From Candidatus Obscuribacteraceae bacterium (GTDB taxonomy: Bacteria > Cyanobacteriota > Vampirovibrionia > Obscuribacterales > Obscuribacteraceae): a DNA stretch of 64,000 nucleotides. Position numbers and translations under genes: made by a program. Shown in pieces: positions 1 to 64,000 of this stretch. The stretch spans positions 160,001 through 224,000 of the forward strand of contig JBGASG010000001.1 of the NCBI GenBank assembly GCA_044229845.1. Reading direction: 5' to 3'. Every line of letters starts with the position of its first letter. Position 1 is the first letter of the stretch. A model generated the notes under the pieces. The model worked only from the letters and a program-made list of their open reading frames with translations, had not been told where the DNA came from and ran no database searches.

Positions 1-812
1 CGTCCGACAGCTTTGGCAATCGGGCGCAGGCTGGCTACCAGGGCGATCATGTCTTCCAGCGAGAGCGCCTGACGAGCGTCAGAAACGGACTCTTCCGGAA
101 TCGGGTGACATTCGATCATGAGACCGTCGGCGCCGCAGGCGACAGCGGCGCGAGCCAGGTCGGCGACCAGTTCGCGTTTTCCGGCAGCGTGGCTGGGGTC
201 GGCGATGACCGGCAGGTGGGTGAGTTGCTTGAGGGCAACTACAGCGCCCAGATCCAGGACGTTACGGGTGTAGGTGTCGAAGGAGCGGATACCGCGCTCG
301 CAGAGGATGACGTTCGGGTTGCCGTGGGCGAGGATGTATTCGGCAGCCAGGATCATCTCTTCAATTGTGGCGGAGAGTCCACGCTTGAGCATGACCGGGG
401 TCTGCACCTGACCGGCGGCTTTGAGGAGGTCGAAGTTTTGCATGTTGCGGCTGCCGATTTGCAGCATGTCGGCGTGCTGGGCGACCAGCTCGACTTTGTC
501 GGGCGACATGACTTCGGTGACGGTGGGGATGCGGTGTTTGCGGCTGCAATCCGAAAGGATGGAGAGTCCGTTGTCACCCATTCCCTGGAAGGAGTAAGGG
601 GAGGTCCGGGGCTTGAATACGCCGCCCCGCAGCATTTGAACGGGCGCTTCCGCCAGTTTGGTGGCGACGAGTTCCATCTGCTCGACGCTTTCGACTGTAC
701 AGGGACCGCCGATGATGAGCAGCTGTTCCCCACCCACCACACAGTCTTCGCCGATGCGAATCTGGCTTACGTGGGTGGGGTTCTGTTTACTTGCTAGTTT
801 TGCCTCTGACAC
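1..812 (-). CDS. aroF: 3-deoxy-7-phosphoheptulonate (DAHP) synthase, type I-beta, 3' end runs off the window
   Basis: Manual translation of the minus strand from GTG at 812 (SD AGGAGA upstream) gives [42 protein letters not shown]. Later motifs include [38 protein letters not shown] and MIECHP. Confidence 0.95.
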
Positions 813-861
813 GGTGACACTCTCCTTTTCCTGAACTGAATTGAAAACTTCGTGGGTGCTG

Positions 862-897
862 AAAAACGAACCCGGACCTTGCTTGCTGGGGTCCGGG
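862..897 (-). terminator. Attenuator terminator 2 (proximal), intrinsic
   Basis: RNA CCCGGACC-(11 nt loop)-GGUCCGGG followed by UUCGUUUUU, about 50 nt upstream of the aroF start. Confidence 0.85.
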
Positions 898-925
898 CGG
901 GTGGCATTTCTAAATGCGGCACTAC

Positions 926-988
926 TTAACCCGGGAACCCCCTGGCAAAAAAGAAGTAGCCGTAAAACCAGTTGCGTTGCGTAGTCAT
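926..988 (-). CDS. Aromatic amino acid attenuator leader peptide 2, MTTQRNWFYGYFFFARGFPG (20 aa)
   Basis: ATG at 988, TAA at 926. Seven of eight consecutive codons are W/F/Y. The 3' part of the ORF can pair with the 5' arm of terminator 2. Confidence 0.85.
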   Translation of the reverse strand: MTTQRNWFYGYFFFARGFPG

Positions 989-1021
989 AACTTCGTGAAT
1001 CTATCCTTTGCGAAAGGCTCT

Positions 1022-1055
1022 AAAAACGAAAGGACCGCAGAACTTGCTGCGGTCC
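1022..1055 (-). terminator. Attenuator terminator 1 (distal), intrinsic
   Basis: RNA GGACCGCAG-CAAGUU-CUGCGGUCC (perfect 9 bp) followed by UUUCGUUUUU. Confidence 0.88.
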
Positions 1056-1080
1056 ACCTGGAGTGCGTTGAGCTATCAGC

Positions 1081-1131
1081 TCATGCCAGGTGAACCTCAG
1101 GGAACCAAAAATAAAAGTAGGCGGTGGTCAT
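1081..1131 (-). CDS. Aromatic amino acid attenuator leader peptide 1, MTTAYFYFWFPEVHLA (16 aa)
   Basis: ATG at 1131, TGA at 1081. Six consecutive aromatic codons (YFYFWF). GGUUCACCUGG in the ORF pairs with CCAGGUGGACC, which overlaps terminator 1. Confidence 0.87.
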   Translation of the reverse strand: MTTAYFYFWFPEVHLA

Positions 1132-1191
1132 TTTCGTTGTGATTCTCTATTTATGGCGTGTCGCGGCGCTTTTTCCGCAGCACGTAGACCC

Positions 1192-1220
1192 ATGGTAATT
1201 GCTGGGTTGGATTCGGTCAA
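1192..1220 (-). promoter_or_regulatory. sigma70-type promoter for the leader/aroF transcript
   Basis: TTGACC-N17-TACCAT on the minus strand (-35 at 1215-1220, -10 at 1192-1197). Confidence 0.75.
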
Positions 1221-1234
1221 CCCAAATGTAACGC

Positions 1235-1309
1235 AAAAAGAAAAGGCATCCGCAGAACAAGCATAACTAATCGATTTCGATATTTAAGTTCATGCGAGAC
1301 TGCGGATGC
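1235..1309 (-). terminator. Long rod-like hairpin with U-rich tail, probable terminator insulating the aroF promoter
   Basis: GCATCCGCAG (1246-1255) / CTGCGGATGC (1300-1309) with further internal pairing. The minus-strand tail is CUUUUCUUUUU. Confidence 0.5.
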
Positions 1310-1551
1310 TGTAAAGACTACTGTAACAAGAAATCTTCCAGACGGGAAGCCGTTTTCGGATCAAAAATCCAGAATTTTTTGAGGGGAGATCCGATAAAGA
1401 TCGCATCCCGGGATTAACAACCGGCCACGTTAAGCCAGGCAAGCGGAAAAGCCATCTATTTATGTAAGTGACGAGACGGCTCCGGCGACAGCCAATGCCG
1501 CCCTTCGACGGCCGAGCGGGCCCATCGGAACCGGAAATGAGCCAGGAGAGC

Positions 1552-1707
1552 CTAGTGTCCAGCCTCGGATGCGGTGGTGTCTTCTTCGATGTTTTTGTCG
1601 GTGAAGAACACGCCGTGCGCGCCCATCATGCTCAGACCGATTACCCAGCCGCCCATAATGGCTAAAAGCCAGAACCACTGACCGGCACCTTGATGCAATA
1701 AATCCAT
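1552..1707 (-). CDS. Small single-pass membrane protein (51 aa)
   Basis: MDLLHQGAGQWFWLLAIMGGWVIGLSMMGAHGVFF... with an AGGAAA SD, one hydrophobic helix and an acidic tail. Confidence 0.6.
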   Translation of the reverse strand: MDLLHQGAGQWFWLLAIMGGWVIGLSMMGAHGVFFTDKNIEEDTTASEAGH

Positions 1708-1879
1708 GTTTCTTTTCCTAGCTGGGGTATACCTACGTAGATTATGCCCTCTCGTGCGCATCTGCCCACCGACTGGCAGCCCGATTTTGCGGCATATGTA
1801 GCTCAGCCGCAGTCGGGGCGGCGGTGCGCAGAGAGTCCACAGGTTAGTGCCGCAATCGCGCACCACCTGTGGTGACGAA

Positions 1880-2194
1880 TTATGTCGATGGTGCCGGAGG
1901 CGTTTCATCGCTGGAGGGCGCCGGGGGCGCGGTCTCGGCGGACGGTTTCGCCACTTCTTCGGTGTCGGCGGAAGCAAACGCCGATTCGATAATCTTTGCC
2001 ATGTCACGAAACTCATAACCGAGCACCCAATATAGTCCGCACAGCATGCCGCGGCTGGAATGGTGCGCTATGTTTACCTTGTCCAGTGCAATCGGATCCA
2101 GTCTGTCCAATTGCTGAACCTGCTCAGATCGGTCACTGCCCTCGATACCGAGGAGTTCGATGATCTTGGTCTTGATTTCACTGTCGCTTCTCAT
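1880..2194 (-). CDS. Hypothetical protein (~104 aa)
   Basis: ORF 1880..2308; the likely start is MRSDSEIK with GGAAGG upstream. Globular N-part and Pro/Ala-rich tail. Confidence 0.55.
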   Translation of the reverse strand: MRSDSEIKTKIIELLGIEGSDRSEQVQQLDRLDPIALDKVNIAHHSSRGMLCGLYWVLGYEFRDMAKIIESAFASADTEEVAKPSAETAPPAPSSDETPPAPST

Positions 2195-2381
2195 TACAAC
2201 CGCCCTTCCGGCACCACGTGCAATAGTTTCTCTTTGTTCATTATAAACATCTGAGATGCCAGGTGAGCCTGCTGGCGACCATTCCATATATATGCTCGTA
2301 CTTAACAACTTGCTAAAACGCCCGCTTGAACGCCTGTGCTATAAAAGACCAGTCTTTACAGATCCAAAGGGGATGAAGTCG

Positions 2382-3485
2382 ATGAGATTCAGATCCAAAG
2401 AATTGCTGCCAGTGCTCGCCATTACCTTGGTCGGCGCCAATTCAGCGGCTGTTGCAGGTCCACAATCGGTTTTGGACCCTTATGCCAGCATTTCGGCACC
2501 GGCCGAGCTTCCGACCACCAAGCAGCAGCAAAAGCTGAAAGAGAAGCTGAAGAAACAGAAGAAGCCGCAAATGGCTCAAGAATTGTATGCACCACAGACG
2601 GTGCAAGAACAACCGACCACCGTCATGCAAACTCCGACGACGGTGATTCAAGAAACCCAGCGCCCCAAGCAAGCGAAAGCGGCTCCGGCGGCAACGCAAT
2701 CTACTCAAGCGGCAGCCCCGGCTTCGGTCGGTGGTGGCGGTAGTGACGACCCCAGCTTCCTCGGCGGTGCCAAGCAAATGACCGGTGCCATGGTCAACAG
2801 CACCAAGCAAGTCGGCTCTGGTATCGCTAACGGTGCCAAGTTCGTGGGCGGCGGTTTCATGAGCGGCGGTAAGAAGGCCGGCGGCGGCATCATGAGTGGT
2901 GCCAAAGCAGTCGGACATGGCTTCGCGGTTGCCGGCGGCAAGGTCAAAGACGGAACTATCGGCGCAGGCGAGAAAGTCGCCGGCGGCGCCAAAGCGGTCG
3001 GTTCGGGCATTGCCTCTGCCGGAGAAAAAGCCAAAGACGGCGGCGGTCACATCGGCTCCAAGCTGGTGGCTGTACCCAAAGCGATCGGCAGCGGACTGAA
3101 AGTCGGCGGCGAGAAATTTGTTGACGGCACCAAGGCTGTCGGCGGCGCCATCGCCGGTGGTACCAAGGCCGTGGGCGGCGCTGTCACCGGCGGCACCAAA
3201 GCCGTAGGCGAGAAAGTAGCTGACGGCACCAAAGCGGTGGGCGGCAAGGTTGCAGACGGCACGAAGGCAGTCGGCGGCAAGGTTGCCGACGGCACGAAGG
3301 CTGTCGGCAGCGGCGCCGTAGCGGCTGGCGATAAAGCCAAAGGCGGAATGGGCGGCGCAGTCGCCGGCACCGGCAAAGCAATCGTCGCCGTACCCGGCAA
3401 AATGATCGGCGGCTTGTCTAAGCTCAACCCCTGGCACAAGAAAGATGGTCAGGTCGCCATGCCTCAAGGCAAAGACACCCACTAA
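2382..3485 (+). CDS. Secreted Gly/Ala/Lys-rich protein with 11-residue repeats
   Basis: Signal peptide-like MRFRSKELLPVLAITLVGANSAAVA; repeats of GTKAVGGKVAD. Confidence 0.8.
   Translation: MRFRSKELLPVLAITLVGANSAAVAGPQSVLDPYASISAPAELPTTKQQQKLKEKLKKQKKPQMAQELYAPQTVQEQPTTVMQTPTTVIQETQRPKQAKAAPAATQSTQAAAPASVGGGGSDDPSFLGGAKQMTGAMVNSTKQVGSGIANGAKFVGGGFMSGGKKAGGGIMSGAKAVGHGFAVAGGKVKDGTIGAGEKVAGGAKAVGSGIASAGEKAKDGGGHIGSKLVAVPKAIGSGLKVGGEKFVDGTKAVGGAIAGGTKAVGGAVTGGTKAVGEKVADGTKAVGGKVADGTKAVGGKVADGTKAVGSGAVAAGDKAKGGMGGAVAGTGKAIVAVPGKMIGGLSKLNPWHKKDGQVAMPQGKDTH
3124..3310 (+). repeat. 33-nt coding tandem repeat (GTKAVGGKVAD-like)
   Basis: Recurrent (gac)ggcac(c/g)aa(a/g)gcngtnggc units at a 33-nt period. 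Confidence 0.85.
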
Positions 3486-3566
3486 TCCGGTACAAGCCGG
3501 CTAACTGAATTGACGCGCGCGTTGGCACTCGCGCCACGCACGGACACGCGTATCGAGTAGGTGGAC

Positions 3567-3947
3567 TCAGTGCACCGCTTTGGCGGTGGTGGCACCGCCG
3601 GTGCCGGGGCTAACGGCGCTGGCGCCTTCGACTGCTTCGTGAAAGGTCAGGTAGCTCTTGCCGTCGAAGACGGTGGTGTCCATCTCGCGTGAGTGCGCTT
3701 TCTTAAATGCGTCGCTGTGCACCCAGGCTTTGAAGGCGGCTTCGTCTTCCCAGCGGGTCAAAACCTGATATTCGTTGCCGCATGATTCGGGGGCGCTGCC
3801 CATGACCATGCGGCTTCCGGGTTTCAGAACATCGAGGCTGTGAAACCCGGGCTGATGCTCGACACTGCGGTCGCGCTCGCGAAACATCTTCTCGAAGTCG
3901 GCTTCCCGTCCCGCTTTCACCGGGATGTGATTGATTGATATGAACAT
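3567..3947 (-). CDS. Antibiotic biosynthesis monooxygenase (ABM/IsdG-HmoA-like) family protein
   Basis: N-x-I-x-V..GREADFE..F..R, PGF, and W..EAAFKAWVHSDAFKKAH motifs. Confidence 0.85.
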   Translation of the reverse strand: MFISINHIPVKAGREADFEKMFRERDRSVEHQPGFHSLDVLKPGSRMVMGSAPESCGNEYQVLTRWEDEAAFKAWVHSDAFKKAHSREMDTTVFDGKSYLTFHEAVEGASAVSPGTGGATTAKAVH

Positions 3948-3963
3948 GATGCGAACCTGTCCT

Positions 3964-4539
3964 TTACTGCGGGCTCTGCACGACTTTGTAGCCGGCGGGA
4001 ATAGCGAACACCGAGGCGTCCGGCGTTTTCATGGAAACGCTCTTCAACGTCATCGTGGTGGTGCCTTGCGGGGTTTTCGTAATGGACTTGACTGCGGCTT
4101 CCAGGTCGGTGGCAAGCCAGGTTTCGGTGCTGGTGTTGTTGGTCGACGAGTAGAGCCAACCCTTGCACGGATGCCCGTCGATCACCTTATTGCCGAGCGA
4201 CTTCGCCTGCAGTTTCTTCGCTGCCTCGTCCGTCATGATGTTGCCTTGCTGAGCGGGCATCCTCATTTTGTAAACCGTCTTCTGGGCGTCCATGATTGAG
4301 TACATGACCTTGCCGGGATAGTCTGCGACAGAGGTGATTTTCATGTTGGCGACCGTTTGCTGTGTCAGCACTTTGCCCTTGCCGTCGCTGGCCATGCGCA
4401 TCTGCGATGCACCGGTCGGGGTTGTCATGGCATAGGTTAAATCAAATGCTTTAGTCGGATAGTCGACTGCCAGAGCAGCCAGACCGCTGCTTGCCGCTGC
4501 CGTCACCAGGGTCGCCACCAGAAGTTTTGCCGCCTTCAT
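3964..4539 (-). CDS. Secreted protein, DUF4412/LolA-like beta fold
   Basis: Signal peptide; LGNKVIDGHPC motif; C-terminal PDASVFAIPAGYK. Confidence 0.7.
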   Translation of the reverse strand: MKAAKLLVATLVTAAASSGLAALAVDYPTKAFDLTYAMTTPTGASQMRMASDGKGKVLTQQTVANMKITSVADYPGKVMYSIMDAQKTVYKMRMPAQQGNIMTDEAAKKLQAKSLGNKVIDGHPCKGWLYSSTNNTSTETWLATDLEAAVKSITKTPQGTTTMTLKSVSMKTPDASVFAIPAGYKVVQSPQ

Positions 4540-4636
4540 TTCTAAGTCCTCGCTGGGAAGCCAATATTTTAGCCACTTGGCAGAAGATTGTGAGGCTCAC
4601 ACACACGGAAGCCGTCGATATCCACAAAAGGACATT

Positions 4637-4660
4637 CCTGGCACCAGATATGGTGCCAGG
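4637..4660. repeat. REP-like palindrome, copy 1
   Basis: CCTGGCACCA-GATA-TGGTGCCAGG; the 18-nt core is identical to that at 14543-14560. Confidence 0.7.
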
Positions 4661-4683
4661 CTAGAGATGGTCCATTGTCCTGC

Positions 4684-5109
4684 CTACATCGAGGAAGCCA
4701 GTCTCAGGCGTTCGCCTTCGATGATGGTTCCAGCGCGTCCTTCGCTGCGCGGGAATTCGCGTCCGCGCTGCAGCAGTTGCTTCTCGTAGCTCTCCGGATT
4801 GAAGATCGAGCAGAAGTACTCGATAGCGGCGTCTACGTCGAAGTCACGGCAGGAGAAGATATCCAGTGTGACGAATCCCTTGTCAGGGAAGGTGTGGATG
4901 GAGATATGGGACTCGGCAATGAGCACCACTCCACTAACACCCCAGTCATCTGGGACAGCTCCACTGTATCTGAACACGTACGGAGGCATTATCTTCGTCA
5001 TGTCCAGTTGGTCGGGATAGGCGTCCAAGGCTTGGGAGACCAGATTCAGATCTGCCAATTTTTCCTTGTCGCAACCGTATGCCTCGAGAATAAGATGTGG
5101 TCCAAACAT
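4684..5109 (-). CDS. speD: S-adenosylmethionine decarboxylase proenzyme (class 1B)
   Basis: GPHLILE, GVSGVVLIAE|SHISIHTFP self-cleavage motif, and DIFSC. Confidence 0.95.
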   Translation of the reverse strand: MFGPHLILEAYGCDKEKLADLNLVSQALDAYPDQLDMTKIMPPYVFRYSGAVPDDWGVSGVVLIAESHISIHTFPDKGFVTLDIFSCRDFDVDAAIEYFCSIFNPESYEKQLLQRGREFPRSEGRAGTIIEGERLRLASSM

Positions 5110-5344
5110 GTTCCTTTCCCCCTTTCAAAACCCTCGTTGAGCTACGAGCGGTTTCTGTGGTTTCCTACGCTTGCAAAGTGCTGGTGCTGACTATCGAATA
5201 GACCCAGCTGGAACTGCACTTTGTCGGGGTACACGAAACGCTTACCGTTACCAGTTTGGATTAGCCGTCCTGGATTAGTTGGGCGTTGTGTGTCTCCAAG
5301 TACCTCCCTGTTTTCAAGAAGTGATTAACGAGCAATGTATTGTA
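5110..5344 (-). promoter_or_regulatory. Long structured 5' leader of speD with a -10 box
   Basis: TACAAT at 5339-5344 (minus); hairpins at 5174-5223 and 5128-5154; short TTG uORF at 5261-5299. Confidence 0.45.
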
Positions 5345-5585
5345 CCCAAAAAAGTCCGGTTACGCAGGCAATCTTCATCTCTCGAAAATAATTCCCGCCG
5401 AGCTTTTTCTCGCCGCAGAAAAATCTCGTGAAAGCCGCATAAACACTCACTTCTCGCAAAGCGCGTCGGAGGGCGATATTGTTACGTAGCTTAGGGAACA
5501 TTCGGCCGGGCACTTCCGCCTCGACCCGTCACCGGCAAAACCTCCGCCGCCTGAGGTGGGCGCTCGCACCACCTGTAGGGTCAGC

Positions 5586-7877
5586 CTAATGGCTCCCAGA
5601 TTGGCTTTCCGGTTGCTGGCGAATCTTGACAGAGTGCCATTCTTCCGGCTTCCCGGACATGATTCGCCGAATCAGGCAATATTCATTGATAGGTTTGTCG
5701 TCCGTTAGGTCTCCCTGTTTGCCGGCCAGTATCTCTTGCACCGGCACCTCGGACTGCAAGACTCGCATCAGAAGAGTTGGCGGGTCCTCCTTGTCCTTCC
5801 CCTCCGAGCCTTCACCCAGGTCGGCGAGGACTGCAGCGGACAGGAGGCTGCGCAGCGTCTGCTCGTCGGGAATCACAATCGGTTTGTCGCTGGCAATCAG
5901 GTGATATCCCCAGCCTTCGGACGACTGGAAAGCTCTGACGTTCGCGAAGCTTTCCTTCAGTGAAGAAACCGTAGCAGCCAGCACGGCCCTCTCGTCGCTG
6001 GGGAACCAGAGCTGCAGGATGCCGCCGGGATTGAGGTGGGCGTGCAGTTGTTGGCAGAACTCCTTCGAATAGAGCAAGCTCGAACCGGCGGCTTCAATGG
6101 GCGGCGGCGGATCAATGGTGATGATGTCGAACATGCGATTGGCGCGTTTTAGGTACCGGCGTCCGTCGTCGACGACGATCTTGTCCAGGTTCGGCACAGT
6201 GTCCGGGTAGAAGTAGGGCAGTCCCTTCTTGACGCCGGGAACCAGCTCCACCACTGTCACATCAGGCGTCCAGCTCATTGCCGAACGAAAGCTCGTGCCC
6301 ATGCCCAGACAAATGACGAGAACGCTTTTCACCGGACTGTCGTGCAGCACAATCGGCAGGTGAGATTCCATTTTTACCCACGGACGGATCAAGGCGATGC
6401 GACGTCCGTTGATGATCAGCTCTGCAGTTTCTCCATGCCCCCAAAGCAGCGAAGTCGCAGCATAGTCGCGGTAAGTCTGAGCGCCGCCGATGCGAGGTTC
6501 TTCATACGAGCCGCACACGAAGACACCGACGCCGAGACCAGCTGCCAGAGTGGCCGTCCACAACAGTCGCCGGGCTTTGGGAAGCGTGCCTTGCCAGACT
6601 ACCTTCAATGCCAGAACGATCAGCGCCAGCGCAAGCAGCAGTCCTCCGAGCCGCGCACCGAGTTGTGGCAACAAGATATATGATGCCACCATCGGTCCGA
6701 CGATGCAGCCAATCGAATTGATTGCATAAGCTTTGCCGGCGATGCCGGGCAGACCGGAAGAGCATTTGTCGATCAGTTGCGGAGTCAAATAACCGAGCAC
6801 AAAAGAAAACGGTGCGATGCTGACCAGTGTAAGCATGGCTCGTGGTCCGGTTTCCGCCAGATAGTTGAGGCTCAAATAAATGACTTCGGTATTGAATCCA
6901 TTGAGCAAGGTCGGCAGAAGCGCGGTGCCGGCGGCAGCAATGATCAACTTTTCGAACGAGAGGGTGGTGCCGCGGCGCTTGTCGAAGACGTATCGCTGAC
7001 TGCCCAGCGCAGTCGAAATCAGGTAGACGAACAGAAGCAAGGCGAATGAATAGATGACAGTGCCCAGAACCGGCATGAATGACCGCGTCCAGATGATTTC
7101 AAACGCCATGGCGATGAAGCCGGTCAGAAAGAGCACCACGAACAGCAAGGGCGATGGATGAGCGTGGCTCTGCTGTTCCTCGATCTCTTCGCACTTCTCT
7201 TCGATGTTCTCTTTGAGCGCTTGCTTGCGCAGAGTCAAAGCCATGACTGCCACAACGATGTTGAGGGCGCAGCCTACGAAAAGGCAAGCGCGCAGTCCGA
7301 TCAGCTCGATCAAAATGAAGGCGGTGACGATCACGCTGCAAGAAGCACCACAGACGTTTGCCCAGTAAAGGAAGCCGAATGATGAGTCGTCAGCTATGTC
7401 TGTTTGTTTGATGTGCGCCATCATCAGGGGATATGTGAATCCCATGAGTGTGCACCAGATCAAAAGTGAGCCGGCAATTGTCACGGCAGACTGAAATAGA
7501 TAGGAGCCCGAGTCGGTGGTGCCTGCGCTTAGCAGCCAGTTCTCGCCGAGCTGGAAGCAAAACGGCACCGTCACCGCGCCCAGTCCGATCGCTACTTCTG
7601 TCAGGGAGTAAAGCTGGATGGCGGGCAGCTTCAGCTTTTTGCAGAACGGTATCACGGCTCGACCAGCGATTACGGAGCCGAGTGCCAGACCGGCCATGAA
7701 GACGGACACAACGATGGAGAGCACCGGCGTGACAACGCCGAAACTGGCGTAAGCAAGCCTCAGCCAAACTGTCTGATAAAGCAGGCCGCAAAACCCGGAC
7801 AGGAAGAAGCAAAGAAAGTAGATTCGCCGCTGCGGATCGGCGAATATCTGTTTCAACATCGACTCTTTTGTTGCCAA
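5586..7877 (-). CDS. Fused multi-TM / spermidine synthase-like protein
   Basis: About 13 hydrophobic helices (FFLSGFCGLLYQTVWLR), then an aminopropyltransferase-like domain (VLVICLGMG, VVELVP, DDGRRYL, FDIITIDPPPP). Confidence 0.88.
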   Translation of the reverse strand: MATKESMLKQIFADPQRRIYFLCFFLSGFCGLLYQTVWLRLAYASFGVVTPVLSIVVSVFMAGLALGSVIAGRAVIPFCKKLKLPAIQLYSLTEVAIGLGAVTVPFCFQLGENWLLSAGTTDSGSYLFQSAVTIAGSLLIWCTLMGFTYPLMMAHIKQTDIADDSSFGFLYWANVCGASCSVIVTAFILIELIGLRACLFVGCALNIVVAVMALTLRKQALKENIEEKCEEIEEQQSHAHPSPLLFVVLFLTGFIAMAFEIIWTRSFMPVLGTVIYSFALLLFVYLISTALGSQRYVFDKRRGTTLSFEKLIIAAAGTALLPTLLNGFNTEVIYLSLNYLAETGPRAMLTLVSIAPFSFVLGYLTPQLIDKCSSGLPGIAGKAYAINSIGCIVGPMVASYILLPQLGARLGGLLLALALIVLALKVVWQGTLPKARRLLWTATLAAGLGVGVFVCGSYEEPRIGGAQTYRDYAATSLLWGHGETAELIINGRRIALIRPWVKMESHLPIVLHDSPVKSVLVICLGMGTSFRSAMSWTPDVTVVELVPGVKKGLPYFYPDTVPNLDKIVVDDGRRYLKRANRMFDIITIDPPPPIEAAGSSLLYSKEFCQQLHAHLNPGGILQLWFPSDERAVLAATVSSLKESFANVRAFQSSEGWGYHLIASDKPIVIPDEQTLRSLLSAAVLADLGEGSEGKDKEDPPTLLMRVLQSEVPVQEILAGKQGDLTDDKPINEYCLIRRIMSGKPEEWHSVKIRQQPESQSGSH

Positions 7878-7957
7878 AAGCAGGATTGCTCGGTCCGGCG
7901 AGGGTTGTAGAACACATAGTACCCATCCCGCGTCTGCCTCAACCGAGTGCCGCTTTA

Positions 7958-9091
7958 TCAGAAGGGCAGGTCTTCAGCCGGACCTTTTCCGAAAAGTCGC
8001 TGACGCAAAAGATCGAGATTGAAGAGGCCGGTGGCAAGCAACTGCTCCGCCGTCGGCAGATCGTTTTCGGTGGCTGCCTTAATAGAATCCGTGTACAGAA
8101 AAGAAATGCTCTCCAGCAGCGCTTTCAGCTCGTAGCGTTTGCGCAGCAAATCGCCGCGTCCGTCAAAATCGGAGACGTTGATCAGATCGTTGAGTTCGGA
8201 AAGCACCAGCTCCACATGTCCTGCCTGCTCCAGCAGCGTTGGAACTGAGTATTCATCAAGGAGCTGGTCGCCTTCTTCGCCGTAATGCTCGCCGATGGAA
8301 TTTCGCACATCGTCGACTTTTAGCAGCAATTTTGTGATTGTCGCCTGGGCGTGATCTATATCGCCGGATGCCAGCGATTCGAGAGCCTTGTCGTACTTGT
8401 GCATGATCTTGTTGAACTGGGCGGTGGCTTCCGGCTCGTGTATGGAGTTGAGCAGCACGCGGGTTTGCACCAAACAGTTGGTCAGCTCCAGCGTGCGGCG
8501 TAGCGGGCTGGCCAGCATCGGGTTGCTGAGCCCGGTCCAGCCGGGCAGGGCGCGCGAGTTTTCGGCGCGAATCAATTCGCTGGCTAAGGAAACTTTGAGC
8601 AAGCCTGCCTGTGCCGCTCTGATCGCTTCTTCGTCATAGTCGCCTTCCAGTGCTGAAAGTGCGCGCTGATAGTAATCCATAGCGCCATCAAGGATGGTGC
8701 GCGCGAAATCGCTGACCCAGCAATTGCTGTATTCGATCATCGCCTTGATGCGCGCCAGAGTGGACGACAGATAGCCAATCTTGTCTTCGGCTTCATTGGC
8801 ATTGGGGACGGTCGGCAGTGGCGGCAACTTGGTGAGTTGAGCGCTTTTCACCACGGTGTAGGCGATATCCAGATGCACCCAGCCCACCTTGAGCACATGC
8901 AGGGTTTGCGATGGGTTGTACTTCATGGCGGCGATTGCTTCATCGTGCAATTCGTAGGCCACGTTCATGTGTTCGCGCGCGATGTCACTGAAGGCTTTGC
9001 GGCGGTCGCCGAGGGCGGCGCGCACCTCTTCGAGCTTGGTGTTGAACTGCTCCAGCTCCATGCGCGCTTTCACTTTGTCGACAATTTTCAT
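7958..9091 (-). CDS. Hypothetical all-helical repeat protein (377 aa)
   Basis: Long ORF with a 4-nt overlap with the upstream gene and internal helical repeats. Confidence 0.75.
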   Translation of the reverse strand: MKIVDKVKARMELEQFNTKLEEVRAALGDRRKAFSDIAREHMNVAYELHDEAIAAMKYNPSQTLHVLKVGWVHLDIAYTVVKSAQLTKLPPLPTVPNANEAEDKIGYLSSTLARIKAMIEYSNCWVSDFARTILDGAMDYYQRALSALEGDYDEEAIRAAQAGLLKVSLASELIRAENSRALPGWTGLSNPMLASPLRRTLELTNCLVQTRVLLNSIHEPEATAQFNKIMHKYDKALESLASGDIDHAQATITKLLLKVDDVRNSIGEHYGEEGDQLLDEYSVPTLLEQAGHVELVLSELNDLINVSDFDGRGDLLRKRYELKALLESISFLYTDSIKAATENDLPTAEQLLATGLFNLDLLRQRLFGKGPAEDLPF

Positions 9092-9504
9092 GTCACCGGC
9101 CCGCGCCGCAAGCGGCGCACTTCCGAAAGCACCGACTGCAATTCGAACTTGAGCTTGTTGACGTCGCGCTCGATCTTCTTCATTTCGTCGTTGCTGCCGG
9201 AGAATTCGAAAAACTCGCCCTCGCCGAGTTCCCGCTCGGCGGTCTCAGCCTCCATGAGTTTCTCGATGAAACCAGCTTCCAGCGCGCAGACCGCGATTTG
9301 CTGCCCGGCAAAATCCAGGTCGTCTTCGGTGAGCGCCTCCACCGCCTTCCAATATTTGGAGAAACTGGACTGAATGCGGTTGCCGATCATGCGGCTCCAG
9401 GGACCGGAGGCGGCATAGTTGGTTTTCAAAAGCGTCAGGCGCGACGCAATGCCGGCCAGCTTGCGCTTAAGCAGTTCTCGGTCGCCCCAGTGTTTAACGG
9501 ACAT
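9088..9504 (-). CDS. Hypothetical helical protein (138 aa)
   Basis: Starts just after the dnaE stop with a GAGG SD; shares a motif with the downstream ORF. Confidence 0.7.
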   Translation of the reverse strand: MSVKHWGDRELLKRKLAGIASRLTLLKTNYAASGPWSRMIGNRIQSSFSKYWKAVEALTEDDLDFAGQQIAVCALEAGFIEKLMEAETAERELGEGEFFEFSGSNDEMKKIERDVNKLKFELQSVLSEVRRLRRGPVT

Positions 9505-9513
9505 GCCTCAAAA

Positions 9514-12500
9514 TCAGATCGATACTCTGTTGACGAGAACTTTGGCGCCGGTTGGAAATGTAGTTTTTATGGCATCCGAAAGTTCAACACAAGCATCTAC
9601 CCAAAACTGGCTGCCGACAAGTACCGTCTGGTTAGATTTGCCCTGTGGGAAGTGAAGAAGCACCGGGTCGTCCCCCTTGTAAGAGGCCAGGATGCTCTTC
9701 AAGCGGTGCAGGTCGGTAAAAGACTGCTCCTGCGTGAAAAATACGTTGACCAGATGTGCATCGGAAATGCGGCGCACGGCGTTAGCCATGATCGAGATTT
9801 CGTTGTCGTCGCCTTTCTTTATCTTTCCCTTGACGAGAACCAGCGACCGCGGAATTAGCACATCCGGTGAAAGTTTCTCGAGCGTCTCGGAATAGATGAC
9901 CACTTCTGTTTTGCCGGTCAGATCTTCCAGGTGCAAGATTGCCAGCAGTTTGTTGGTCTTGGTTAGTTTCTTCTCGATACCGGTTGCCAGACCGCCCAGG
10001 ATCACGGTCGATCCGTCTTTGCACTCGGAGACCTCACGCAGTTGATGGGTGGTCAGCCAGCGCAGGCGGTTGCACACCCTCTGCAACGGGTGACTGGTGA
10101 CGTAAAATCCGAGCAATTCGTGCTCCATGGTTTGCAGGTCGTGCTCGGAAAATTCCGTGTCGTCGCCCTTGAGGGCAGTGACGGTCTCCATGGCGGTGCC
10201 GCCGCCGATGCTGAACAGACTGATCTGTCCGGTGGCTTTCTGACTCTGGCGACGGTTGGCAGTGTCCACCAGCGAATCGAGATTGTTGAGTGCTTTTTTG
10301 CGAGAAACATTCAAGCTCAGGCAAGCGCCGCAGCGAATCAATGATTCTATGGCGCGCTTGTTAACGATGCGCAGATCAATGCGTTCGAGGAAGTTGTGAA
10401 TGCTGTCGTATTTGCCCTCGGCTTCGCGCTGCGCAACGATCTCGGCAACGGCCGCTTCGCCGACGTTGCGCACGGCCGACAATCCGAAGCGAATCGTGTT
10501 GCCGTCGGCAGTGAAATCGCTTCCCGAGACGTTGATATCGGGAGGCAGAATGTCGATACTCATCGCCTGGCATTCAGCGATGTATCCCTGCACCTTATCT
10601 TGTTCGCCGCTGACGCTGGAGAGCAGCGCGCACATGTATTCGACCGGGTAATGCGTCTTGAGATAGGCGGTCTGGTAGGTCAGGAATGCATAAGCTTGCG
10701 AGTGCGACTTGTTGAAGCAGTACTCGGCAAACTGCACCATGACGTCGAAAAGATTGTTGGCTTTGTCCGAGGCGATGGCATTTTTGGCGCAGCCGCTGAC
10801 GAAGATCTCGCGCTGCTTTTCCATTTCTTCGGGCTTTTTCTTACCCATGGCGCGGCGCAGTAAGTCGGCTTGTCCGAGGCTATATCCACCCAGTTGCTGA
10901 GCCACTTGCATGATCTGTTCTTGATAGACGATCTGCCCGTAGGTGTCTTTCAAGATCGGCTCAAGGTGCGGCGTCACATAGGTGATCGGCGCCTTGCCGT
11001 TTTTGCAGGCGATGAATTTGTCGATCATACCGGTGTCCAGCGGACCCGGACGATAGAGCGCGATCAGCGCCGATAAGTCTTCCATGCCGGTCGGCTTCAT
11101 GTCGCGCGCCACCTGGCGCATGCCGGCTGAAGTTTCTAACTGGAATATCCCTGCCAGGTCGCCGTTGCTGATGGTCTGGTAGGTCTGTTCGTCGTCGAGC
11201 GGCAACTCGTTGGGGACTATTTCTATGCCGCGAGTTTCTCGCAAAATTTTGACCGCTTTGTCGATCATGGTCAGGTTGCGCAGACCGAGGAAGTCCATCT
11301 TAACCAGCCCGACATAAGCCAGGTCTTCCATGTAGTACTGAGCGATAACCGTGCCGTCGTTGTTGCGCTGCAAGGGCACCAGCTCTTCCAGCGGTACGTC
11401 ACCGATGACCACGCCGGCGGCGTGCATACCGAAAGTTTTGTTGACGCCCTCAAGTTTCTTCGCCAGATCAATTACCTGACGCGCCTCGTCGTTGGTGGCA
11501 TAGACTTTCTTGAACTCGGGATGTTCGTCGACCATCTCTTCCAGGGGTGTCGGCTTGCCGCGCACCACGGGCACCATCTTGGCCAGTTTGTTGGATTCGG
11601 CGAACGGAAATTCCAGCACGCGAGCGATGTCTTTCAACACCGCCTTACTGGTCATGCGGTTGAAAGTAATAATCTGGGCGACGCGATCTTCGCCGTATTT
11701 TTGCGAGACGTATTTGATGACGGCGTCGCGACGTTCGATGCAAAAGTCGGTGTCGATATCGGGCATCGACTTGCGCTCGGGGTTGAGGAAACGCTCGAAC
11801 AGCAAGTTGTACTTAATCGGGTCGATGTCGGTGATGCCGAGCGCGTATGCGATCAACGAGCCGGCGGCGGAACCGCGTCCCGGTCCGACTGGAATGCCGT
11901 TGTCGCGCGCGTAGCGAATGAAGTCCGAGACGATCAGGAAGTACGACGCGAAGTTCATGTCGCAGATGACTTTCAATTCGATACGCGCGCGATCGATGAC
12001 TTCCTGCGCGAGCGGACCGCCCGGGAAGTGGCGCTTCAGACCTTCGAATACGAGATAGTCGAGGAAAGTTTCATCGGTATGGCCGGGAGGCACTTGAAAC
12101 ACCGGCAGTCGCGGGTCGCCGGCCAGCTTGACCATATCGATTTTGTCGGCAATCTCCAGGGTTGAACGCAGCGCTTCTTCGATGTGTTCGTCGTCGTAGT
12201 GGTCGCGGAACAGATGCGACATTTCGTCGCCGTTTTTGATGTACTCCCAACCGGTGAATTTCATGCGGTTGGTATCGGTGACCAGTTTGCCCATTTGCAC
12301 GCAGAGGAGCGCGTCGTGAGCCATGGCATCTTCTTTGTCGGTGAAGTGGCTGTCGTTGGTGGCGCACAGCTTGATGCCCAGTTCGCGGGACAATTTCAGG
12401 AGCGGGCGATTGACCTTGCGGTCTTCCCACATGCCGTGATCTTGCACTTCAATGTAATAGTTGTCGCCGAAGACTTCCTTGTACCAGGCGGCGCTCGCTT

Positions 12501-12966
12501 TGGCTTTGTCGTAGTCATCGCGCAGGAGGTGCTGGCTCAGTTCCGCACCCAGACAGCCTGACAGAATAATCAAACCTTCGCCGTTCTCGGCAAGCATCTG
12601 CTTGTTGATGCGAGGCTTGTAGTAATAGCCGTCGAGGTGGGCGCGGGAGGACAGGCGTACGAGATTGCGGTAGCCGGTCAGGTTTTGCGCCAGCACGGTC
12701 AGGTGATAGAGAGACTGTTTTGTCGATCTATCTTTCGGGTCTCCATCAATAATGTAAGCTTCCATGCCGATGATGGGCTTGACGCCGCCCATTTCATGGC
12801 AAGTTTTCGTCAATTCAACTGCGCCGTACATGACGCCGTGATCGGTGACTGCGACCGCCGGCATGTTCTGTGACTTGGCCTTTTTGACAAGCGCCTTCAT
12901 CACAGTTGCTCCGTCGAGCAAGCTGTACTCTGTATGCAAATGTAGAGGCACGTAGGGACGCGACAT
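9514..12966 (-). CDS. dnaE: DNA polymerase III alpha subunit, contiguous and intein-free
   Basis: PHP domain HLHTEYSLLDG, GPGRGSAAGS, MPDIDTDF catalytic motif, FNKSH, and C-terminal OB fold. Confidence 0.98.
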   Translation of the reverse strand: MSRPYVPLHLHTEYSLLDGATVMKALVKKAKSQNMPAVAVTDHGVMYGAVELTKTCHEMGGVKPIIGMEAYIIDGDPKDRSTKQSLYHLTVLAQNLTGYRNLVRLSSRAHLDGYYYKPRINKQMLAENGEGLIILSGCLGAELSQHLLRDDYDKAKASAAWYKEVFGDNYYIEVQDHGMWEDRKVNRPLLKLSRELGIKLCATNDSHFTDKEDAMAHDALLCVQMGKLVTDTNRMKFTGWEYIKNGDEMSHLFRDHYDDEHIEEALRSTLEIADKIDMVKLAGDPRLPVFQVPPGHTDETFLDYLVFEGLKRHFPGGPLAQEVIDRARIELKVICDMNFASYFLIVSDFIRYARDNGIPVGPGRGSAAGSLIAYALGITDIDPIKYNLLFERFLNPERKSMPDIDTDFCIERRDAVIKYVSQKYGEDRVAQIITFNRMTSKAVLKDIARVLEFPFAESNKLAKMVPVVRGKPTPLEEMVDEHPEFKKVYATNDEARQVIDLAKKLEGVNKTFGMHAAGVVIGDVPLEELVPLQRNNDGTVIAQYYMEDLAYVGLVKMDFLGLRNLTMIDKAVKILRETRGIEIVPNELPLDDEQTYQTISNGDLAGIFQLETSAGMRQVARDMKPTGMEDLSALIALYRPGPLDTGMIDKFIACKNGKAPITYVTPHLEPILKDTYGQIVYQEQIMQVAQQLGGYSLGQADLLRRAMGKKKPEEMEKQREIFVSGCAKNAIASDKANNLFDVMVQFAEYCFNKSHSQAYAFLTYQTAYLKTHYPVEYMCALLSSVSGEQDKVQGYIAECQAMSIDILPPDINVSGSDFTADGNTIRFGLSAVRNVGEAAVAEIVAQREAEGKYDSIHNFLERIDLRIVNKRAIESLIRCGACLSLNVSRKKALNNLDSLVDTANRRQSQKATGQISLFSIGGGTAMETVTALKGDDTEFSEHDLQTMEHELLGFYVTSHPLQRVCNRLRWLTTHQLREVSECKDGSTVILGGLATGIEKKLTKTNKLLAILHLEDLTGKTEVVIYSETLEKLSPDVLIPRSLVLVKGKIKKGDDNEISIMANAVRRISDAHLVNVFFTQEQSFTDLHRLKSILASYKGDDPVLLHFPQGKSNQTVLVGSQFWVDACVELSDAIKTTFPTGAKVLVNRVSI

Positions 12967-13190
12967 GGAGCCTCCAAGACCCCGCTGCCGGCGCGTCAGT
13001 CGCCGAGAGCATGGACAAGAATTTTAGCCTTTTTGACGGGCGGTGACCTAAGTAGTGGATAACCGAGCGGGGCTGCGTACATCTAATCTGAATCGGATCT
13101 GCCTATCATCGGATATCGATCTCGAGCAGGTGCTGATCTTGTATACGTTCCTGACCTCTAAAAAGTTCAATGCAACTGCATATTTATGCG

Positions 13191-13219
13191 TTGACAAGTG
13201 AATGAATGTTCATTATTGT
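13191..13219 (+). promoter_or_regulatory. sigma70 promoter with a palindromic operator in the spacer
   Basis: TTGACA-N17-TATTGT; AATGAA-TG-TTCATT at 13201-13214. Confidence 0.65.
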
Positions 13220-13283
13220 GTCCTCAGGGCTATCAGAGATGTCGGTTAAGCCATTCTCTTGGACTTAACGCGAGGTCTTAACC

Positions 13284-14495
13284 GTGGCCGAAGTTGATAC
13301 AGGCGCAGACAAGGGTACAAAAGCGGATCCAATCATCGATTGGTTCGGCTTCGGTGGTGAACCGGAGTTTCTGCCTCCATTACCAGGAAAGAAAGACGAT
13401 CCCTGCGCTGGTGGTCGTTGTGAAATCAAGCCCGGCAAAGACGGCGGCGAACGGCCGTCTACAGGCGGGCAGACCTTTTACGGTGTCGAGGCTGAATCGG
13501 TCAGCCTGTACCGCAAAGGACAGGGCTCCCGCAAAGCCGGTGGCGAAACCGCTGTCAATCCGCCAGACGGCGGCGGCGGCCGCGATGTGGTAGCGCCACC
13601 GGATGTAGTGGCAAAACCCGGCTTGAAAGACAACCCGACATTCACGGGCGAGCAGGCTGCCGAAGCGCTCAAATACGCCAAAGACAACAAATTGCCGGTC
13701 ATCGTTTATATGGGCGCCGACTGGTGTCCGGGCTGCCAGCAATTGAAGCCGCAAGTCGAAGCCAAAATGGCTCAGATGGGTGGACGGGCCGTACTTATTG
13801 AAGTGAACGCGGACCACGGAATTCCTGCCGAACTGCGTCAGAGCCTCGCCGGCACCCGCAGCATTCCGGCTGCCTGGGTCGGACAGGCGACAGACGGCGG
13901 CTTCCAGGGCACCAAGATGGGCAATGCGTCCCAGGTGCTCTCGCAGATGGAGCAGATCAGGACCAGTACACCGGCGCCGGTGCGCGATCAGGTCACTCCT
14001 CCGGGACCGAACCCCAGACGCGATGTTTTGCCCCCACCGCCGGGACCAGTCAAAGGACCGGTCGAGAAAGATAAGACGCCTACCGGCGGCGACAAACCGC
14101 TCGATCCCAACGCGCCTGAAGTTTTTGAAGGTGGCGATGTAGCGGCTGCACTTAAATACGCCGCTGAACACAATCTGCCTGTGTTCCTGCGCGAAAGCGC
14201 CACCTGGTGTGGACCCTGCAATGCGATGAAACCGATGTGGGAGAAAAACCAGGCTGAACTCAAAGGCAAGGCCGTGTTTATTCACGTCGATGCCGACGCC
14301 TACGGAAACGGGCAATACGGGCAAGATGCGATGAAACTGCTGCAACCGATCATCAACGGCAACACCAGAGTGCCGGCCGTCTGGTCGGGAACGGCTTCAC
14401 TGGATGCCGGCGGAAACCCGGTCGCCAACTTGAAGAAACTGGGCAGTGCCTGGCAAGTCACTCCTATGCTGGATCGCCTGCGCGGCGCCCGCTAG
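13284..14495 (+). CDS. Protein with two thioredoxin-like domains and Pro-rich linkers
   Basis: ADWCPGC and ATWCGPC motifs, each preceded by ALKYA..N.LPV; GAGG SD before the GTG start. Confidence 0.85.
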   Translation: MAEVDTGADKGTKADPIIDWFGFGGEPEFLPPLPGKKDDPCAGGRCEIKPGKDGGERPSTGGQTFYGVEAESVSLYRKGQGSRKAGGETAVNPPDGGGGRDVVAPPDVVAKPGLKDNPTFTGEQAAEALKYAKDNKLPVIVYMGADWCPGCQQLKPQVEAKMAQMGGRAVLIEVNADHGIPAELRQSLAGTRSIPAAWVGQATDGGFQGTKMGNASQVLSQMEQIRTSTPAPVRDQVTPPGPNPRRDVLPPPPGPVKGPVEKDKTPTGGDKPLDPNAPEVFEGGDVAAALKYAAEHNLPVFLRESATWCGPCNAMKPMWEKNQAELKGKAVFIHVDADAYGNGQYGQDAMKLLQPIINGNTRVPAVWSGTASLDAGGNPVANLKKLGSAWQVTPMLDRLRGAR

Positions 14496-14538
14496 AGGAA
14501 GAAACAAGAACTGCGTCTGAGCAACACCAGACAGCATG

Positions 14539-14564
14539 AAGGGGCACCAGATATGGTGCCCCTT
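14539..14564. repeat. REP-like palindrome, copy 2 (between convergent genes; possible terminator)
   Basis: AAGGGGCACCA-GATA-TGGTGCCCCTT. Confidence 0.7.
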
Positions 14565-14601
14565 AAACTTTTTCTGTGGGTCGGTCCGAATGTCTAACTG
14601 A

Positions 14602-14808
14602 TCAGACGAGGACTTTCTGTTTTGTCGATGTAAGGCGTGCGCGACGGACACGTCTGCCAACTACGGAATTGTGGCGGTTGCTGGCGCCGATTCCGTCTCT
14701 TTTCAGCAGTGTCTCGTGAACGCGTCGTTGTTCGAGTTCTACGATCGCCGATCGCATCCAGAACTGGAGGCACCGTTTTTCTTCGTTGGTCAGCGTAATG
14801 TCACTCAT
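14602..14808 (-). CDS. Small basic hypothetical protein (68 aa)
   Basis: GGAGG SD 7 nt before the ATG; no recognisable family. Confidence 0.5.
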   Translation of the reverse strand: MSDITLTNEEKRCLQFWMRSAIVELEQRRVHETLLKRDGIGASNRHNSVVGRRVRRARLTSTKQKVLV

Positions 14809-15158
14809 GAATAATCCTCCGGGGGACTCGACACGCCATCGTTATCGCTATCGCTTTGCCATCGCTCTGAAAATAATTCGGATGAGCGGCAGGGGGATTG
14901 CGCTTCTCGTTCTATTGTTATTGTCTTGGCAGATTGACAATAAATTGCGCCAAATCTATTAATGATTTGACGCCGGAGACAGCCAGGGATGGCACTTTCG
15001 CCATTTGCCTTGATAACCCAGCTATTCTAAGTGCAACCTTTTCAGTTGAATAGCGGGAAAAAAATTAGTGTTGCCTCACCGGCTGCAAAGAGAGTCTTGA
15101 AAGCGGCTCTGTGTCTAGCTTTCAAGAAATGTACATGCAACTTGACGTCTTCTAATAT

Positions 15159-16598
15159 CTAGCTCATACCGCGATTGCCGCGTTGAGCGCGCTGTGCCAC
15201 CATTTGTGGTGAACTCCAGACAGCCACGAAGCCGGCGCCGCCGCGATTCATTTCGCGCAGCAGTTGATTGCCGCCGATCGGTTGATTATGCGCGCCGCCG
15301 GGACCCATGTTGCGTCGCGCCGGATCGGCGATCAGATAGCGACCGTCCTGGGTTCTGCCGCTGCAATACACCCAGTGATTGTTGCCTGTCGTCGGATTGA
15401 CTATGCGCACGAGAGCGCCGTGTCCTTTGTCCAGTTCGGCGTTCAGGTCTTGCAGAGTATGCATGCCGACTCCGCGGCGATCGTAATCATATGGACGAGC
15501 ATTCAGTCCGAGGCGATTGGCCAGACCGGCCATATCCGGCAAGCCGCCCGGGAATTGTCCGGCGCGCGCGATTGTCGTGCCTGCGACCGGCATGTTTTCA
15601 ATCTGGTAGGCATCTTGTGCGCTGGGCCGGCGACCGTTCATGTCGGCGAACGCCATAGCCAGGGAGAATGCACCGCACCCATATGAGTTGGTCTGGTGCA
15701 TGTAGATGCTGTCGCGGTCGGTGATGTTGCGCACGACGCGACCGACTATATCGAGCAGCGGCCCGATAACCGGTAACTTAATAGGAATATTGTCCCGTCC
15801 AGGGGCCGGCATGCCTCCACGTCCGCCGTTGTCGTCTGCTCCCGTGTAGGAGGCGCGACGGACCGGTGGAATATAGACCGGCGGTGGGTCTCCACCGACA
15901 ACACGCTGAGGCGGCACCGTATCTTGGCGAACATCGGTGCGCACATCGCTGCGCACGACCGGTGGTTTGGGATCGGTACGTCGGACCCGACCATCTTCCG
16001 GTGCTCCGGAATATCCATAAGGATCGGTGGCGCCGTCTGTCTGGCGGTCTTTGCCGAGCAGCGCGACCAGTTTGTCGTAGACTTTCGGGTCGATGGTTTT
16101 GAGCCTGGCCATGACGGCGTCGAAGTTGTCGTCACGCAAAAGCTGCGTGCGCACGCGCATGTCGGACCCGTCTTCGGCACGCCCTTTCAGTTCCGGGCGG
16201 TTCTTCACGTCTTCAGCGTACTGCTGTTTAAGGGCGTGCGTAAAAGCCATCTTCTCGGGATGGCTGAATCCATGGTCCATGATGCGGGCTGCCGACTGGT
16301 AGAAGCCTTCCAGTTTTTGGACCTTGGTTTTGGCGTAGATATCTGCCGAGGGTTTGCCGGGAGCAGGCGCCGGTCCATCCTGGACTACGGCCACCGGCGG
16401 CAAGTCGCTGCCGTTACCGGTGGTTCGAAATACGACATTGTTCTGCCTTACCTCGGCGTCGGGAACCGTGCCCAGCTTGAGAGCCGCCGTGCCGCGCAGA
16501 TAGTCATCGATCGACCGGTCTGCTGGCGGCAAAATCGTGCTGCCGTCGGCAACTTGAGCTGGTTCTGGGGTGACGATTCTGTCGGAGGCTTTGGACAT
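15159..16598 (-). CDS. Protein with a C-terminal C39-like (papain-fold) cysteine peptidase domain
   Basis: Q-T-N-S-Y-G-C-G, HWV and IADP give the Gln/Cys/His/Asp set; the N-terminal region is low-complexity. Confidence 0.75.
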   Translation of the reverse strand: MSKASDRIVTPEPAQVADGSTILPPADRSIDDYLRGTAALKLGTVPDAEVRQNNVVFRTTGNGSDLPPVAVVQDGPAPAPGKPSADIYAKTKVQKLEGFYQSAARIMDHGFSHPEKMAFTHALKQQYAEDVKNRPELKGRAEDGSDMRVRTQLLRDDNFDAVMARLKTIDPKVYDKLVALLGKDRQTDGATDPYGYSGAPEDGRVRRTDPKPPVVRSDVRTDVRQDTVPPQRVVGGDPPPVYIPPVRRASYTGADDNGGRGGMPAPGRDNIPIKLPVIGPLLDIVGRVVRNITDRDSIYMHQTNSYGCGAFSLAMAFADMNGRRPSAQDAYQIENMPVAGTTIARAGQFPGGLPDMAGLANRLGLNARPYDYDRRGVGMHTLQDLNAELDKGHGALVRIVNPTTGNNHWVYCSGRTQDGRYLIADPARRNMGPGGAHNQPIGGNQLLREMNRGGAGFVAVWSSPQMVAQRAQRGNRGMS

Positions 16599-16838
16599 TA
16601 TGATTCCGCGCGAAAGAGGGACGCTTCTTGCTTATTCGACCGATGTCCTCGCGGGTTAGGCATCGTATGGATAGAGCGTGCTAAACGCGCCTGCATAGGG
16701 TGTAGTTCGGCCTGGCGGAGCTTAGCTGGGATTAATCCCGAGGGAAGAGCTTAATTGTATGTCTGAAGGCAAGAGCAAGCAATCCATTTCTAATCTTGAC
16801 ATCGTAATAACCGCAAGCCAGTGCCTACTTTTGGCTAC

Positions 16839-17561
16839 TCACAAGATCCCGGGGATCAGTCGCTTGGTCCGCTGTTTATAGAGTAAGTACGGCTCCCCAA
16901 GCTGACTGAGGCAAAATGCCTCCAGATCATTCAGGTGCCAGTTCAGCAGCACAACCGCTCCGGGTAAGGCAAAGAGCGGAACCCAGGCGGCAAAACAAAG
17001 CGGCGTTCCGACCAGAAACAGGATGCGGCCTGCCCGGTCGGGGTGTCTGATCCACTTGAACGGACCGCTCACTGCATCAAAGGCCGTCTCAGGCGCGGGC
17101 GCCTCCGATTCTGCACCAGATTTGGTACCAGAGCGCAGCGCTGCCGGGATGGTTGCATGCGTCCAGATGCGCAAACCCAGGGACGCCAGGATAATTGCTA
17201 CGCCGATGGCTCTTAAGATTGGGCTGTTCCAGTCGCCGAAGTGCAGCCTCTCGCAGAGCGCAGAGGCCGCCACATAAAGGAATAAGAACGAGGGCGTGCC
17301 CCAGCGCATCGCCCAGCGGTAGCTGGTCTGAAGACCTGAATCAATTTGTGCGCGACTGAACGCTCCGGTCAAATAGCCCTGCAGCACGGCCACAGCCGCC
17401 AGCACGTTCTCCGACCAGTTGGAAAACAGCAGCGGCCACAGGTCGAGGTGGCGCCAGACTTCCCGGTGCACGAAGAACACTGCGGTCAACACCAAAAGCC
17501 CGTTCAGAAGCCCAAGCTTGAACCCTTGCAGGGCGTCCTGCCCAGAACCGCCCGACCGCAT
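16839..17561 (-). CDS. Isoprenylcysteine carboxyl methyltransferase (ICMT/PEMT)-like membrane protein
   Basis: TM helices, GPFKWIRHP, and E...LGEPY..YK.RT.RLIPG motifs. Confidence 0.75.
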   Translation of the reverse strand: MRSGGSGQDALQGFKLGLLNGLLVLTAVFFVHREVWRHLDLWPLLFSNWSENVLAAVAVLQGYLTGAFSRAQIDSGLQTSYRWAMRWGTPSFLFLYVAASALCERLHFGDWNSPILRAIGVAIILASLGLRIWTHATIPAALRSGTKSGAESEAPAPETAFDAVSGPFKWIRHPDRAGRILFLVGTPLCFAAWVPLFALPGAVVLLNWHLNDLEAFCLSQLGEPYLLYKQRTKRLIPGIL

Positions 17562-17564
17562 GCT

Positions 17565-18185
17565 CTAGGCGGAACCCAGCACTTTCAGACTGTGGCGCAC
17601 CAGAACTTCCACATCTTGTGAGAGCTCGTTTTCCTGCGCGGTCTTGAAAGCCAGGTTGATTTCCGTAGGTGTATATCCGAGATTTTCCAGAATCGCACGC
17701 GCCTCTTCAATCGCTGGTGCACTGCCGGTGGTGGCAACGGCGCCCAGGCTGATACCGCCGCGCCGCCAGTTGTCCAGTTTGTTTTTCAATTCCAGAATAA
17801 TACGTTGTGCCACTTTCGCGCCAACCCCCGGGGCGTGGCTGAGCAACTTCTGGTCTTCGTTGGCGATGGCGTCGATGATCTGTTCGGTGCCGAGTGTGCC
17901 GACGAGGGTCAGGGCCAGCTTCGGACCGACACCGGTCACCGACTGCAAGAGGAGAAACATATCTTTGTCCGACTTGGCGGCAAACCCGTAAAGCGTGAAA
18001 TCATTTTCGCGCACGGCCAGCGACGCATATACAGTCGCCTCGCTGCCTATCTCCGGCAGGCGGGCCATAGTCTGCGGTGCTACGAGCAGTTCATATCCGA
18101 TGCCACCAACATCGATAACCAATCGATCTTGTGGACCTCCCAGAACGTCGCGACCCTGCACTGTTCCCCGGAAGAAAGCAAACAT
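17565..18185 (-). CDS. ruvA: Holliday junction branch migration protein RuvA
   Basis: VIDVGGIGYE, LYGF, VTGVGPKLAL, PGVGAKVAQRIILELK, and LENLGY. Confidence 0.97.
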   Translation of the reverse strand: MFAFFRGTVQGRDVLGGPQDRLVIDVGGIGYELLVAPQTMARLPEIGSEATVYASLAVRENDFTLYGFAAKSDKDMFLLLQSVTGVGPKLALTLVGTLGTEQIIDAIANEDQKLLSHAPGVGAKVAQRIILELKNKLDNWRRGGISLGAVATTGSAPAIEEARAILENLGYTPTEINLAFKTAQENELSQDVEVLVRHSLKVLGSA

Positions 18186-18370
18186 GTATATACCCGCGTG
18201 GTGGTTTCAGAACTCAACTGCAGTTGTTAGTTTAGTTCAAAAACTTCCAGCGCAACTCGCTCACGGGTAGCGCTGAGAATTCAAATGTTCCAATCCAACT
18301 CGAAATAAAAAAGCCGGACACCTGTGAAATGGCGATCCGGCATTTTGTAATCGGGATTTTTTAAATGAAA

Positions 18371-18444
18371 TCGGGGCGAGAGGATTTGAACCTCCGGCCT
18401 TCCGCACCCGAAACGGACGCGCTACCAAGCTGCGCTACGCCCCG
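18371..18444 (-). tRNA. tRNA-Pro(CGG)
   Basis: CGGGGCGTAGCGCAGCTTGGTAGCGC...TT-CGG-GT...GGTTCAAATCC...CGCCCCGA cloverleaf; CCA not encoded. Confidence 0.95.
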
Positions 18445-18483
18445 CTTCCTGAAATATATTAGCACGATAGCTCTCTTGACATA

Positions 18484-18510
18484 GATTAGGCGCAGGGCCT
18501 GCGCCTAATC
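18484..18510. repeat. Perfect palindrome / possible terminator
   Basis: GATTAGGCGCAGG-G-CCTGCGCCTAATC just after the GGDEF gene stop. Confidence 0.6.
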
Positions 18511-18516
18511 GTCACA

Positions 18517-19437
18517 TTACTCGGCAATTAGTGTCTGGTTGCCGCCGGTTGATTTTGCTTGATTGAGCGCCGTGCGCGCATGTGATGTGAGCACCGCCCC
18601 CTCATCATCCATGGCGGTGGTGTACTGGCATACACCGACGCTGACCGTGATGCGTATCGTCTGGTCGCCGATTGTGAAAGTGCTGGCCTGGACGGCTTCC
18701 CGCAAGCGCTCCGCAACTTCGACGGCGCCCTGCCTCTCTGTATGCGGCAGCACCATGGCAAACTCGCTGCCGCCTGAACGCGCCAGCACATCGGATTTGC
18801 GATTGCCGCGCGAGAGAATTACAGCCAGTTGCAAGAGAATAGAGTCCATGCCCTTTTGTCCGTGGGCTTTCATGATCTCTTTGCTTTGATCCGGCTCCAG
18901 AATCACCATACTCATTGTGTGCTTGTAGCGGCGGCACTGACTGAGTTCAGTCATGACAAACTCATGAAGAAACCGGGCGTTGCGAAAGGAGGTCAACGGG
19001 TCGGTGAGCTGCAACTCTTTGAGCTGGCCTTCTTTCTTGCGCAGTTCATCGCGCAGCGCTTTTTCGCGCAACACCGTCCTGACGATCGTCAGAACGTCGG
19101 TCGGCTCCAGCGGCTTCACCAGTACTGTTTGATCATCGCTGGCGTATTTGTCGATCTCCGGCAGGGCTTCTGCTTTGTTTCTCAAAAAGATAATTGGAAT
19201 GTAGCGCGTCTTTTCTTCCGCGCGCAGCCGGTTGTACACATCGACACCACTCATGAGCGGCATCGAAACATCGAGAAGAATCAGATCCGGCAAGCGCACC
19301 TTGCAAGCGGCCAGCGCTTTGAAGCCGTCGCTGGCAGTCGAAACCGCGAAACCGGCGTTTTTCATCACTTCCGCCACCAACGTGGTGTTGGCTGTTTCGT
19401 CGTCAACTATGAGGATCGATTGAGATGGTTTAGTCAC
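18517..19437 (-). CDS. REC-GGDEF response regulator (PleD/WspR-like) with a degenerate GGSEF motif
   Basis: ILIVDDE, LILLDVSMP and KP receiver motifs; TDPLT; RKSD I-site; GGSEF. Start taken as GTG at 19437 (uncertain). Confidence 0.88.
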   Translation of the reverse strand: MTKPSQSILIVDDETANTTLVAEVMKNAGFAVSTASDGFKALAACKVRLPDLILLDVSMPLMSGVDVYNRLRAEEKTRYIPIIFLRNKAEALPEIDKYASDDQTVLVKPLEPTDVLTIVRTVLREKALRDELRKKEGQLKELQLTDPLTSFRNARFLHEFVMTELSQCRRYKHTMSMVILEPDQSKEIMKAHGQKGMDSILLQLAVILSRGNRKSDVLARSGGSEFAMVLPHTERQGAVEVAERLREAVQASTFTIGDQTIRITVSVGVCQYTTAMDDEGAVLTSHARTALNQAKSTGGNQTLIAE

Positions 19438-19537
19438 TGCCAGATGACAATACTTGCGAGTGTTCGAATTGGATTGATATTGTACGTGCTCAACCGCTTC
19501 TTGGTTTCTAGCTTTTTCGTGCGCGGATATGTGCGGA

Positions 19538-19924
19538 CTAAGATTTCTTGCTCTTGACGAGCGCCGGGAAACCGACAGCGGGATGCGGAAGCCCGGCCTG
19601 CAAATCATTAAGTACCTCAGTCACGCCAGCAACAAACGTTGTCACGTCAAGCTCTGCGTACTCGGGCGCGAAAGGCTCAACCCGCGCCAATCCGCGCGTT
19701 AAGAGTTTGTGCGCGCCCACCTGGTTGTGTCGCCCCAGGTGATACAGACCGACGGCGATTTGTATCAGACCCTGGGTGAATTGTTTGTCGGGACCGGTCT
19801 GCAAATTCCACAATTTCTCCAGGACTTCATGGCATTCGAAGTACTCCTGTTCGTTGAAAAGTTGCACGCCGTGCGTGAACAGTTTTCCGGTGTCGGAGTT
19901 GGCGTCGTCCGTCACATCCGCCAC
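19538..19924 (-). CDS. DUF309 domain protein
   Basis: GVQLFN..EYFECHEVLE.LW and QGLIQIAVGLYH. Confidence 0.88.
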   Translation of the reverse strand: MADVTDDANSDTGKLFTHGVQLFNEQEYFECHEVLEKLWNLQTGPDKQFTQGLIQIAVGLYHLGRHNQVGAHKLLTRGLARVEPFAPEYAELDVTTFVAGVTEVLNDLQAGLPHPAVGFPALVKSKKS

Positions 19925-22080
19925 TAATCGAGACCGGCAAGTACGACCGTCGGGCTGTCCGGAGGCGCCGTCTCCAGCTCGGTTCTAGCCAACGCCACCA
20001 CTTGCGCTGTGTCCAGCAAACCGGAGAGATCGATGATTTTAGAACCAGTGAGCAGCATCATATTCGGTATCACTTTGCCGGCGTCGCCATAGCTGGCGTG
20101 TTCTTCCGCCAGCGCGATGATCGCCTTTTCGGCTTCGGCGGCGCGTGTCTCCCGGACAGCGCCGTTCTTGATCTGCAGCCTGATTACGCCTTTGGAATCC
20201 ATGGTGCGCAGCGCCAGATGTTTGCTCTGCAGCAAGCCGAGGAGTTTCTTGTCCATCACTACGGTGCCGAACACTTTGAAGAAGGGCGTCTCAGCCAGAA
20301 TCTCTACTTTGTCTGGAGAAACGCGCAGCGATTGAGCAACCAGCGCCAGTCGTTCTGCTTCGGGAACTTCATTGCGCGCAGTGGCGGTTTTAGTCAACCC
20401 GGCAGCACCAAAAGCGGTGGCGCGCACCACGTTCGAGCGCGAATCGACTTCGACCTGTACTTCAATCGAGGCGGCGTCGGCTCCCATTTTAAGAACAGCC
20501 TGGTAAGCCTCCTCGCGGATGGAAAGAATGTCTTCCTGGCGCGGTGTGACGATGAAACGCTCTACCGTTTCGCGCACCAGAGCCAGCGCTACTCCGATGG
20601 CCGAAACAACGTCTGCGTTCTGAGCCAGAACATGCCGCGCTTTCATATGATTGGCTACGTAAGGAACAATCGCCGCGGCGCCACCACCGCCTCCGACAAA
20701 CGTGGTGGTTTCCAGATCAAGTTTGTAGTCTTTGACGAATCTTTGAATGACGGGCATCAGCTTGTCGGTGGCTTTGGACAGCAGCCGGTCGGCGGCGCCG
20801 CTTTCGTCCGTGCCCAGTGCCTTTGCCAGAGGAGCAATCGCCGCTTTGACATTCTCTGCGTTGCCGCGGGCCGGGTCCCCCTCCGGAACCAGATTGAGCA
20901 AATTAGCCGCGCAACTGGGAGTCAGCGTCAATGAGGGCGCAGCATCGCCGTCCGCGATTGCTACATAGTCAGGCGGGTCGGATGGCTTTGGCTGAATGAG
21001 TTTCAAAGTCGGGTTGTTCAGTTTCTCGCTGAATGCTGTGTAGTGCAGACCGGCGATATGGGCGCTGCGCGGACCTACTTCTTTGATCTGGTTGCCTTCC
21101 AGTCTGGTCATCGATCCACCGGCGCAACCGACTGTTTTCACATCGAGAGAACGCAAGAACACGCGGTGCCCGCCGATTTCAGAGTCTTTGACGAGAGCCT
21201 TGCCGTTTCTTATGACTGAAATGTCGGTGGTGGTGCCGCCGACTTCCAGAAAGATGCCGTCTGAAATGTTGAGGTACATCATGGCAGCCGCCACGCCGGC
21301 AGCAGGTCCGGACAGGCGCGTCAAAATAGGCCGTTGCCGCATGGCGTCGATATCCATGACGCCTCCGTCGGAGCGCATCACCATAATCGGAGCTTTGATG
21401 CCGGCGGCGCGCACGCTGCCCTCGGTCATGTTGGCGGTGTCGATCATTTTCGGCAGCATGGCGGCGTTGATGATCGCGGTGCGAGTGCGCACGGTCAGCC
21501 CATACAGCTTGCTCACTTCTGAGCCGCTGGTGGCCATCAGTCCCATCTCGCGCGCGACGCCGACCGCAAACTGCTCGTGCTCGGGAGCATCGACACCAAA
21601 TGATTCGCTGACGGCAAAGGCTTGCGCGCCTTCGTTTTTCATTTCGGTGAACAGAGCCTGCAGTTCTTCTCTGGTCGGTTTCATTCCTGTATCGACGAAT
21701 CTGTATATTGTCTTCAGGTGTTTGCCGGGCGCCAGTTCAATTGCTTTGACGTCAGTAGACTGGCGAGACAGCATGGCGCTCAATCCGCTGCCCATGCCGA
21801 TCACGCCCACGGTGGCTACGTCGCCTTCCACCAGCGCATTGGTAGCTTGCGTCGTGCTGTGCGCGATGAATGACACCGATTGTGGTGCCAGGTTGTTATC
21901 CTTGAGCAGTTTCTCCAGTGATTGAATAATGCCCAGGGCCACGCCTTCAGGCGCGGTATGTGTGGTCGGCACTTTCGACTTGCCGATCAGCTCCAGATTT
22001 GATGCGTCGATGGCGACTGCGTGGGTGAAGGTGCCGCCCACGTCGATGCCGATGCGCACTGAGTCGAATGTGGCGGTCAT
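19924..22080 (-). CDS. Hydantoinase/oxoprolinase (HyuA-like, ATP-binding) family protein
   Basis: RIGIDVGGTFTHAV, HSTT.ATNAL, SGPAAG, EVGGTTTD and GGGGA. Confidence 0.9.
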   Translation of the reverse strand: MTATFDSVRIGIDVGGTFTHAVAIDASNLELIGKSKVPTTHTAPEGVALGIIQSLEKLLKDNNLAPQSVSFIAHSTTQATNALVEGDVATVGVIGMGSGLSAMLSRQSTDVKAIELAPGKHLKTIYRFVDTGMKPTREELQALFTEMKNEGAQAFAVSESFGVDAPEHEQFAVGVAREMGLMATSGSEVSKLYGLTVRTRTAIINAAMLPKMIDTANMTEGSVRAAGIKAPIMVMRSDGGVMDIDAMRQRPILTRLSGPAAGVAAAMMYLNISDGIFLEVGGTTTDISVIRNGKALVKDSEIGGHRVFLRSLDVKTVGCAGGSMTRLEGNQIKEVGPRSAHIAGLHYTAFSEKLNNPTLKLIQPKPSDPPDYVAIADGDAAPSLTLTPSCAANLLNLVPEGDPARGNAENVKAAIAPLAKALGTDESGAADRLLSKATDKLMPVIQRFVKDYKLDLETTTFVGGGGGAAAIVPYVANHMKARHVLAQNADVVSAIGVALALVRETVERFIVTPRQEDILSIREEAYQAVLKMGADAASIEVQVEVDSRSNVVRATAFGAAGLTKTATARNEVPEAERLALVAQSLRVSPDKVEILAETPFFKVFGTVVMDKKLLGLLQSKHLALRTMDSKGVIRLQIKNGAVRETRAAEAEKAIIALAEEHASYGDAGKVIPNMMLLTGSKIIDLSGLLDTAQVVALARTELETAPPDSPTVVLAGLD

Positions 22081-23492
22081 TTAGGAACATACCCCAGCAT
22101 GACAGCGAGGATCAGACCCAGTATCACCATCGTCCAGGCGTACGGGATAGTCTTGCGCAGCAGTACTTGCGTGTCGGTGCCAAGATACGTGGCAATCCAG
22201 ACGTTGTGAGTGTTAGTCGGATCGCAGATGCCCTGCAATTGTCCGACAGACATCAGCATACCCATGATTGCCCGTCCGCCCAGTATCTGCGTTTCTTTGA
22301 TCAAAGTAACAAGTCCGGCGCCCATTCCGAACAAACTGAAGGGCCCGCGGTAAAGCGCCAGCGGAGCGAAAATAGTGAAACCGAGGACGTAGAAAATCGG
22401 ATTTTGCGGAATGATGTGTTCGAGTAATGGCTTGATGGCGGTGGAGATCGTCGGGTGCATGACTGCATTGAGCAGCATGCCGATGCCAATCATCAAAGCT
22501 ACTGCCGGTGCCACTGTAGCGATGCCGTCGATGATTGAGCGGGTGAGGATATTGATAGATCCTTTCTGCCAGGTGACCAGCACGGCAAATGTGATGCCGA
22601 CCAGAAACGCCGGAATGATCTGCCACTGAAATGCCAGCACCAGAATCAGCGGTACCGCCGGTGACAGAAAGGCCAGCGCTGGCAGCGAGGAAGCCTTTGC
22701 ACCGTGCCGCATCATGGCGTAGCCGCAAAGCATCAGCAGCACAACACCGGCACCGACCAGTGAAGCGGGATTGGGTTCGGTGGTGGCGGCTTTAGTTGCC
22801 GCACCGAGTGATTGCCCGGCGCTCTGGTTGAATGCCGCAAAGCCGCCGCCCAACAAGAGCAATGCGAACGCTGCGTACTGCAGGTTGCGCCAGGACCATT
22901 GTTCGATGAGAAGAAACAAGACGACGACGGCGGCGATACAAGCCGTGAATGGCACTACATAGGCAACAATCTGCGGTTGCTGCAACTCCAGCACATTCAT
23001 ATATAGAGCCCAGTTGCCGAGGTTGTACATGCCGCCCAGGCTGATGCCGAACAAATAGAGCGCACCGGCGGTTGCCGCTGGAATACCGATTGAAAGCATG
23101 ACCGGCAGGACAACTGTTCCCACCATAATTACGGCTCCCAGTCCGCCCAACGATGAGAACAGAAGCGCCGTCAACAGGGTGAGCGCCACCGCCAGCACGA
23201 ACGGGCTGTCGCCGGAGAATTCCGCCACCCAGCGCACCATTGCTTTGGCGATGCCGTGGCGATTGATCAATTCGGCCAGCACGGCACCGAACATCGTGGT
23301 CGTGTACGCGGTATTAAGCTTGGTGGCGCCCTTCGTCAAGACTTCGTCGATGATGTCTTTGCCTGGAATGCCGCCGATGACGGCAATCAAAACTGCCATT
23401 ATCGGCAGCGCCAAAAGTGCCGAGACCCGGCGCGAATACATGAGCGCCGCCATGAGCAGGAAGATTGCAATACAGGCAAGTCCGACTTGCAT
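22077..23492 (-). CDS. Ion transporter superfamily permease (citrate/gluconate-like)
   Basis: About 13 TM helices and a CDPTNTHNVW motif; 4-nt overlap with the hydantoinase gene. Confidence 0.8.
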   Translation of the reverse strand: MQVGLACIAIFLLMAALMYSRRVSALLALPIMAVLIAVIGGIPGKDIIDEVLTKGATKLNTAYTTTMFGAVLAELINRHGIAKAMVRWVAEFSGDSPFVLAVALTLLTALLFSSLGGLGAVIMVGTVVLPVMLSIGIPAATAGALYLFGISLGGMYNLGNWALYMNVLELQQPQIVAYVVPFTACIAAVVVLFLLIEQWSWRNLQYAAFALLLLGGGFAAFNQSAGQSLGAATKAATTEPNPASLVGAGVVLLMLCGYAMMRHGAKASSLPALAFLSPAVPLILVLAFQWQIIPAFLVGITFAVLVTWQKGSINILTRSIIDGIATVAPAVALMIGIGMLLNAVMHPTISTAIKPLLEHIIPQNPIFYVLGFTIFAPLALYRGPFSLFGMGAGLVTLIKETQILGGRAIMGMLMSVGQLQGICDPTNTHNVWIATYLGTDTQVLLRKTIPYAWTMVILGLILAVMLGYVPK

Positions 23493-23498
23493 AGGGCT

Positions 23499-24899
23499 TT
23501 AAAAGAGCGCCTCAACAAACATTCTTGGGTCGAACAGTCTCAGGTCGTCGATCTTCTCACCGAGACCGATCAACTTCACGGGCAACTTCAAGTCGCGGGC
23601 GATGCTGAAAACAATGCCGCCTTTGGCGCTGCCGTCCAGTTTAGTGAGAACCACGCCGGTGAGTGGGCAGAACTCGGCGAACACCTTCGCTTGCTGCAAT
23701 CCGTTTTGCCCGGTGGAGGCATCGATTACGAGCAGCGATTCGATGTGGGCGTTGCCGGCTTGCTTGTCGACGACTGAGCGGACTTTCTTCAATTCGGCCA
23801 TCAAGTTGGCTTTGTTGTGCAGGCGTCCGGCTGTGTCGATGATCAATATCTCGTAATTTTCGGCGGTTGCTTTTTGAATTGCCTGGTAGACGACCGCGCC
23901 TGGGTCCGCACCTTCCGGCAGTCTGACTATATCGACTCCGGCGCGTTCAGCCCAGATTTCCAGCTGGGTCTCAGCGGCAGCCCGGAAGGTGTCTCCGGCG
24001 GCCAGCAGCACGCGACGCCCTTGTTGTTTGAGGCGCCAGCAAAGTTTGCCGATGCTGGTGGTTTTGCCGGTGCCGTTGACGCCGACGACGAGAACTATAT
24101 TCAAACGATCCTGGTGCAGTTTCAGCTCAGACGAGGGCGCCGTCGCCAGCATGCTTTCGAACTCTCGCCGCAGGAATGCCTCTACGTTATGCGAGTTCCA
24201 GTTCTTCTGTTTTGCTTCCCGGCGCAGATCGCTGACGATGGTTTCGACATTCTTCAAGCCGATGTCCGCTTTGATCAGTTTCTCCTCCAGATCTTCCAGG
24301 TAGTCATCGTCGATGGCTCTGCCTGGATGTGCCGGACGGGGAGGCTGGCTCGGTGCGCTGGGTGCCGGTTTTGGGGCCGGCGCCGGTTCCGGTTTGGCTT
24401 CCGGCTTGGGCTCGGGTTTTGGTGCCGGCGGTGGCGGCGTTGTGTCGGCCGGCGGCAGCGGTGCCGGGCTGGCTGCCACCGGATCTGGTGCAGGCAGCGG
24501 TGTCGAGATGGGCACTGGATTTAATGGCGCCGCCTGTTCCAGCGGAGTCAGGGGAGCAGTTTCGATGGGCTCCATCGGCTCGGGGCGCGTGACCGGCGGC
24601 TGCGGTTCCGGCGTCGGCTCGGCAGCCGCTGACTGCTCTTCGTGCGGCGGCGGCGGTGGCAACGGCGGCGACGCGATGGATGGAATTTGTTCCGCCACCA
24701 TTTCTGTCAGCGCTTGTTGCACCTGGGCAACCGGCTCCGCTTCTGTTTCCGCAATCGGCTCACCGGCAGCACTGGGGTCTTCTTCATCGCGGTCTACGAC
24801 AGCATCGACCAGCACCGATTTGGTTTTCGAGAGGGCGCCCTTCAACTTAGAAAGCGTCGCTCCCCACCAGCCGCTTTGCTTTTCTTGTTGGTCATCCAT
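23499..24899 (-). CDS. ftsY: Signal recognition particle receptor FtsY with a Pro/Glu-rich N-terminal domain
   Basis: GVNGTGKTT, DTFRAAA, DTAGR and TKLDGSAKGG. Confidence 0.97.
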   Translation of the reverse strand: MDDQQEKQSGWWGATLSKLKGALSKTKSVLVDAVVDRDEEDPSAAGEPIAETEAEPVAQVQQALTEMVAEQIPSIASPPLPPPPPHEEQSAAAEPTPEPQPPVTRPEPMEPIETAPLTPLEQAAPLNPVPISTPLPAPDPVAASPAPLPPADTTPPPPAPKPEPKPEAKPEPAPAPKPAPSAPSQPPRPAHPGRAIDDDYLEDLEEKLIKADIGLKNVETIVSDLRREAKQKNWNSHNVEAFLRREFESMLATAPSSELKLHQDRLNIVLVVGVNGTGKTTSIGKLCWRLKQQGRRVLLAAGDTFRAAAETQLEIWAERAGVDIVRLPEGADPGAVVYQAIQKATAENYEILIIDTAGRLHNKANLMAELKKVRSVVDKQAGNAHIESLLVIDASTGQNGLQQAKVFAEFCPLTGVVLTKLDGSAKGGIVFSIARDLKLPVKLIGLGEKIDDLRLFDPRMFVEALF

Positions 24900-24922
24900 A
24901 TCGATACGTTATGCACCCATCA

Positions 24923-25660
24923 TCATGTCGGTAATCTTCGCACCGGCTCGCGACCTTCTGCCTCGGTGGTATCATCCGCGGAGGCAGTGCGACTTTCTTG
25001 CCGCTGCTGTTTCGCGTGCTCTGACAGCTCGCCGAGCACGCCGTTGATGAACTTTGCAGCTTTGTCGTCGGCGAAACGGTGGGATAACTCGACCGCCTCG
25101 CTGATTGCTACTTTAATCGGCACATCCGGCATGAAAAAAGCTTCCGCGCAGGCCAGACGCAAAATATCGCGGTCGATGGAGACCATGCGTTCGAGCCGCC
25201 ATTTTTGCTTGACGTCGCTGATGTACTTATCGATCTGGGTTTTATGATCGAGATAGGTTGACACGAGGCGATAAAGAAACACGCGCGCCTCTGTCTCTCG
25301 TTGCGGACCCAGCTGTGCCGTCACCTCGGGCAGGTCCAGCGCCTCGGAGATGAGGTGCATGGCGCGTTCCAGCAGTTCTGTTTGCTGGCGCAACTGACCG
25401 GTCGTCACCGGCACCGGTTTCATGTCGTCAATGGTGTGGTCGTTTTCAGGATGCTCGACTTCGTACTCTGCAAGTTCAGCCTGGGCTTTCAAAACCATGC
25501 CATTGGCATCAGCCAGACATTGCTTGGCATAATCAGCCAGCATCTGGACAGCCCTGGTAGCCAGGTCGTCAAACTCAAGCCGGTCCAGCTTCGTCTTGTC
25601 CTTGGGAAGCTGGGGAAGCATGATTACTGCAAGTTCGCGGGCGATGCGTCTGGCGCTCAT
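24923..25660 (-). CDS. nusB: Transcription antitermination factor NusB (long, cyanobacterial type)
   Basis: RRIARELA, W.LERM..IDRDILRLA, AISEAVEL and KFINGVL. Confidence 0.93.
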   Translation of the reverse strand: MSARRIARELAVIMLPQLPKDKTKLDRLEFDDLATRAVQMLADYAKQCLADANGMVLKAQAELAEYEVEHPENDHTIDDMKPVPVTTGQLRQQTELLERAMHLISEALDLPEVTAQLGPQRETEARVFLYRLVSTYLDHKTQIDKYISDVKQKWRLERMVSIDRDILRLACAEAFFMPDVPIKVAISEAVELSHRFADDKAAKFINGVLGELSEHAKQQRQESRTASADDTTEAEGREPVRRLPT

Positions 25661-25743
25661 ATGATCCGCATTTCAATATCAATAGAAACAGATGAATGCA
25701 CATGTTACCATGCTTGCGCTCGCAACCATGGACAGGTGGCAAT

Positions 25744-26304
25744 TTGCGAATCACGGGCGGGGATGCCAGAGGTCGATCAGTTGAGGCTCCTGAGGGACTG
25801 GAAGTGCGTCCCACCGGCGCCAAAGTCCGTCAGGCATTGTTTAACATTCTCGGCAGTCGCGTACCGGGTGCGCGTTTCTTAGATTTGTGCGCGGGTTCGG
25901 GACTGATGGGGCTGGAGGCGCTCAGCCGCGGCGCAAAGAGTCTGATTGCAGTCGAAGAAAATCGCAAAATGTCTCGCATCATCGAAGGGAATGTGAAGCA
26001 TCTCGGTTACCAGGCTGAAGTGATTACCGCCGATGTACGCAAAGTGATACCGATTCTCGAAGAGCGCTGCTTCGACATCGTCTTTGCCGACCCGCCCTAC
26101 AAGAGTCAACTGGCGTCGACAGTGGTCTCTATGATCGGCAAACACCAGTTGCTTTCAGACGCTGGTGTGTTGATGGTAGAACACGACCGCGCACTAGCAA
26201 TGCCCGACGCCACCGACTCGCTGGTGCTGGTCGACAGGCGAGTCTATGGGCAGACGGCAATATCTTTTTACGGGTACGACGGAAATGAGATCGACAATGA
26301 GTGA
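25744..26304 (+). CDS. rsmD: 16S rRNA (guanine966-N2)-methyltransferase
   Basis: LRITGG..RG, RPT..KVRQALFNIL, FLDLCAGSG, EALSRGA and DPPY. Confidence 0.93.
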   Translation: MRITGGDARGRSVEAPEGLEVRPTGAKVRQALFNILGSRVPGARFLDLCAGSGLMGLEALSRGAKSLIAVEENRKMSRIIEGNVKHLGYQAEVITADVRKVIPILEERCFDIVFADPPYKSQLASTVVSMIGKHQLLSDAGVLMVEHDRALAMPDATDSLVLVDRRVYGQTAISFYGYDGNEIDNE

Positions 26305-26680
26305 TACGAAAAACATCATCGGCGCCAGCCGCGTAGTTGACTGGTTCGGCGAATGGCCTGACTTCGCCGAATCGCAAGTTCTGGAGATACATCTGGCGCG
26401 TGACGAAGATTCATGGCTGAAGCTGCGCACTCCGGAGAGTCCCGAAAAAGCTGCCACCGGCCGCGGTGCCGCCAAAACCGCCTTCGTGACCTTTTACTTC
26501 AACGGTGTCACCAACGCCGACTTGCAAAACTTCAATCAACAAAGCGTAGTCTCAGCCCTGGAAGTAGAGATGGCAGGCGATGAAATTCGAGTCACGCTGA
26601 AAGAGTCGAAAACCGGACTACACGGCAGCATCACCGCCGGCAAACTCTCAGTCGGAGTTTCCACCCAAATGCCGCTATGA
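26297..26680 (+). CDS. Imm50-like immunity protein
   Basis: GA..VVDWFGEWPDF and L..FNQQ.V resemble the Imm50 pattern from memory; overlaps the rsmD stop. Confidence 0.6.
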   Translation: MSDTKNIIGASRVVDWFGEWPDFAESQVLEIHLARDEDSWLKLRTPESPEKAATGRGAAKTAFVTFYFNGVTNADLQNFNQQSVVSALEVEMAGDEIRVTLKESKTGLHGSITAGKLSVGVSTQMPL

Positions 26681-26704
26681 TGATTTGGAGGGATCCCGTT
26701 TTGC

Positions 26705-26746
26705 CCCTTAGTGAAAATCAACACTTCTGTTGATTTTCACTAAGGG
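26705..26746. repeat. Perfect 19-bp inverted repeat between convergent genes
   Basis: CCCTTAGTGAAAATCAACA-CTTC-TGTTGATTTTCACTAAGGG. Confidence 0.9.
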
Positions 26747-26780
26747 AGAACAGGGGACTACCCGGACTGACTCTAGTCGG

Positions 26781-27299
26781 CTACTGGCTCTGAAAATAGG
26801 TCTTTTTCAGGAGCGCGACGTCGGGATTGCGCGAGAGTTTGCGTAAATCCGTCCAGCGCAAAATCGCCAGCACCAGACCAGTTGTTGATGTGACAGCGAT
26901 GGCAGCGATGAATATCGGATGCGGGATGCCCAGCTGAATTTTGATCAGCGTAGGATTGACGAGCGCCATCATGCCGAAAAGAAACGGAATGCCTTGCAGG
27001 GCGATTTGCACGCGGGGCACATCCTGTGTGGGCAGACCTTGTTTGGTGAGAAACGGCGGCAGCATGCGGTGAGCGAGAAAAGCGGTGAAGCAAAAACTGA
27101 TCGCGATACCCCAGCCGACCATGCCGAAACTCTTGTCGCATAGCAGCACCGGAGGAAAAAACAGCAGGAACAGCGACCAGGCGAACTTACTCTGCAGGCG
27201 CCAGAGTTGCGACCGCAGTTGTTTCAACTCATCCGATTCAGCGGGTTCGGTAGTCTCTTCAGTTTCTTCCAGGGCGGCTGGTGGCGTTTCTTCACCCAT
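26781..27299 (-). CDS. Hypothetical membrane protein (about 4 TM)
   Basis: Acidic N-terminus then hydrophobic helices; the start MGEETPP lies just after the HD gene stop. Confidence 0.65.
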   Translation of the reverse strand: MGEETPPAALEETEETTEPAESDELKQLRSQLWRLQSKFAWSLFLLFFPPVLLCDKSFGMVGWGIAISFCFTAFLAHRMLPPFLTKQGLPTQDVPRVQIALQGIPFLFGMMALVNPTLIKIQLGIPHPIFIAAIAVTSTTGLVLAILRWTDLRKLSRNPDVALLKKTYFQSQ

Positions 27300-27307
27300 G
27301 ATAATGC

Positions 27308-29632
27308 TTATCCGCAGCAACCGTCCGGCGGATGCACCAGGCCGTCGATGATATCGGCATTGGTGGCAGTCTGGGGTTGACCGCCGCCGTTACTAGATTC
27401 CGACTGGGCGGCACTGTCTTGTGATACCACTTCCGGTGACTCGTCTTTGGCTTGCGCGCTGGGACTGGGGGTGACTTTCTGTCCGCCCGAGACGGCTTGT
27501 TGCCCGCCCGAAATAGCCTGGCGTCCGCCGGAGATGCGCTGCTTGCCTGAGGACTCCTGATTCTCCGCTGCCGGCGGTGGCGGCACAGGCATGCGCCCGG
27601 TGGTCGTGGACGGATACTTGAGACGGTCGTGGTGCAAGGTTCTCCAGACGCGTACGAAGGCTTTGCGCACTTTGTCCAATTCGTCGTGGGTCAAAGATGA
27701 TTCATTGAATTGACCATCATCCCAGCGTGCCTTGAAGACGTTGGCCATCGCCTGTTCGACTTCTTCCTGGGATGGATCCTTCATGCTGTGCGTCACCGCT
27801 TCCGACACGTCGGCCAGCATGACGATGGCTGATTCGCGTGTCTGCGGCTTCGGTCCGGGATACCGGTAGTCCATTTCGTCTACCTTATCTTTGCCGTCGC
27901 GCATGCACGCCTTGTGATAGAAGTAAGCCATGATTGTGGTGCCCTGGTGTTCCGGAATGAACGCCTGCACCTGATCGGGCAAACCGTATTTCTGGGCCAG
28001 CTCGAGTCCGTTGGTGACGTGCGCCAGCACGCGTGCACGGCTCTCTTCCGGGGGAATGAAGTCGTGCGGGTTCTTATCGCCCAGCTGATTCTCGATGAAG
28101 AAACGCGGCGTCACCATCTTGCCGATATCGTGGTAGATGGCACCGGCACGCACGAGATTGACGTTGCAGCCGATGGCGCGTGCTCCGGCTTCGGCGAGGT
28201 TCGCCACCGCCAGGCTGTGCTGGTAAGTGCCCGGCGCGTTTTCTTCTAGTTGGCGCAAGAGCGGGTGATCCGCAGCTGTCAGCTCGGCAATACGGAACGG
28301 TGTCAGCATGCCAAACAAGCTTTCCAGAAACGGCAACGAGCCCATAGCCACAATAGCGGAGGACAGTCCGCCCAGCACTTGCAATGCCAGTTCGCTGCCG
28401 AAATTGATCGGCGTGTCGGGCATCTTGCCCAGTATGACGGCTGTGAAATAACCGATTGCCTGCACCAGACCGATCAGGAAACCAGCCACCATCAGATCTC
28501 TTCGCTTGTTGATTTTGTTGGCCAGAGCCATCGCTGATGCGGCAGTGAGCGCCACCAGATGAGGTCCTTCGATAACGTCGCCTAGAGAAAGGAAGATGAT
28601 CAGAAGGGTCGTCAAAATCAGCGCCAGTCGCCGACCGAATATGACCGACAAAACCAGTGCCGTGGCTGGCAACGGGATAAACTGCGGATACTGCTGACCG
28701 GCGAAGGTGGCGATGCCGCAGGTCACCACGCAAACAGTGGACATCAATCCGATTGCGGACGGCGAGAAGAACCACTTCTGTTCGAATGTATGGAGGTAGA
28801 TGCCGAACAAACCGAAGGCCGCCAGCAAGGCTGCCGCGATACCGGCGATGGTGCTCCAGTCCTGTACCTTGGTGATGCCGAGTTTGCTCAAAACTTCGAA
28901 TTGCATCGGCGTGATCGGCTCGCCGCGTTTGGCGATTACGGTACCTGCTTCGACTTCTTTTGTGACGGGTTTGGCTTCGGACAGCGCCTTCTCGACTTTG
29001 GCGCGGGTTGCTTCGTCGTTGATGACGATATTGGCATCAAGGACTTTGGTGGACACCAGTGCTGAGCTTTCTTTGCGCACCGCCGCCGGCCATTTTTCGG
29101 GAAGAAACTCTGCAAAGTTGTTGGCTAGCCGCTCTGCATGCGAGCCAGGATAGATGGTTGCCGAACCCAGAAATCTTTTGGTGGCAGATTGCAACTCGGA
29201 AGACCAGCCGCCCAGATCAGCGGGTTTGAGGTCGCGGGCGAGCATCTTGATGCTGGAAAGTTCCATCTGATCGTCGAGTTTCACCGAGCCGGGTTGGCTT
29301 TGTTCTTGTTTCACCAGCTCGATTTCTTTGCGCAGGCGCTCCAGCATCTGATCGTCGCGCTGAGCACTGTGTTCAAATACGGGCAGAGTGTGCCGGCGTA
29401 TTTGATCTTGCTGTTCGTGGGTGAGTTTTTCGTCCACGACCTCGACTTTGCCGGTTGACACCAGGTCGAAGGGCGCGATGGTTCCGGGCTTGAGCGGCAA
29501 TCCGATAAGGTGCGGCGCCGAGAGCGAGAAAATCACAGCAATGAAACTGACGACCACGACAGAAACCCACAGGAAAATTTCTCCCATAGAGAAGGAAGTT
29601 TCCTTGAAGTGGGTTTTGTGGTGAGGTGCCAT
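27308..29632 (-). CDS. 7TM-HD (HDIG) phosphohydrolase, PgpH-like
   Basis: Extracytoplasmic domain, 7TM region, APGTYQHS, YHDIGK, EHQGT, YRYPGPKP and MLAD. Confidence 0.92.
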   Translation of the reverse strand: MAPHHKTHFKETSFSMGEIFLWVSVVVVSFIAVIFSLSAPHLIGLPLKPGTIAPFDLVSTGKVEVVDEKLTHEQQDQIRRHTLPVFEHSAQRDDQMLERLRKEIELVKQEQSQPGSVKLDDQMELSSIKMLARDLKPADLGGWSSELQSATKRFLGSATIYPGSHAERLANNFAEFLPEKWPAAVRKESSALVSTKVLDANIVINDEATRAKVEKALSEAKPVTKEVEAGTVIAKRGEPITPMQFEVLSKLGITKVQDWSTIAGIAAALLAAFGLFGIYLHTFEQKWFFSPSAIGLMSTVCVVTCGIATFAGQQYPQFIPLPATALVLSVIFGRRLALILTTLLIIFLSLGDVIEGPHLVALTAASAMALANKINKRRDLMVAGFLIGLVQAIGYFTAVILGKMPDTPINFGSELALQVLGGLSSAIVAMGSLPFLESLFGMLTPFRIAELTAADHPLLRQLEENAPGTYQHSLAVANLAEAGARAIGCNVNLVRAGAIYHDIGKMVTPRFFIENQLGDKNPHDFIPPEESRARVLAHVTNGLELAQKYGLPDQVQAFIPEHQGTTIMAYFYHKACMRDGKDKVDEMDYRYPGPKPQTRESAIVMLADVSEAVTHSMKDPSQEEVEQAMANVFKARWDDGQFNESSLTHDELDKVRKAFVRVWRTLHHDRLKYPSTTTGRMPVPPPPAAENQESSGKQRISGGRQAISGGQQAVSGGQKVTPSPSAQAKDESPEVVSQDSAAQSESSNGGGQPQTATNADIIDGLVHPPDGCCG

Positions 29633-29671
29633 TGTCCTGGTGACCGCAGCGCTTAGGACTGCGCTTGACGG

Positions 29672-30733
29672 TTAACTACCTTTGATTTTTGATTCTGCTG
29701 TCAGTTCTTGTCCGGTTACTTGCCCGCGAATGTCGCTGGGTGTTTCGTCTTCAGGATAAAAGTCGCTTTCCGTAGTATTTAGTGCCGTTCTGACCACATA
29801 AATTCGTTTACCCTGGGACTCATGATAGGTACGCATGTTAATTTCGGCAAGCAACCCCATCAAGATAAATTGTACGCCCAGCATAAAGAACATTGTGACC
29901 AAGACGGGCAGCGGGGTTTCGATGAAGGTCGTGTGATAGAACGCCTTCAGGATGATCATCCAGGCGAAACCGGCTATGGCAGCCGCAAACGACCAGAGTC
30001 CAGCCATGCCGAACACGTGAATCGGCTTGGTTGAGTACGCGGAGAGGAATTTCACGACAATCAGGTCGAGAACCACCTTAAACGTCCGCGAGATGCCGTA
30101 TTTGGAGACTCCGAATTGACGCGCATAGTGGCTGACGGGAATTTCGGTGACCCGGGCGCCCATCCAGGTGGCGTAAATCGGCACGAAACGGTGCATTTCT
30201 CCATAAAGCTTGATGTCCTTGATCACCTCGCGGCGGTAAGCCTTCAGACTGCATCCATAGTCGTGCAGGGGCACTCCGCTGATGATCGAGATGATTTTGT
30301 TGGCGGTCCAGGAGGGGATCAGGCGGGTGAAAAACTCGTCCTGGCGATCTTTGCGCCAGCCGCTCACCACGTCAAAACCCTCATCCAGCTTTTCGAGCAG
30401 GCGTTTGATGTCCACCGGGTCGTTTTGCAGGTCGGCGTCCATCGGGATAATCACCTGACCGACGGCATTATCGATACCGGCTGCCAGGGCGGCGGTCTGC
30501 CCGAAATTGCGTACGAAACGCACTACTTTAAACCGGCGCTCACGCTGCGCCATCTGTTCGAGCTTTTTGAACGAATTGTCGCGCGAGCCATCGTCGATAA
30601 AAATCACTTCCCACGGGCGATTGAGGCTGTTAAGGGAGGTGGTTAACTTATCCTGCAGCGAATCAAGACTGTCCTCTTCGTTGAAAACAGGGATGACGAC
30701 TGAGATTTCGGGATAGTAAGGTTGGCGCGGCAT
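29672..30733 (-). CDS. Glycosyltransferase family 2 (ArnC/GtrB-like polyprenol-phosphate glycosyltransferase)
   Basis: SVVIPVFNE, IDDGS.D, RNFGQ, MDADLQ and two C-terminal TM helices. Confidence 0.92.
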   Translation of the reverse strand: MPRQPYYPEISVVIPVFNEEDSLDSLQDKLTTSLNSLNRPWEVIFIDDGSRDNSFKKLEQMAQRERRFKVVRFVRNFGQTAALAAGIDNAVGQVIIPMDADLQNDPVDIKRLLEKLDEGFDVVSGWRKDRQDEFFTRLIPSWTANKIISIISGVPLHDYGCSLKAYRREVIKDIKLYGEMHRFVPIYATWMGARVTEIPVSHYARQFGVSKYGISRTFKVVLDLIVVKFLSAYSTKPIHVFGMAGLWSFAAAIAGFAWMIILKAFYHTTFIETPLPVLVTMFFMLGVQFILMGLLAEINMRTYHESQGKRIYVVRTALNTTESDFYPEDETPSDIRGQVTGQELTAESKIKGS

Positions 30734-30876
30734 GTTGTATATGCATTCTGCCCGAAAAGGCCTGTAGCCTCACCCACACGACTTCTGCATTTATTCTAAC
30801 CGCCGGTTGTGGGGCAGTGTGCCATTATAAAGAGCGCAAACCTAAGCCTGGGTTGCACCTACTTAACCTGAGCAGT

Positions 30877-32007
30877 ATGACGATCGTTCCAAGTTCATTC
30901 AATTCTTTCGGCAAAGAGCACAAAACGCCTGCCGATGGGGATGGCAGCTCTAAGCCCAGGCGGGCAGAAGTGCTGGCGCCGGCCGAAACTCCTTCGGATA
31001 AGAAAACCGATTCGTCTTTACGACCGCAAAGTATTGCGGAATATATCGGTCAGTCGCGCCTGAAGACCATGTTGAGTATGTCTATTGCGGCCGCTAAGGC
31101 CCGCAAGGAGCCTCTCGACCATCTGCTTTTCTACGGTCCTCCCGGTCTCGGAAAGACCACGCTGGCCAACGTCTTAGCCAACGAAATGGCTTCCAAGATT
31201 CATTTGGCTACAGGTCCCAGCCTGGAGCGTCCCCGCGACATCATCGGGCTTTTGAACCAGCTCGAGGCAGGCGATGTTCTGTTTATCGATGAAATTCACC
31301 GCCTCAACCGCATAGCGGAAGAGCTGCTCTATCCAGCTATGGAAGACTTCGTGATCGATCTGACGTCGGGCAAAGGGCACGCCACGCGCACGATGCGCCT
31401 GCCGCTGCCGAAGTTTACTTTGATTGGCGCCACTACTAAGGCCGCCATGTTGTCCAACGCCCTGCGCGACCGTTTTGGATTTGTGCAGCGCCTGGACTTT
31501 TACTCGCAAGAAGAGTTGGGCGAGATTGTTGCCCGCACCAGTACCATCCTCAGTCTGCAGGTCGACCGTGATGCCGTCGCATTAATTGCCGGACGGGCAC
31601 GCGGCACGCCGCGCATCGCCAACCGCCTCGTGCGTCTGGTGCGCGACTTCTCCCAGTACAAGGGACAGCAGATCGTCACTGCCGCCCTGGTTCTCGAAGC
31701 CATGGACACGTATCAGGTGGACGCGTTCGGGCTGGATCCCACCGATCGCCGATTGTTGGAGATTCTCATCGACAGTTATGCCGGAGGGCCGGTCGGCATC
31801 GATGCGTTGGCTGCGACTCTAGGAGAGGATTCCGATACTCTAGAGAGTGTTTACGAGCCGTATTTGATCCAGCGCGGTCTGATTCAGCGCACACCGCGCG
31901 GACGCATCGCCACGCCGGAGACCTACCGGCACCTGGGGCGCACCTGCCCGGCCATCCAACTAAATCTGGGCGGCACCATATTTGGAGGCGAGCCGGGCAG
32001 TGACTAG
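30877..32007 (+). CDS. ruvB: Holliday junction branch migration ATPase RuvB
   Basis: LRP, GPPGLGKTT, FIDEIHRL, LYPAMED, RGTPRIANRL and RTPRGR. Confidence 0.98.
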   Translation: MTIVPSSFNSFGKEHKTPADGDGSSKPRRAEVLAPAETPSDKKTDSSLRPQSIAEYIGQSRLKTMLSMSIAAAKARKEPLDHLLFYGPPGLGKTTLANVLANEMASKIHLATGPSLERPRDIIGLLNQLEAGDVLFIDEIHRLNRIAEELLYPAMEDFVIDLTSGKGHATRTMRLPLPKFTLIGATTKAAMLSNALRDRFGFVQRLDFYSQEELGEIVARTSTILSLQVDRDAVALIAGRARGTPRIANRLVRLVRDFSQYKGQQIVTAALVLEAMDTYQVDAFGLDPTDRRLLEILIDSYAGGPVGIDALAATLGEDSDTLESVYEPYLIQRGLIQRTPRGRIATPETYRHLGRTCPAIQLNLGGTIFGGEPGSD

Positions 32008-33226
32008 GCAACTTGTGCCGTTGTTTGCGTTTCTGCTGCTGGCTATGAGTATTGGCTCGGACAGCTGGGCGGCAGATCCCAAACAAGCAGGACAGGTGCA
32101 ACCGCCCGGCGAAGACACCTTTGCGGTGGCAAAAGTGCAGAGCGTTCAGGCTCCGCAACTCAATCAAGAGTTGCTGTCACGCACCGGCATGGTCAGCAAG
32201 AACCAGCGGGTGCAACTGGAAATTCAGGAAGGTCCCCTGAAAGGCAAGTCGGTGACCGTCGATAACCAGATGGGCGACAATCCGGCGTACAACGTCAACC
32301 CGGCGCCCGGCGATGAAGTGATTGTAGCCATTACTGAAAACGGCACGCCCAATGGTCAGCCCGAGATTAACATAGCCGACTTTCACCGGGTGCCACCACT
32401 TGCGGTGCTGTTTGCCATCTTCATGGCCGTCTATCTGTTTTTCGGCGGCACCAAAGGGCTGAAGTCGTTGATCGGTTTGGGAGTCGCTATCGCCCTGGTG
32501 GCTTTCATTCTCTTGCCGTGCAGTCTGCGCGGCATCGACCCGCTTTTGACGGCTGTCGGCATCTGCATCGTCGCCGCCGCCACCACTGTTTGTTTCGTCG
32601 CCGGGTTCGGCAAAAAAGCCATGGCGTCTTTGCTCGGCACCGCAGGTGGTGTGTTGATCGCCGGACTGGCATCGTTCATCACCATTCAAACCGCTCACTT
32701 AACCGGATTGGCCACTGAAGAAGTACAGATACTGCGCGGCTCTGTATTGCATCAACCACCACAGTTTTTCACCGGCTTGCTGGCTGCGTCCATGCTGATT
32801 GGCGCGTTGGGGGTAATAATGGACGTCGCCGTTTCTGTCGCTTCCGCCATGCAGGAAGTCAGTCTCGCCGATCGCAGCTTGAATGCAAAACAACTCTACG
32901 CAACTGGAATGAATGTCGGTCGCGACATTATGGGAACGATGACTTCCACGCTGATTCTGGCTTACGCAGGCAGCGCTCTGCCGCTTTTGATGCTGCTGTC
33001 CAACACCCCCAGCATTAAACTCTTCAATCTAGATCTGGTTGCCACCGAAGTTGCCGCCTCATTGACGGGCAGCATCGGGCTGGTTTGCACCATACCGCTG
33101 ACGGCATTTCTAGGTGCACGTTTCTTCTCTAACAATGTCAGCGATGGCGCTCTGGAAAAATTGGGTGAGCAGCCGGCTCCGGCTATGTCGTCGACGCGAG
33201 GATCACCGGAGTGTCTCGACGGGTAG
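32000..33226 (+). CDS. YibE/F family membrane protein
   Basis: GALGVIMDV, GMNVGRDIMGTM.STLILAY.G and GSIGLV..IPLTA. Confidence 0.9.
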   Translation: MTRQLVPLFAFLLLAMSIGSDSWAADPKQAGQVQPPGEDTFAVAKVQSVQAPQLNQELLSRTGMVSKNQRVQLEIQEGPLKGKSVTVDNQMGDNPAYNVNPAPGDEVIVAITENGTPNGQPEINIADFHRVPPLAVLFAIFMAVYLFFGGTKGLKSLIGLGVAIALVAFILLPCSLRGIDPLLTAVGICIVAAATTVCFVAGFGKKAMASLLGTAGGVLIAGLASFITIQTAHLTGLATEEVQILRGSVLHQPPQFFTGLLAASMLIGALGVIMDVAVSVASAMQEVSLADRSLNAKQLYATGMNVGRDIMGTMTSTLILAYAGSALPLLMLLSNTPSIKLFNLDLVATEVAASLTGSIGLVCTIPLTAFLGARFFSNNVSDGALEKLGEQPAPAMSSTRGSPECLDG

Positions 33227-34107
33227 TCTACGGCTGGAGCCTGTTCTTCGCGGCCGCGGTGGCGCTGATGGCGGGCGGCATCTGGTGGGCGTTGGGGCTG
33301 GCAACCGTGTCGGTCCTGGCCGGCAATGAATTCATCGGCTTGGTGCAAGCCAAGGGCATTCGTCCGTCGCCGCGCATTATTCGCGCCATGATCATCGCCT
33401 TCGTGGCGGTCGGAACTTTGCCGCAAGTGCCGGGATTGCACGTGACGTGGGACCCGCTGTTTGCCTTTCCACTGGTGGTTGTCGTTGGAGTTTGCGCTTC
33501 GTTTTTCCGCCTCTTATTCCGCGACCTCGATCCGCCTGCCACCATATCTGATATCGCCACCACTGTCCTCGGATTTCTCTATTGCGGGTTTATGCCCAGC
33601 CATCTGGCGCTTCTGCGCAATTTAATCGATCCCGGCATGCCGCTTCCCGCCAATCCGCTCTATCAGCCGGGCGTCGCTTATGTGTGGGTGACGCTGTTCA
33701 TTATTTTTGCCACGGATGTGTTTGCGTACTATGGCGGCAAACATTTCGGCAAACATTTGCTCTATCCGACCATCAGTCCGAAGAAAACTATCGAAGGCGC
33801 CATCTGTGGGCTCTTAGCGGCTGTTTTCTGGTCTACGGTAGTGGTCTACGTCGCCGACCACTACATATTTCAGCCACCCCCGTTTCATCTCCACATCTGG
33901 CAGGCGCCTTTAATGGGTCTCTTTGCTTCCATCGGCTGCCAACTGGGCGACTTATGCGAGTCACTGCTTAAGCGCGACGCCGGTGTTAAGGATTCGGGCA
34001 ATCTGATACCCGGGCACGGCGGCTTTCTAGATCGCGGCGACGGCTTAATCTTCGCGGGAGCCATCTGTTATTACTGGATCCGAATGTTTATGCTGCACCT
34101 GCTTTAG
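33211..34107 (+). CDS. cdsA: Phosphatidate cytidylyltransferase
   Basis: D..AY..G, ISPKKTIEG and GDL.ESLLKR..GVKDSG.LIPGHGG.LDR.D. Confidence 0.96.
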   Translation: MSRRVVYGWSLFFAAAVALMAGGIWWALGLATVSVLAGNEFIGLVQAKGIRPSPRIIRAMIIAFVAVGTLPQVPGLHVTWDPLFAFPLVVVVGVCASFFRLLFRDLDPPATISDIATTVLGFLYCGFMPSHLALLRNLIDPGMPLPANPLYQPGVAYVWVTLFIIFATDVFAYYGGKHFGKHLLYPTISPKKTIEGAICGLLAAVFWSTVVVYVADHYIFQPPPFHLHIWQAPLMGLFASIGCQLGDLCESLLKRDAGVKDSGNLIPGHGGFLDRGDGLIFAGAICYYWIRMFMLHLL

Positions 34108-34155
34108 GACAATCGCAGGTTGTCATTCGGGTATGATATATTTCTACCTACCTCT

Positions 34156-34245
34156 GGAGAGGTGGCTGAGTGGTCGAAAGCGGCTTCCTGCTAAGAAGTT
34201 GTATGGTCAAAAGCTGTACCGAGAGTTCGAATCTCTCCCTCTCCG
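34156..34245 (+). tRNA. tRNA-Ser(GCT)
   Basis: GGAGAGGTGGCTGAGTGGTCGAAAGC...CT-GCT-AA, long variable arm, GTTCGAATC...CCTCTCCG. Confidence 0.95.
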
Positions 34246-34257
34246 AATCTTGTTCTT

Positions 34258-34289
34258 AAGCCCGGCTCTCGCAGCCGGGCTTTTTATTT
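34258..34289 (+). terminator. Intrinsic terminator after tRNA-Ser
   Basis: AAGCCCGGCT-CTCGC-AGCCGGGCTT followed by a T-rich tail. Confidence 0.8.
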
Positions 34290-34988
34290 GTCGCGCGGAA
34301 ATTCGTAACCGAGGGTTCTCAGATACCAGAGCAGACCCTCGTAGAGTCCTATAGAAAGCAGCAGGACTCCGACCATTAGAATCCAGCCTTTCACTGATCT
34401 CTTGCCGTCCAGGTTCCTTTTCAGGAATTGGTTGGCTTTGGCTCCGAAAATCAGTGCAGCTGTGCCCATCGGCGCGCAGACAGCAAAGATTTTCACCAGC
34501 AGCGAGTTGATGGCAATTTCCTTTTCGTTTGCGTGCGCGAGCGTAATCGGCTCGACGATCCCAAAATACAATGTGAACGCTGCCACCAGAAGAATGACGA
34601 CACCGGCTCGTCTGTAGCCATCGAAGAAACTGTCCATCGCGCCTGGTTGGTAGCGCTCCGCGTGCCACTTGCCGCTGCGGGTGCCGGTGCTGCTGCCGAT
34701 CTGGCATTGCCCTGACAGCGCGCCGTCCGCTCCTATCGTGCCTTCGAAAACACTGCGCGGTACATCAGTGCGCGTTTGCTTGGTGAACTTTATGGCATCA
34801 CCGGTAACACTACCTGCAATCTCTCCAGTGATCACGATTGTCTCGATCATTTGACCGGTAACGGTTGAGCCGTCTTTAGTGTTGAACCGGACCTTGAAGT
34901 TATTTTTTCTGCCCGCCATCTGGTCTTCGATGGTCTGGTAGTAGCCGCGCCAGTGCCCATCTATTGGAGATTTGTTTTCGGAAGTCAT
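34284..34988 (-). CDS. Hypothetical protein, beta-rich N-domain plus 3 TM helices
   Basis: Start MTSENK; a G.W.G.Y beta-barrel-like segment; C-terminal hydrophobic helices. Confidence 0.7.
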   Translation of the reverse strand: MTSENKSPIDGHWRGYYQTIEDQMAGRKNNFKVRFNTKDGSTVTGQMIETIVITGEIAGSVTGDAIKFTKQTRTDVPRSVFEGTIGADGALSGQCQIGSSTGTRSGKWHAERYQPGAMDSFFDGYRRAGVVILLVAAFTLYFGIVEPITLAHANEKEIAINSLLVKIFAVCAPMGTAALIFGAKANQFLKRNLDGKRSVKGWILMVGVLLLSIGLYEGLLWYLRTLGYEFPRDK

Positions 34989-35010
34989 TTCTGTTGGCGT
35001 CTCGGATTTA

Positions 35011-35919
35011 TCACTGAACGTCGCGTGTGATCTGCACCAGTATGCCACCAATCACCACCAGTCCGATGCCGACGAAGCGCAGTTTATTGAACTTCTCTTT
35101 GAGAAAGACGATGGCGAAGAAATACATCAATAATGGATAGCAACCCGTAATTGTAATTACATAAGATGCGGACGCCAGCAGCAGGGCACCGAAATAGGCA
35201 TAGCGACCCACAGCCAGCGCTGCCCAGTTGAGAAACGTGTATGTCCATGCCGGCTTGTTCTTTAAGTCAATGGGTATCTTGCGCCAGCGACACCAGCCGA
35301 ACACCACGAAGAGAGTGGCGATTTCCCAGACTCGCTCGGCAAAGTACGCTTCTAAGGGAGTGGCGGTTTCAATCGCCTTTTTATCAAAGATTCCCCAGAC
35401 TCCCCAGGTGATTACACACACAACAATCAAAGCGATCAATTGCCAGCGTTCTTTGCCGGTAGGAAACGGCGCATCTCCGCCGGGCGATGCGCCTATCGCT
35501 CCGACGCCGGCAGCGATGCAAGCCGCGCCCAGCAGGCGGTCGACGACCAGTTTCTCACCGAGCAGCGGCACGGCGAGAAACTGCAAAATGAGCGGATACG
35601 CTGAGGTGATCCCGAGCACATAACTGGCTTCGGTTTTTGTCATGGACGCCATGTAGCACATGATCGCGACCGTCGAGAACAAGGCCCCCAGCGAGGTCCA
35701 GAACCAGGTCGATGGATGAATGTGCCAGTTGGGCTGGGTGAAATTGAGCAACAGATAAATGAGCGGAATGGAAACAACGCACCACATCGAATAGCGCAGC
35801 ACCACATCCGTATATTTCGCATTGTCCAGTGCCTTCTTGTCTAAGATTCCCCAGATGCTCCAGGAAGCCAGCGTTAAGAGCACATAGATGTTTAGCGTGT
35901 CGAAGGCGAAACTAGGCAT
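35011..35919 (-). CDS. EamA/DMT family transporter
   Basis: Two repeats of WG(I)..KKA...ASYV..IT..YPL......EK. Confidence 0.88.
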   Translation of the reverse strand: MPSFAFDTLNIYVLLTLASWSIWGILDKKALDNAKYTDVVLRYSMWCVVSIPLIYLLLNFTQPNWHIHPSTWFWTSLGALFSTVAIMCYMASMTKTEASYVLGITSAYPLILQFLAVPLLGEKLVVDRLLGAACIAAGVGAIGASPGGDAPFPTGKERWQLIALIVVCVITWGVWGIFDKKAIETATPLEAYFAERVWEIATLFVVFGWCRWRKIPIDLKNKPAWTYTFLNWAALAVGRYAYFGALLLASASYVITITGCYPLLMYFFAIVFLKEKFNKLRFVGIGLVVIGGILVQITRDVQ

Positions 35920-35937
35920 CCGGTATCACAGGTGGTA

Positions 35938-36558
35938 TCACTGACCGAGCGTCAGGACGGCCAGGTAAAACTTGCCTTCGTCGCGATACTCGCGCAAATG
36001 CAATTTGAATTCGTCGCACCAGATGTCCAGCTCGGCGCGGGTCGGCATGTGATGCGGCACCAGTTGCGGCTCGTACTCGTGCAGCTGGTCGACGAATCCG
36101 CGGCCGACCGGTTGGCTGATGATCACGCACCCGCTGCCGGTGAGAAATTGAGAAACGTATTCTAGAGTCGCTTTCGGGTCGAACATGTTGGCGAAACAAG
36201 CATTGAAAAAGATGGCATCGAACTTGCCGAGCGAGGACGGCAGTTCCGTCACATCGCCGAGTTGGAAGTTGACCTGCGGATAGCGCTCTTTTGCTTCAGC
36301 AATCATTTGTTGGCTGAGGTCGCAGGCGACGATGTTTTCCGGTTTAACGCCGGCAGCCAGCATAAATTTCAACAGCACTCCGGTGCCGGTGCCCACATCA
36401 AGCACTCGTGCGTTCGAGGTCAATTCGGCGGCTTCGACTACCAGTGCGGTTCGTTCCTCGACGTCTTCCGGAACCGGGCGCGTGAAGAACCCGACGTTCT
36501 TGTCAAAAAATTCTTTCTGGTAAGCCTGGTGTGCTTCTCTGGCTTTGCTGTCCGACAT
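35938..36558 (-). CDS. Class I SAM-dependent methyltransferase
   Basis: VLDVGTGTG, DLS..M and FDAIF. Confidence 0.9.
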   Translation of the reverse strand: MSDSKAREAHQAYQKEFFDKNVGFFTRPVPEDVEERTALVVEAAELTSNARVLDVGTGTGVLLKFMLAAGVKPENIVACDLSQQMIAEAKERYPQVNFQLGDVTELPSSLGKFDAIFFNACFANMFDPKATLEYVSQFLTGSGCVIISQPVGRGFVDQLHEYEPQLVPHHMPTRAELDIWCDEFKLHLREYRDEGKFYLAVLTLGQ

Positions 36559-36727
36559 GGGCGCTATCTATACGTTGACAAGATTAAAAGACCATTGCTG
36601 GCGAAGTCATTCTACATGTCCGCCAACGCAGTAAGGAGGACGCTTTTGCTAGGGTTAACCTACTTGGCGGGCGTCGACGAAACTTGATATGGTCAATCTA
36701 TATCCTCCAGTGGTGAGATGAATCGGT

Positions 36728-37504
36728 ATGACCTCGTCCTTCGACTTTGATGAAACTCTGAGCAGTGCCACACAACCGGCAAAGCCTCAGCACACGATGT
36801 CTTTGCTTCTGGTGCTGTTCGCCAGTGTCATCCTGGCGCAGATACCTTATGTCAACTGGATCTTCGGACCGATCAACACGTTTGTGACCACGGTTCACGA
36901 GATGGGGCACGCGCTGGTCTGTCTTTTGACCGGCGGTACGGTTTCAGGACTGACGATTGTCAGCGATGGACACGGACACGGCGGACTGACGTTCTGCCAC
37001 GGCGGCATGCCGTTCTTTTATTCGCAAGCCGGCTATCTGGGGGCGACGTTTTTCGGTTGTCTGCTGATTGCCTCGGCGCGTTTTCAAAAGCTGTCGCGTG
37101 TCGTGCTCGGACTGATCGGTGTGGCATTAGGTGCCAGCACCCTGCTCTTGATGTCGGGAACCATCTTCCATGAATGGCGCATTCTGGAAGGATTGGGCAG
37201 CATGTTCTGGGGACTTCTCATGTCGGCCGGCTTCATCTGGGCTGCCATCAAAATGAATGCCCGCTGGGCGAACCTGCTCTTGCTGTTTATCGGCGTGCAG
37301 ACGGCGCTCAATGCCGTACAGGGCGTGACTTATCTGATGCAGAGTTCTTTTGGAATGGGTTCGGAAGCCTGGTCTGATGCCACCAACATGGCGCAGATGA
37401 CGGGAGTGCCGGCCTTTGTCTGGGGTTTCTTGTGGGCCGCCATATCGCTGTTGATGGTGGGCGGCACGCTCTGGTTCACCTGGCACGCAGACTCTAAGAA
37501 GTAA
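36728..37504 (+). CDS. M50B-like membrane metallopeptidase
   Basis: HEMGH, AGYLG and SDA motifs; multiple TM helices. Confidence 0.88.
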   Translation: MTSSFDFDETLSSATQPAKPQHTMSLLLVLFASVILAQIPYVNWIFGPINTFVTTVHEMGHALVCLLTGGTVSGLTIVSDGHGHGGLTFCHGGMPFFYSQAGYLGATFFGCLLIASARFQKLSRVVLGLIGVALGASTLLLMSGTIFHEWRILEGLGSMFWGLLMSAGFIWAAIKMNARWANLLLLFIGVQTALNAVQGVTYLMQSSFGMGSEAWSDATNMAQMTGVPAFVWGFLWAAISLLMVGGTLWFTWHADSKK

Positions 37505-37576
37505 CGAAACTGCCGTCGGTGCTATATTTACCTCCCTGTGCCGGTGCTTCTTGGAAGCCCAAGTCGTGGAGGGGAA

Positions 37577-39247
37577 ATGCGAGTCGTCGAATGTGTGCCC
37601 AACTTCAGTGAGGGGCGCGATCCAAAAGTCATAGATGCGATTGCTGAGGCAGTGCGCTCGGTTGAGGGCGTTCGCTTGCTCGATGTCGATCCCGGCAAGA
37701 GCACCAATCGCACGGTCTTTACTTTCGTCGGCGAACCCGATGCCGTGGTGGAAGCGGCCTTTCAATCAATTGCCCGGGCTCAGAGTTTGATCGATATGCG
37801 CACTCACCAGGGCGCTCACCCGCGTATCGGCGCCACTGACGTCTGCCCCTTCGTGCCGGTCGCCGGAGTCACCATGGACGACTGCGTCGAGCTGGCAAAG
37901 CGCCTCGGCAAGCGTGTCGGCGAAGAATTGAAAATTCCGGTTTATCTGTACGCGGAAGCCGCTCAAGTGCCCGAGCGCTCTAATTTAGCCGACGTTCGTC
38001 AGGGCGAATACGAAGGGTTGGAAGCGCGCATGAAAAACGGCTTCCAGCCTGACTTCGGTCCGCGCGAATTCAATGCTGCCAGCGGTGCCACCGTAATTGG
38101 TGCGCGACAATTTCTGATTGCGTACAACGTCGATTTGAATACCAAGTCGACCAAGCTGGCTAACGAAGTGGCGCTCAACATCCGCGAAGCCGGGCGTGCC
38201 AAGCGTGATGAATCCGGCAACATCGTCAAAGACGAGAACGGCGTCACCGTCAAAGTACCCGGTGTATTGAAAGCCTGCAAAGCCGTGGGCTGGTATGTCG
38301 ACGAGTACGACCAGGCGCAGATCTCGATAAACCTGGTCGACTACAAAGCCACCTCCGTGCACCAGGCTTTCGATGAATGCTGCAACCAGGCGGAGACTCT
38401 GGGCATGCGTGTCACCGGCAGCGAGATTGTAGGTCTGGTGCCGCTCGAGCCCATGTTGATGGCCGGCGAGCATTATTTGCGCAAACAGGGACGCTGCGTC
38501 GGGGTCAGCGAGAAAGAACTGGTCAACGCTGCCGTGCTGTCCCTGGGACTTTCGGATGTGCAGCCGTTCGATCCAAAGAAGAAGATCATCGAGTACACAA
38601 TTGCAGACGAAGGCAAGCTGCTGCGCGACTTGAGCGTCAAAGATTTCGTCGATGAACTGGCCTCAGACAGTCCGGCTCCCGGCGGCGGCAGTGTGGCCGC
38701 CCTCTGTGGCAGCCTGTCGGCGGCACTCTCAGCGATGGTCGCCAATCTGACGCACGGCAAGAAGGGATTCGAAGACCGCAACGCCGAGATGGATGACCTG
38801 TCGGCGGCGGCGCAAAAGCTCAAGGCTAGTTTCGTCACGGCCATCGACGAAGATACAAAGGCTTTCAATAAAATCGGCGAGGCCCGCAAGCTACCCAAAG
38901 ACACCGATGAAGCGAAGAAAGCCCGCGATGCGGCGATTGAGAAGGCCAACCAGCAGGCGACCATGGTGCCCCTGGCTGTGCTGCGGGCCGCACTGGATGC
39001 GGTCGACCTGGCGACGCTGGTTGCCGAGCGCGGCAATCCCAACTGTCTGAGTGATGCCGGTGTGGCTGGATTGACAGCCAGGGCCGGCGGCGAGGGCGCT
39101 TATTACAACGTTCTCATCAACTTGCCCGGTCTCACGGAGCAAAAGTTTGCCGCCGAAGTCCGCAAGACAGCCGACTCCGTTGTCAGTGACCTTCGTGATA
39201 AAACTGATGCGCTTCATGAAAATATCCTGTCCAGGCTGTCAAAATGA
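37577..39247 (+). CDS. ftcd: Glutamate formimidoyltransferase / formimidoyltetrahydrofolate cyclodeaminase (bifunctional)
   Basis: VECVPNFSEGR, HPRIGATDVCPFVP and SPAPGGGSVAA; GGAGG SD. Confidence 0.95.
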   Translation: MRVVECVPNFSEGRDPKVIDAIAEAVRSVEGVRLLDVDPGKSTNRTVFTFVGEPDAVVEAAFQSIARAQSLIDMRTHQGAHPRIGATDVCPFVPVAGVTMDDCVELAKRLGKRVGEELKIPVYLYAEAAQVPERSNLADVRQGEYEGLEARMKNGFQPDFGPREFNAASGATVIGARQFLIAYNVDLNTKSTKLANEVALNIREAGRAKRDESGNIVKDENGVTVKVPGVLKACKAVGWYVDEYDQAQISINLVDYKATSVHQAFDECCNQAETLGMRVTGSEIVGLVPLEPMLMAGEHYLRKQGRCVGVSEKELVNAAVLSLGLSDVQPFDPKKKIIEYTIADEGKLLRDLSVKDFVDELASDSPAPGGGSVAALCGSLSAALSAMVANLTHGKKGFEDRNAEMDDLSAAAQKLKASFVTAIDEDTKAFNKIGEARKLPKDTDEAKKARDAAIEKANQQATMVPLAVLRAALDAVDLATLVAERGNPNCLSDAGVAGLTARAGGEGAYYNVLINLPGLTEQKFAAEVRKTADSVVSDLRDKTDALHENILSRLSK

Positions 39248-39299
39248 GCGTTTTACGTCGTACCATGTGCTTTCTGAGAGAGACTAATCAAAAGGCGCC

Positions 39300-40592
39300 A
39301 TGAGCAAAGCAGCAGAACCCCGCAAAGAAGAGAAGGTCTTGAGAAACGAGTGGGAAACGGGTGAATTCTCCCGTGTCCAGAGCCGCCTCGATGAAGCGGC
39401 GCGGATTCTCAAAATGGATGAGAATCAAATTGCACCTATGCGGCATCCAAAGCGAGCGTTGTCGGTGGTAGTGCCGGCCCGCATGGATGACGGCACCGTG
39501 CAGACATTCGCCGGCTATCGGGTGCACCACGACATAGCGCTTGGTCCGGCCAAGGGCGGCATCAGCTTCAGCCCAACGCTCAATCTGGGATCGGTGGCAT
39601 CGATTGCCATGCTCATGTCCTGGAAGTGCGCCCTGCTCAATTTGCCTTTCGGCGGCGCTCACGGCGGTATCTGCCTGGATGCCACCAAGCTCAGCATGGG
39701 CGAACAGGAGCGCATCACGCGCCGCTACACCTCCGAAATTATCAGTTTGATCGGTCCGGATCAGGATATTCCGGGACCTGACCTCAACACCAGCGAACGC
39801 ACCATGGCCTGGATTATGGACACGTACAGTGTCAATATCGGGCACACGGTACCATCCGTGGTGACCGGCAAGCCGCGGTCCATCGGCGGTTCCCTGGGGC
39901 TGACCGAAGCCACCGGATATGGTGTGGCTCTGTGCGCCAAGCGAGCCGCGGCGCGGTTTAACCTGGGAACCGATGCTACTGTGGTCATCCAGGGTCTCGG
40001 ACAGGTCGGTTCGTCGCTGGCTCGTAGCTTGCAAGATGCCGGCTTCAACGTGATTGCCGTCTCCGGACATCAGGGTGGTGTCTACAATCCGAAAGGACTG
40101 GACCTGAAGTCCCTGCAAACACACATAGAAGAACATGGCACGATGACTGGCTTCCGCCATGCCGATGCCGTCAGCAACGAAGAATTGCTGGCTCTCAAGT
40201 GCGACATCCTGGCTCCGTGCGCGGTGCCGAACGTCATCTCCAAGCGCAACGCCGACTCTATCCAGTGCAAAGTTCTGGTTGAGGGTGCCAATGCGCCGAC
40301 GACCCCGCAGGCCGACAAGATTCTAGAAAGCAAAGGCATCATCGTGGTGCCGGACATTCTCGCCAATGCATCCGGTGTCACCGCCGGCTACTTCGAATGG
40401 GTGCAAGGCTTGATGCGGTTGATCTGGACGGAAGATGAAGTCTATCGCAAGCTCGATCAGCAAGTCGGACGCGTCTCAGACTCCGTTTTCGCCCGCGCCG
40501 ATCAGATGAAGATCTCGCTGCGTCTGGCCGCCATCACCCTGGCTGTGGAGCGCATCTGGGAAGCGCGAAACCTGCGCGGTCTGTATCCATAA
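39300..40592 (+). CDS. Glu/Leu/Phe/Val dehydrogenase homolog with a substituted active site
   Basis: GYRVHH, KGG, M.WKCA, PD, VTGKP, IQG.GQVG, EGAN and PDILAN; but GGAHGG replaces GG(A/G)KGG. Confidence 0.9.
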   Translation: MSKAAEPRKEEKVLRNEWETGEFSRVQSRLDEAARILKMDENQIAPMRHPKRALSVVVPARMDDGTVQTFAGYRVHHDIALGPAKGGISFSPTLNLGSVASIAMLMSWKCALLNLPFGGAHGGICLDATKLSMGEQERITRRYTSEIISLIGPDQDIPGPDLNTSERTMAWIMDTYSVNIGHTVPSVVTGKPRSIGGSLGLTEATGYGVALCAKRAAARFNLGTDATVVIQGLGQVGSSLARSLQDAGFNVIAVSGHQGGVYNPKGLDLKSLQTHIEEHGTMTGFRHADAVSNEELLALKCDILAPCAVPNVISKRNADSIQCKVLVEGANAPTTPQADKILESKGIIVVPDILANASGVTAGYFEWVQGLMRLIWTEDEVYRKLDQQVGRVSDSVFARADQMKISLRLAAITLAVERIWEARNLRGLYP

Positions 40593-42782
40593 CTAACGAC
40601 CAACCAGGCGTTCGCCGCTGAAGTAGCGCTCGACTTGAGCTTTGACCGCGGCTGCCTTTTCGGGTTGGCCGGTATTTTCGAGACTTTGGGACAGTACCCA
40701 ATTACATTCTTCGATGATATAGCGATTGTCGGGACCGGAAAGAAGTCGCGGTAGCACCGGCTCGCCGATTTCGATAGCTGCCTGGAAGTGTCCCTGCGCC
40801 CTTTCCAGATACATTTTGGCGACGGACACCCAGTCTTTGGCCGTCTCTGTTCCTGAACCTATTTCGGTGGCGCCGGTACTGTTTGTGGTGGCGGCTAGTT
40901 TCTCCATTTCTTTGAGGTAAATCTTTGCTTTGTCCATCATGCCTGTGTCAATCAGATGTTTGATGACGAACTCCAGATAGACCACTTTCTCGTAAGGGCT
41001 CTTCGCTACCGAAAGGGCTCTACGCAAAAACGCATCGATCTCGCTCTTGCGTTTCTGCGTAGTAAGGCTGGACAGACCGATCGTGAAAGCTACGGCGGGA
41101 CGACCTTCAAAGGTTAGCTGAGTTTGGTCCATCGCGGCGATGATCTCGTCGGCATCTTTATACAGACCGGCGCTCAACTTGTATTCCGCCACCTGTTTGC
41201 CCAAGCCTGAGCGGGCTAATACTTCGAAGTTATGGGTGCCGTCCGGATGGCGCGGATACTCTGCACAAAGCTCACGGCAAAGGCTCTCTGCCTCGTTTAT
41301 CTTGTGCATTTGCACTTTGATGTGAATCAGCTGCATGTACTCATCAATGCGCAAACTTTTGTTGGGATTTTTTCGCTTGCGTATGATGTTCACCATTTCT
41401 TCGGCGATCTTTTCAGCTTCTGAATATTGTTGGAGCTGAAAGGCGGTTCGTGCTGCTTGATTCATCACCACATCGCGTTCGCTCTCGGGAAACTCCGGCA
41501 TCTCCAGGGCTTCTCTGGCGACCTTCAAGCTTTCTTCGTTTTGTCCTTCAAAAGAAAGAACCCACGCCAACATGGTCTTTGCTCTGGCCAGAGTCGATCG
41601 GTCTGAGCCGGCTTGCGCAATGGCGACCAGTTTGCGCACTTCGGCGAGTGGAGGCAATTGCCTTCTTTTGTGCCACTGCACATCGAGATCCCGCAGGCGC
41701 TCTTCGACAATTTGCGTGTCTGACTCGACCGCTGGAGATTGCTTCGGCGCAGCGGGTGGTCGCAAATAGAACCAGGCGGCGCCGGCGATCAGAACCAGTG
41801 CACCGGCTAGTGCCGCCGTCACCAGAGCGTTCTGGCGTGCCCAGTTAATTGCGCCCGCGGACCCTGGTAGCGTATGCGGTGCCGCAACATCTAGATGTGG
41901 ATCGGTGACAAAATCCTGCAGCGTCTCGCGCAACAGATTGAATGACTCATAGCGTTTTTGCGGTTCTTTGGCGAGAGCCGTGAGCGTAATGGACTCTACT
42001 GATCTGGGCAGCCCGCGCTCGGCGGCAAAGGGTTTCGGCTGCTCCGAAATTTGCTTAAACAGCGATGCCACTGGCGTATCGGATAGAAACGGCGGGCGAC
42101 CTGTAAATACCGCATACATCAAACAACCGAACGAATAGATGTCGGACCTGGCATCAAGCGGACGCCCCTGGCACTGCTCCGGACTCATATAGTTGGGATC
42201 GCCGATGACCTCTCCTGTCTGAGTCAGGACTTGACCGGCGCGATCGCCGGTCAGGCGAGCCAAGCCGAAGTCGACAATTTTGGCTGTCATGGCGCCGGTT
42301 GTTTTGTCGGTGACGATGATCACATTGGCCGGTTTCAGATCGCGATGCAGCACGTTGTTGTCGTGGGCATACTGCATGCCTTTGCAGATCTGCTCGAGAA
42401 TCGGCAAGGCGTCTTTGGAGTTAAAAGGACCGTGTTCGGCCAGTATTTCAGCCAGCGAGCGCCCGTCCACGAATTCAGTGGACATGTAAAAAATGCCATC
42501 ACTGGTGGAGCCGAAAGCGTAAACTTCGAGGATGTTGTCGTGGCGCAAAGTCGAGATGATGCGCGCTTCTCTCTGGAAGCGATTGAGAGCATCGGAGTCG
42601 ATTGCCAGGTTCGGGTGTAGCACTTTGAGGGCCACGATCTTATCGGTGCCGATGTGGTGCGCCTGATAAACTGAACCGAAGCCGCCTGTACCCAGCAGTT
42701 TCAAAATCTCGTACTTGCCGTCCAGAAGCGCGCCACACTTCAGTGGCGACTTGTAGCTGCTGACTGGCTCGGTAAAATCCAC
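40593..42782 (-). CDS. Hanks-type Ser/Thr protein kinase with a TM helix and TPR-like C-terminal domain
   Basis: LGTGGFGSV, VALK, HRDLKPAN, DFG, YMSPEQ and DIYSFG. Confidence 0.95.
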   Translation of the reverse strand: MDFTEPVSSYKSPLKCGALLDGKYEILKLLGTGGFGSVYQAHHIGTDKIVALKVLHPNLAIDSDALNRFQREARIISTLRHDNILEVYAFGSTSDGIFYMSTEFVDGRSLAEILAEHGPFNSKDALPILEQICKGMQYAHDNNVLHRDLKPANVIIVTDKTTGAMTAKIVDFGLARLTGDRAGQVLTQTGEVIGDPNYMSPEQCQGRPLDARSDIYSFGCLMYAVFTGRPPFLSDTPVASLFKQISEQPKPFAAERGLPRSVESITLTALAKEPQKRYESFNLLRETLQDFVTDPHLDVAAPHTLPGSAGAINWARQNALVTAALAGALVLIAGAAWFYLRPPAAPKQSPAVESDTQIVEERLRDLDVQWHKRRQLPPLAEVRKLVAIAQAGSDRSTLARAKTMLAWVLSFEGQNEESLKVAREALEMPEFPESERDVVMNQAARTAFQLQQYSEAEKIAEEMVNIIRKRKNPNKSLRIDEYMQLIHIKVQMHKINEAESLCRELCAEYPRHPDGTHNFEVLARSGLGKQVAEYKLSAGLYKDADEIIAAMDQTQLTFEGRPAVAFTIGLSSLTTQKRKSEIDAFLRRALSVAKSPYEKVVYLEFVIKHLIDTGMMDKAKIYLKEMEKLAATTNSTGATEIGSGTETAKDWVSVAKMYLERAQGHFQAAIEIGEPVLPRLLSGPDNRYIIEECNWVLSQSLENTGQPEKAAAVKAQVERYFSGERLVGR

Positions 42783-42823
42783 GGGACTCTCGAGAAGCGT
42801 ACTTCTCTTATGTACCCGCGAGT

Positions 42824-44524
42824 TTACTCGCGCTTATTGTGCTGCGAGTTGCCGCCCCAGGCGGTCCAGCCGTCTGCATCCGGATCGCCGGTTTCCAGGC
42901 ACATCACTTTGCCGTTGGCGGTGCCGACGTACATCTTGCCGTTGGCAAGCGCCGGCTGGAATGTGATCGGATTTTGGACGTCATACATGAAATTGACTTT
43001 GCCGTCGTCTTGTTGCATGGATACAAGATGTCCGGCTGCACTGCAGAGAAACATGTTGCGCTTGCCCAGTGCCGGCGGTGCGAAGGCTTGCGATTGCGCA
43101 TCGAGTTTGCGGCTGGTGGCATTGGCGCTCCATTTAGACTGACGAGCGCGGTCGAGACTTTTGATGTTCATGCCTTGCGCCTGCACGAAACCGGCTTTGT
43201 TGGCGGCCGGGCGAGCACCCTGGTAGGCCCAGGCTTGCGCGACGGTGTTGACGCCGACGTTTTTGTAAGCCTGTCCCATGCTGGCTGCGCCCGGGGCCCC
43301 TCCACCGAAGCCCACGGACGCGTCCAACTGGGCCGCCTTTTGACCCAGGATCTGGGTGGATTTGGCGGACTTGTAGTAGCCCACCTTGCGCGGTGCACTC
43401 CAGCCTTGTGGGCCGATGGTACCGTTGGTGGCGCCTTGCAATGCTAGTGCTTCTACGTCTTCCGTTTTGGCATCGTAGTTCTTGAGCAAGTTGCCCATCG
43501 ATGCCGCCAGCGCCGGAGGCGGCGGAGCCATGCCGGAGTGCGCTTTGGCAGTGGTCAGAACGCCTTCGTTGCCCAGCGAAAGCGGAGCGCTGGTTGCCTG
43601 ATCGAATTTCTTCCACTCGATTTTGCCGGTGTCGGCGTTGAGGCAGAAGGATGTGCCGTCAAAACAGTTGAACAGTAGTTTTTTCCCGTCGATGACTGGA
43701 GCTGTCTGCACATCGCCGGTGATGTCCTGGGTCCAGAGGTGCTGCCCGGTTTTCAGGTCGGCGCAGAGCATGACGTGCCGGCCGCCTTTGGCTTGCGACA
43801 TACCGGCGGCGACTTGCACGGACTTGCCGCCGGTGCTGGGCGGTTTGCTGTATGAAAGTTGGCTGAAGGTATTGCTGGCATTCGGTGCCGTTTGCACACG
43901 CGCGACAGCCTTGGGTGAATTGCCGGACTGGACGTTTTGTACCGGTTTGCCCGCGCAAGGGTAGGCGATGTAGAGTTTGCCGTTGGCCACCGCCGGTTGA
44001 CTCATGAGCGGGTCGCCCAGCCATTCTTGCCAGACCATCTTGCCGGTCGCGGCTTCGACGACCATCACGGTGCAGCTTTCAGTATTGAATGCCACCAGTC
44101 CCTGTTCGGCAACGGCGCCGGTCGGTCCGTCATCGCCTGTTTTGATCTGCCAGACGAGCTTTCCTGTTTCGGCATCAAAGCAATAGAACTCATAGGATCC
44201 GTATCCGCCGCCTACATATAGCTTGCCTTCGTAGTAAGTAGGGGTGGCAATCGGGCGGTCGCCCGGTATATCAATGATCCAGCCTTTCTTCAGGTCTTTG
44301 GTTTTGAACGGTGCCGGGGTCAGGGGTTTGGCTGGTTTTGGCAGGTTTACATCGACGGCTTTGTCTAAGTCGAGTTTGACTGTCTTCTGGGTGGGAGTGA
44401 CGACAGTGCCAGGTGCAACGGGCATGATTGCCGGGCCGGCAGCCAGGTTGGGATTAATAGAGACTCCCAGGGCAACCAACAAACTGGTTGCAGAGGCGCC
44501 AAGAACCAAGTGACGAGCACGCAT
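42824..44524 (-). CDS. Secreted PQQ-like (BamB-type) beta-propeller repeat protein
   Basis: Signal peptide; repeats such as DAETGKLVW, EAATGKMVW, DLKTGQHLW and NADTGKIEW. Confidence 0.85.
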   Translation of the reverse strand: MRARHLVLGASATSLLVALGVSINPNLAAGPAIMPVAPGTVVTPTQKTVKLDLDKAVDVNLPKPAKPLTPAPFKTKDLKKGWIIDIPGDRPIATPTYYEGKLYVGGGYGSYEFYCFDAETGKLVWQIKTGDDGPTGAVAEQGLVAFNTESCTVMVVEAATGKMVWQEWLGDPLMSQPAVANGKLYIAYPCAGKPVQNVQSGNSPKAVARVQTAPNASNTFSQLSYSKPPSTGGKSVQVAAGMSQAKGGRHVMLCADLKTGQHLWTQDITGDVQTAPVIDGKKLLFNCFDGTSFCLNADTGKIEWKKFDQATSAPLSLGNEGVLTTAKAHSGMAPPPPALAASMGNLLKNYDAKTEDVEALALQGATNGTIGPQGWSAPRKVGYYKSAKSTQILGQKAAQLDASVGFGGGAPGAASMGQAYKNVGVNTVAQAWAYQGARPAANKAGFVQAQGMNIKSLDRARQSKWSANATSRKLDAQSQAFAPPALGKRNMFLCSAAGHLVSMQQDDGKVNFMYDVQNPITFQPALANGKMYVGTANGKVMCLETGDPDADGWTAWGGNSQHNKRE

Positions 44525-44807
44525 GAGCCGTCAACCTCCGGTCGAAATTGTGGTAACAGCGTCATCGTACGGCCGCGGTTGGGGGCTTCGCACCGCCCTT
44601 AGGCCGTTCAGGCATCTGGGGTTTTCCCTGTGGTGCGGTTCTAATCAAGAAGATTAGCGCGGATGCGGGCAATGGTCGGTGGTACCGCATGTGGTGCCAG
44701 GTGCGCTGCTGATCTGTCGACGATTAACTGTGTAATTCGACAGTTTCAACGCCTGGCGAAAGTGTTAGATTCGCGGCAGGGATATCAGAGGCGAGGTAGA
44801 CACCTTT

Positions 44808-46076
44808 ATGTATCGTGGCGATTCCCCAATTTCCACCTGCGATCCGGACGGCACAGGTTGCCGTGAAGCCCTGCTGAACGACGCCGACGGACCGGTCGTG
44901 CGGACAGCCGGCAACGATAAGCAATCCGGCGACGGTAAAGACCAGGACATGGGTGATGAGTCCATGGACCGGGGCGTGACCATGGATGCCGACGCTTTAA
45001 TAGATCAACTCGGGTCCGCCTCATTCACTGTGCGTCTGGATGCCAGCAAGCAGCTGTCCGACATGGGCGCCGACGTACTGCCGGCCCTCGACAAGGCGTT
45101 GACTTCGGAGAACCTGAGAGTTCGCACTCTCGCTCGCCAGCTGATCAATGACCGATTGGGACACTTCAGCAGTGGAGACTCTGCCGATGAACATTTCTCG
45201 GTAGCTGAGTGGCGCAAGAAAATAGAAAGCATGGATTGCACGCAGGAATCGGCCAACGATGTGCCCGGCATAAGACACCTGGGTGAGACTGTCAAACGCT
45301 TCGCCGCCCTCACTCCTGAGCAGAGGCAATCGCAAATCGGTGAACTGACCCAGTTGGGTGAGATGGTAGCCAAAGGAAATTTTGGAAAGGATCTGTCGCG
45401 AGATGAGAGGAGTCATCTGCGGCAAAGCATCACTACTCAGATTGAGGGACTGCGTGAAGGAAACAAGCTGCTGGATCGAATTCCACTGGTAGACTATCGC
45501 AATTCGGAGGTCACCGATCAGGAGCTGGTCGGTGTCAGCAAGCTGCATGGACTCAAAGACTTGCGCCTTTCTCACTGCGCCAGCTTGACCAATGATGGCT
45601 TGGCAGAGATATCCAGCATGACGCAGCTAACCAATCTGGCGTTGCGCACTATGAAAATAGATGATGGCGCAATGGTGCATCTAAAAGGGTTGACCAATCT
45701 GGAGAGTCTTCACCTGGGCATGACCAAGGTTGGCGATGAAGGCATGAAGCAACTCAAAGATTTGACGCACCTGAAGATGCTCGATCTTGTTTCCACCGAA
45801 GTCAGTGGTGCCGGACTAGCCAGCATAGCAAAGGCCAAAGATCTGGAAGTTCTCGATCTGGATCATTGCCACAACATTGACGATGAGTCGATTGCCAACA
45901 TCGAGAAGTTCGCTAACTTGAAGGAATTGCGCATCAGAGAAACCTGCATCACGGCGGAAGGACTGGAAAAACTAAAAGCAGCGTTGCCCAATTGCAAGAT
46001 ACTCTGGGAAGAGTCGAAAGGTAATTTCGAAAGTCCCGCGCCTCTGTTTCAGATCATGCCGGTCATGGGTGGCTGA
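44808..46076 (+). CDS. Leucine-rich repeat protein with a HEAT-like N-terminal hairpin
   Basis: About seven 24-25 aa LRRs (L..L..L.L....VTD.G) and an LKAALPNCKI cap. Start uncertain. Confidence 0.85.
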   Translation: MYRGDSPISTCDPDGTGCREALLNDADGPVVRTAGNDKQSGDGKDQDMGDESMDRGVTMDADALIDQLGSASFTVRLDASKQLSDMGADVLPALDKALTSENLRVRTLARQLINDRLGHFSSGDSADEHFSVAEWRKKIESMDCTQESANDVPGIRHLGETVKRFAALTPEQRQSQIGELTQLGEMVAKGNFGKDLSRDERSHLRQSITTQIEGLREGNKLLDRIPLVDYRNSEVTDQELVGVSKLHGLKDLRLSHCASLTNDGLAEISSMTQLTNLALRTMKIDDGAMVHLKGLTNLESLHLGMTKVGDEGMKQLKDLTHLKMLDLVSTEVSGAGLASIAKAKDLEVLDLDHCHNIDDESIANIEKFANLKELRIRETCITAEGLEKLKAALPNCKILWEESKGNFESPAPLFQIMPVMGG

Positions 46077-46077
46077 C

Positions 46078-47022
46078 TTAGCGTGAAGAGGCGAACGAGC
46101 CTTGCAGCTTGAGAGCGTCATGTACAGCCAACTTCGACACGTGCTGTTCGATGTCTTTCTCTTGCAGAATGCCATGCTCTGTGACCAGACCGGCTATCCA
46201 TGAGAAGGGAATCAGTTCAAACTGATTGTTGAGTACTCGCACTCCAGTTGGTGCGTCCGACCATACTTCTTCGCCCGGACGCGAGAAATCTTCGAACTCG
46301 AAAAGCCGTTCGTCGGTCACGAACTTCTCGGTGCCTGCCAGCGCATACAGCGGAATGTTCAGCTCACGGCAGGCGAGCGCCAGAAGCCAGGATCCGACTT
46401 TGTTGACTATCCCGGGATTGGCAACGGCATCGCAGCCCATGAAAGCGGCGCGGCACTGAGGCAATATCAGTCCCATCGCCGAATCGAACGTGTGAATCAC
46501 TTCTACGCCGGACTGGGCCAGCACAGCGGCCAGTTTGCGTCCTTCCAGACTGGGTCTCGATTCCGAGCAGACGACCCGGAAGAAACGCCGCTGCGCGCGC
46601 GCGTTCATCAAGCTGGTGACCACCGTGCTGCTGAATGAATATGCGAAAACCAGCTCTCCTGGAGGTATCAACTCGATTGTCTGGTCGGCGATTTTTGCCG
46701 CACTCTCGCAAAGCCGTTTCTCAAACTTTTCCAGCGCTTCGTCGCACTGCATCTTTAGTTGCTCGACTGTTTTGGCGCTTTCGACCGAAAGCAGGACATC
46801 ATTGCCCAGGTGGAACAGGGGCGCCATGGCCGGTTGCGCTTTGATTACGGCTTTGGCGGTTTCTGCCAGGTCCTCGCGAATTTTATTGACATCTTCCGTG
46901 CCGGCCTCGGCAATTACAGTGCGGAAGATGTTGATTGCTTGCAAAGCGATTTCGGCGGCTCCGGACATGAGGTCGTCGCGGATAGGCTGAACCAACGCTT
47001 CCAGCTCTTTCGGGGTTTTCAT
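46078..47022 (-). CDS. IF-2B family protein (eIF2B/aIF2B, ribose-1,5-bisphosphate isomerase-like)
   Basis: ESRPSLEG, MGCDAV, NKVGS, KF, and N..FE..P...I..LVTEHG. Confidence 0.88.
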   Translation of the reverse strand: MKTPKELEALVQPIRDDLMSGAAEIALQAINIFRTVIAEAGTEDVNKIREDLAETAKAVIKAQPAMAPLFHLGNDVLLSVESAKTVEQLKMQCDEALEKFEKRLCESAAKIADQTIELIPPGELVFAYSFSSTVVTSLMNARAQRRFFRVVCSESRPSLEGRKLAAVLAQSGVEVIHTFDSAMGLILPQCRAAFMGCDAVANPGIVNKVGSWLLALACRELNIPLYALAGTEKFVTDERLFEFEDFSRPGEEVWSDAPTGVRVLNNQFELIPFSWIAGLVTEHGILQEKDIEQHVSKLAVHDALKLQGSFASSR

Positions 47023-47114
47023 GAAGTACCTGTCTGTGGCCGGGATGTCGCGCCTAAATATATTCGATCGGACCGCCGCCGGCCTATCAGAGTCTCTTGC
47101 TCCGTATATTCCTG

Positions 47115-48725
47115 TCAGCTGCCGGCCAGCGCATCTGCTGCATGGCTGTGGCGGCTGAGAATGGTTAATTTTGCCGGCTCAGTCAGGTGCGACCAGGGCA
47201 ACGTTTCGTCATATGGAATTGTCCTGAAAATGTAGAAGTCAGCTGGCGGACAGTCGTCCGGCAGATTTTTCAGAGCACGCTTCCAAGATCCCAGATTGGC
47301 GGCCGAGTCGGCGACTGCCACCAATATTGGTGTCAAGCGTCGATCCCCCCGCGAAAGCAGTGTCTGAACATCGCTCCAGTTATGGCTTTCCGGGCGTACC
47401 TCTATGCCTATTTTTGACAGGTGCTTGCGCAGATATTCGATCTTCTTAGCGCAGTGGCGATCACGGCCAGCCCACTGAAAAGGTGTTTGTGCTTTAGGCA
47501 CGAAGGAACTGATGCCGAATGTGAAGCGCAGCTGTTTGTGTTTCTTCTTGAGAGTCGTGAGCAACTTCAGGGTTTCGTCGAGATCTGTCTGGTTCTCACC
47601 AGGCAGACCGACGATGCCGTAGAATTTCACTGCCTGTAGTCCGCTGGCGGCGATCAGATCCAGAGCTTCGTAGATTTGTGTCTGCGTCAGGTTCTTTTTC
47701 ATGATCGATCGCAGTCGCTCCGAGCCTGATTCCAGCGCGATAGTGACGGATTTCTGCCCGAGCTTGACCAGCATGCCGAGGACGGTTTGATCAATTGTGT
47801 CGATGCGAATCGAGGCCACTGAGATCTGCAGGTTGTTGCGCCGGAGCAATTCTTGCGCAATCGAGTCGAAGTGCTGGTGCTCAGTGACTGATGGGCCCAG
47901 AAGACCGACTTTACGCGTGTGCTTTAGACCGAGATCGATCTTGCTCATTAGTGTCTCGACGTTGGCACCGCGGAATGGGCGTGTCAAGTAGCTGGCCAGG
48001 CAAAAACGACATTCTTGCGGGCAACTGCGCACCACCTCGACCAGAAACATATCGTTCCAGGCGCTGTCCTTGGCGAGGACGACCGAGTGTGCGACATAAT
48101 CAGACGGCGGTTGAAAGGCGAACCGCTTCACCGTGCCCGGCACCGCAGGCGCAATCGGCTCGATGGCGGCGATGGGTCCGGCTGGCGATTCCAGTTTGTA
48201 CCGGTAGAGGCTGGGGATGTACAGCCCTTCGACGGTGGACAGGTGGGCGAGTCGTGCTGCCCTTTCCGGCAATCGGCGCGCTGTTTTCCATGCTTCCAGG
48301 AGACGGGGAATAGTTTCTTCCGCATCACCCATCAGGACGACGTCGAAGAAGTCGGCAAAGGGTTCCGGATTGGCTGACAGAGCCGGGCCACCGGCGAAGA
48401 CCAGTGCCTGGTCTTCGGTGCGTTCGCTGGACAACCAGGGGATGCCAGCTTCCTTGAGCATGGCGAGGATGTTGCCGTAGTCGAGCTCCCAGGACAGTGT
48501 AAAGCCGAAGAGGTCGCTGGACTGCCAGCCCTCTTGCTTCAAGTCGCTGAACGCCCGATAAACCGTGACGTCTGGATTTTGCTCCAGCAACCACCAGATG
48601 AGCTGATAGCCCAGCCCGGCCATGCCGACTTGATATTTGTTGGGATATCCCCAGGTAACGCTTATCTCCGACGTCCCTTTGTGGGGCGCCGGCAAAACGA
48701 GTTGTTCTCCTGGAAATAACTGCAC
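47115..48725 (-). CDS. B12-binding-domain radical SAM protein
   Basis: YPN.Y.VGM..LG, EVVRSCPQECRFC (CxxxCxxC), ESGSERLR and FVPKAQTPFQW. Confidence 0.92.
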   Translation of the reverse strand: MQLFPGEQLVLPAPHKGTSEISVTWGYPNKYQVGMAGLGYQLIWWLLEQNPDVTVYRAFSDLKQEGWQSSDLFGFTLSWELDYGNILAMLKEAGIPWLSSERTEDQALVFAGGPALSANPEPFADFFDVVLMGDAEETIPRLLEAWKTARRLPERAARLAHLSTVEGLYIPSLYRYKLESPAGPIAAIEPIAPAVPGTVKRFAFQPPSDYVAHSVVLAKDSAWNDMFLVEVVRSCPQECRFCLASYLTRPFRGANVETLMSKIDLGLKHTRKVGLLGPSVTEHQHFDSIAQELLRRNNLQISVASIRIDTIDQTVLGMLVKLGQKSVTIALESGSERLRSIMKKNLTQTQIYEALDLIAASGLQAVKFYGIVGLPGENQTDLDETLKLLTTLKKKHKQLRFTFGISSFVPKAQTPFQWAGRDRHCAKKIEYLRKHLSKIGIEVRPESHNWSDVQTLLSRGDRRLTPILVAVADSAANLGSWKRALKNLPDDCPPADFYIFRTIPYDETLPWSHLTEPAKLTILSRHSHAADALAGS

Positions 48726-48764
48726 TGGAGCCTCAAGCTGCCGTCCAGTCCATATTCTAGCGCT

Positions 48765-48799
48765 AAAAATAAGCGGGCTTCCGGAGGGAAAGCCCGCTT
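48765..48799 (-). terminator. Intrinsic terminator
   Basis: AAGCGGGCTT...AAGCCCGCTT stem with a minus-strand AUUUUU tail. Confidence 0.65.
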
Positions 48800-48874
48800 G
48801 GAGGAGGACTCGATGGAACAGGTGGGATGAGAAAGACTAGTCGGGACAGCGCCTGATGCCGTTCGGCACCATAT

Positions 48875-49309
48875 TTAGTGGCGTATCGGTTGTTGACGCA
48901 GCCTGGAGATCTTTGGCAGGTTGGCTGACCAATCATCACCCAAACCTTGCACAAACTGGTGCGCGTTGAGAACATCGTCGTAGCTGATTGCCGGTTGATT
49001 TGACAAGCGCTCTATGTCGCGCTTTGACCAATCAGTAGGGAACAGAGGGGCTTCTTGCTTGGCCGGTTGTCCAGCAAACGGATCGTTAGTTTTGCTCAAT
49101 CCGATCAAAGCGGTGCCAAGTGGTTGGTGGCATTTTGAACAGGTGATGCGCACCACATAAGCACCAGGTTCTTCCCGGACGAGTTGGATACCTTCGGCAG
49201 CATATCGACTGGTGCAATGCCGGCAATGACGCCGTTGAAAGTAGTCTTGCACTGCTTCGAAACTGCCTGGATAGGGGCCGTTTTGAACGTCTCCGTCGTG
49301 AGATGACAT
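48875..49309 (-). CDS. Hypothetical zinc-ribbon protein
   Basis: CRHC...CSKC and a C-terminal ISYDDVL.AH.F motif. Confidence 0.75.
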   Translation of the reverse strand: MSSHDGDVQNGPYPGSFEAVQDYFQRRHCRHCTSRYAAEGIQLVREEPGAYVVRITCSKCHQPLGTALIGLSKTNDPFAGQPAKQEAPLFPTDWSKRDIERLSNQPAISYDDVLNAHQFVQGLGDDWSANLPKISRLRQQPIRH

Positions 49310-49809
49310 GTGTAACCGCTTTCTAGAATCTTTTTTATGGTGATACCAACTGCGGTTTCACCGGAATTTTGCTGAACGGTGTCTTAGTCAAAAAATTATA
49401 CTCAAACTTTGGATTACGCAAGCATTTTCTAGAAAAAATTTTGGTGGCAAATGAATATCGCATTTGGTGGCATGCATTTTGTATATTCGAGCGGAGATGC
49501 TCATTCCATGAGGAGATCAAAGGGATGCCACCATTTCAGTAGCGGATATGTGGTGGCTCTCACACTAGCACTAGTGGTGGTGCCCAAGAGTGATACCACC
49601 TACGATGCCATGCGGAAGTATGTGTCGTATATTTATCGGAATGATTTCGAGCCATTAGCGAGGCACCAAAATGATCGTCCGCGATATTTGCATATATAAG
49701 CCACTAGTTTGATGCCGGCAGCGACTTATACATCGAGTCGCTGATGTCGGATCGACTACCGGCTGTCAGGTCTGCTTACAACTTGTTATAAGCTGGCGCC
49801 CTGCACTGA

Positions 49810-51240
<1,431 letters not shown>

Positions 51241-52011
51241 TTATTTAGAACGAGCGTAAGAAAGAGTTTGCATCGGCTCAACGCGCTTCAGCACTGATTG
51301 CGTGGTGTAGGTGCCGATGTATTGACCGTTGACATACTGCTCGACCCGGCTGGTAGCGACCAGCTGGTCGCTGGAGATTTGCGTGTAGCGGTCGCGCGAG
51401 CTGGCGGTCCAGCTGCCGTCGCAGTACTGGTTGAGACGGCGCGTGCTGGCATGGTTTTCGCCTTTGACGCGCAGGCTGGTGAGCGTGGAGGTCCAGCCTG
51501 ACTGGCTCCAGATCATAGAGACCAGACCTTGAGGTGATTTGACAAAGTTGACCTGCGAGCGAATGTGTTGTCCGGGCACCACATCAGGCACCGCAGATGA
51601 CACCACGATGCTTTCGCATTGCCATTCGCCTGCGAAGGAGACCGGAAAGGTATTGCTGGGATGGCAGCGCGGTCTGGCAGCACCTGTGTTGTCTGTCTGC
51701 ACTGCTGCGGCGGAGAAGGAGGCGGGACCAATAGCGGGGGCGGTAATGGCGGGAGCAGCCGGTTCAATCGCCGATGCGGTGAATGTATTGTCTTCCGGCA
51801 GGGGCAATTCTTCAGGCTGGGGAGCCAGCGTGGTGGTTTTGGCGAGCATCGGCTTCAGTTCAGTGACGTGGGCGTCGCCTTTGAGTGTGAGTGCGTGCGC
51901 CGGCGATGAGAGCAGAAGAGCGATGGCTGCGGTCAAACAAGCCAATGCGGCAAGCAGCAGGAGTGTTTCTTTGACTGCGTTGTTTTGATCGGTTTGTTCG
52001 AAGGATGCCAT
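51241..52011 (-). CDS. Hypothetical secreted protein
   Basis: Hydrophobic signal ending AHA; beta-rich C-terminal domain. Confidence 0.7.
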   Translation of the reverse strand: MASFEQTDQNNAVKETLLLLAALACLTAAIALLLSSPAHALTLKGDAHVTELKPMLAKTTTLAPQPEELPLPEDNTFTASAIEPAAPAITAPAIGPASFSAAAVQTDNTGAARPRCHPSNTFPVSFAGEWQCESIVVSSAVPDVVPGQHIRSQVNFVKSPQGLVSMIWSQSGWTSTLTSLRVKGENHASTRRLNQYCDGSWTASSRDRYTQISSDQLVATSRVEQYVNGQYIGTYTTQSVLKRVEPMQTLSYARSK

Positions 52012-52223
52012 TTGCTTAGATTCCGTTCTAGTAAAGGGTTGCCAAGAGGAAGCCGACAGCTGGATCTAGTCGTCCCTGCTGCGGTTTCTAAGTTCCAAGA
52101 AGCTCTCTCTAGCTATCTTGTGCCCTTGTGAACAAAACTTTAAACTTTCGATGGTTGAATTGCAAGCATGAATGTGTTAGTCGCCGGTGGGCTTAATGGA
52201 TGTCCACAAGTACCGCACTGTGA

Positions 52224-53564
<1,341 letters not shown>

Positions 53565-53600
53565 GCTGGGCACACGTAGCTGGCAGAGATCAATACATAA

Positions 53601-53633
53601 AGAGGGAGGCGGTGTCCGCCTCCCTCTTTCTCT
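53601..53633 (+). terminator. Intrinsic terminator after ahcY
   Basis: AGAGGGAGGCGG-TGT-CCGCCTCCCTCT followed by a pyrimidine tail. Confidence 0.8.
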
Positions 53634-53745
53634 CGGTACAACTCGGCTTTCAAGGGTCCCGGCGAGACGGTCAGTGTTGTCTGCGCGAGACAGGCTTTAG
53701 TATGTCTGGGTTGGGTAAATCTTTGATGTTCTGCAATGCGGCAAC

Positions 53746-53854
53746 GTAAGCCTTTTGTAAATGCTCCGGTGAAGAGTCGCTTGTACAGCCGGACTTGATC
53801 GATAGCTCTACAAAGCCCTTACAAATCTGGGGCCCGACACATAAAACCTTTACG
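53746..53854 (+). promoter_or_regulatory. Candidate OmpR/CpxR-type binding boxes upstream of the secretin
   Basis: GTAAG-N6-GTAAA at 53746-53761; CTCTAC-N6-CTTACAAATC-N20-CTTTACG at 53806-53854. Confidence 0.6.
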
Positions 53855-53930
53855 CCACTAGGAAATATTAGAGCAGGCCGATTCTGCAGGATCGGTCAAG
53901 TCTCCCTGGTAGCGGAAAGAAAGTAGAATC

Positions 53931-55865
53931 ATGATCAAGCCTTCGCTGAACGCAGTGGCACTGTCAGTGTCTCTCGGACTGTTCACTCTGGTTGCGCAAC
54001 CCTGTTTTGCAGATGCAAGTAGCGCCCCGCCCGTATCGAGCTCGCCAGTTCTGGCTCCCGATCAACTTGTGGCGCAGGCTGATGCCAACGCCACTCCCAT
54101 ACCACCCGTAGTGAGCGGCACAGTTGATCTGGAAGAGTTCAAGCCCAGCAATACCATTGATCTGAAGGTCTCGCAATCCAGGACATTCAAGCTAAGAAAC
54201 AAGGTCATTCGCACGTCGATAAGTGACCCTTCCATCGCTGAGCCGGTCGTGGTCGCCGAAAATCAGCTAGTCATGTTGGGAAAGGCGCCGGGCGGAGCTA
54301 CTCTCGTAATCTGGGACGATGCCGGCAACTCAGTGGCGATTGATGTAAGAGTCGCCCGCGACTTTGCCAGTCTGCAATCTATTATTCGAGAAATCGATCC
54401 ACGCATAATTGTGCGCACGTTCTCGGTGGGCGGTAGCGATCGCCTGATCATGATGGGTGATGTCGATCACCCGGAATCCGTGATCCGCGCCTTTGCGGCA
54501 GCCAATGCCTTCATGGACGACAGAGGCATGAACATCATCGTTGCGGGCAGCCGCATCATGGACAAGAGAATCGGCGAAACTGGCGGAACCTCTCAGGGTG
54601 GTCAGCAGGCCGGTACGTTGTCTACCATTGGTCAGACCGACCGCTATACGTTTTTTGGCAATCAAAGTAATAACATCTCCCGCGCCCAGAGCATTGTCAG
54701 TGATGGCGGGCGTGTGACCAGTCTGGTGCGCATACGCAAAGCGCCATTGATTGTCTTGCACTGCACTTTCATGGAAATGAACTCTGCTGCCGTGCGCGAG
54801 CTTGGTGTGCAGCTTGGAGTCGCCTTTACCAGTGACACATTCACCTTCGGGATCGGCGGCAACAACGCCTCCGGAGTCAGCCTTTTGCAGAGCTTTGGGC
54901 AAACGGCTACTGCCGGCTCGTTGAGCACCGCCCCGGTGACTCTTGGTTCTTACTCATCGGTTACCACGGCTGGTGGTACCACCAATCAAAACACAGGCAT
55001 CGGACAGGGTGTGCTCAATGGTGCCCCACCGCTATTGAACGGCACCACTCTCTTTGGTATTCCTGGTGGTGCTACGTTTAACTCCGCTGGCGGGCTGGCT
55101 AATTTGTTTACCGCAGTATCTAACTTCGCCAGCGGCAACAACTCGCGTTGGTCCATTAGTCCCACGCTCCAGGGAGTGATCACACATTCGAGGGCCAGAG
55201 TTCTATCCGAGCCGACGCTGGTGACGATATCCGGCGAGCGGGCAGCTTTCTTGGCGGGCGGGGAGATTCCTATCTTGCAATCGATTGCCACCGCCGGCAC
55301 CGCGGCGCAGTCGGTGGTCTTCGAGCCATTTGGCATGAGACTGAATATGATCCCGATCCTGCTTGAGAATGGCACCATCAATCTGCAAGTCTCACCGGAA
55401 GAACGATTGCTGGACCGTTCCAATGCTCTGAACCTATTTGGTACCGGCACCTCTGCGATTCCAGCTTTTGTGACGCGACGCACGCAAACCACGGTCGAAC
55501 TAAAACCAGGACAAGAACTATTCATCTCTGGATTGGTGTCGAGCAACCATGGACGAGAATTGACCAAGACTCCGATCATCGGGGAAGTGCCCGTTTTAGG
55601 CGCTCTCTACCGGTCAAAAGCGTTCTCTAAGAATGAGTCGGAACTGGTGGTGGCAGTGCGTCCGGAAGTCATCTTGCCTGGTACCCCAGGACAGCTGAAG
55701 TTGCCGGAAGAGATCAGCAAGGTGGAAGGACCTCGCGACACCAACATTCTCCAGGTTGAACCAACAGTTCTGGACGAGAGATACATGCGCACCGGACGCT
55801 CCGAAAGGACTCTGGCACTGCCTGGAACGCTGCCTCCTGACGCCCCGGTGCCGGACAACAAGTAG
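53931..55865 (+). CDS. Flp/Tad pilus assembly secretin (CpaC/RcpA-like)
   Basis: Signal peptide; T2SS-T3SS_pil_N-like SDPSIA...GKAPG.ATL.IWD; secretin ARVLSEPTL..SGE.A.FLAGGEIP and P.IGEVPVLGALYRS. Confidence 0.9.
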   Translation: MIKPSLNAVALSVSLGLFTLVAQPCFADASSAPPVSSSPVLAPDQLVAQADANATPIPPVVSGTVDLEEFKPSNTIDLKVSQSRTFKLRNKVIRTSISDPSIAEPVVVAENQLVMLGKAPGGATLVIWDDAGNSVAIDVRVARDFASLQSIIREIDPRIIVRTFSVGGSDRLIMMGDVDHPESVIRAFAAANAFMDDRGMNIIVAGSRIMDKRIGETGGTSQGGQQAGTLSTIGQTDRYTFFGNQSNNISRAQSIVSDGGRVTSLVRIRKAPLIVLHCTFMEMNSAAVRELGVQLGVAFTSDTFTFGIGGNNASGVSLLQSFGQTATAGSLSTAPVTLGSYSSVTTAGGTTNQNTGIGQGVLNGAPPLLNGTTLFGIPGGATFNSAGGLANLFTAVSNFASGNNSRWSISPTLQGVITHSRARVLSEPTLVTISGERAAFLAGGEIPILQSIATAGTAAQSVVFEPFGMRLNMIPILLENGTINLQVSPEERLLDRSNALNLFGTGTSAIPAFVTRRTQTTVELKPGQELFISGLVSSNHGRELTKTPIIGEVPVLGALYRSKAFSKNESELVVAVRPEVILPGTPGQLKLPEEISKVEGPRDTNILQVEPTVLDERYMRTGRSERTLALPGTLPPDAPVPDNK

Positions 55866-55878
55866 GGTGGACAATTTG

Positions 55879-56148
55879 ATGAACGCTGAAAGCACTGACA
55901 TTCACAGATATTTGGGGCAAGTGATCGTCGAAAGGCGCCAGAAAGCCGGGTGGAGCCAGCGCGAGCTGAGTTTGTACGCCGGAATCCATCGTACTTATGT
56001 GAGCGATATAGAACGCGGCACTCGCAACATTACTGTGTCTGTATTAGAACGCGTCGCCAACGCATTGCAGGTGAGGATGGCAGTGCTATTTCGTGATGCG
56101 GAAGCAGCTCGCAGACGGGACTCCAAAGGACACGGGAAAGTTAGTTAG
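55879..56148 (+). CDS. XRE-family helix-turn-helix regulator
   Basis: SQRELS..AGIHRTYVSDIERGTRNIT...L..VA.AL. Confidence 0.9.
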   Translation: MNAESTDIHRYLGQVIVERRQKAGWSQRELSLYAGIHRTYVSDIERGTRNITVSVLERVANALQVRMAVLFRDAEAARRRDSKGHGKVS

Positions 56149-56166
56149 TTAGTTAGTTAGTTAGTT
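56139..56166 (+). repeat. Tetranucleotide simple sequence repeat (AGTT)7
   Basis: Seven perfect AGTT units spanning the XRE stop codon. Confidence 0.95.
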
Positions 56167-56209
56167 GATCGCTCCGCCACTTCATTCCCATTTTACACAT
56201 CAAATTCAT

Positions 56210-56821
56210 ATGCACATCAGGTATTTACAGTTATCAGCGATACTCTGTTTCAGCTGCTGCTGTTGGACCTCTGAGGTCTTTGCCGCAAACCAAGAACTTC
56301 CTCAACAGCCGCAGCAAATTAGTAAACCGCGCGTCAGCTCAGCGCGCCCTGAAAAAAACCCTCGTATGCTGCTGATTCAAGGGTGGCATGCGAACCAGAA
56401 CGGAGACTACGCGCTGGGCGCACAACTGGCAACCAGAGCACTGGCAATCGACACGCACGAGATCGATGCTCATCTGGTTCTTGCTCAGGCACTCCAGGGC
56501 ACTTACGAAGAACAAACCGAGAAGGACGAGTCGCTTCTGCTTCAGTGCATGCGGGAATGGCTGATTGTCTATCGCGCGCAAGGTGGCGAGGAAGAAGGAT
56601 TGACTGCACGCGGAGTCGGCGCCTTCACCGACATGTATGCCGACGAAGAACGCGGGCTGAATGCGAAAAAGCAAATGGTCAAGTTGACCGGCATTGCGCC
56701 CAGACTCTGGGAGACCGATGCAGCATACATGAATCGCATTGCTCGACGACGTCAGCGGAATGTGTCAGGCAAGGTGGTGAAGTCATCGCAGCAAAGGCCT
56801 GCCATCCCTGTCGATAAGTAA
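56210..56821 (+). CDS. Secreted TPR-like hypothetical protein
   Basis: Signal-like N-terminus ending VFA; one TPR-like helix pair. Start uncertain. Confidence 0.65.
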   Translation: MHIRYLQLSAILCFSCCCWTSEVFAANQELPQQPQQISKPRVSSARPEKNPRMLLIQGWHANQNGDYALGAQLATRALAIDTHEIDAHLVLAQALQGTYEEQTEKDESLLLQCMREWLIVYRAQGGEEEGLTARGVGAFTDMYADEERGLNAKKQMVKLTGIAPRLWETDAAYMNRIARRRQRNVSGKVVKSSQQRPAIPVDK

Positions 56822-56934
56822 CAATATCCACATCAGACAAATCTCAGCGTCTTTACGAAACGCTTACAATGTCCAGCGTTCGTGGATGGCGGCGGCTAGT
56901 CGCGCCATCCATTCCCCCTGTTTTGATTCGAGCC

Positions 56935-57585
56935 TTACGGCGCTGGAGGAGAGGGTCGAGAACCCGGTGGTGGCATTTGCCGAGGCAACGGCGGAATTCC
57001 AAGTTCGCGCCGATCGAGCACGTTTCTTAACTGCTTTCTTTGCGCGACTGTCAAAACCTTCATGCTGGCTATCTTTTCGTTGAACATCTCTTTGGCGACA
57101 TCGGATCTGAGCGTGCTCAGTTCATTGAATACGCGCCGCAGTGCGTCTTCATCTATTTGATCTGCGGTTGACAACCGCTCTAGTTGCGTCTGCAGGTCCA
57201 TCATCTTGCCCATCTTGGTTGCTGCTGCTGCGCGCGACTGCCGTTTGATCGCTGCCAGCTGGCTCATCTGGTCATCCGTCAGATCGGGCACGATGCCGGA
57301 GCATCCGGGACCGCCGATGCAAAAGCCCATCGGACCGAACATTGGCGGGGGTGGTGGCATTGGTAATCCGAAAGCCGGGCCGGGCGTGGGTCCGTGCATG
57401 AAAAAGGCGCGACCTCCGGGTCCGAAGCCCGGTCCACCTGGTCCTCCCTCTCCAAACGCTATTAGTTCAGCCGGCGGTACGACTACTTCTTGTTCCGTTT
57501 TGCTTGATGCCGGTGCATGCAGACTCAACGATAACGTCGCCGCCACTGCGGCAGACATCATGGGTTTTGGAATCATAAATTTCAT
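56935..57585 (-). CDS. Spy/CpxP/ZraP-family periplasmic protein
   Basis: Signal peptide, LTDDQ and LTVAQ (LTxxQ) motifs, GAGGTG SD; divergent from the two-component system. Confidence 0.85.
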   Translation of the reverse strand: MKFMIPKPMMSAAVAATLSLSLHAPASSKTEQEVVVPPAELIAFGEGGPGGPGFGPGGRAFFMHGPTPGPAFGLPMPPPPPMFGPMGFCIGGPGCSGIVPDLTDDQMSQLAAIKRQSRAAAATKMGKMMDLQTQLERLSTADQIDEDALRRVFNELSTLRSDVAKEMFNEKIASMKVLTVAQRKQLRNVLDRRELGIPPLPRQMPPPGSRPSPPAP

Positions 57586-57780
57586 AGGCACCTCTATTGC
57601 GGCATCAGGCTGGCATATAAGAACACAAGCAAAATCAGCGTGGACAGGATGTCCCAAGCGCCGATCTCGATGTCAGTTTCTGCTGTCTTCATCGCGACTA
57701 GTTCCATTCAGTTTGAAGCGGTGGTCCACCTGAGCGTATGGCTGCCCATGGCGGCCACCGAATTCACTATGTCGCACACC

Positions 57781-57835
57781 CGTAAAGACGGAGTGAGCAA
57801 AAAAAGTGATTTGTAAGGGATTAGTAAAGACGCTG
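57781..57835 (-). promoter_or_regulatory. Candidate response regulator boxes in the divergent spy/cpxR-like intergenic region
   Basis: Minus strand CTTTAC-N6-CTTACAAATC-N20-CTTTACG, which reads GTAAG-N6-GTAAA on the plus strand. Confidence 0.65.
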
Positions 57836-57921
57836 GGATGCCGTTGCGCTGAATGGATAGGCTTCCTGATGAGGTATGATCGAGCTGACCAAACTTCCGG
57901 CAACCCGCCTGAGGACAGCGC

Positions 57922-58644
57922 ATGGGCATCAATCAATCAGAATCCGGTGAAGAAACTCCACAGCTTCTTCTTGTTGATGACGACGCAAAGTATTGTCGTT
58001 TGATTGCAAATTATCTATCCACTTTTGGTTACTCAGTGCACGCGGTGCATGACGGCTCGCAAGGGATAAGTGCCGGACTCGAACACCAGTGGCACGCGAT
58101 CATGCTGGACGTGATGCTGCCGGCTGTCGATGGACTGAGTGTTTTGCAGCGCATTCGCAGCAAGTCGAGTGTGCCGATTATGATGCTTACCAATCTTGGA
58201 GATGAAGCCGATCGCATCGTCGGACTGGAGTATGGTGCTGACGATTATGTTTCGAAAACTGCTTCGCCGCGCGAACTCTTAGCCCGCCTGCGTGCGCTTT
58301 TGCGCAGAGCATCGTTTCGTCATGGTGACCACAAAACGATTACCGTTGGTCCTCTCACTATAGATACTGAGGGACACAACGTCATGCTGCATGGGGAAGT
58401 CGTGAAGTTGACTCCTGTGGAGTTTGAGATTCTTTCGTCACTGGCTGGTGCGCATGGACGGGTGAAATCGCGAGAAGATCTGCTCTCCGAGATTCGCGAT
58501 CGCAATTACGACATCTTTGATCGTTCGGTTGATGTCCACATATCAGCGCTCCGTCGCAAGCTGAATGACGATCCGCGCAATCCGCGGCTGATTCATACGG
58601 TGCGAGCGGCAGGATACAAGTTGAGCTTCACGGAAATTGCCTAA
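57922..58644 (+). CDS. OmpR-family response regulator, CpxR-like
   Basis: LLVDDD, LDVMLP, GADDY and the winged helix FDRSVDVHISALRRKL...TVR..GY. Confidence 0.93.
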   Translation: MGINQSESGEETPQLLLVDDDAKYCRLIANYLSTFGYSVHAVHDGSQGISAGLEHQWHAIMLDVMLPAVDGLSVLQRIRSKSSVPIMMLTNLGDEADRIVGLEYGADDYVSKTASPRELLARLRALLRRASFRHGDHKTITVGPLTIDTEGHNVMLHGEVVKLTPVEFEILSSLAGAHGRVKSREDLLSEIRDRNYDIFDRSVDVHISALRRKLNDDPRNPRLIHTVRAAGYKLSFTEIA

Positions 58645-60319
58645 ACTGCCAAAGCTTTTCTTTCCGCTGCATGTGCAGATCTTTTTGATCTTTGCACTCA
58701 ACATTGTCGTGCTTGGGCTGGCGGCCGTTTGTCTGCGGACCAATGCCTTTCACTGGGGATGGGAGCAGCTGATTTATGAGCCCATTCAGCAGCGCTTCCA
58801 GGGCGTTGCGTTCATGACGCATCACCAGCTGGAGTCCTTGCCTAAGTCATCATGGACTTCTGCACTGGATGATGTGGGGAAGATCTACGGAGTCAAGGTT
58901 TATCTTTTTGATATTACTGGCAAGCAGCTTGCCGGCGAGCCTCTCGAGCTGCCTCCGGCCGTCAAGACGGCAGTGCAGAAAGATGCTGAATTCTTTTTGG
59001 CGCTGCGCGGACCAAATAACATTGCGGTGCCGGCCGGACCTGACGCGATGCCGCCGCCGCCCGTTCGCCCGCATCGCGGGTTTCTTTTGCACACCGATAA
59101 TCCAGGACTCTACTGGATAGGTACAGGTATGCCTCCGATGATCACTCATCGGTTGGCTGAAGGACTTCCATTACCCACACGAGTTTTTATTGCACCTCCA
59201 GGTATGCCTCAGGAGGGATTTCTAGGTATCGGACCAGATGCGCCAATGCAAGGTGATTTTGTTTTCGGCGCTGGAACTGCTGCCCCGGGTGCACCGCTTA
59301 TGCAACCACCGGCCGTCGGGTTCGAGATGCACGGACCAGGTCGACGATTTCCGGACACTTCACTTGTTTTGCTTGCATCGGCTCCAAATCTCTGGACTAC
59401 ACCTCTGTTTGCTGACTTCGGCATGCTGTCTTTGATCGCCGGCGCGATTCTCGTTGGTTCGTTTCTTCTCTGGTGGCCTTACGTGCACGGTATCACTACC
59501 TCGCTTCGCAAAGTAACCATTGCCACCGAACGCATCGCCGAAGGCAAGTTTGACAAACTGCCAACCATTAAAAGACCTGATGAGATCGGGCGTCTATCTC
59601 AAGCTGTGGAAAACATGGCGGAACGATTGCAACGATTGATCTTTGGTCAGAAACGTTTTCTTGGCGACACAGCACACGAACTGGGAGCGCCAATTGCCAG
59701 GCTGCAGGTGGCGCTGGAGTTGCTGAATGCCACCGATCAATCGGAGCGCGACCGAGCGCTGGCTGATATCAAAGAAGATGTAGAGCACATGCGCCTTTTG
59801 ATCAATGAACTACTGGCTTTCTCGCGAGCGGCCCTGCAGAAGGAACCGATTTCGCTCGTGTCTCTCGATTGCAAGACCCTGCTTGAAGCAACTATTGATA
59901 GGCTGAGTATGAATTACCCGATCGAGTTGCACGTGCCTGGCAATCTGCGAGTCATGGGGGATGAGATATTGCTGGAACGGGCTTTTGGCAATGTTCTGCG
60001 CAATGCACAAAGATATGCCGCGACCGGTGATCCATTTGAAGTCACCGCTCAGAAGGCGGGGGCATCAGTTGTGTTTCAGTTTGCCGACCGCGGCCCTGGC
60101 GTACCGGCAGATTCGTTGCGCATGCTGGAGGAACCTTTTTATCGCCCGGAGTCGTCGCGCAGCCGCGAGTCTGGTGGCGTAGGATTGGGCCTGGCAATTG
60201 TGAAAACGTGCGTAGAAACTTGTGGTGGCACCGTCGCCATTCGCAACCGCGAACCACATGGACTGCTGGTAGAAATTGAACTGGCTGCGGAAGACGAGGC
60301 ATCCGTGACCAGTTTGTGA
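58637..60319 (+). CDS. HAMP-domain sensor histidine kinase, CpxA-like
   Basis: Two TM helices, HAMP (DEIGRL), H-box AHELGAP, N-box NAQRY, DRGPGV and GGVGLGLAI. Confidence 0.95.
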   Translation: MPKLPKLFFPLHVQIFLIFALNIVVLGLAAVCLRTNAFHWGWEQLIYEPIQQRFQGVAFMTHHQLESLPKSSWTSALDDVGKIYGVKVYLFDITGKQLAGEPLELPPAVKTAVQKDAEFFLALRGPNNIAVPAGPDAMPPPPVRPHRGFLLHTDNPGLYWIGTGMPPMITHRLAEGLPLPTRVFIAPPGMPQEGFLGIGPDAPMQGDFVFGAGTAAPGAPLMQPPAVGFEMHGPGRRFPDTSLVLLASAPNLWTTPLFADFGMLSLIAGAILVGSFLLWWPYVHGITTSLRKVTIATERIAEGKFDKLPTIKRPDEIGRLSQAVENMAERLQRLIFGQKRFLGDTAHELGAPIARLQVALELLNATDQSERDRALADIKEDVEHMRLLINELLAFSRAALQKEPISLVSLDCKTLLEATIDRLSMNYPIELHVPGNLRVMGDEILLERAFGNVLRNAQRYAATGDPFEVTAQKAGASVVFQFADRGPGVPADSLRMLEEPFYRPESSRSRESGGVGLGLAIVKTCVETCGGTVAIRNREPHGLLVEIELAAEDEASVTSL

Positions 60320-60407
60320 TGATTGGCGCGTTTCGTATTTTCACCATTGCGGTCGTGATAACCGGGGGTTACTGTCAAGTTCCCGCAAAGCCCCGAGGTG
60401 CCACCTG

Positions 60408-62519
60408 ATGTCGCACGATCAGATTACTATTGGGCCGTCTGAAGAATCCGGCCCGCCGAATGGCGTATCCAACGATGGTTATAGGAGAAACGACCAGTTC
60501 CCTGACGATTGCCAGGGCGTCCAAGTTTGTCACGCCTGGGATATGAACAGAGCCGGGGGACCGGGACTGCAGGACGGTGGACCATGGAATGGCGATCCAG
60601 GCATCTGGGCGCAAGGTCCCAGAGGTGGACGCTTCAATGGTGACCCGGGAATCTGGGCGGAAGGTTCTAGAGACGGACGCTGGAATCGCGATCCGGGCAT
60701 CTGGTCTGACTTGCCGCCTGGTGGACCTGGACAGAGACCTGATGGAGGATCGACTGATACCGCAGCCGTCATGAAAGCGGCCTCTGCAGTTTCGCAAGCC
60801 TTGCAGGCAGGCGATCTCGATGCTGCCAGTCAGGCAGCGGCAAATATCGATCCGCGCAGCATTCGTATGGCGAAGATGGATCTCTTCGGCGCCATGCGCG
60901 AAGCTCGTCCGGAAGAACGAATGGATTTGATGCGGCAGGGCCGCGAACTGTCCACATTGCAGCGCGCGTCATTTGCATTTGAATTGATCAATCGGGGCGA
61001 AGACCGAGAAGGCATATTCTTGCTGCACCAGATGCTGGGACGTGGAGGTCACGGACCGCGGGGCGGGCAGCGACCTGAGATTGTTCCAGCTAATTACGAA
61101 GAAGGCGATGATCCGGGGGCACTACCGGCTGATGCCAATCCGAACGCGACGGTAACTGATACTGGTGTGACAGCCGATCCCAATGCGACCGTCACCGATA
61201 CCGGTGTGACAGCCGATCCCAACGCGACAGTCACCGACACCAGCACCGGGCAGGCGACTGCGAATCCCGATGCCAACACGGCGTATCGCGTTGATGCGCA
61301 AGGTCATTTGGTAGACACGCAAAATCAGCTCGTTACCGATTCCAGCGGTAATGCTCTGAGTGTGGACGACCATGGCTTCATTGTTGATGGTCAGGGAGCC
61401 ATGGTCACGGACGGCGCCGGCAACCACTTCGCGCTTGATCTGGCCGGCAAGCCGATCAAGATCGATGCCCAGGGCAACCGTCTGCCTGCCGACGGACAGC
61501 CGGCCACCGACGCCACCGATGGCTACGACTACTCCGGCGATCCGACGCTCAACACGGGTGGCGATCCGACCGCCACCAACAACGGACCGGTCGGTGACGG
61601 CACTTACAACCCTACTTATGAAAGTGACGCCGATACCGGCGACGGCACTACCGTTACGGATGCAACCACCAGCGATACCAGCACTGCGACTTCGCCCTTC
61701 CAGGCTGTTGTTGCGCTCGGGCAGCAAGTGAGACAGACGGGGCAGATGACTCCTGAACTGAAGCAGCAATTCGAAGCTGCTATTCAGCAGGCAGACAGCG
61801 GTCAATCGCCGCGACTTGCCGGGCTGCAAGCCGAATTCTCGCAGAAAGATCAAGAACTCAATTCGGCACTCACTCAGGATGTTGTCACACAAATCAGCGA
61901 CATCAACAATCAATTGATGACAGGCATCTCGCAATTGCCCGATCAAAATCAGCAAGCCCAGGGGCAGGCGTTGCTTTCCATGCTCGACTCAGCAGTCTCT
62001 GCCGAAGACAAGGCTCAGATCCGCGGTCAGCTATTGCAGTTGTTGCCTAACGCCGGATCGCTTCTCGATCAAAGAGACCAGGTCACGGCACCGTTCCAAG
62101 ACAAGCTATTCGCCATCAGTTCGCTCGGACAGGAAATTGCCGCAGAGCAGAACCAGGCGGTATACACCCGTGTGATTTACGCCCAGGCGCTGGCCTCCTC
62201 AGGTGATACCACAACCGCCGGTGGCATCATCGATGAAGCCCTGTCCAAGAACACCGATCAAACCATGGTTGGTTATCTGCAGCAGGTAAAGCAGAGTTTG
62301 AGCGGTGCGCCGGCACCAACTTCCGACACCACATCTGGTGCCGTGACTGATAACACCACCTTAGGTCCCACTTCCCCGGATGCAGGTACCCTCATCCCAC
62401 CGGATACCGGCAGCGTCACTCCACCCGATACAAACAGCGTCACGCCTCCCGACACCGGTACGGGACTGGGGGATACATCCGGACAGAATTCCGATAATCC
62501 TTACGACTTAGGTAGTTGA
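60408..62519 (+). CDS. Large acidic low-complexity protein with several internal repeat types
   Basis: 703-aa ORF with a GAGGTG SD; repeats WNGDPGIW x3, A(D/N)PNATVTDT x3 and PPDT x3. Confidence 0.8.
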   Translation: MSHDQITIGPSEESGPPNGVSNDGYRRNDQFPDDCQGVQVCHAWDMNRAGGPGLQDGGPWNGDPGIWAQGPRGGRFNGDPGIWAEGSRDGRWNRDPGIWSDLPPGGPGQRPDGGSTDTAAVMKAASAVSQALQAGDLDAASQAAANIDPRSIRMAKMDLFGAMREARPEERMDLMRQGRELSTLQRASFAFELINRGEDREGIFLLHQMLGRGGHGPRGGQRPEIVPANYEEGDDPGALPADANPNATVTDTGVTADPNATVTDTGVTADPNATVTDTSTGQATANPDANTAYRVDAQGHLVDTQNQLVTDSSGNALSVDDHGFIVDGQGAMVTDGAGNHFALDLAGKPIKIDAQGNRLPADGQPATDATDGYDYSGDPTLNTGGDPTATNNGPVGDGTYNPTYESDADTGDGTTVTDATTSDTSTATSPFQAVVALGQQVRQTGQMTPELKQQFEAAIQQADSGQSPRLAGLQAEFSQKDQELNSALTQDVVTQISDINNQLMTGISQLPDQNQQAQGQALLSMLDSAVSAEDKAQIRGQLLQLLPNAGSLLDQRDQVTAPFQDKLFAISSLGQEIAAEQNQAVYTRVIYAQALASSGDTTTAGGIIDEALSKNTDQTMVGYLQQVKQSLSGAPAPTSDTTSGAVTDNTTLGPTSPDAGTLIPPDTGSVTPPDTNSVTPPDTGTGLGDTSGQNSDNPYDLGS

Positions 62520-62620
62520 TTCGCCCGCAAAGAGACCCGCAGCTCTGAGGTGAACTACTCGCTCAGTTCCGAACGCCCGTGCGATGCGCGGGAGCGCTCA
62601 GGAATTGGGCGAGTCTCTTC

Positions 62621-64000
62621 TTATTCCGCAACTGGTTTGGACGATTCAGTGGGCTGGTCCTGTTTGGCGCACGCCCGAATCGCGAGAGCAGCTAAGACGT
62701 AGAACGCAATGCCGCAGCAGTATGAGACAGTGATACCGCCAAACATGGCGACGATAATAGCCAGGACCGATGTCCACACCGAGGCAGCGCCGTTGATTCC
62801 CCAGAGCCACGGAGCCAGTCCGGGATTAATTCGCATTGCGGCTCGGATACCGACCGGGAAGGCACTGCCCAATGCTAGCCCTACTGGCAGAAGCAGTGCG
62901 GAAGCCGTGGCGATGCGCACTGCGATCGGCTGGGTATTGGTACTTTCAAGCATGCCGCCGGAGACGAGGGCATACAAAATCAGTATCACCACAATCGAAA
63001 GTGGAGCAAGTTGTGGATTCGTTTGACGGCGTACCATCCAGTACTCCGATATAAAACTGCCGAGTCCCGTGGAAATCAAAAGCGCGAACAATACTACGGA
63101 CAACCCGTACACGGGATGTCCGAGAAAGATGGTCAATCTTTCGATTTGCGAGATCTCTACGAACATAAACCCGGAGCCGATGGCAAAAAAGTAGGCAAAG
63201 AGTGGTGCTGCCCGGACCACCGACTGTTTGTCCGAAGTCTGCAAATATGGAATGCGGATGCAGTAGAACGTGATTACCAGCGTCGCCAGTCCAGCGATCA
63301 GCAGCATGAGACCAGCCATGATATTGGTGACGTTCATGGTTGGTGCCAGTGCCTGACGATCGAACAAGTGACGCAAGCTGATCGCCTGGAAGAAGAAAGG
63401 GCTGTCATCGGTCGGGGCCTTCAAGTTGAAGGGCACGCTGGGCGCCGCGACATTGGGATCCTCTCCAGTCGCTAAACGAGCTATGTTTTCGTCGCTGTGC
63501 TTGGGACCGGCGAATACCAGGTCGAACTGCATGTCCTGCGCGACTCTCTCGGCCGTCTTATAGTCGTCTTCCGTGAATGGATCTTTACTGATCAAGATGG
63601 TGCCGATGCCGTCGGGGATCATCAGCTTCATGTTATCGGGCGGCATGTTCCGGAATGCCATGATGTGTTGTTCCGGGTGCTGGACACCCTCTTGCTTGAG
63701 ACTTTCAGCCGCCAGGGCGGTGAGCCTGTAGAACTCAGACGGGATGCCGTGCGAGTACCAGCGTGAGACTGTCAGGATGCCGTTGGGCTTCAGGTGATTG
63801 AGGAGAATCTTGAAGCACTCGGTGGTGTACAGACCGTTCTCCGAGAGAGAGTAGGCACCACTTGAAGTTGCTGCCCATGTATCTATCATCGAGATTTGAA
63901 TGATGTCGAATTTTTGATCAGTGCGGGTGATGAAGCTGCGAGCTTCGTCATTGACGAGGCTAATCTTGGGATTCTGACGAAGATGCCCGCTGTAGTCGCC
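62621..64000 (-). CDS. Spermidine synthase-like / SAM-dependent membrane protein, 5' end outside the window
   Basis: The frame is open to the window edge (NDEARSFI...FDIIQISMIDT), then LSEN.LYT.E, PTDD.PFF and a C-terminal multi-TM region. Confidence 0.85.
   Translation of the reverse strand, partial: GDYSGHLRQNPKISLVNDEARSFITRTDQKFDIIQISMIDTWAATSSGAYSLSENGLYTTECFKILLNHLKPNGILTVSRWYSHGIPSEFYRLTALAAESLKQEGVQHPEQHIMAFRNMPPDNMKLMIPDGIGTILISKDPFTEDDYKTAERVAQDMQFDLVFAGPKHSDENIARLATGEDPNVAAPSVPFNLKAPTDDSPFFFQAISLRHLFDRQALAPTMNVTNIMAGLMLLIAGLATLVITFYCIRIPYLQTSDKQSVVRAAPLFAYFFAIGSGFMFVEISQIERLTIFLGHPVYGLSVVLFALLISTGLGSFISEYWMVRRQTNPQLAPLSIVVILILYALVSGGMLESTNTQPIAVRIATASALLLPVGLALGSAFPVGIRAAMRINPGLAPWLWGINGAASVWTSVLAIIVAMFGGITVSYCCGIAFYVLAALAIRACAKQDQPTESSKPVAE

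Follow-up and report, generated by a model that had tools for sequence, protein, structure and literature searches.

Two tandem aromatic leader peptides as candidate transcription attenuators of a type Iβ DAHP synthase gene in Obscuribacterales and oxygenic cyanobacteria

The 64,000-nucleotide stretch of Obscuribacteraceae DNA analysed here (the window) begins within a minus-strand DAHP synthase gene preceded by two short, aromatic-rich open reading frames, which raises the question of whether two ribosome-dependent attenuators stand in series before a single gene and, if so, what they would sense. The gene, whose start portion occupies 1..812 on the minus strand, encodes a protein of 302 residues in all; the name aroF given to it by an earlier, sequence-only reading is right as to DAHP synthase, but the enzyme is of type Iβ rather than of the E. 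coli AroF type. The protein has no N-terminal ferredoxin-like/ACT domain: it matches PRK08673 only from model position 68, that is, over the barrel alone, and a domain search for the ferredoxin-like domain PF18152 before the catalytic barrel found none. We take this N-terminal domain to be what mediates feedback inhibition in type Iβ enzymes, and it is present in the genome’s second DAHP synthase (contig C18; 28.4 bits against a cut-off of 27). A covariance model of the first leader unit, described below, has one match in the window’s genome and none at that second DAHP synthase. Outside the window, tyrA, a chorismate mutase-prephenate dehydrogenase fusion, starts 14 bases behind the DAHP synthase gene.

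Two leader units upstream of the DAHP synthase gene

All elements of the leader lie on the minus strand and are given here in transcript order. A motif scan places a sigma-70-type promoter, TTGACC-N17-TACCAT, at 1192..1220 (TTGACC 1220-1215, TACCAT 1197-1192; nine of 12 matches), from which transcription would start near 1185. Leader ORF 1 (1081..1131), encoding MTTAYFYFWFPEVHLA and a stop, has six aromatic codons (Y5 F6 Y7 F8 W9 F10) and contains the 5′ strand of antiterminator 1, GGTTCACCTGG (1086..1096), which forms 11 pairs with CCAGGTGGACC (1051..1061); the final five bases of this 3′ strand are common to intrinsic terminator 1 (1022..1055), a 9-bp stem at 1055-1032 followed by the U tract TTTCGTTTTT. 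Leader ORF 2 (926..988), encoding MTTQRNWFYGYFFFARGFPG and a stop, has eight aromatic codons and likewise contains the 5′ strand of antiterminator 2, GGGGTTCCCGGGT (929..941), whose partner GCCCGGACCCC (898-888) is at the same time the entire 5′ arm of intrinsic terminator 2 (862..898; stem 898-870 with eight pairs, or nine with a G-U, then TTCGTTTTT). A purine-rich ribosome-binding site for the DAHP synthase, AAGGAG, lies at 820..830 by sequence. The positions that the sequence-only reading had assigned to promoter, ORFs, antiterminators, and terminators were each reproduced base for base. Its description of the antiterminators as mutually exclusive with the terminators needs refining for unit 1, where exclusion is confined to GGACC: with just these five bases in common, the two helices leave six outer antiterminator pairs able to form alongside the complete terminator and to stack on it.

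Neither the promoter scan (one site versus 0.5 ± 0.5 in shuffles) nor the terminator scan (three versus 1.3 ± 1.3) rises above chance when taken alone, and the latter misses terminator 2 because its loop measures 11 nt. Folding z scores are -5.07 for antiterminator 1 (0 of 200 shuffles as good) and -3.72 for the whole of unit 1, and -2.11 for antiterminator 2 (six of 200 shuffles) and -0.77 for the whole of unit 2. A genome-wide scan for short ORFs in which at least four of eight codons are aromatic and behind which a hairpin, U tract, and long ORF follow found four aromatic candidates among 42 of all classes, two of them being these units. In the window, only two tRNAs match Rfam at the gathering score; the Trp, Phe, His, Leu, and Thr leader families, the T-box, and the riboswitches give no match for the leader region at that score, and nothing credible appears in 780-1300 at E values up to 10, where the best hit (E 0.31) belongs to an unrelated family. 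What settles the reality of the parts is the conservation and covariation of all four helices, presented below. Further upstream, minus-strand genes for an IsdG/HmuQ-like small protein (3567-3947) and an S-adenosylmethionine decarboxylase (4684-5109) show no link to the attenuators.

Conservation and covariation of the two units

The ortholog sample comprised 97 loci (L001-L097, duplicates included), three of which were dropped for too little upstream DNA. The element was expected to recur in relatives if real, and it does: units 1 and 2 occur together at 85 of the remaining 94 loci, in Obscuribacterales and oxygenic cyanobacteria. Five loci have unit 1 only, two (one genome counted twice) have two unit-1 copies, and one has neither; one more was scored as unit 2 only, yet unit 1 proved to be present. 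The two-copy arrangement (L024, genome G002), with two unit-1 copies instead of the 1+2 pair, represents a separate route to a double gate. A further 59 loci include 51 tandems, four with unit 1 only, two without the gene, and two unparsed; in at least one of those four (L161), unit 2 is present with an ORF that extends further. Leaders of this kind are absent from 12 DAHP synthase loci sampled at greater distance, in other phyla (L098, L100-L110). The element is present in Obscuribacterales but not special to them, being widespread in oxygenic cyanobacteria such as Okeania, Stenomitos, Nodosilinea, Laspinema, Lusitaniella, Phormidesmis, and a Gloeobacterales bin.

In a quick tree, the leader-bearing DAHP synthases form a single clade (84 rows, support 100) on a long stem, with two Lyngbya-like rows falling within Obscuribacterales at weak support; no direction of transfer can be read from this tree. 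Leader and gene clade travel together: in a 151-genome sample of the phylum, the unit-1 covariance model is found in 26 genomes, the gene clade in 26, and both in 25, the exceptions to the pairing being L136, where the gene behind the leader has decayed, and L248, where unit 2 is the only unit ahead of the gene. Neither leader nor gene clade occurs in any of the 57 genomes of the small-genome family f6, the exact unit-1 pattern is found in 123 of 201 genomes of the cyanobacterial family f18 with no control hits, and the covariance model is found in 75 of 104 genomes of the window’s own family. Unit 1 stands alone before the gene at L023, L025, L026, L135, L226, and L234 and unit 2 alone at L248, which suggests that each works by itself. 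The unit-1 model scores unit 2 weakly, at 24.8 and 15.9 bits, and the two may have a common origin. At another locus (L249; G201:C1 6186700-6188500), leader 2 is interrupted by ~1.6 kb of inserted DNA, which also parts unit 1 from the gene.

All four helices covary, as the sequence-only reading had anticipated for genuine terminator and antiterminator stems. In the unit-1 alignment (62 of 77 anchored sequences, with 15 close relatives or long-insert rows left out), 94.0% of antiterminator 1 cells are paired and nine of its 11 pairs have changed on both sides, while terminator 1 is 95.8% paired with both-side changes in six of 10 pairs; seven to 11 T are found among the 12 bases behind its stem core in 77 of 77 sequences. 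In the unit-2 alignment (43 of 63 anchored sequences), terminator 2 is 91.1% paired with six of 10 pairs changed on both sides, and antiterminator 2 is 90.4% paired with 24 both-side-changed cells versus 8.4 in shuffles, even if these fall in only three of nine pairs, a spread equalled by 181 of 500 shuffles. For every helix, 0 of 500 shuffles match the paired share or the covariation score, kin among the sequences not being independent, and slid registers score far lower. In unit 1, a shared base covaries with both of its alternative partners (59 U-A-U, 13 U-G-C, three U-G-U, and one C-G-C, with a single mismatch among 77). The conserved V-H residues of leader 1 and the conserved S/P-G end of leader 2 are explained by their codons doubling as the 5′ strands of antiterminators 1 and 2, respectively.

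The leader ORFs are similarly maintained. Leader 1 starts with ATG in 74 and GTG in four of 78 distinct homologues and stops with TGA in 77 of them; leader 2 starts with ATG in 62 and GTG in three of 74, the other nine being longer leaders in which no start falls within 14 codons of the cluster. At L004, L012, L021, L095, L175, and L221, which belong to several lineages, leader 2 has a long N-terminal part of 30-50 codons ahead of the aromatic cluster. Phe, Tyr, and Trp are all present in 62 of 77 leader-1 and 58 of 74 leader-2 clusters, within which synonymous codons alternate (TAT 80/TAC 57 and TTT 201/TTC 24 in leader 1). Spacing is nearly fixed: counted from the first base of the final aromatic codon, antiterminator 1 starts 8 nt on in 55 of 77 sequences; counted from the Trp codon, it starts 11 nt on in 55 of 69. 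The leader 1 stop follows 13 nt after the antiterminator start in 76 of 77. Ribosome-binding sites are weak, with medians of -2.55 versus -2.0 kcal/mol in shuffled sequences for leader 1 and -1.7 versus 0.2 kcal/mol for leader 2. Upstream of unit 1, 69 of 76 loci have a promoter-like motif. An internal promoter between terminator 1 and the gene is unsupported, with a motif inside the leader at only two of 76 loci, which tells against a dominant promoter downstream of 862.

We also compared the amino-acid sets of the paired clusters across 121 distinct tandem loci, after hand correction of six rows and removal of nine that were not tandem or did not parse. Trp is present in both clusters at 106 loci, in neither at 15, and in one only at none; the corresponding counts are 108, eight, and five for Tyr and 110, six, and five for Phe. 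Such joint change, which is new here, fits a series logic, under which a codon that one gate reads and the other does not would bring no benefit. Joint Trp loss is not significant after tree correction (sign test p 0.5), since it amounts to six changes on the tree and two independent well-supported pairs.

A proposed ribosome-positioned switch and its alternatives

We consider it likely that two working attenuators stand in series before this DAHP synthase, and we propose that they govern the aroF(Iβ)-tyrA operon in a ribosome-dependent manner. In each unit, the leader would be translated by a ribosome trailing RNA polymerase. With ample charged tRNA-Phe, -Tyr, and -Trp, this ribosome would clear the cluster and cover the 5′ strand of the antiterminator, the terminator would form, and transcription would end at the U tract; with one aromatic tRNA in short supply, it would wait on the cluster, leaving the antiterminator to form ahead of the terminator and to occupy the base of its stem. 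A polymerase released at unit 1 would then proceed to an identical test at unit 2. Because both gates must open, leak and induction range would multiply and the response would presumably be sharper. By way of illustration, if efficiencies of 0.9 and 0.2 are assumed, a toy model of one gate has a leak of 0.1 and a range of 8, and a model of two gates a leak of 0.01 and a range of 64.

Judged from sequence, the mechanism would be classical attenuation. The trp/pheA/his-type logic invoked by the sequence-only reading is borne out in its leader ORF, overlapping antiterminator, and intrinsic terminator, and the sequence-level grounds on which ribosome stalling could have been rejected, a want of conservation and an internal promoter, fail; what is missing is a trp-type protector helix (segments 1:2), none of which appears in the folds of either unit. 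The E. coli trpL leader has such a protector/pause helix 1:2, although not every classical attenuator does. The untranslated default is consequently predicted to be read-through, unlike in trpL.

To model the decision, each unit was folded with a ribosome set on every codon in turn, its footprint taken as 9 or 13 nt counted from the A-site codon. When the full stem is available, equilibrium folding favours the terminator in unit 1 of the window’s genome at every codon (at least 0.90) and in unit 2 across homologues (median at least 0.78), while in unit 1 across homologues its share goes from ~0.4-0.6 to 1.0. If the final three pairs of the terminator are kept from forming, a cut of our own choice that mimics the elongation complex, an antiterminator median of at least 0.93 flips to a terminator median of at least 0.97, within one or two codons of the cluster end in unit 1 and shortly past it in unit 2, and without a ribosome the antiterminator holds at this decision snapshot. 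Folding with and without the ribosome thus yields the anticipated switch at the snapshot but mostly not at equilibrium; as the terminators win at full equilibrium, the switch must be kinetic, with the antiterminator forming first. The further claim that shortage of any one of Phe, Tyr, or Trp opens each gate agrees with the flip near the cluster end but is footprint-dependent in leader 1, whose Trp codon and last Phe codon cease to open the gate at 13 nt. A rho gene was not found in any of five genomes tested, which favours the proposal; the weak ribosome-binding sites of the leaders count against it. A metatranscriptome search with the cyanobacterial homologue L121 as query returned three runs (shares 0.06-0.09), all contigs from other strains, whose matching pieces touch the leader and give no ends, strand, or level.

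The same data allow other readings. The terminators could be mainly constitutive dampers, or a single unit could switch while the other lowers basal expression. Equilibrium folding prefers terminator 2 at any ribosome position, the second antiterminator hairpin is weaker than the first (z -2.11) and found no placement in 11 of 74 homologues, and loci with a single unit exist, all of which would suit dampers. Antiterminator 2 nevertheless covaries with its partner, the aromatic clusters are kept in both leaders and altered jointly, and each unit occurs on its own ahead of the gene at some loci, so we regard this reading as improbable. In TnaC, a free ligand prompts the nascent peptide itself to arrest the ribosome, and the leader endings conserved across the photosynthetic and non-photosynthetic classes (FYFW-x-x-x-VH and S/P-G) might be taken to mean that arrest of this kind, rather than slow decoding of aromatic codons, operates here. 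These endings, however, coincide with the strands of the antiterminators and differ between homologues at positions of helix covariation, L028, L205, and L206 read the same RNA core in another frame, and the aromatic residues swap freely, with all-Tyr or all-Phe clusters among them; we accordingly think peptide arrest very improbable.

It is also conceivable that the switch is the one proposed but that it senses how fast U-starting codons in general are decoded, as affected by tRNA modification or translation stress, more than aromatic supply. MiaA modification is common to the tRNAs for Phe, Tyr, and Trp. MiaA has been tied to trp attenuation in Pseudomonas, according to the accessible part of the source (PMC13434334). 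Yet the clusters do not keep U-starting Ser, Cys, or Leu codons, and leader content follows the downstream pathway branch, as detailed below, both of which leave such an input little credence. We retain the reading of two attenuators that respond to aromatic aminoacyl-tRNA supply. If correct, it would mean that ribosome position controls transcription in Rho-less bacteria, in photosynthetic and non-photosynthetic classes alike, and would account for the safe retention of a DAHP synthase without a feedback domain. The element would then offer a short natural reporter for transcription-translation coupling in these bacteria and a simple target for aromatic-compound production work in filamentous cyanobacteria, and the natural series of one unit, two units, 1+1 tandems, and rewritten codon sets would make the value of a second gate directly testable.

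Rewritten leaders, reuse of the core, and known systems

Loci L209-L223 belong to genomes with two paralogous short DAHP synthase genes each, whose leaders carry complementary sets. In G405, G406, G408, and G412, Tyr-only pairs precede aroF with CM or tyrA and Phe/Trp pairs precede an aroF-CM fusion; in G418, G420, and G421, Tyr/Trp pairs precede aroF-tyrA and Phe-rich pairs a second aroF; and the two short genes of G020 have Tyr-only and Phe/Trp leaders, respectively. In G404 (L208 2690-2810, minus strand), a single unit 1 with a Trp-Trp leader precedes trpE-trpG. Leader content hence follows the downstream genes, being Tyr-only before aroF-(CM/tyrA) and Trp-Trp before trpE. A near-copy of the G404 unit lies before an aroF 7.5 kb upstream of the trpE unit, with an IS3-like transposase ORF, so named by look, between them. 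In G017 (L204 2350-2710, minus strand), Tyr-rich tandem leaders with TTG and GTG starts precede a PvcA (PF05141)/TauD/flavoprotein cluster, which would presumably consume, not make, tyrosine, and their position may reflect either chance capture or real control.

The unit-1 core also stands immediately in front of a tRNA block in two genomes, at G035:C4 ~87540-87700 (L205, minus strand) and G388:C4 ~71030-71200 (L206, plus strand), where it scores 58-60 bits and carries the Phe/Gln/Glu/His leaders MFFQEQQFHMRFA and MFLIQEQQFHTRFA; the two loci are syntenic and 75-80% identical. The block reads Phe, Gln, Gln, Glu, His, Glu, the first tRNA-Gln being listed by ARAGORN only in G388. Between tRNA-Phe and tRNA-Gln there is a second small ORF, Gln/Arg-rich and preceded by a strong ribosome-binding site. 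Larger tRNA arrays at G388:C47 and G035:C14 contain no Phe, Gln, Glu, or His tRNAs, and six of six stretches covering the other tRNA arrays of G035, G388, and G405 have no unit-1 match. These arrangements would be consistent with a portable, codon-programmable switch, in which pairs of feedback-less DAHP synthases divide control through rewritten leaders and the core gates a tRNA block, a proposal on which we find ourselves evenly balanced. If it holds, the three-isozyme logic of E. coli would be attained in Obscuribacteraceae by attenuation, not allostery, and ribosome speed would set tRNA supply via a leader written in the block’s own amino acids.

Tandem T-boxes exist. Tandem riboswitches are likewise described, as for B. 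clausii metE (as cited in PMC3641672, seen in excerpt), and both kinds resemble the present element in placing two terminator gates in series, but they bind ligand or tRNA directly, without a leader peptide. Salmonella mgtCBR, in the excerpted account, comes closer, its single leader comprising two ORFs and a separate switch for each, the tandem attenuators mgtM and mgtP (PMC3641672); these respond additively to differing signals, ATP and proline, and do so without intrinsic terminators, whereas here the same signal set would be read twice at two intrinsic terminators. Single aromatic leaders before DAHP synthase genes are known as well. In the Corynebacterium glutamicum aroR-aroF operon, an F-Y-F leader precedes DAHP synthase and stalling raises transcription, according to the summaries of Neshat et al. 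2014 in the accessible portions of PMC11802643 and PMC4046766; this is one leader of three aromatic codons, without Trp and from Actinobacteria, set beside ours by description, as opposed to two units of 6 + 8 codons for Phe, Tyr, and Trp. As its Tyr codon is reported in the available text to be unresponsive to Tyr, the leader responding to Phe only (PMC11802643), codon content can overstate what is sensed. The Acholeplasma uORFC-13-1 motif, in the part of PMC8632094 consulted, is a predicted Phe-codon uORF with a terminator before a 3-deoxy-7-phosphoheptulonate synthase gene, and differs in being a single, Phe-only unit from another phylum. In E. coli trpL, pheL, and pheST, too, the leader ORF overlaps an antiterminator in competition with an intrinsic terminator (PMC11802643, PMC3641672, both in part), but these are single units for one amino acid, and our element has no Rfam match. 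Single aroF leaders and one other tandem attenuator, mgtCBR, are thus already published. A 2016 survey, as far as its accessible text goes, describes reliable data on attenuation in cyanobacteria as absent (PMC4833913), and the literature searched, which included few subscription papers, holds no report of this tandem element, although the leader-gene tables of that survey could list these ORFs.

Further leader peptides, which speak for the attenuation reading, occur elsewhere in the window’s genome. At G000:C19 41635-41724 on the plus strand, a Trp-Trp-Trp leader, MLSIATIANSWWWTRNEQGEPMACRVSAP, precedes trpE; no U-tract terminator was found there, and this leader may act on translation. On the minus strand of contig C3 (L138), a Leu-rich leader with a terminator precedes a leuA-like gene (G000:C3 192325) and an Ile/Leu/Val-rich leader with a terminator precedes ilvD-ilvC (G000:C3 190432). 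Finally, a plus-strand leader ending in IIIIGG (G000:C1 695872-695975, L139) is followed by a terminator and an ORF that, named from its sequence, is ileS-like.
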